Source: an archaeon (GTDB taxonomy: Archaea > Iainarchaeota > Iainarchaeia > Iainarchaeales > CSSED10-239). Taken from it: a DNA stretch of 8,575 nucleotides. Below are positions 1 through 8,575 of this stretch, piece by piece. A model generated the notes under the pieces. The model was not told the DNA's origin. It saw nothing but the letters and a program-made list of their open reading frames with translations, and did not search any database. The DNA lies in contig DAOOON010000026.1 of assembly GCA_035387745.1 (NCBI GenBank), positions 1-8,575 of the forward strand, read 5' to 3'. Position numbers and translations under genes: made by a program. Positions within the stretch are counted from its first letter, which is position 1, and each line of letters starts with the position of its first letter.

Positions 1-32
1 GCATAACCGGTCTGCCATCAAGGCGCTTATTC

Positions 33-80
33 TTTATATAATTAAGAACAAATATATTTTTAAAGGAAACAATTATTAAA
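33..80 (+). promoter_or_regulatory. Candidate promoter region for mre11: consensus-like TTTATATA (33-40) and ATTATTAAA (72-80)
   Basis: ATTATTAAA is centred about 27 nt upstream of the ATG at 103, which fits a leaderless transcript. TTTATATA at 33-40 is a better consensus match but would give a leader of about 40 nt. It is nearly symmetric and could also serve a divergent gene to the left. AT-richness makes both calls weak. Confidence 0.25.
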
Positions 81-102
81 AAGTTCTGTTATATTATTAT
101 TT

Positions 103-1281
103 ATGAGAATTGGTATAATTAGCGATTGGCACCTGGGTGTTGATTTTGATAATGAACTTGGAAAGGACTCTTTTACTAATCTTTTTTTAGCATTTAAGCA
201 GCTTGAAACACAAGATATTGATCTTCTTTTGGTTCCTGGAGACCTCTTTGATGTCTCAAAACCAGAACCAGAGGTGCTTTTTGAAGCTATTAATCTTTTA
301 AATGAAATTAATATTAAAAACAAATATACTGAAATTAAAGCAAAAATACCAATACTTGCAATTATTGGAAATCACGAATATCGCTCAAAGGACTACATTA
401 CAACTGTTGAGCTTTTAGAGTCTCTTGGGTTTTTAAAACTTTTAAAAGCAGACTGCTTGAAATTTGAAAAAGAAAAAATAGCAATCTTTGGAATGACTGC
501 TCTTCCTGAAAAAATGGCTCTTAGCTATCTTAAAGAGAAGTTTAATCCACAGCCTTTGAAAGGATATTACAATATCTTAATGATACATCAATCAATTGTT
601 GAATATCTGCCATTTGAAGACGAGATGGTTGCTACAATTTCTCTTTCTGATCTACCTTCTGGATTTGATGTAATTGTTAATGGCCACCTTCACTGGTCAA
701 GCATTATTGATCTACCACAAGGCCCTAAGTTTCTTTTACCTGGTTCAACTGTTACAACACAGATTAAACAAAAAGAAACAGAAAAGCCAAAAGGCTATTT
801 TATTATTGATACTGACAAAAAAGAAATTGATTTTTGTCAAATAAAAGACATTAGAAAAGTATATTATATTGATTTAAAGTTTTCTAAAAAGACTGTTTCT
901 GATATTATTTCTATGATAAAAGCAGAACTTGAAAAACTTGAGAAAACACCAAACAGGAAAGCAATTGTTAGAATCAGATTAAAGGGAGAACTAGAAGATG
1001 GAGAATCTCTAAAGAACCTTAATATTGAATCTTTAAAAAAAGACTACTCTGAATTCTTTTATATCTCTTTAAAAAACGAAATTTCAGAAAAAAGACTAAA
1101 AGAAAGTATTGAACAACTAAAAAGATTGCAAAGCGAAAACAAGAATGTTTCAGAACTTGCAAAATCCATATTTTCTGAGCAGATTGAGCAAACAAAAATC
1201 TCCAAAGGCTTTGATTATAGAAGAATCTACGAGCTTTTAGAAAATGGCGACGTAGATAAAGCAAAAGGCGCTCTTAACTAG
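103..1281 (+). CDS. mre11: DNA double-strand-break repair nuclease Mre11 (calcineurin-like metallophosphoesterase, archaeal type; SbcD homologue)
   Basis: 392-aa ORF with ATG at 103 and TAG at 1279-1281. The phosphoesterase motifs occur in canonical Mre11 order: D8-x-H10 (ISDWHLG), G46-D47-LFD, G89-N90-H91-E, H162 (LMIHQS) and G194-H195-L-H197. A capping-domain-like block (KGYFIIDTDKKEIDF) and a K/E-rich helical C-terminus (possible Rad50-binding helices) follow. From memory, blocks such as LLESLGF, ILMIHQ, LSDLPSGF..GHLH and LLPGS align with archaeal Mre11 (Pyrococcus type). Motif I lies within the first 10 residues, which supports this start codon. Confidence 0.88.
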   Translation: MRIGIISDWHLGVDFDNELGKDSFTNLFLAFKQLETQDIDLLLVPGDLFDVSKPEPEVLFEAINLLNEINIKNKYTEIKAKIPILAIIGNHEYRSKDYITTVELLESLGFLKLLKADCLKFEKEKIAIFGMTALPEKMALSYLKEKFNPQPLKGYYNILMIHQSIVEYLPFEDEMVATISLSDLPSGFDVIVNGHLHWSSIIDLPQGPKFLLPGSTVTTQIKQKETEKPKGYFIIDTDKKEIDFCQIKDIRKVYYIDLKFSKKTVSDIISMIKAELEKLEKTPNRKAIVRIRLKGELEDGESLKNLNIESLKKDYSEFFYISLKNEISEKRLKESIEQLKRLQSENKNVSELAKSIFSEQIEQTKISKGFDYRRIYELLENGDVDKAKGALN

Positions 1282-1286
1282 TCTTC

Positions 1287-1335
1287 TTTATATTTTATAA
1301 ATATATCTTAGCATATTTCTTTTAACTATATAAAG
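1287..1335 (+). promoter_or_regulatory. AT-rich intergenic region with several TATA-like boxes upstream of the giant ORF (exact promoter not resolvable)
   Basis: The candidate boxes are TTTATATT (1287-1294), TTATAAATAT (1296-1305) and CTATATAAA (1326-1334). There is no GGAGG-like ribosome-binding site before the ATG at 1346. The T-rich run just after the mre11 stop (1283-1297) could also act as an archaeal oligo-T terminator. Confidence 0.25.
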
Positions 1336-1345
1336 AGAAATAATT

Positions 1346-1408
1346 ATGAATTTAAAATATATAACTTTATTCTTATTAATAATATTTATAACACCTTTTG
1401 CTTTTGCG
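1346..1408 (+). other. Signal peptide of the giant protein (aa 1-21, predicted cleavage AFA|EL)
   Basis: MNLKYITLFLLIIFITPFAFA has a basic n-region (K4), an uninterrupted hydrophobic core and a small-x-small A-F-A site, followed by E22. Confidence 0.8.
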
Positions 1409-4400
1409 GAATTACAACCCGCATTCTTAGATCAAAACACGCACTATTTTGGAGAAAAGATTAATTTCGGATTGATTGGAGTTATCCCTGATGATTTCAA
1501 TCACGCAAGAATTATTGTGCAATTGCCAACAGGTCACAGTTATCAAGAAGCAGACATAGATATAGATAATTTAAGTGATTATTATCTTGTTTTTCCATTA
1601 GATTTTATATATAATCAATTACAAATAAAATATATTTTTTATAATTCTAACAATACGGCGCCCCTTAATACAGAATACACTTTACAATTAGAAAGATTGC
1701 CTCTAATTGAAAATATAAACTATTGTATAAACGCAGATTGTAATAAAAATAACTTTGAAGTAATAGATGCAAATGAAATTTATCTTAAGACGCAGACTGA
1801 AATTATTGATGAAAATTTAAATTTTGATATATTAGTGATTTTAGATGGTTATATTATAGAAGATGGGAGAAATATACAATTACCTTATCTTTTAGATACT
1901 ACTCCCGGAGAATATGAAATTAAAGTAACTCCTAATTATAATAATCAAGAATTGGAAACTAAATCTTTATTTTTAAATTTGGCTATCACACAACCAGAAA
2001 CAAATAACTTAGAAGATTATTTAAATGATATTAGAGAGCAAAATGAAGCAGAAGAAAGAGAACAAGAAATAAATACCGCTATAGAAAATATTAACGACTC
2101 TCAAACAACCGAAACTCAAGAAAAAACAGAACCTAAAAATAATCTTTGGTTAATTGGATTGGGGATTTTAGTAGTATTGATAATTTTGATTTCAATTTTA
2201 TTATTTAGTAGACCTAAAGAAAAATTTGTTGAAAAACCAAGCAGAAGAGAAAGCCGAAAAGAAAGAGGGTTTTTATTTTTGATAATCTTTGTGTTGTTAT
2301 TTTCTTCTATTTATGGTCTGTCTTTAGAAGAAAAGATTAAAGAATATCAAAATTTAGAAATTACTTTTGATACTCTGCAAAAATCCTATCCTTATCCTAA
2401 GGACATATCTATACCAATAAGTAATACTCAACCACAAAACGTTTTTTATTACCCTATTTCTGCAACTGGACTTTCAGACGCTGAAAAAATAACGCCGATA
2501 GCCGAAAACAAACTATCAAATCTAATTGTGTCTTTAGAAACAGTTTACTTATCTATAGATTTGTCTGCAGAAATAGAAACTGCAAAAACCACTGGTAAGA
2601 CCTTGGGATTTGAAAGTGGTTGTGAACAAGTATTAGAATGGTTCCAGAAAAATCCAATAACTGCAGAACCAAACACTATAATTGCCAGAACCAAAGAAAA
2701 TTTGCTAAACAACATAACAATAACTGAAAATAAAACAGGATATACCGATAACGACAAAACACAAATTAGAGACAAAATAAAAAAATTAAAGACAGATAAA
2801 AAATATAAAAACTCTAAAAATCCATTTGTCGAGTATTGTATTTCAGACTATTTAGAAAATAAAGAGTCAAACATTGGTGGAAAATACATCACAAAAAAGA
2901 AAATATTATTAAAAATGGAATATACAGAGAAAAACCTTGAGGCCATAAATAATTATGACTTAACTTTTGACAATATAATATTTAACGATTCAAAAGGAAA
3001 AGATGTACTTGAGACGACCTTCCTTGGAAGCGATTTAAATCACATATATGTTTGGGTGGATTATACTGCAGATATTTTGCGTGAACAAAACCTTAGCCTA
3101 AAAGGAATTGCAGCAAATAGAATATTACAAGAAGAAATCGCCGATAATGGCGAAATCATTAAGCACTATATGATAACTAATCTTGATGAAGGAGAATCGG
3201 TAGACGTTACCTATGCTGCTCAATTGATAAATCTGGAAATATTAGATTCGGATTATGGCTCTTATTATCAATTTGAGGGTGTTGGTCAAGATACTTCTGC
3301 AACTCCAGAAAAGAAAGGAAATGTCTTTGCTATTAGAGACAAGGATTTGTTTTCGGTAAAAAACAAAATATTAAGCAATGTTGAAATCTCTGGAAAAATA
3401 TCCTTAGAAAACGGAAATTATAAATTTGAATTAAGTCCCGAATCTATAAAATTACTTGCAGAAGTAAATATAAATCCAACAAAGTATATTGTTTTAGACA
3501 AAAAACAGTTAATTGATGTTGGAACAGATACTCAAAAACTTACTATAGGAATAGACTATAATTATGGAATTATTTGTAGTGACTTCTCCGGAATCACAAT
3601 TTTATTAGAAGAAGATAAAACACTTTATCTGCCAACAAATATTAATAATCCTCATTTAGAGGCACTAACTAAATTATTTATAAAAACCAGTTCTCAAAAA
3701 AATATAGAATTGACAAGATTACAGTTACCTTTGCTTTTTATTTTTGCTTTTAAAAACAATGCAAATACAATCCCTGACGAAGATGTTTTATTTTTAAAAA
3801 CTTATGATGATGTTGCAAACATAATTAACAGAGGTAATTACACCAAGTTGGAAAAGAACATAATATTTAACAATCTTATTTCTTTAACTGAAGATTTCAG
3901 TTTTCAAAAAACCGCAAATTCTAAAGACGGACTATATAGATTTAAATATAAAACCAGGTTTGTTCTTAATTATGGACTTGTAAACTATATCGATCATCCA
4001 GAAAATATAAATAATTTAAATTTAGAAACTGTAGGAATAACTATCCCTCAATTATATGACAATAAATATCTTGAAAGAAAGGGGTTTGTGGATAAATCAT
4101 TAACAACACTCTTGGTGCTTGGCTATCTTGGGGATAATTATAGATCCTTTAGTAAAGTAATTAGATCAAGCTATAATTCTCATGAAGAATACGAAATAGA
4201 TTTAAAAAATCAAATACAAACGGTGTTTAATGAACAAAAAGCAACAACAGATAATTGGGGATATTATAAAGAATTATTGATTTATCCATTTTACAGAACT
4301 GGAATTGAACAAAAAATCTGCTCATATGATAAAGAAAACTTTCCAAAATATTCTGTAAAAAACTACTGTTATCAGGCATATAATTTTAATCCTGAATCTA

Positions 4401-7400
4401 ATACTTGGGGAATAGCATATGACCCGCATAACCTAGATTCTGGATTTTTAATGCAAGACTATTCTTTCCAAAATAATTTTGTTTCATCATATAGAACAAT
4501 ATTGTTGCTTGAAGATATTGAAAACTTTAAAAATAACAAACTTACATTTAATCAAAATCAATTAAAAACATATAATAAATTAAATATTTTCTTAAGTTTA
4601 ATTGAACTTGAAGCTATAAGAAATACTTCAACAACCGAAAATAATAGAAACTTTGGAAATGCTTTAATTTTATCTTATAAACTAAGAGAGTTGTGGGATA
4701 GTAGTAGTAACGAACTTAAAAAATATGATTCGGGCACTATTAGAAACGCAATTATAAATACAAACGAGGCATTAGCATATCAAGCAACCGTTAAGTTAAG
4801 AAATGTAGTTTCTACTGATAAATCTTTAAGATTAGATATATATAAAGGTCTTATCCAAACAGATTTTGAAAGATATGCTGAATCTATAAATCCTTCTGCT
4901 GGGTGGTTTGACTTAAGCGATTCTGCGAGATTTTTAATTACTGGCAGTTGGATTGAAACCTTTATTTTTACTGGTAGCCGAAAAGAAATTGAAAGTTTAG
5001 ATCAAAAAGAAAGAGACAAATATAATAAAATACTACACGGATCCTGTTGTATAGCTCAAAGACTAGGAGAATTAGAAAGTGATTCAAGTTATAAAAATTG
5101 GACAATCAAAGACATAAAAGATAACTTTAGTCCTTATTCTAAAGCTAAAACAAATACAAAAACAGATGTTATTGGGTGGGTAACTGATGGAACAAGTTGT
5201 ACTGGTACTTTAAGAGCAAACCCCGGGGATTGTGCTACTGATATATCTTATTTATATAATTCCAAAGAATTTGGAAATGATATTTCTTTTATATTAAATG
5301 ACAAAAAAGACAAAAAATCTATTACTCAATTTTTAAGTGCTGGATATTATACTAATCACACATTAGATATGGATTCTTCTATTCAAGTTAATTCCACAAA
5401 AAGAGAATTAGAAGAAACAAAAGTTAAATTTAAACCAGATGCAATAACCTCTGCATTAAGATTTATTGATTCCGGGATAAACCCTGCAACAATTATTATT
5501 ACCGTTGCAACTGCTGGAGCAGGTTATGGACTTATGACGGGAACGGGCAGCGTCTTCACAAGAATTGCAAGTGGATTTACAACAAAGCTGACTTTGGGAA
5601 AATTATCTAGTGCTTTAGGGACAAGATTATTGTATGAATTTGGAGAAAATATAGTTTTAGATGCGGCTTATGGTGCAATTGTTATTCCAAGTCCTAAACT
5701 TGCAGGAGAACATCCATTCCTGACATATGTGGTACTTGGAGTAATAGCAGGAAACTTCCAAAAAGCATTTATATCAAACGTAGATAATGCCGCCTCGGCA
5801 ATTACAAAAGATCTTATTGCAACATCTGGTTTAAAACAAGCAGATAACATAAAAATACAAACGGCAATAAAAACTGCGTTAAATACAGATTATTCAGACA
5901 CCACAGAACAATTACTAAAAATAAAAAGAGGAGAAGCAGTAACTGATTCCTTTTTTAGAAGGTTACCAAAAGTTGTAGCAGGCACTGCTGATGACGAGCT
6001 TGTAACTGCTATTAGAAAAAATTTATTATCTCAAAAGATATCGGTTAGTGATGATGTAATTAGAAAAAGTTTAACTCAAAATAATTTATATCTTGGAACA
6101 AGGGCTTCTGCAGTATCTAAATTTATATCTCGCAAAAATCTTATAGAGTTAAATAATATCGCTGCAGCCAATTTAGACAACACAAGTAGTAAATTCATTA
6201 AATTAGCAACAACAAGAACTGTTCCTGAAAGATATGGTGCAAAATTTACAAGTATTGTTGATGAATTTGAAGATTTAAAGAAGTTTAATGAAATCGACCC
6301 GGAACATTTTGCTAAACCTACAAAAATAGTTTATGATGATTTCGGAAACCCTCTTGGCTATGAAATGGAAAAAATATATGGCACAACCCTTGCAGACTAT
6401 ATTGAAGATGGAGGAGTATTAGATGATTCTTTCTATAAAAGAATTGAAGATTCAGTAAGTGAATTACATAAACAAGGCTACGCACACGGAGATATCAATC
6501 CAAACAATATAATACTTAGAGAAACATATGACGGATTAGATTTTACTATTATTGATCCTGTTGGTTTTAGAAAATTAAATCAAATTACAGATATTCCAGG
6601 ATTAACTGAGCAAGCAGCAATTGACTTAGATATAGAACAGTTAAATAAATTAAGAAATTTAACAATTCTAGAAGCAGAAATGATGAGAACAAACAAAATC
6701 TATGTTCCTAATGTTTGGGAATTACAAAGAATACAACAAACCGGAGAATTGGTGCCAATAAGAAGAGAAGGCGGTAACATTGTATTAGGCGAAGTTTTAG
6801 AAATATCTTCAGACAATACAAAAGTGAAAGTTAGATTTTCGGATTATCTAAATAATGTAACTGACGAACGTTTTTATGATATTGATACTGAAACATTTAT
6901 ACCAATAAGACAAAATGACATAGTTTATGTAAATGGTGTGGGCTCAGGAAAAGTAATAACAGTTGAACCAAATAAAACAGTAACATTAAGAAGAACTGAC
7001 GGGTCCATTATCTATACTGATGTTGATGCAATAATTAGTTCTAGGTCTTTAAATCAAGGATTAAAATTAAATGGAGATATATCTCAAATTACTCCACAAA
7101 CAACAGAAGCATTTTCGGCTACAAAAAATAGATTACCAGAAAGATTTATTTCTAGAAATACCGATTCTTGGTCTGGAAGAGAAGTTATTTTAGTTGATAA
7201 AATAAATGACCCCGTGTTAAAAGAATATCTTGCAAATGTAAGAATATTAAGCTCACAAAATCCAGACATTTTAAATAAAATCAAGGAAGCCTATAATTTA
7301 GTAAATAGAACAATGCCAGTTTATAGTTTAGGAAAAACAAATATCTTAGATGATATAATAGATAATGTAGATGTCGGAGGAGACGTAATTCCATTAGGCC

Positions 7401-8356
7401 ATTTTATAAATTCGAAGATTGGGGTTTGTAGACACAAGGCGCTATTATTAAAACTTACCCTTGATGAAATGGGAATAGAATCTTATCTTGTCAGAGGATC
7501 ACAATATACAGATGAGGGTAAAAATTTGGGCAGGCATGTTTGGGTAGAAATGGACCTTAAAACAAACAAAGGAAATAAAATTTATTTAGATCCAACACAA
7601 AATAAATATGAATATTTTTATGATGGTCAGCAAGTTAATGGATTAGTTAGAGATTCAGAATTGACATTATTCAGAATCAGAGATACTGTTCCACAGAATA
7701 ACTTTCGAAATTTAGCCGATGGAGCAGACATATACAAACGAACTGCAAGATTACAAAATTATTTAACTGAAGAATTACACAATTATAACCTAAATCCAAC
7801 AGCAATAAATGATTTTACATTTAAATATAATATAACTCAACAAATTACAAATCCACAATTTTTATCACAAATAGGATCTAATTTAAATGATCTACAAGAT
7901 TTAATGAAATTACAAAATTTAAAAATTAAAGAAATTTATCAAAATGATGGACTTTTACTTACATTAAATCACAAATTATCTTTGTCGTCACTTCCAACAA
8001 ATGTGCGTGAAGAAATAGTTTCTGAATTGGGCAGAAAAAATGTGTCAGTCATAGTTGTTGATGATTGGACGATTCGGAATTTAGATGATCAAGATAATTT
8101 TGCTACACTTAACTTAAATGATCCTAGAAATCCAATTATAAAAATTGAAAGATCAGCATATAATGACCCTAATAAATTTTTAAGAGAAATGAGATACGAA
8201 TATGGTGCATTATTGCTTTCTAAACAATATGGTAGTAAAGGAGACATTCCTTTATTCTTTAAACCATCTGATGCCGGGAAAATCGAACCTGTCTGGGCAA
8301 CACATTATTTAGATCATTATATGGAGAAAGGATATAATAGATTATTTCCAAATTAA
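1346..8356 (+). CDS. Giant (2,336 aa) multi-pass membrane/surface protein with a C-terminal kinase-like plus transglutaminase-like enzymatic module; overall function unknown
   Basis: A 7,011-nt open frame in AT-rich DNA cannot arise by chance, because stop codons are AT-rich. The N-terminus is a classical signal peptide. Recognisable catalytic motifs in the C-terminal third are in frame (see the sub-features). All five antisense ORFs inside it are short and low-complexity. Confidence 0.93.
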   Translation: MNLKYITLFLLIIFITPFAFAELQPAFLDQNTHYFGEKINFGLIGVIPDDFNHARIIVQLPTGHSYQEADIDIDNLSDYYLVFPLDFIYNQLQIKYIFYNSNNTAPLNTEYTLQLERLPLIENINYCINADCNKNNFEVIDANEIYLKTQTEIIDENLNFDILVILDGYIIEDGRNIQLPYLLDTTPGEYEIKVTPNYNNQELETKSLFLNLAITQPETNNLEDYLNDIREQNEAEEREQEINTAIENINDSQTTETQEKTEPKNNLWLIGLGILVVLIILISILLFSRPKEKFVEKPSRRESRKERGFLFLIIFVLLFSSIYGLSLEEKIKEYQNLEITFDTLQKSYPYPKDISIPISNTQPQNVFYYPISATGLSDAEKITPIAENKLSNLIVSLETVYLSIDLSAEIETAKTTGKTLGFESGCEQVLEWFQKNPITAEPNTIIARTKENLLNNITITENKTGYTDNDKTQIRDKIKKLKTDKKYKNSKNPFVEYCISDYLENKESNIGGKYITKKKILLKMEYTEKNLEAINNYDLTFDNIIFNDSKGKDVLETTFLGSDLNHIYVWVDYTADILREQNLSLKGIAANRILQEEIADNGEIIKHYMITNLDEGESVDVTYAAQLINLEILDSDYGSYYQFEGVGQDTSATPEKKGNVFAIRDKDLFSVKNKILSNVEISGKISLENGNYKFELSPESIKLLAEVNINPTKYIVLDKKQLIDVGTDTQKLTIGIDYNYGIICSDFSGITILLEEDKTLYLPTNINNPHLEALTKLFIKTSSQKNIELTRLQLPLLFIFAFKNNANTIPDEDVLFLKTYDDVANIINRGNYTKLEKNIIFNNLISLTEDFSFQKTANSKDGLYRFKYKTRFVLNYGLVNYIDHPENINNLNLETVGITIPQLYDNKYLERKGFVDKSLTTLLVLGYLGDNYRSFSKVIRSSYNSHEEYEIDLKNQIQTVFNEQKATTDNWGYYKELLIYPFYRTGIEQKICSYDKENFPKYSVKNYCYQAYNFNPESNTWGIAYDPHNLDSGFLMQDYSFQNNFVSSYRTILLLEDIENFKNNKLTFNQNQLKTYNKLNIFLSLIELEAIRNTSTTENNRNFGNALILSYKLRELWDSSSNELKKYDSGTIRNAIINTNEALAYQATVKLRNVVSTDKSLRLDIYKGLIQTDFERYAESINPSAGWFDLSDSARFLITGSWIETFIFTGSRKEIESLDQKERDKYNKILHGSCCIAQRLGELESDSSYKNWTIKDIKDNFSPYSKAKTNTKTDVIGWVTDGTSCTGTLRANPGDCATDISYLYNSKEFGNDISFILNDKKDKKSITQFLSAGYYTNHTLDMDSSIQVNSTKRELEETKVKFKPDAITSALRFIDSGINPATIIITVATAGAGYGLMTGTGSVFTRIASGFTTKLTLGKLSSALGTRLLYEFGENIVLDAAYGAIVIPSPKLAGEHPFLTYVVLGVIAGNFQKAFISNVDNAASAITKDLIATSGLKQADNIKIQTAIKTALNTDYSDTTEQLLKIKRGEAVTDSFFRRLPKVVAGTADDELVTAIRKNLLSQKISVSDDVIRKSLTQNNLYLGTRASAVSKFISRKNLIELNNIAAANLDNTSSKFIKLATTRTVPERYGAKFTSIVDEFEDLKKFNEIDPEHFAKPTKIVYDDFGNPLGYEMEKIYGTTLADYIEDGGVLDDSFYKRIEDSVSELHKQGYAHGDINPNNIILRETYDGLDFTIIDPVGFRKLNQITDIPGLTEQAAIDLDIEQLNKLRNLTILEAEMMRTNKIYVPNVWELQRIQQTGELVPIRREGGNIVLGEVLEISSDNTKVKVRFSDYLNNVTDERFYDIDTETFIPIRQNDIVYVNGVGSGKVITVEPNKTVTLRRTDGSIIYTDVDAIISSRSLNQGLKLNGDISQITPQTTEAFSATKNRLPERFISRNTDSWSGREVILVDKINDPVLKEYLANVRILSSQNPDILNKIKEAYNLVNRTMPVYSLGKTNILDDIIDNVDVGGDVIPLGHFINSKIGVCRHKALLLKLTLDEMGIESYLVRGSQYTDEGKNLGRHVWVEMDLKTNKGNKIYLDPTQNKYEYFYDGQQVNGLVRDSELTLFRIRDTVPQNNFRNLADGADIYKRTARLQNYLTEELHNYNLNPTAINDFTFKYNITQQITNPQFLSQIGSNLNDLQDLMKLQNLKIKEIYQNDGLLLTLNHKLSLSSLPTNVREEIVSELGRKNVSVIVVDDWTIRNLDDQDNFATLNLNDPRNPIIKIERSAYNDPNKFLREMRYEYGALLLSKQYGSKGDIPLFFKPSDAGKIEPVWATHYLDHYMEKGYNRLFPN
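1409..1990 (+). other. N-terminal ectodomain, probably one or two beta-sandwich (Ig/CARDB/PEGA-like) modules (aa 22-215)
   Basis: Alternating hydrophobic/polar beta-strand patterns are present (ARIIVQLPTG, YYLVFPL, IKYIFYN, EYTLQLE, FDILVILDG). There is also a TPGEYEIKVTP strand-turn motif typical of adhesin-type beta-sandwiches. No profile search was possible. Confidence 0.45.
1991..2143 (+). other. Acidic, E/Q/T/N-rich low-complexity stalk (aa 216-266)
   Basis: QPETNNLEDYLNDIREQNEAEEREQEINTAIENINDSQTTETQEKTEPKNN is strongly acidic and has no hydrophobic core. It lies immediately before a membrane helix, like the stalk of an anchored surface protein. Confidence 0.6.
2144..2326 (+). other. 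Transmembrane helical hairpin: TM1 (aa 267-287), basic loop (aa 288-308), TM2 (aa 309-327)
   Basis: The sequence is LWLIGLGILVVLIILISILLF, then SRPKEKFVEKPSRRESRKERG (9 K/R in 21 aa, consistent with the positive-inside rule), then FLFLIIFVLLFSSIYGLSL. The expected topology is out-in-out after signal-peptide cleavage. Confidence 0.75.
2327..5482 (+). other. Large orphan region (aa 328-1379), predicted extracytoplasmic; no family recognised
   Basis: It lies between TM2 and the next hydrophobic cluster. It is N/K/I/T-rich with mixed beta-like and helical stretches, and it holds 9 of the protein's 12 cysteines, several close together (HGSCCIAQ; SCTGTLRANPGDC; KICSYD...NYCYQ). I recognise no catalytic or repeat motif. 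Confidence 0.5.
5483..5758 (+). other. Second hydrophobic cluster: one clear TM helix (aa 1380-1399), a weak hydrophobic segment (aa 1436-1450) and a short TM-like helix (aa 1457-1471)
   Basis: The three segments are PATIIITVATAGAGYGLMTG, IVLDAAYGAIVIPSP (contains Asp, marginal) and PFLTYVVLGVIAGNF (15 aa). Because the number of true membrane spans is ambiguous, the side on which the C-terminal tail sits is also ambiguous. Confidence 0.6.
6215..6625 (+). other. Minimal protein-kinase-like (Bud32/RIO/Kdo-APH-like) domain (aa ~1624-1760)
   Basis: A hinge-like YEMEKIYGTTLADYI is followed by LHKQGYA-H1714-G-D1716-INPN-N1721-IIL, which is the kinase catalytic loop HxDxxxxN. The metal-binding-loop equivalent FTII-D1737-PVGF lies 21 residues after the catalytic Asp. 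I see no GxGxxG loop and no clear VAIK-type lysine; only RYGAKF (K1633) is a candidate. Confidence 0.65.
6749..7039 (+). other. Two tandem small beta-barrel (KOW/SH3/Tudor-like) repeats (aa ~1802-1833 and ~1851-1898)
   Basis: There is an internal protein-level repeat. LVPIRREGGNIVLGEVLEISSDNTKVKVRF parallels FIPIRQNDIVYVNGVGSGKVITVEPNKTVTLRR. Both units start with PIR and continue with the pattern [GD]xIVxxxxxGxVxx[IV]...K[VT]x[VL]R. Confidence 0.45.
7313..7615 (+). other. Transglutaminase-like / papain-fold cysteine protease core (aa ~1990-2090)
   Basis: The Cys-His-Asp triad sits in canonical contexts and spacing: IGV-C2028-RHKALLLKLTLDEMGIESYLVRG (nt 7427-7429), GR-H2064-VWVEM (nt 7535-7537) and IYL-D2082-PT (nt 7589-7591). 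The Cys-to-His distance is 36 aa and the His-to-Asp distance is 18 aa. This matches the transglutaminase-like superfamily signature G-x-C-x-x-[FH]-A...H-x-W-x-E...D-[PA]-T. Confidence 0.75.
7616..8353 (+). other. C-terminal orphan region (aa ~2091-2336), no recognisable domain
   Basis: The region has soluble-looking mixed alpha/beta composition and contains no cysteine and no hydrophobic span. I can name no motif with confidence. Confidence 0.4.
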
Positions 8357-8360
8357 GTAA

Positions 8361-8387
8361 ATCAAAACCTATATATATGGGTTTGAT
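8361..8387. promoter_or_regulatory. Inverted repeat ATCAAAACC-(TATATATAT)-GGGTTTGAT, a TATA box embedded in a palindrome; candidate promoter and operator of the ArsR-like gene and/or a 3' hairpin of the giant gene
   Basis: Nt 8361-8369 and 8379-8387 are reverse complements at 8 of 9 positions. The AT-alternating centre (8370-8378) is centred about 27 nt upstream of the ATG at 8401, the classic archaeal TATA-to-start distance for a leaderless mRNA. The element begins 5 nt after the stop codon of the giant ORF. Confidence 0.45.
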
Positions 8388-8400
8388 CATATAATTATAT

Positions 8401-8575
8401 ATGAAATGCTTATCATATAACTTCTTTTCGGTTATTGGAAATGAACTTCGGTGGAAGATTATTAAAAAACTTTATAAGTCAGAATTGACTGTTTCTGAAT
8501 TGTGTGTTGCTCTTGAAGAGGAACAGTCTAAAGTTAGCCATGCTTTAAAGATACTACTTGATTGTAATATTGTTT
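8401..8575 (+). CDS. ArsR/SmtB-family winged helix-turn-helix transcriptional regulator (5' fragment, continues beyond the window)
   Basis: Translating frame 1 from the ATG at 8401 gives MKCLSYNFFSVIGNELRWKIIKKLYKSELTVSELCVALEEEQSKVSHALKILLDCNIV with no stop. This matches the ArsR pattern (F..L.n..R..Il..L...eltV.EL...L..sQs.vShHLk.L...g.V). The ORF track omits it, presumably because it is truncated. Confidence 0.72.
   Translation, partial: MKCLSYNFFSVIGNELRWKIIKKLYKSELTVSELCVALEEEQSKVSHALKILLDCNIV

Follow-up and report, generated by a model that had tools for sequence, protein, structure and literature searches.

Giant proteins proposed to act in host interaction are known in DPANN archaea as the SPEARE proteins of Nanohaloarchaeota, whose cytoplasmic part is conserved between strains and represents their most conserved part (PMC6642349). 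The 2,336-aa protein described here resembles them in its mostly extracytoplasmic chain with adhesion-type domains, in a membrane anchor that is nearer the C-terminus and in an enzyme domain at the C-terminal end, which in the giant protein is probably cytoplasmic. No shared domains were detected, however: the giant protein has no laminin-G, serine protease or restriction-endonuclease domains, whereas SPEARE proteins are devoid of its kinase-like and transglutaminase-like pair. It also has an N-terminal transmembrane (TM) hairpin, and its C-terminal part, which is probably cytoplasmic, is the most variable rather than the most conserved.

In plants, a PF14381 peptidase domain is fused to a protein kinase, and PF14381 domains are reported to be highly similar to peptidases of MEROPS families C71 (PeiW/PeiP) and C93 (LapG), with PeiW and PeiP cleaving pseudomurein (PMC10318531). 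The Raf-like kinases EDR1/CTR1 of plants, as well as ARMC3, share this transglutaminase-like peptidase subtype with the giant protein, in which PF14381 is matched above threshold. The order is reversed here, however, with the kinase-like domain preceding the peptidase-like one; the kinase is minimal and atypical, not Raf-like PF07714; and the plant proteins, which reside in the cytosol, have neither signal peptide nor ectodomain nor SH3-fold barrels. The NleH/OspG, Bud32/RIO and Kdo/WaaP/WaaY kinases share with the giant protein a small kinase fold in which the C-lobe is reduced and HxD...N and a metal-binding Asp occur, although the protein studied here falls far under the Bud32, Kdo and PknB cut-offs, no Gly-rich loop is recognisable in it, its kinase-like domain is one part of a giant membrane protein, and two alleles are predicted pseudokinases.

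Polymorphic toxins, including CDI systems, and MARTX proteins are likewise large exported proteins in which C-terminal or internal enzyme modules are recombined between strains beside a conserved delivery region (PMC3482391). The variants of the giant protein are, in contrast, homologous and of one domain order rather than of unrelated folds, and its ectodomain is hypervariable between strains too. RHS, FHA and RTX repeats and pre-toxin domains are absent from the protein, as are a co-varying immunity gene and orphan cassettes from the locus. A reading of the sequence alone had named no characterised family with such a combination of domains, and this holds across Pfam, NCBIfam, PDB, PADLOC and PHROGs, which match only the kinase-like and transglutaminase-like pieces.

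The giant gene, its family and its neighbours

The window, by which we mean the whole 8,575-nt stretch of DNA that was analysed (GC about 28%), is largely filled by one open reading frame that runs from ATG to TAA at positions 1346-8356 (7,011 of 8,575 nt, 82%); all features described below lie, like this gene, on the + strand. By our arithmetic, roughly 8% of random triplets would be stops at this GC content, so an open frame of 2,336 codons cannot be due to chance. The identical 2,336-aa protein occurs on four contigs from at least three assemblies (three of these contigs being JGI 3300010355, ENA ERZ27257431 and JGI 3300025855) and in NCBI too, which effectively excludes a frameshift or chimeric assembly of the window allele, and the giant frame claimed by the sequence-only reading is real and unbroken.

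The family comprises about 12 proteins among 5.8 billion (nine full-length, plus three obtained via other searches), with full-length orthologues of 2,233-2,443 aa and a fixed module order, and it is present in two species genomes of GTDB. The short Logan contigs P0002 and P0009 could be assembly chimeras. A DPANN origin of the gene is supported by one orthologue labelled Ca. ainarchaeum and by archaeal housekeeping neighbours.

The upstream gene (103-1281) encodes a Mre11-like phosphoesterase (NCBIfam Mre11, Pfam Metallophos) that is syntenic with the giant gene in four of five backbones examined; it is syntenic context and lies outside the giant-protein system. Downstream, an ArsR/SmtB-type HTH gene, recognised from its translation, is cut by the window end (8401-8575), and HTH_5 was found at this side in loci L001, L003 and L006. 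Its candidacy as an immunity partner was rejected, as loci whose giant genes differ at the C-terminus share about 98% identity over the downstream flank that includes it. No co-varying immunity gene was found at the compared loci, nor were conserved partner genes found around the giant gene among the backbones examined.

Domain architecture and membrane topology

The signal peptide, beta-sandwich head, acidic stalk and TM hairpin proposed from the sequence were each recovered by hydrophobicity, by AF2 and Foldseek, or by charge. The signal peptide (residues 1-21, 1346-1408) is a hydrophobic N-terminus, MNLKYITLFLLIIFITPFAFA, followed by ELQP, with cleavage predicted between AFA and E; the ELQPAFLD motif just after this site is kept in all orthologues. 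The head (residues 22-215, 1409-1990) appears as two beta-sandwich (Ig/MG-like) domains, with strands over 38-214 in the AF2 model (pLDDT 60-80 in the first domain and low in the second), a conserved C127-C132 pair, and Foldseek matches at E about 1e-3 to complement C3 MG domains, alpha-2-macroglobulin, the HPI S-layer and Ig-like adhesins. A helical stalk (residues 216-265, 1991-2140; helix 223-246 in the AF2 model) follows that is poorly conserved among orthologues, and the net charge over head and stalk (residues 22-265) is -32. The hairpin (2141-2326) contains the two 19-residue windows of highest hydrophobicity, 269-287 (Kyte-Doolittle 3.3, Hessa sum -6.1) in TM1 (about 266-288) and 309-327 (2.5 and -2.8) in TM2 (about 308-327), joined by a basic and probably cytoplasmic loop with invariant R300, R301, R304 and R307. 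At the TM2 end, nearly all orthologues have a small residue at -1 and a small or aliphatic one at -3; TM2 looks like a signal peptide placed internally, and the chain may be cleaved at its signal-peptidase-like site.

The roughly 1,050 residues in which no motif had been recognised correspond to an orphan ectodomain (residues 328-1375, 2327-5470) without relatives beyond the family. It has no sequence match in PDB, and HMMER, run exhaustively over 1.84 billion representative proteins, found it only in the giant protein family, with a single weak repeat match of its profile outside, to a CarboxypepD_reg protein. It comprises an alpha/beta region, a beta-sandwich region (about 515-760) and helical bundles, with a transthyretin/CarboxypepD_reg-like stretch around residues 603-687 and AF2 pLDDT of 70-90 over residues 350-920. 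Nine Cys, six of them invariant, lie in the ectodomain; eleven (eight invariant) occur in the protein up to residue 1296, and the last 1,040 residues hold catalytic C2028 only. The signal peptide, the TM segments, the basic loop, the folds and the Cys distribution point to residues 22-265 and 328-1375 being outside the cell.

A second TM cluster had also been proposed, and a Gly/Ala-rich hydrophobic cluster is indeed present at residues 1376-1474 (5471-5767), but it is only weakly hydrophobic and its number of spans is ambiguous. Beyond the signal peptide, TM1 and TM2, just two windows have a Hessa sum below 7.5 (+3.4 and +5.8), both within the cluster, where segment a (1381-1404) is marginal (+3.4) and segments b (about 1434-1449) and c (about 1456-1474) are poor TM candidates (+5.8 to +10). 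Given these poor sums, two spans or none are possible, and either would place the enzymes outside the cell. The cluster shows the highest mean pairwise identity (57%) among 11 modules compared and invariant polar motifs (D-x-GINP, YE-x-GEN and D1439); its a-b loop has a net positive charge, and the GC maximum of the window falls on its coding segment. Next comes a helical linker (residues 1475-1600, 5768-6145), modelled as helices by AF2 at low confidence. In P0007, an insertion of about 190 aa that resembles a duplication of this linker lies across its end and the start of the kinase-like region.

Profiles and Foldseek identify residues 1601-1760 (6146-6625) as a minimal protein-kinase-like domain with K1619, E1640/E1642, H1714-G-D1716, N1721 and D1737 (IIDPVG) and a truncated C-lobe; no Gly-rich ATP loop is recognisable, and AF2 confidence is low in that part. 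The sequence-only reading had called it a Bud32/RIO-like core: the kinase-like fold stands, but this affiliation is too specific, as the NCBIfam/Pfam matches to Bud32 (28.5 bits against a cut-off of 125), PknB and Kdo are all sub-threshold, and minimal atypical kinase-like is the better description. The profile matched 261 distinct PDB sequences at E up to 1 (best ULK2, 1e-5), with nearly all of the 60 listed being protein kinases, and Foldseek retrieved ULK2 and the effector kinase NleH2 (probability 1.0, TMt 0.40-0.44). The K, E, HGD, N and D motifs are intact in eight of ten full-length members, and the distant homologue P0010 also has HGD, N and IIDPVG and passes the WaaY cut-off (22.8 against 20.3 bits). 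Both catalytic aspartates are lost in two of the ten, P0007 and P0011, whose kinase-like domains are, as judged from their residues, pseudokinases.

The tandem barrel pair of the earlier reading was retrieved by Foldseek as two SH3-fold small beta-barrels (Tudor/KOW-like; residues about 1761-1900, 6626-7045) with matches to Spt5 KOW, Sgf29 tandem Tudor and the FMRP N-terminal domain. Sub-threshold Pfam matches are to intracellular SH3-like barrels, with KIF2A-like_1st recurrent, and length variation suggests a copy number from about one to about four across alleles. The transglutaminase-like (papain-fold) Cys peptidase domain (residues about 1901-2095, 7046-7630) bears out the Cys-His-Asp core seen in the sequence: PF14381 (EDR1_CTR1_ARMC3_pept) matches residues 1939-2061 at 43.1 bits against a gathering score of 27, PF01841 is above cut-off in P0011 and P0010, and Foldseek matches TG3, factor XIII, 3isr and 3kd4. 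Conservation of catalytic residues holds in full for its triad (C2028, H2064 and D2082, invariant in 10 of 10 full-length members and P0010), but not for the kinase-like aspartates. The C-terminal orphan residues, which had been put at about 250, number about 240 and make up a tail (residues 2096-2336; 7631-8356 with the stop codon), helical and then alpha/beta, with AF2 pLDDT of about 70-88 and no relatives in PDB or Pfam. It is the most variable module (mean pairwise identity 25-36%) and is absent from P0010. The retained kinase motifs, the net positive a-b loop, the intracellular-type barrels and the single Cys argue for a cytoplasmic location of the C-terminal part.

A hypervariable mosaic locus

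In genomes that are otherwise near-identical, the locus evolves as old, divergent alleles replace one another and are reshuffled, with purifying selection acting on each. Between L001 and L005, the giant gene is 50-73% identical at the nucleotide level, whereas the flanks are 95-100% identical; L005 and L007 are 99-100% identical up to the last 2 kb, in which identity is 41-65%; and between L001 and L006 the C-terminal modules (74-87%) are closer than the flanks (70-80%). In one pair, dS rises from 0.03 in the N-part to more than 1.3 in the C-part. Module typing gave more C-terminal types than backbone types, and C-terminal modules are reshuffled between backbones, with the 5' end of the exchanged tract within or close to the conserved segment for the kinase-like domain or the barrels and the 3' end at the conserved downstream flank. 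Within-module dN/dS of 0.12-0.36 (0.12-0.15 in most pairs and 0.36 in the most divergent) indicates coding constraint and functional modules, and together with the retained kinase-like motifs it implies an ATP-using enzyme. We regard this hypervariable mosaic between near-identical genomes as the strongest evidence for an interaction role, since very different recombined versions in such genomes suggest an interface with another cell or a virus.

Possible functions of the giant protein

The interface could be that of a contact-dependent effector delivered in the manner of MARTX, large clostridial toxins or CdiA. The hairpin would anchor the protein in the producer, everything after TM2 would be exported, the Gly-rich cluster would form a translocation hairpin in the partner membrane, and the enzyme module would reach a partner cytoplasm with ATP, where the peptidase may process the delivered chain itself. 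The marginal hydrophobicity of the cluster could let it escape Sec stop-transfer, and its rank in mean pairwise identity is as for a delivery core. NleH2, a secreted effector, gives the best structural match among minimal kinases, recombination has moved C-terminal modules from one backbone to another, and a locus without an immunity gene would suit a target belonging to another species. Papain-fold Cys enzymes often serve as effectors, and similar variation is seen in the effector repertoires of MARTX and in the toxin domains at the C-terminus of CdiA. We nevertheless consider delivery unlikely, given that domain order and folds are the same in all alleles rather than unrelated effectors, that no known trafficking, repeat, pre-toxin or autoprocessing (C80) domains were detected, that no release mechanism is evident and that cell-to-cell delivery is undocumented for the source lineage; the Cys-poor tail would fit any cytoplasm. 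If the cluster spans the membrane zero or two times, the protein could be an extracellular lytic or adhesive tip breaching or remodelling the host envelope, with barrels and peptidase binding and cleaving the wall outside, like SH3b with NlpC/P60 or the pseudomurein endoisopeptidases PeiW/PeiP. This would accord with the PF14381 resemblance to C71 and C93, families acting outside the cytoplasm (LapG is periplasmic), with SH3-fold barrels of variable copy number before a papain-fold peptidase, as is typical of wall hydrolases, and with hypervariability and lateral exchange, which are typical for host-range determinants. A lytic tip is quite unlikely, however, as the same segment holds a constrained, catalytically intact kinase-like domain that would be without ATP outside the cell, the barrels match intracellular SH3, Tudor and KOW types and not SH3b families, and the last 1,040 residues, unlike the external part, have the catalytic Cys only.

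Very unlikely, in our view, is a membrane-embedded antiviral surveillance protein, whose ectodomain would be a virus contact site or decoy and whose cytoplasmic kinase and peptidase, locked in an arms race with viral inhibitors, would set off defence or an abortive response. With its hypervariable alleles and shuffled modules within conserved flanks, the locus does resemble those of defence systems, and PADLOC gave similarities only to defence proteins of the kinase type (PD-T4-6 and MkoA, E about 1e-6), but these matches span the generic kinase catalytic loop only, the gene lies among housekeeping genes and not in a defence island, a search for viral relatives that included PHROGs found none, and we know of no defence system with this architecture. 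The reading that we favour, tentatively and at slightly less than an even chance, is that of a lineage-restricted, strain-variable, membrane-anchored interaction protein that is made by an uncultured DPANN (Iainarchaeota-like) archaeon and has its enzyme module on the cytoplasmic side. If this module served cytoplasmic signalling alone, one would expect strains to have it in conserved form, and here the C-terminal part is the most variable; the marginal cluster hydrophobicity, the aspartates lost in P0007 and P0011, the missing Gly-rich loop and the lack of conserved partner genes also count against it.

Under the favoured reading of an anchored interaction protein, head and ectodomain would bind a variable non-self partner outside the cell, such as the surface of a host or neighbour cell, or a virus. 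Segment a would be a stop-transfer span, with b and c as two further spans or a re-entrant hairpin, which would place the C-terminal enzyme module on the cytoplasmic face of the producer. The Cys peptidase and the ATP-dependent kinase-like domain may there answer contact at the surface by phosphorylation and by the cleavage of peptide or isopeptide bonds where the contact is made, with barrels and tail setting a substrate specificity that would differ between alleles. Should TM2 act as an internal signal peptide, the precursor could be split, giving a small head protein that stays anchored and a large chain that bears the enzymes.

An intact gene with few relatives

The giant ORF (window 1346-8356, plus strand) runs for 2,336 codons as a single frame between an Mre11-like gene and an ArsR-type HTH gene. 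At the ~28% GC of the window, stop triplets amount by simple arithmetic to roughly 8% of random codons, so that an open frame of this length is impossible by chance. Four contigs, drawn from at least three independent assemblies, encode exactly the same protein (of the three displayed, two are from JGI metagenomes and one is from an ENA assembly), and it is also found in NCBI, as 'MAG TPA: archaeon'. This identity establishes the single 2,336-aa ORF proposed from the sequence as continuous, answers the objection of a frameshift or chimera for the window allele and rules out an assembly artefact there.

Relatives are few. A word-indexed search of 5.8 billion proteins returned nine full-length ones (33-100% identical, 2,233-2,443 aa), one of them labelled Ca. 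ainarchaeum, and the GTDB species set contains two carriers. When 1.84 billion representatives were scanned exhaustively by HMMER with a profile of the ectodomain, family members alone were recovered. A single-sequence search with the C-terminal part returned only P0010, a distant and possibly truncated relative (30% identity) that lies 59 nt from its contig start. P0010 lacks the tail, and its hydrophobic cluster, kinase-like domain, two barrels and peptidase follow one another as in the full-length proteins. A C-terminal profile yielded nothing in an alignment-based homologue search, the query family included, which we attribute to the word index and not to biology, and it found no relatives among viral contigs and JGI metagenome contigs. 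A literature search found no published description of the protein.

The sequence-only reading knew of no characterised family with this combination of parts, and the protein does fall outside every described family, as a variant on the theme of giant DPANN surface proteins. The giant SPEARE proteins of Nanohaloarchaeota are alike in overall layout but opposite in conservation pattern (PMC6642349); they carry laminin-G/adhesion domains, a serine protease and a cytoplasmic type III restriction-enzyme domain, none of which was detected by Pfam and NCBIfam scans of the giant protein.

Domains and topology

Hydropathy analysis reveals only five hydrophobic stretches: the signal peptide, TM1 (residues ~266-288, hydrophobic core 269-287), TM2 (~308-327, core 309-327) and two much weaker ones within the Gly-rich cluster at 1376-1474. 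The short loop between TM1 and TM2 holds the invariant arginines R300, R301, R304 and R307, which fits a cytoplasmic location. TM2 itself (window 2246-2340, residues ~301-331) resembles a signal peptide, with a basic n-region, a hydrophobic core and a signal-peptidase-like site that has a small residue at -1 and a small or aliphatic one at -3 in nearly all orthologues; because of these regions and this site, it is possible that the precursor is cut after TM2 into an anchored head protein and a large chain.

AlphaFold2 models built from family alignments are of moderate quality (mean pLDDT 55 and 58). They show two beta-sandwiches at residues 23-215 and, at pLDDT 70-90, an alpha/beta region, beta-sandwiches and a helical bundle at residues 350-920. 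By Foldseek, the N-terminal half resembles extracellular Ig/MG-like sandwiches of a generic kind (complement C3, alpha-2-macroglobulin, an S-layer protein). A CarboxypepD_reg protein gave a weak match to a repeat, which places a transthyretin-like sandwich near residues 603-687. Against viral structures the N-terminal model gave only generic Ig-like matches, and no fusogen or spike-like structure was among the PDB matches listed. A PDB sequence search returned nothing for the ectodomain and nothing for the tail (residues 2096-2336), in agreement with the view that both are without recognisable relatives beyond the family.

The head and ectodomain can be placed outside the cell with confidence, given the signal peptide, the strong TMs, the basic loop, the extracellular folds and the 11 Cys (eight invariant) found as far as residue 1296. 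The C-terminal 860 residues contain the catalytic Cys only. The side of the membrane on which the C-terminal part lies depends on the cluster, since one or three spans would put the enzymes inside the cell and two or none outside. Segment a of the cluster is a 25-residue uncharged Gly/Ala/Ile/Val/Thr stretch with a Hessa sum of +3.4; its Kyte-Doolittle value is 1.5-1.75 in orthologues and slightly below 1.5 in the window allele. Hydrophobicity is lower still in segments b and c, which carry invariant acidic residues. N-glycosylation sequon density per region did not separate the regions. We lean towards an enzyme module inside the cell, in view of its ATP dependence, the depletion of Cys, the positive a-b loop and barrels of an intracellular type. 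The cluster shows the highest mean pairwise identity (57%) of the modules compared, which argues that it is mechanistically central. It coincides with the peak of GC content (0.376 at window 5501-6000, versus ~0.28).

The kinase-like, tandem barrel and transglutaminase-like modules read from the translation were all recovered independently by Foldseek, and PF14381 and the PDB profile agree. For the first of them (residues 1601-1760), Foldseek gave a probability of 1.0 to ULK2, NleH2 and CDPK over 141-197 aligned columns; with an E cut-off of 1, the family profile matched 261 different PDB sequences (best E 1e-5), and nearly all of the 60 listed among these 261 are protein kinases. The kinase fold thus stands, and the proposed Bud32/RIO label proved too specific, with scores far below the curated cut-offs (TIGR03724, 28.5 versus 125 bits; PF06293 Kdo, 16.8 versus 21.3). 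The catalytic loop H1714-G-D1716...N1721 is kept in eight of ten full-length members and in P0010. D1737 (IIDPVG, the DFG equivalent), the beta3 K1619 and the alphaC E1640/E1642 are conserved in the same eight, K1619 and E1640/E1642 being assigned by alignment alone in a part where the model is of low confidence. Conservation of HGD, suggested earlier as a check, fails in P0007 and P0011 (at the equivalent of window 6485-6558), where HGN replaces HGD and Gly replaces D1737 (IGPS and IGSP versus IIDP); judged by these motifs, the two are predicted pseudokinase alleles with a retained peptidase triad. There is no GxGxxG-like Gly-rich loop upstream of K1619. Such a loop is absent from some atypical kinases, and its absence here weakens the case for activity while leaving the fold assignment unaffected. 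The domain probably retains activity in most alleles and is not indispensable.

The tandem SH3-fold barrels (residues ~1761-1900) resemble Spt5 KOW and Sgf29 tandem Tudor domains by Foldseek. The following domain (~1901-2095) matches PF14381 (EDR1/CTR1/ARMC3 peptidase-like) at 43.1 bits, above the gathering score of 27; PF01841 is also above its cut-off in P0011 and P0010, and Foldseek returned transglutaminases and related putative proteases. A PDB sequence search with this domain gave only E ~0.1 to a protein-glutamine gamma-glutamyltransferase. The putative triad C2028, H2064 and D2082, whose conservation was likewise put forward as a check, shows no substitution in the ten full-length members or P0010, although the Asp of P0004 is ambiguous upon domain-only realignment. 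With the triad invariant while the kinase motifs persist in 8/10, the predicted peptidase would be the universal catalytic element. The tail is the most variable module, unrelated in P0007 and absent from P0010.

Plant EDR1 and CTR1 likewise pair a kinase with a PF14381 domain. However, they are cytosolic and have an N-terminal PF14381 followed by a Raf-like PF07714 kinase, whereas the giant protein has the reversed order, a membrane anchor and a different kinase type, with no PF07714 or PF00069 match above threshold in a Pfam scan. This pairing, known from plant CTR1/EDR1 signalling, occurs independently in an archaeon.

The number of barrel copies (equivalent to window 5768-7045) seems to range from about one in P0004 to about four in P0002 and P0009. 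P0007 has an insertion of roughly 190 aa, spanning the boundary of the linker with the kinase-like region, that resembles a duplication of the helical linker.

Allelic mosaic and possible function

Within protein pairs, the first ~1,600 residues are 89-100% identical and the remainder 17-50%. Module typing at 80% identity distinguishes six or seven backbone types versus eight or nine barrel, peptidase and tail types, with clustering at 90% identity hiding identical alleles. C-terminal types are common to unrelated backbones: P0002 and P0009, both on short Logan contigs that could be chimeric, have C-termini 92-99% identical on backbones of ~30% identity, and the peptidases of P0001 and P0008 are 83% identical. 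The key comparisons use contigs of 19-35 kb. Loci L005 and L007 are mostly 95-100% identical in their flanks and 99-100% over most of nt 1-4200 of the gene, then fall to ~89% and to 41-65% in the last 2 kb, with identity regained at 97-100% immediately 3' of the stop codon. Between L001, the locus of the window allele, and L005, the flanks are 95-100% identical beyond ~1.2 kb upstream and 0.2 kb downstream, and the gene is 50-73% identical nearly throughout, with one 300-nt kinase-like window at 79%. L001 and L006 share flanks of 70-80%, a kinase, barrel and peptidase segment of 74-87% and an N-terminal part of ~50% identity. By the Nei-Gojobori method, dN/dS is 0.12-0.36 wherever dS is unsaturated, and for the pair P0003/P0005 dS rises from 0.03 in the N-terminal part to >1.3 in the barrels and peptidase. 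Decay or relaxed constraint was rejected as the cause of the divergence; the variants are old alleles, each functionally constrained and reshuffled by recombination.

The sharp boundary between a conserved N-terminal region and a variable C-terminus (L005 versus L007) is also a property of polymorphic toxins and CDI, with which the gene shares C-terminal exchange, but not their unrelated toxin folds, immunity gene and orphan cassettes. Its C-terminal variants can be aligned from the kinase-like domain through the peptidase in the same order of modules, and no cassette-like ORFs occur in the flanks of the loci examined. The ArsR-type gene and 8 kb of downstream flank are ~98% identical between loci with different C-termini, and since this gene does not co-vary, no immunity-like partner is indicated. 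A classical polymorphic toxin was rejected for want of an immunity gene and because the C-terminal variants are homologous.

The gene is real, its architecture unusual, its distribution narrow and its population-genetic signature striking; its function, in an uncultured organism, we infer. The evolutionary pattern suggests that the ectodomain and the C-terminal module both face something variable and non-self. We therefore tentatively favour, at somewhat less than an even chance, a strain-specific surface interaction protein that would link contact outside the cell to a module with kinase-like and peptidase domains at the cytoplasmic face. Delivery of the module as an effector, as with MARTX or CdiA, is unlikely on the whole; if the module were delivered to another cell, it would represent a new class of archaeal effector system. 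A distinctly unlikely form of this idea is a new type of archaeal contact-dependent locus, in which the Gly-rich segment of the DPANN-anchored protein would insert an allele-specific kinase/SH3-barrel/Cys-peptidase into or against a partner cell, with the old allelic classes held by frequency-dependent selection; such a locus would be a functional analogue of MARTX/CDI, unrelated to them and without an immunity gene. An extracellular tip that binds and cleaves walls, much as SH3b plus NlpC/P60 proteins or PeiW do, would draw on the resemblance of PF14381 to C71 and C93 peptidases (PMC10318531), and it is improbable. An antiviral surveillance protein is more improbable still; PADLOC and PHROGs gave generic kinase-loop similarity only.

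How genome-reduced DPANN archaea recognise and exploit their partners is largely unknown, and the few candidates, such as SPEARE, are giant surface proteins whose mechanism is unclear. Here evolution has itself marked a compact candidate, the one gene with radical differences between genomes that are otherwise nearly identical; its two recognisable putative enzymes are open to assay in vitro, and metagenomes could be surveyed for its alleles as markers of strain or host range.

Neighbouring genes and minor features

The neighbours are archaeal housekeeping genes (MCM, RPA, topoisomerase VI, eIFs, PFOR, IscS/NifU) in an order that is syntenic among close relatives and different at the P0006 locus, and no conserved operon partner was found across the loci examined. 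The upstream Mre11-like gene (window 103-1281; L001 2729-3907) has no adjoining Rad50 gene at any locus examined and is itself preceded by genes for a 135-aa protein of no known kind and a PEP-utilising enzyme. In its 3' half, identity between L001 and L005 declines in the direction of the giant gene, from 96% to 80%, a pattern like that at the border of a recombination tract. A functional link between the giant protein and Mre11 was rejected, as the association is one of conserved synteny only and the neighbours differ at the P0006 locus.

An Rfam scan gave no matches, and a tandem-repeat scan found no relevant element, only three short AT-rich arrays inside the ORF (2763-2803, 7741-7786 and 7880-7923; imperfect, periods 18-24, about two copies each), which, being low-scoring, probably reflect AT-rich coding bias. 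Downstream, the ArsR/SmtB-type HTH gene starts 45 nt 3' of the giant ORF (window 8401-8575), preceded by the stretch TATATATATG. Further on, a NifU/IscU-like gene encodes 532-534 aa with an intein (Intein_splicing, LAGLIDADG) in L001 (12495-14099), L005 (13994-15592) and L007 (13990-15588), and an intein-free protein of 143 aa in L006 (13648-14079), which points to a presence/absence polymorphism of the intein.

Follow-up and report, generated by a model that had tools for sequence, protein, structure and literature searches.

The window analysed here is a stretch of 8,575 nucleotides with a single long open reading frame, which encodes a giant protein (Table). The host is a DPANN archaeon of Iainarchaeota-like affiliation. 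The identical protein is called on 4 independent metagenome contigs, the genes beside it have housekeeping functions, and a tRNA scan found no tRNA. The composition is biased, with N, I, K and L making up 36% of the residues. Together with three co-linear relatives, the giant protein forms an archaeal family; whole-protein identity is 43% for P0002, 36% for P0003, and 55.5% for the protein of an Iainarchaeum MAG (L005), the closest named relative. A genome scan with the whole protein as query returned no relatives, and a three-protein alignment was needed to detect L005, in which one contig matched. Queried with the 777-aa tail, a word-indexed protein search gave no matches, not even the giant protein itself. 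The word-indexed search with profiles returned short proteins only, and the giant relatives were reached solely by exhaustive search of representatives.

Judged by hydropathy, the N-terminal hydrophobic segment is probably a signal peptide or an anchor, and the two strongly hydrophobic segments, which are also present in P0002 and P0003, are read as a transmembrane hairpin. The large region that follows is presumed to face outward. The weakly hydrophobic segments behind it are kept in P0002, P0003, and the 746-aa protein P0008, and are possibly further membrane spans joining the outer part to the tail. Their hydropathy lies under the usual transmembrane threshold, and thus the tail could lie outside the cell. 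The tail consists, in this order, of a minimal Bud32/NleH-like kinase, two small putative β-barrels, an EDR1-like domain, and a C-terminal region. The last is shared only by the giant protein, P0002, and the L005 protein; its sole profile match in the PDB, a complex I subunit (E = 0.003), is weak and is regarded as chance. A tail model built from 5 sequences is poor (mean pLDDT 55, pTM 0.31), and the packing of the domains is not readable from it.

Table. Features of the giant-protein gene (nucleotide positions are those of the window)
Feature	Nucleotides	Strand	Residues	Basis or remarks
Giant-protein gene, carrier of the EDR1-like domain	1346..8356	+	2,336 aa	Sole long ORF
N-terminal hydrophobic segment	1346..1414	+	5-23	Kyte-Doolittle peak 2.12
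Two strongly hydrophobic segments with basic loop	2150..2326	+	269-287 / 309-327	Kyte-Doolittle peaks 3.33 and 2.51
Large region, presumably outer	2327..5485	+	328-1380	9 of the 12 cysteines; no Pfam match
Weakly hydrophobic Gly/Ala/Thr-rich segments	5486..5773	+	1381-1476	Kyte-Doolittle 1.2-1.45
Minimal protein-kinase-like domain	6191..6595	+	~1616-1750	Motifs, profiles, Foldseek
Two putative tandem small β-barrels, SH3/Tudor/KOW-like	6749..7021	+	~1802-1892	AF2 strands, model residues 203-293, pLDDT 55-75
EDR1/CTR1/ARMC3-type transglutaminase-fold domain	7166..7630	+	1941-2095	PF14381 match, homologues, AF2, Foldseek
N-terminal family motif R-E-V-I-L-V-D-K-I-N-D-P	7178..7213	+	1945-1956	Alignments A1 and A2
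Codon of predicted nucleophile, motif G-V-C-R-H (SKIGVCRHKAL)	7427..7429	+	C2028	Cys in 148/151 homologous segments
Codon of predicted general base, motif H-x-W (KNLGRHVWVEM)	7535..7537	+	H2064	His in 147/147 non-gap segments
Codon of predicted third triad residue (NKIYLDPTQNK)	7589..7591	+	D2082	Asp in 97/101 non-gap segments
C-terminal region	7631..8353	+	2096-2336	AF2 pLDDT <55; no Pfam match

The EDR1-like domain contains the segment flagged by the first-pass annotation (7313-7615, aa 1990-2090) as a transglutaminase-like Cys-His-Asp core resembling the EDR1/CTR1 branch of this fold. The translation confirms the three residues in GVCRH, RHVWVE, and LDPT, with spacings of 36 and 18 residues. 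The proposed EDR1/CTR1 resemblance is borne out by Pfam: aa 1930-2110 match PF14381 (EDR1_CTR1_ARMC3_pept) with 48.3 bits and E = 1.4e-12 (cut-off 27), and the whole protein scores 43.1 bits, also over the gathering cut-off (27 bits). The second family named at that stage, Transglut_core (PF01841), falls just short, with 21.5 bits and E = 3e-4 against a gathering cut-off of 23. The PF14381 alignment is partial: of the 203 profile positions it covers 55-179, or 59-179 when the domain alone is scanned, and it ends at aa 2061, three residues short of H2064; other prokaryotic homologues extend to profile positions 194-198. The PF14381 label is already precomputed on the giant protein in public annotation.

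A search of 1.84 billion representatives finds 216 homologues at E ≤ 1e-3. PF14381 is present in 92 of the 119 homologues that were scanned, and Transglut_core passes in 78 of them. Residues were counted over 150 homologues with 151 matched segments, and the predicted Cys, His, and Asp are conserved there as the first-pass annotation had anticipated (counts in the Table). W2066 is kept in 146 segments, the His of the same H-x-W motif having 147 non-gap segments. In alignment A1, which holds 31 sequences, the residues C, R, H, H, W, and D are invariant, as is D1955. The eukaryotic members P0097 and P0164 have the identical triad. Within the archaeal family the EDR1-like domain is 83% identical to that of P0002, while the outer part is ~30% identical. 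P0003 keeps the triad despite its decayed kinase motifs. Ahead of the triad, our own alignments suggest a helical N-terminal extension with R-E-[VI]-[IV]-x-V-D...D-P-x-L as a trait of the family. The stretch REVILVDKINDPVL at aa 1945-1958 fits this consensus of A1 and A2, and the motif is also found in P0097, a eukaryotic protein with EDR1 and kinase domains.

The AlphaFold (AF2) model of the EDR1-like domain has a core with pLDDT of about 90 or above. C2028 (model residue 149) is the first residue of helix 149-162, H2064 (model residue 185) lies inside strand 181-192, and D2082 (model residue 203) is the last residue of strand 198-203. In terms of secondary structure, papain and transglutaminases are arranged in this way, with Cys opening a helix and His and Asp on the two strands that follow, and to that extent the model favours the first-pass reading. 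The top 50 Foldseek matches are almost all of the transglutaminase fold and include TglA, TGases, Rad4, NATs, vasohibins, PeiP/PeiW, and CPR-C4. Their scores are weak (best E 4.2e-3, query-normalised TM-score ≤0.36, probability up to 1.0), to which the disorder in 40% of the modelled segment contributes. A PDB search with the single domain sequence yields only noise (affibodies, sortase), and a family profile is needed; with it, 9crn (Streptococcus pyogenes TglA) is matched at E = 2e-8 and 6g49 (Pseudomonas aeruginosa TgpA) at E = 0.017. In TgpA, the C, H, and D columns fall on C(+44)H(+16)D within chain residues 235-307; our own offset converts these to protein residues 396-468. TgpA aa 396-467 hold the catalytic triad of a domain with transglutaminase activity (PMC3507681).

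The cysteines of the giant protein are unevenly distributed. There are 12 in total, at positions 127, 132, 426, 498, 744, 992, 1008, 1234, 1235, 1285, 1296, and 2028, and C2028 is indeed the only one after C1296, alone in the C-terminal 1,040 residues. Given the Cys frequency of aa 1-1,296 (0.85%), a Poisson model predicts 8.8 cysteines for the final 1,041 residues, and the probability of one or fewer is ~0.0014. The first-pass annotation had taken this pattern as a sign of a retained active-site thiol. The depletion is real, but it is not specific evidence for catalysis, because eight other cysteines are invariant across three giant relatives (including C426, C498, C992, C1008, C1235, and C1296), the tails of the relatives are Cys-poor as well, and the nucleophile is the lone Cys in 85 of 151 homologous domain segments. 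Close pairs of cysteines (127/132, 992/1008, 1234/1235, and 1285/1296) occur in the predicted outer part.

The neighbour of the EDR1-like domain is a minimal Bud32/RIO/NleH-like kinase and not a Raf-like TKL kinase. It contains the catalytic loop H1714-G-D1716-x-N-P-x-N1721 (nt 6485-6508) and I-I-D1737-P-V-G as the equivalent of the DFG motif. K1619 is the candidate β3 Lys, and it and E1640/E1642 are picked out as candidates by their co-variation with the catalytic Asp across relatives; no Gly-rich loop or N-lobe is recognisable in the sequence. The motifs YAHGDINPNNI and IIDPVGF are kept in P0002, P0008, and L005 and are degenerate in P0003. Every Pfam and NCBIfam score of the domain lies under its cut-off: arch_bud32 (NCBIfam) matches partially with E = 5e-8 (28-33 bits vs 125), NleH (NCBIfam) with E = 0.004, Kdo (Pfam) with 20.6 bits (cut-off 21.3), and Pkinase with 15.2 bits (cut-off 31.7). 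PF07714 (PK_Tyr_Ser-Thr) has no match in the giant protein. A profile of four family members matches 590 kinase sequences of the PDB, with a best E of 3.9e-6. Moreover, Foldseek on the model finds ULK2, Bud32, and NleH1/2 with E of 1e-4 to 1e-3 (4e-4 to 1e-3 for Bud32 and NleH1/2), and the target-normalised TM-score for NleH is 0.58-0.61. Membership in a defence system was considered and set aside; the PADLOC matches (PD-T4-6, MkoA, Stk2) reflect generic kinase similarity only.

A pairing of kinase and EDR1-like domain in the order opposite to that of plants had also been suggested. The kinase-like domain does precede the EDR1-like domain, but it is not Raf-like, and the protein is not a permuted CTR1/EDR1. 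Since the kinase is minimal and Bud32/NleH-like, the arrangement is most simply explained as a separate fusion. Between the two domains, the predicted strands may form tandem SH3/Tudor/KOW-like barrels, an assignment of low confidence; Foldseek matches them to Spt5 and the tandem Tudor of SGF29, and they have no Pfam match.

Residues ~1941-2095 are an EDR1/CTR1/ARMC3 domain of the transglutaminase fold (papain-like clan) with an intact triad, and we consider it likely that this domain works as a thiol enzyme within a kinase-bearing tail module. A working enzyme is the most likely role of the domain. The favoured chemistry is that of a hydrolase (peptidase, isopeptidase, or deamidase) over that of a cross-linking transglutaminase, because the hydrolase families C71 (PeiW/PeiP) and C93 are those most similar to PF14381 (PMC10318531). 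In the majority of homologues the N-terminus carries neither a signal nor a membrane segment, in keeping with an enzyme inside the cell.

Alternatively, the domain could serve for docking or regulation without being catalytic, the usual assumption for plant CTR1, EDR1, and B3-Raf, and its triad would be a structural relic. Its task would then be to recruit a partner, in plants a sensor histidine kinase or a receptor, and to place or control the neighbouring kinase. For plants and mosses, the region with the EDR1 domain is treated solely as one of interaction or regulation (PMC9370073), and the function of the domain is described as little known (PMC5874906). Loss of enzymatic function has occurred repeatedly in the transglutaminase fold, as in Rad4/XPC, one of the Foldseek matches, and the L005 protein has Leu in the aligned Asp column, with an Asp two residues further on. 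However, C, H, D, and the flanking R, H, and W are near-invariant across 150 diverse homologues, as expected of an enzyme. The domain is also not conserved merely as a kinase accessory, since P0003 retains the triad after losing the kinase catalytic residues; moreover, the majority of homologues have no kinase at all. A docking module without catalysis is therefore unlikely.

Less probable still is a tail that is exported or delivered. In that case an episymbiotic DPANN cell would use the two domains against or on its host, either as effector or toxin modules (an NleH-like kinase together with a thiol peptidase) or as an enzyme that cleaves walls or adhesins (PeiW/LapG-like). The Gly-rich hydrophobic segments would then have a role in translocation, and self-cleavage by the peptidase might set the tail free. 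The kinase model is nearest to the secreted effector kinases NleH1/2 (target-normalised TM-score ~0.6), in line with the NCBIfam NleH match. The outer part and the tail are conserved module by module, in a mosaic resembling polymorphic surface or toxin proteins, the segments at aa 1381-1476 are not convincingly transmembrane, and some relatives carry domains typical of host-associated bacteria, DUF4116 and SAP/ARMET_C. On the other hand, no toxin-trafficking, immunity, or processing domains are detected, the genes alongside are housekeeping genes, and the PADLOC matches are generic. Membership in MEROPS C71 (PeiW/PeiP) or C93 (LapG-type) was rejected, with no Pfam match to Peptidase_C71 or LapG-type families at E ≤ 1. 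The need of a kinase for ATP also speaks against a simply extracellular location. A chance Cys...His...Asp pattern in an AT-rich, low-complexity protein, for which the biased composition and the empty single-sequence PDB search might speak, has practically no likelihood in view of the PF14381 match over its cut-off, the 216 homologues with the same invariant columns, and the confident model core.

Taking the domain as a thiol enzyme, the tail would lie on the ATP-containing side of the membrane, where the kinase and the enzyme may act on a common partner or on each other. Possible routes are phosphorylation-gated cleavage or modification, or self-processing of the tail, and events at the outer part could in this way be coupled to an intracellular output. 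A more speculative and rather doubtful extension is that kinase and EDR1 domain together make up a functional unit with a separate origin, or separate retention, in DPANN archaea (minimal kinase, then EDR1) and eukaryotes (EDR1, then Raf-like kinase). Bacterial FHA-plus-EDR1 proteins would be a third variant, and EDR1 would be active as a peptidase, isopeptidase, or deamidase coupled to phosphorylation. If so, the archaeal proteins, whose triad is intact, would be a simple system for finding the long-unknown activity of the CTR1/EDR1/ARMC3 domain, and in the giant protein the kinase might prompt the domain to cleave the tail or a bound partner.

The EDR1 domain is carried by CTR1 (ethylene), EDR1 (disease resistance), B3-Rafs (ABA and osmostress), Toxoplasma TgTKL1, and animal ARMC3, and its biochemical role is described as little known (PMC5874906, PMC9370073). 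Here, a giant archaeal membrane protein has a domain of this type with a conserved Cys-His-Asp triad adjoining an unrelated minimal kinase, and bacterial relatives join the EDR1 domain with phosphopeptide-binding FHA domains. Together, these settings support the views that the EDR1 domain is ancestrally an enzyme and that its link to phospho-signalling recurs, rather than being peculiar to plants. The published claim that kinases with an EDR1 domain are restricted to plants and protozoans is now qualified, and the giant proteins of DPANN archaea, otherwise without annotation, gain a concrete domain. The advance is incremental, since the family has been catalogued before and the giant protein carries its label from automated annotation; what is new is the architecture around a known domain family and its unusual setting.

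Among known systems, Bud32 (KEOPS) and the T3SS effectors NleH1/2 share with the kinase-like domain the compact size, the HGD-x-N-P-x-N loop, and the I-D metal-binding motif. In contrast to Bud32, the domain occurs here without Kae1 or a KEOPS context.

TglA (9crn) and TgpA (6g49) are the best profile and fold matches in the PDB, TglA being Foldseek rank 1, and their triad columns align with those of the giant protein. Their identity to the domain is 12-16%, however, both lack the EDR1-type N-terminal motif, and the TgpA domain is periplasmic. Neither the TglA nor the TgpA domain is known to adjoin a kinase. Literature searches on S. pyogenes TglA and on DPANN giant proteins with transglutaminase domains found nothing relevant. 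Regarding C71 and C93, PeiP/PeiW are found among the Foldseek matches at ranks 16, 19, and 30, and the similarity is only a distant one of fold. PeiW/PeiP, which lyse cell walls, and the periplasmic LapG of P. aeruginosa act outside the cytoplasm, whereas the domain described here adjoins a kinase.

With the PF14381 family, the domain has in common the R-E-V-I-x-V-D...D-P-x-L motif, the G-x-C-R-H-[RK]-A-L-L-x-K helix, the H-x-W strand, and the D strand. It differs in that the first ~54 and last ~24 profile positions are unmatched and in being borne by a membrane protein of 2,336 aa from an archaeon. Land-plant CTR1 may lack the triad His, a point that is not used as evidence here. Among the scanned homologues, FHA-plus-EDR1 proteins are represented by P0010 and P0013 and EDR1-plus-Pkinase proteins by P0022 and P0097, and only the latter two have the plant-like order of EDR1 followed by kinase. 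Arabidopsis EDR1/CTR1, moss ARK and other B3-Rafs, and Toxoplasma TgTKL1 likewise combine an EDR1-type domain and a kinase fold in one polypeptide (PMC5874906, PMC9370073). In contrast to these proteins, the order is reversed in the giant protein, with the kinase first and the EDR1 domain ~200 residues on. Moreover, the kinase is a ~135-aa Bud32/RIO/NleH-like domain and not TKL/Raf, putative tandem β-barrels lie between the two domains, and the tail is attached to a predicted membrane anchor and a presumed outer part of >1,000 aa.

The single very long ORF of the window (1346..8356, + strand; window G+C 29%) encodes a 2,336-aa protein with an EDR1-type transglutaminase-fold domain that has a conserved Cys-His-Asp triad, and, neighbouring it, a kinase-fold domain whose catalytic motifs are intact. 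Positions 7313-7615 correspond to residues 1990-2090, and the translation confirms the motif first read there: C2028 in GVCRH, H2064 in RHVWVE, and D2082 in LDPT, separated by 36 and 18 residues. The EDR1 branch proposed in the first-pass annotation is borne out by profile search. Residues 1930-2110 score 48.3 bits (E=1.4e-12) with PF14381 (EDR1/CTR1/ARMC3, peptidase-like), whose curated cut-off is 27, and align to profile positions 55-179 only. In the same stretch, Transglut_core scores 21.5, below its cut-off of 23, and CEP76 peptidase-like and Transglut_core3 also match under their own cut-offs. By curated threshold and motif, the domain is assigned to PF14381, and its triad, secondary-structure layout, and fold neighbours place it in the transglutaminase-like superfamily. 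PF14381 is already catalogued and public annotation already gives this protein that label; the new element is the architecture.

When 1.84 billion representative proteins were searched exhaustively with HMMER, 216 relatives came out at E<=1e-3. Short homologues with named sources are from a chytrid fungus, a Pacearchaeota archaeon, and Patescibacteria. In the matched segments from the best 150 of the 216, a sample biased toward motif-keeping sequences by recruitment through similarity to the query, the triad is conserved as anticipated: Cys in 148 of 151, His in all 147 non-gap positions, and Asp in 97 of 101. The columns of R2029, H2030, and W2066 are nearly as constant in this set. D1955, C2028, R2029, H2030, H2064, W2066, and D2082 are invariant in a 31-sequence alignment, and the conservation picture is repeated in another, independent set of 71 short homologues. 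Among 119 relatives scanned, PF14381 is matched in 92 and Transglut_core in 78.

The family profile matches Streptococcus pyogenes TglA (9crn, E=2e-8) and Pseudomonas aeruginosa TgpA (6g49, E=0.017) in the PDB. C2028, H2064, and D2082 align on the TgpA Cys, on His 44 residues further, and on Asp 16 further (chain residues 235-307, equal to protein residues 396-468 by an offset worked out here). Residues 396-467 of TgpA hold its conserved catalytic triad, and the purified domain shows transglutaminase activity (PMC3507681). An AlphaFold2 model of residues 1880-2130, built from a 72-sequence alignment, has a confident core of 91 residues with pLDDT of at least 90, roughly at 1946-2094. In the model C2028 opens a helix, H2064 is on the second strand downstream of that helix, and D2082 ends the following strand; the predicted layout is that of papain and transglutaminases at the secondary-structure level. 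The top 50 PDB matches by Foldseek consist almost entirely of transglutaminase-fold proteins, including TglA, a Cytophaga putative cysteine protease, transglutaminases (TG2/TG3 among them), Rad4/XPC, arylamine N-acetyltransferases, vasohibins, PeiP/PeiW, and CPR-C4. Their statistics are modest (best E=4e-3, query-normalised TM-score <=0.36), partly owing to disorder in 40% of the modelled stretch.

The full list of Cys positions (127, 132, 426, 498, 744, 992, 1008, 1234, 1235, 1285, 1296, and 2028) agrees with the earlier observation that C2028 is the sole Cys of the last 1,040 residues. This depletion is statistically real, with ~8.8 expected from the front-part frequency and P(<=1) ~0.0014. 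The further reading of this scarcity as a sign of a retained active-site thiol is compatible with the data but gains little from it, since most of the other Cys are invariant, and several clustered, up front and the nucleophile is often the lone Cys in homologues (85 of 151 domain segments). The motif itself is more than chance, but it is chiefly evidence other than the number of Cys that shows this. In the front part, 8 of 11 Cys (window 1724-5233, residues 127-1296) are invariant among three giant relatives, and close pairs occur in the presumed outer part at 127/132, 992/1008, 1234/1235, and 1285/1296. This conservation and closeness suggest that an exported region without known domains contains disulfides or metal sites.

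Features of the giant protein and of the genes flanking it in the window
Feature	Residues	Window positions	Remarks
Archaeal Mre11-like phosphoesterase gene		103..1281	Upstream of giant gene; 392 aa; NCBIfam Mre11_Sulfo E=1e-32, below cut-off
N-terminal signal or anchor	5-23		Suggested by hydropathy
Transmembrane hairpin	269-287 and 309-327		Basic loop; suggested by hydropathy
Region without known domain	about 1,050 residues		After the hairpin
Weakly hydrophobic Gly/Ala/Thr-rich segments, e.g. ATIIITVATAGAGYGLMTGTGSVF	1381-1476	5486-5773	Between front part and kinase tail
Kinase-like domain	~1616-1750		Catalytic loop YAHGDINPNNI; DFG equivalent IIDPVGF
Two tandem small beta-barrels	~1802-1892	6749-7021	Between kinase and EDR1-like domain
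C-terminal region	2096-2336	7631-8353	Last ~240 residues; invariant patches include IERSAYND and YGSK..IP.F
ArsR/HTH_5-type regulator gene (start only)		8403-8575	Same strand as giant gene, directly 3'; 102 aa on a second contig (L001)

The kinase-like domain matches NCBIfam arch_bud32 (E=5e-8) and, more weakly, Kdo, PrkT, and NleH, all below cut-offs, and a four-sequence kinase profile matches 590 different kinase sequences in the PDB, with a best E of 3.9e-6. In a low-confidence model of the tail, this region matches ULK2, Bud32, and the minimal effector kinases NleH1/2 (Foldseek E 1e-4 to 1e-3; target-normalised TM-score vs NleH ~0.6), and the beta-barrels match Spt5 and the tandem Tudor of SGF29. 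For the C-terminal region, neither relatives outside the closest orthologues nor a family or structure match was detected. The hydropathy of the Gly/Ala/Thr-rich segments is under the normal transmembrane level; they are also kept in P0008, a 746-aa homologue consisting solely of the hydrophobic segment, kinase, two barrels, and EDR1-like domain. At its barrel position P0008 shows two clearer sequence repeats.

Co-linear giant relatives are P0002 (2,233 aa), P0003 (2,339 aa), and a 2,325-aa ORF on JAQVTI010000021.1 (L005) of a probable Iainarchaeum (Iainarchaeota, DPANN), which is 55.5% identical overall. Identity to P0002 is 26-33% in the outer part and 78-85% in the barrels and EDR1 domain, whereas against the L005 protein (212-7189) the pattern is reversed, with 55-63% in the outer part, 79% in the kinase, 13% in the barrels, and 45% in the EDR1 domain. 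Such mosaic conservation suggests module exchange between lineages. In the L005 protein, 18 residues are also inserted in the hairpin that joins the His strand to the Asp strand, and Leu occupies the Asp column (YLLPDE), an Asp following two residues on; this is a variant triad or else a shift in the alignment. In other family members, the EDR1-like domain occurs alone or with the phosphopeptide-binding domain FHA (P0010, P0013), SAP/ARMET_C, DUF4116, or PRTase-CE, the last also in P0013, and twice it is N-terminal to a canonical kinase in the plant-like order (P0022, P0097). The sequences of P0010 and P0013 point to a recurrent link of the domain to phospho-signalling outside eukaryotes.

The identical giant protein is found on four independent metagenome contigs, and on the longest of them (19 kb) its gene is surrounded by housekeeping genes: PPDK-like, Mre11, ArsR, cysteine desulfurase, intein-containing NifU, ADP-forming acyl-CoA synthetase, and POR. 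The Mre11-like nuclease gene has no adjacent Rad50 gene, the giant gene being next downstream; on L001, a metagenome contig with the identical protein, a PPDK-like gene and a 135-aa ORF lie upstream of the Mre11-like gene. The NifU_N (iron-sulfur scaffold) gene of L001 (12495-14099) is apparently intein-split with a LAGLIDADG endonuclease domain inside, and the cysteine desulfurase gene adjoins it.

The EDR1-like domain is probably an active thiol enzyme, a hydrolase rather than a cross-linker, in a tail that would lie on the ATP side of the membrane and act with the kinase in one pathway. Least secure in this reading are its chemistry, topology, and coupling. A hydrolase is preferred because PF14381 has been placed closest to the hydrolases C71 (PeiW/PeiP) and C93 (PMC10318531). 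The coupling is suggested by the recurrence of EDR1 domains with kinases and FHA domains; that the pairing is a recurrent functional unit, through which the archaeal proteins could reveal an EDR1-domain activity so far hidden, is a tentative idea. It is unlikely that the domain is instead a non-catalytic docking module, the role assumed in plant CTR1/EDR1. In P0003 the kinase (aligned to residues 1618-1745) has lost the catalytic Asp (HGN) and the DFG-equivalent Asp (IGSPAG), is also without the candidate beta3 Lys and alphaC Glu, and is likely a pseudokinase by these substitutions, while the EDR1-like domain keeps Cys-His-Asp despite this decay, which argues that the thiol domain is under its own constraint. 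Still less probable is an effector or lytic module that is delivered or extracellular, recalling the NleH and PeiW/PeiP matches. An N-terminal signal or membrane segment occurs in few homologues, and the presence of a kinase, together with the apparently intracellular nature of most homologues, favours the ATP-side placement. A chance arrangement has a negligible probability. The module order is conserved in the DPANN family.

The giant protein itself falls outside the plant/protist EDR1-CTR1 kinase family. The first-pass annotation had supposed a kinase and an EDR1-like domain in the opposite order to plants; this is a correct description, with the kinase first, but the kinase is of a different class and not Raf-like. 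Moreover, the domain is set here in a giant archaeal membrane protein. EDR1-domain kinases have been described as unique to plants and protozoans (PMC5874906), a statement that the archaeal proteins now qualify.
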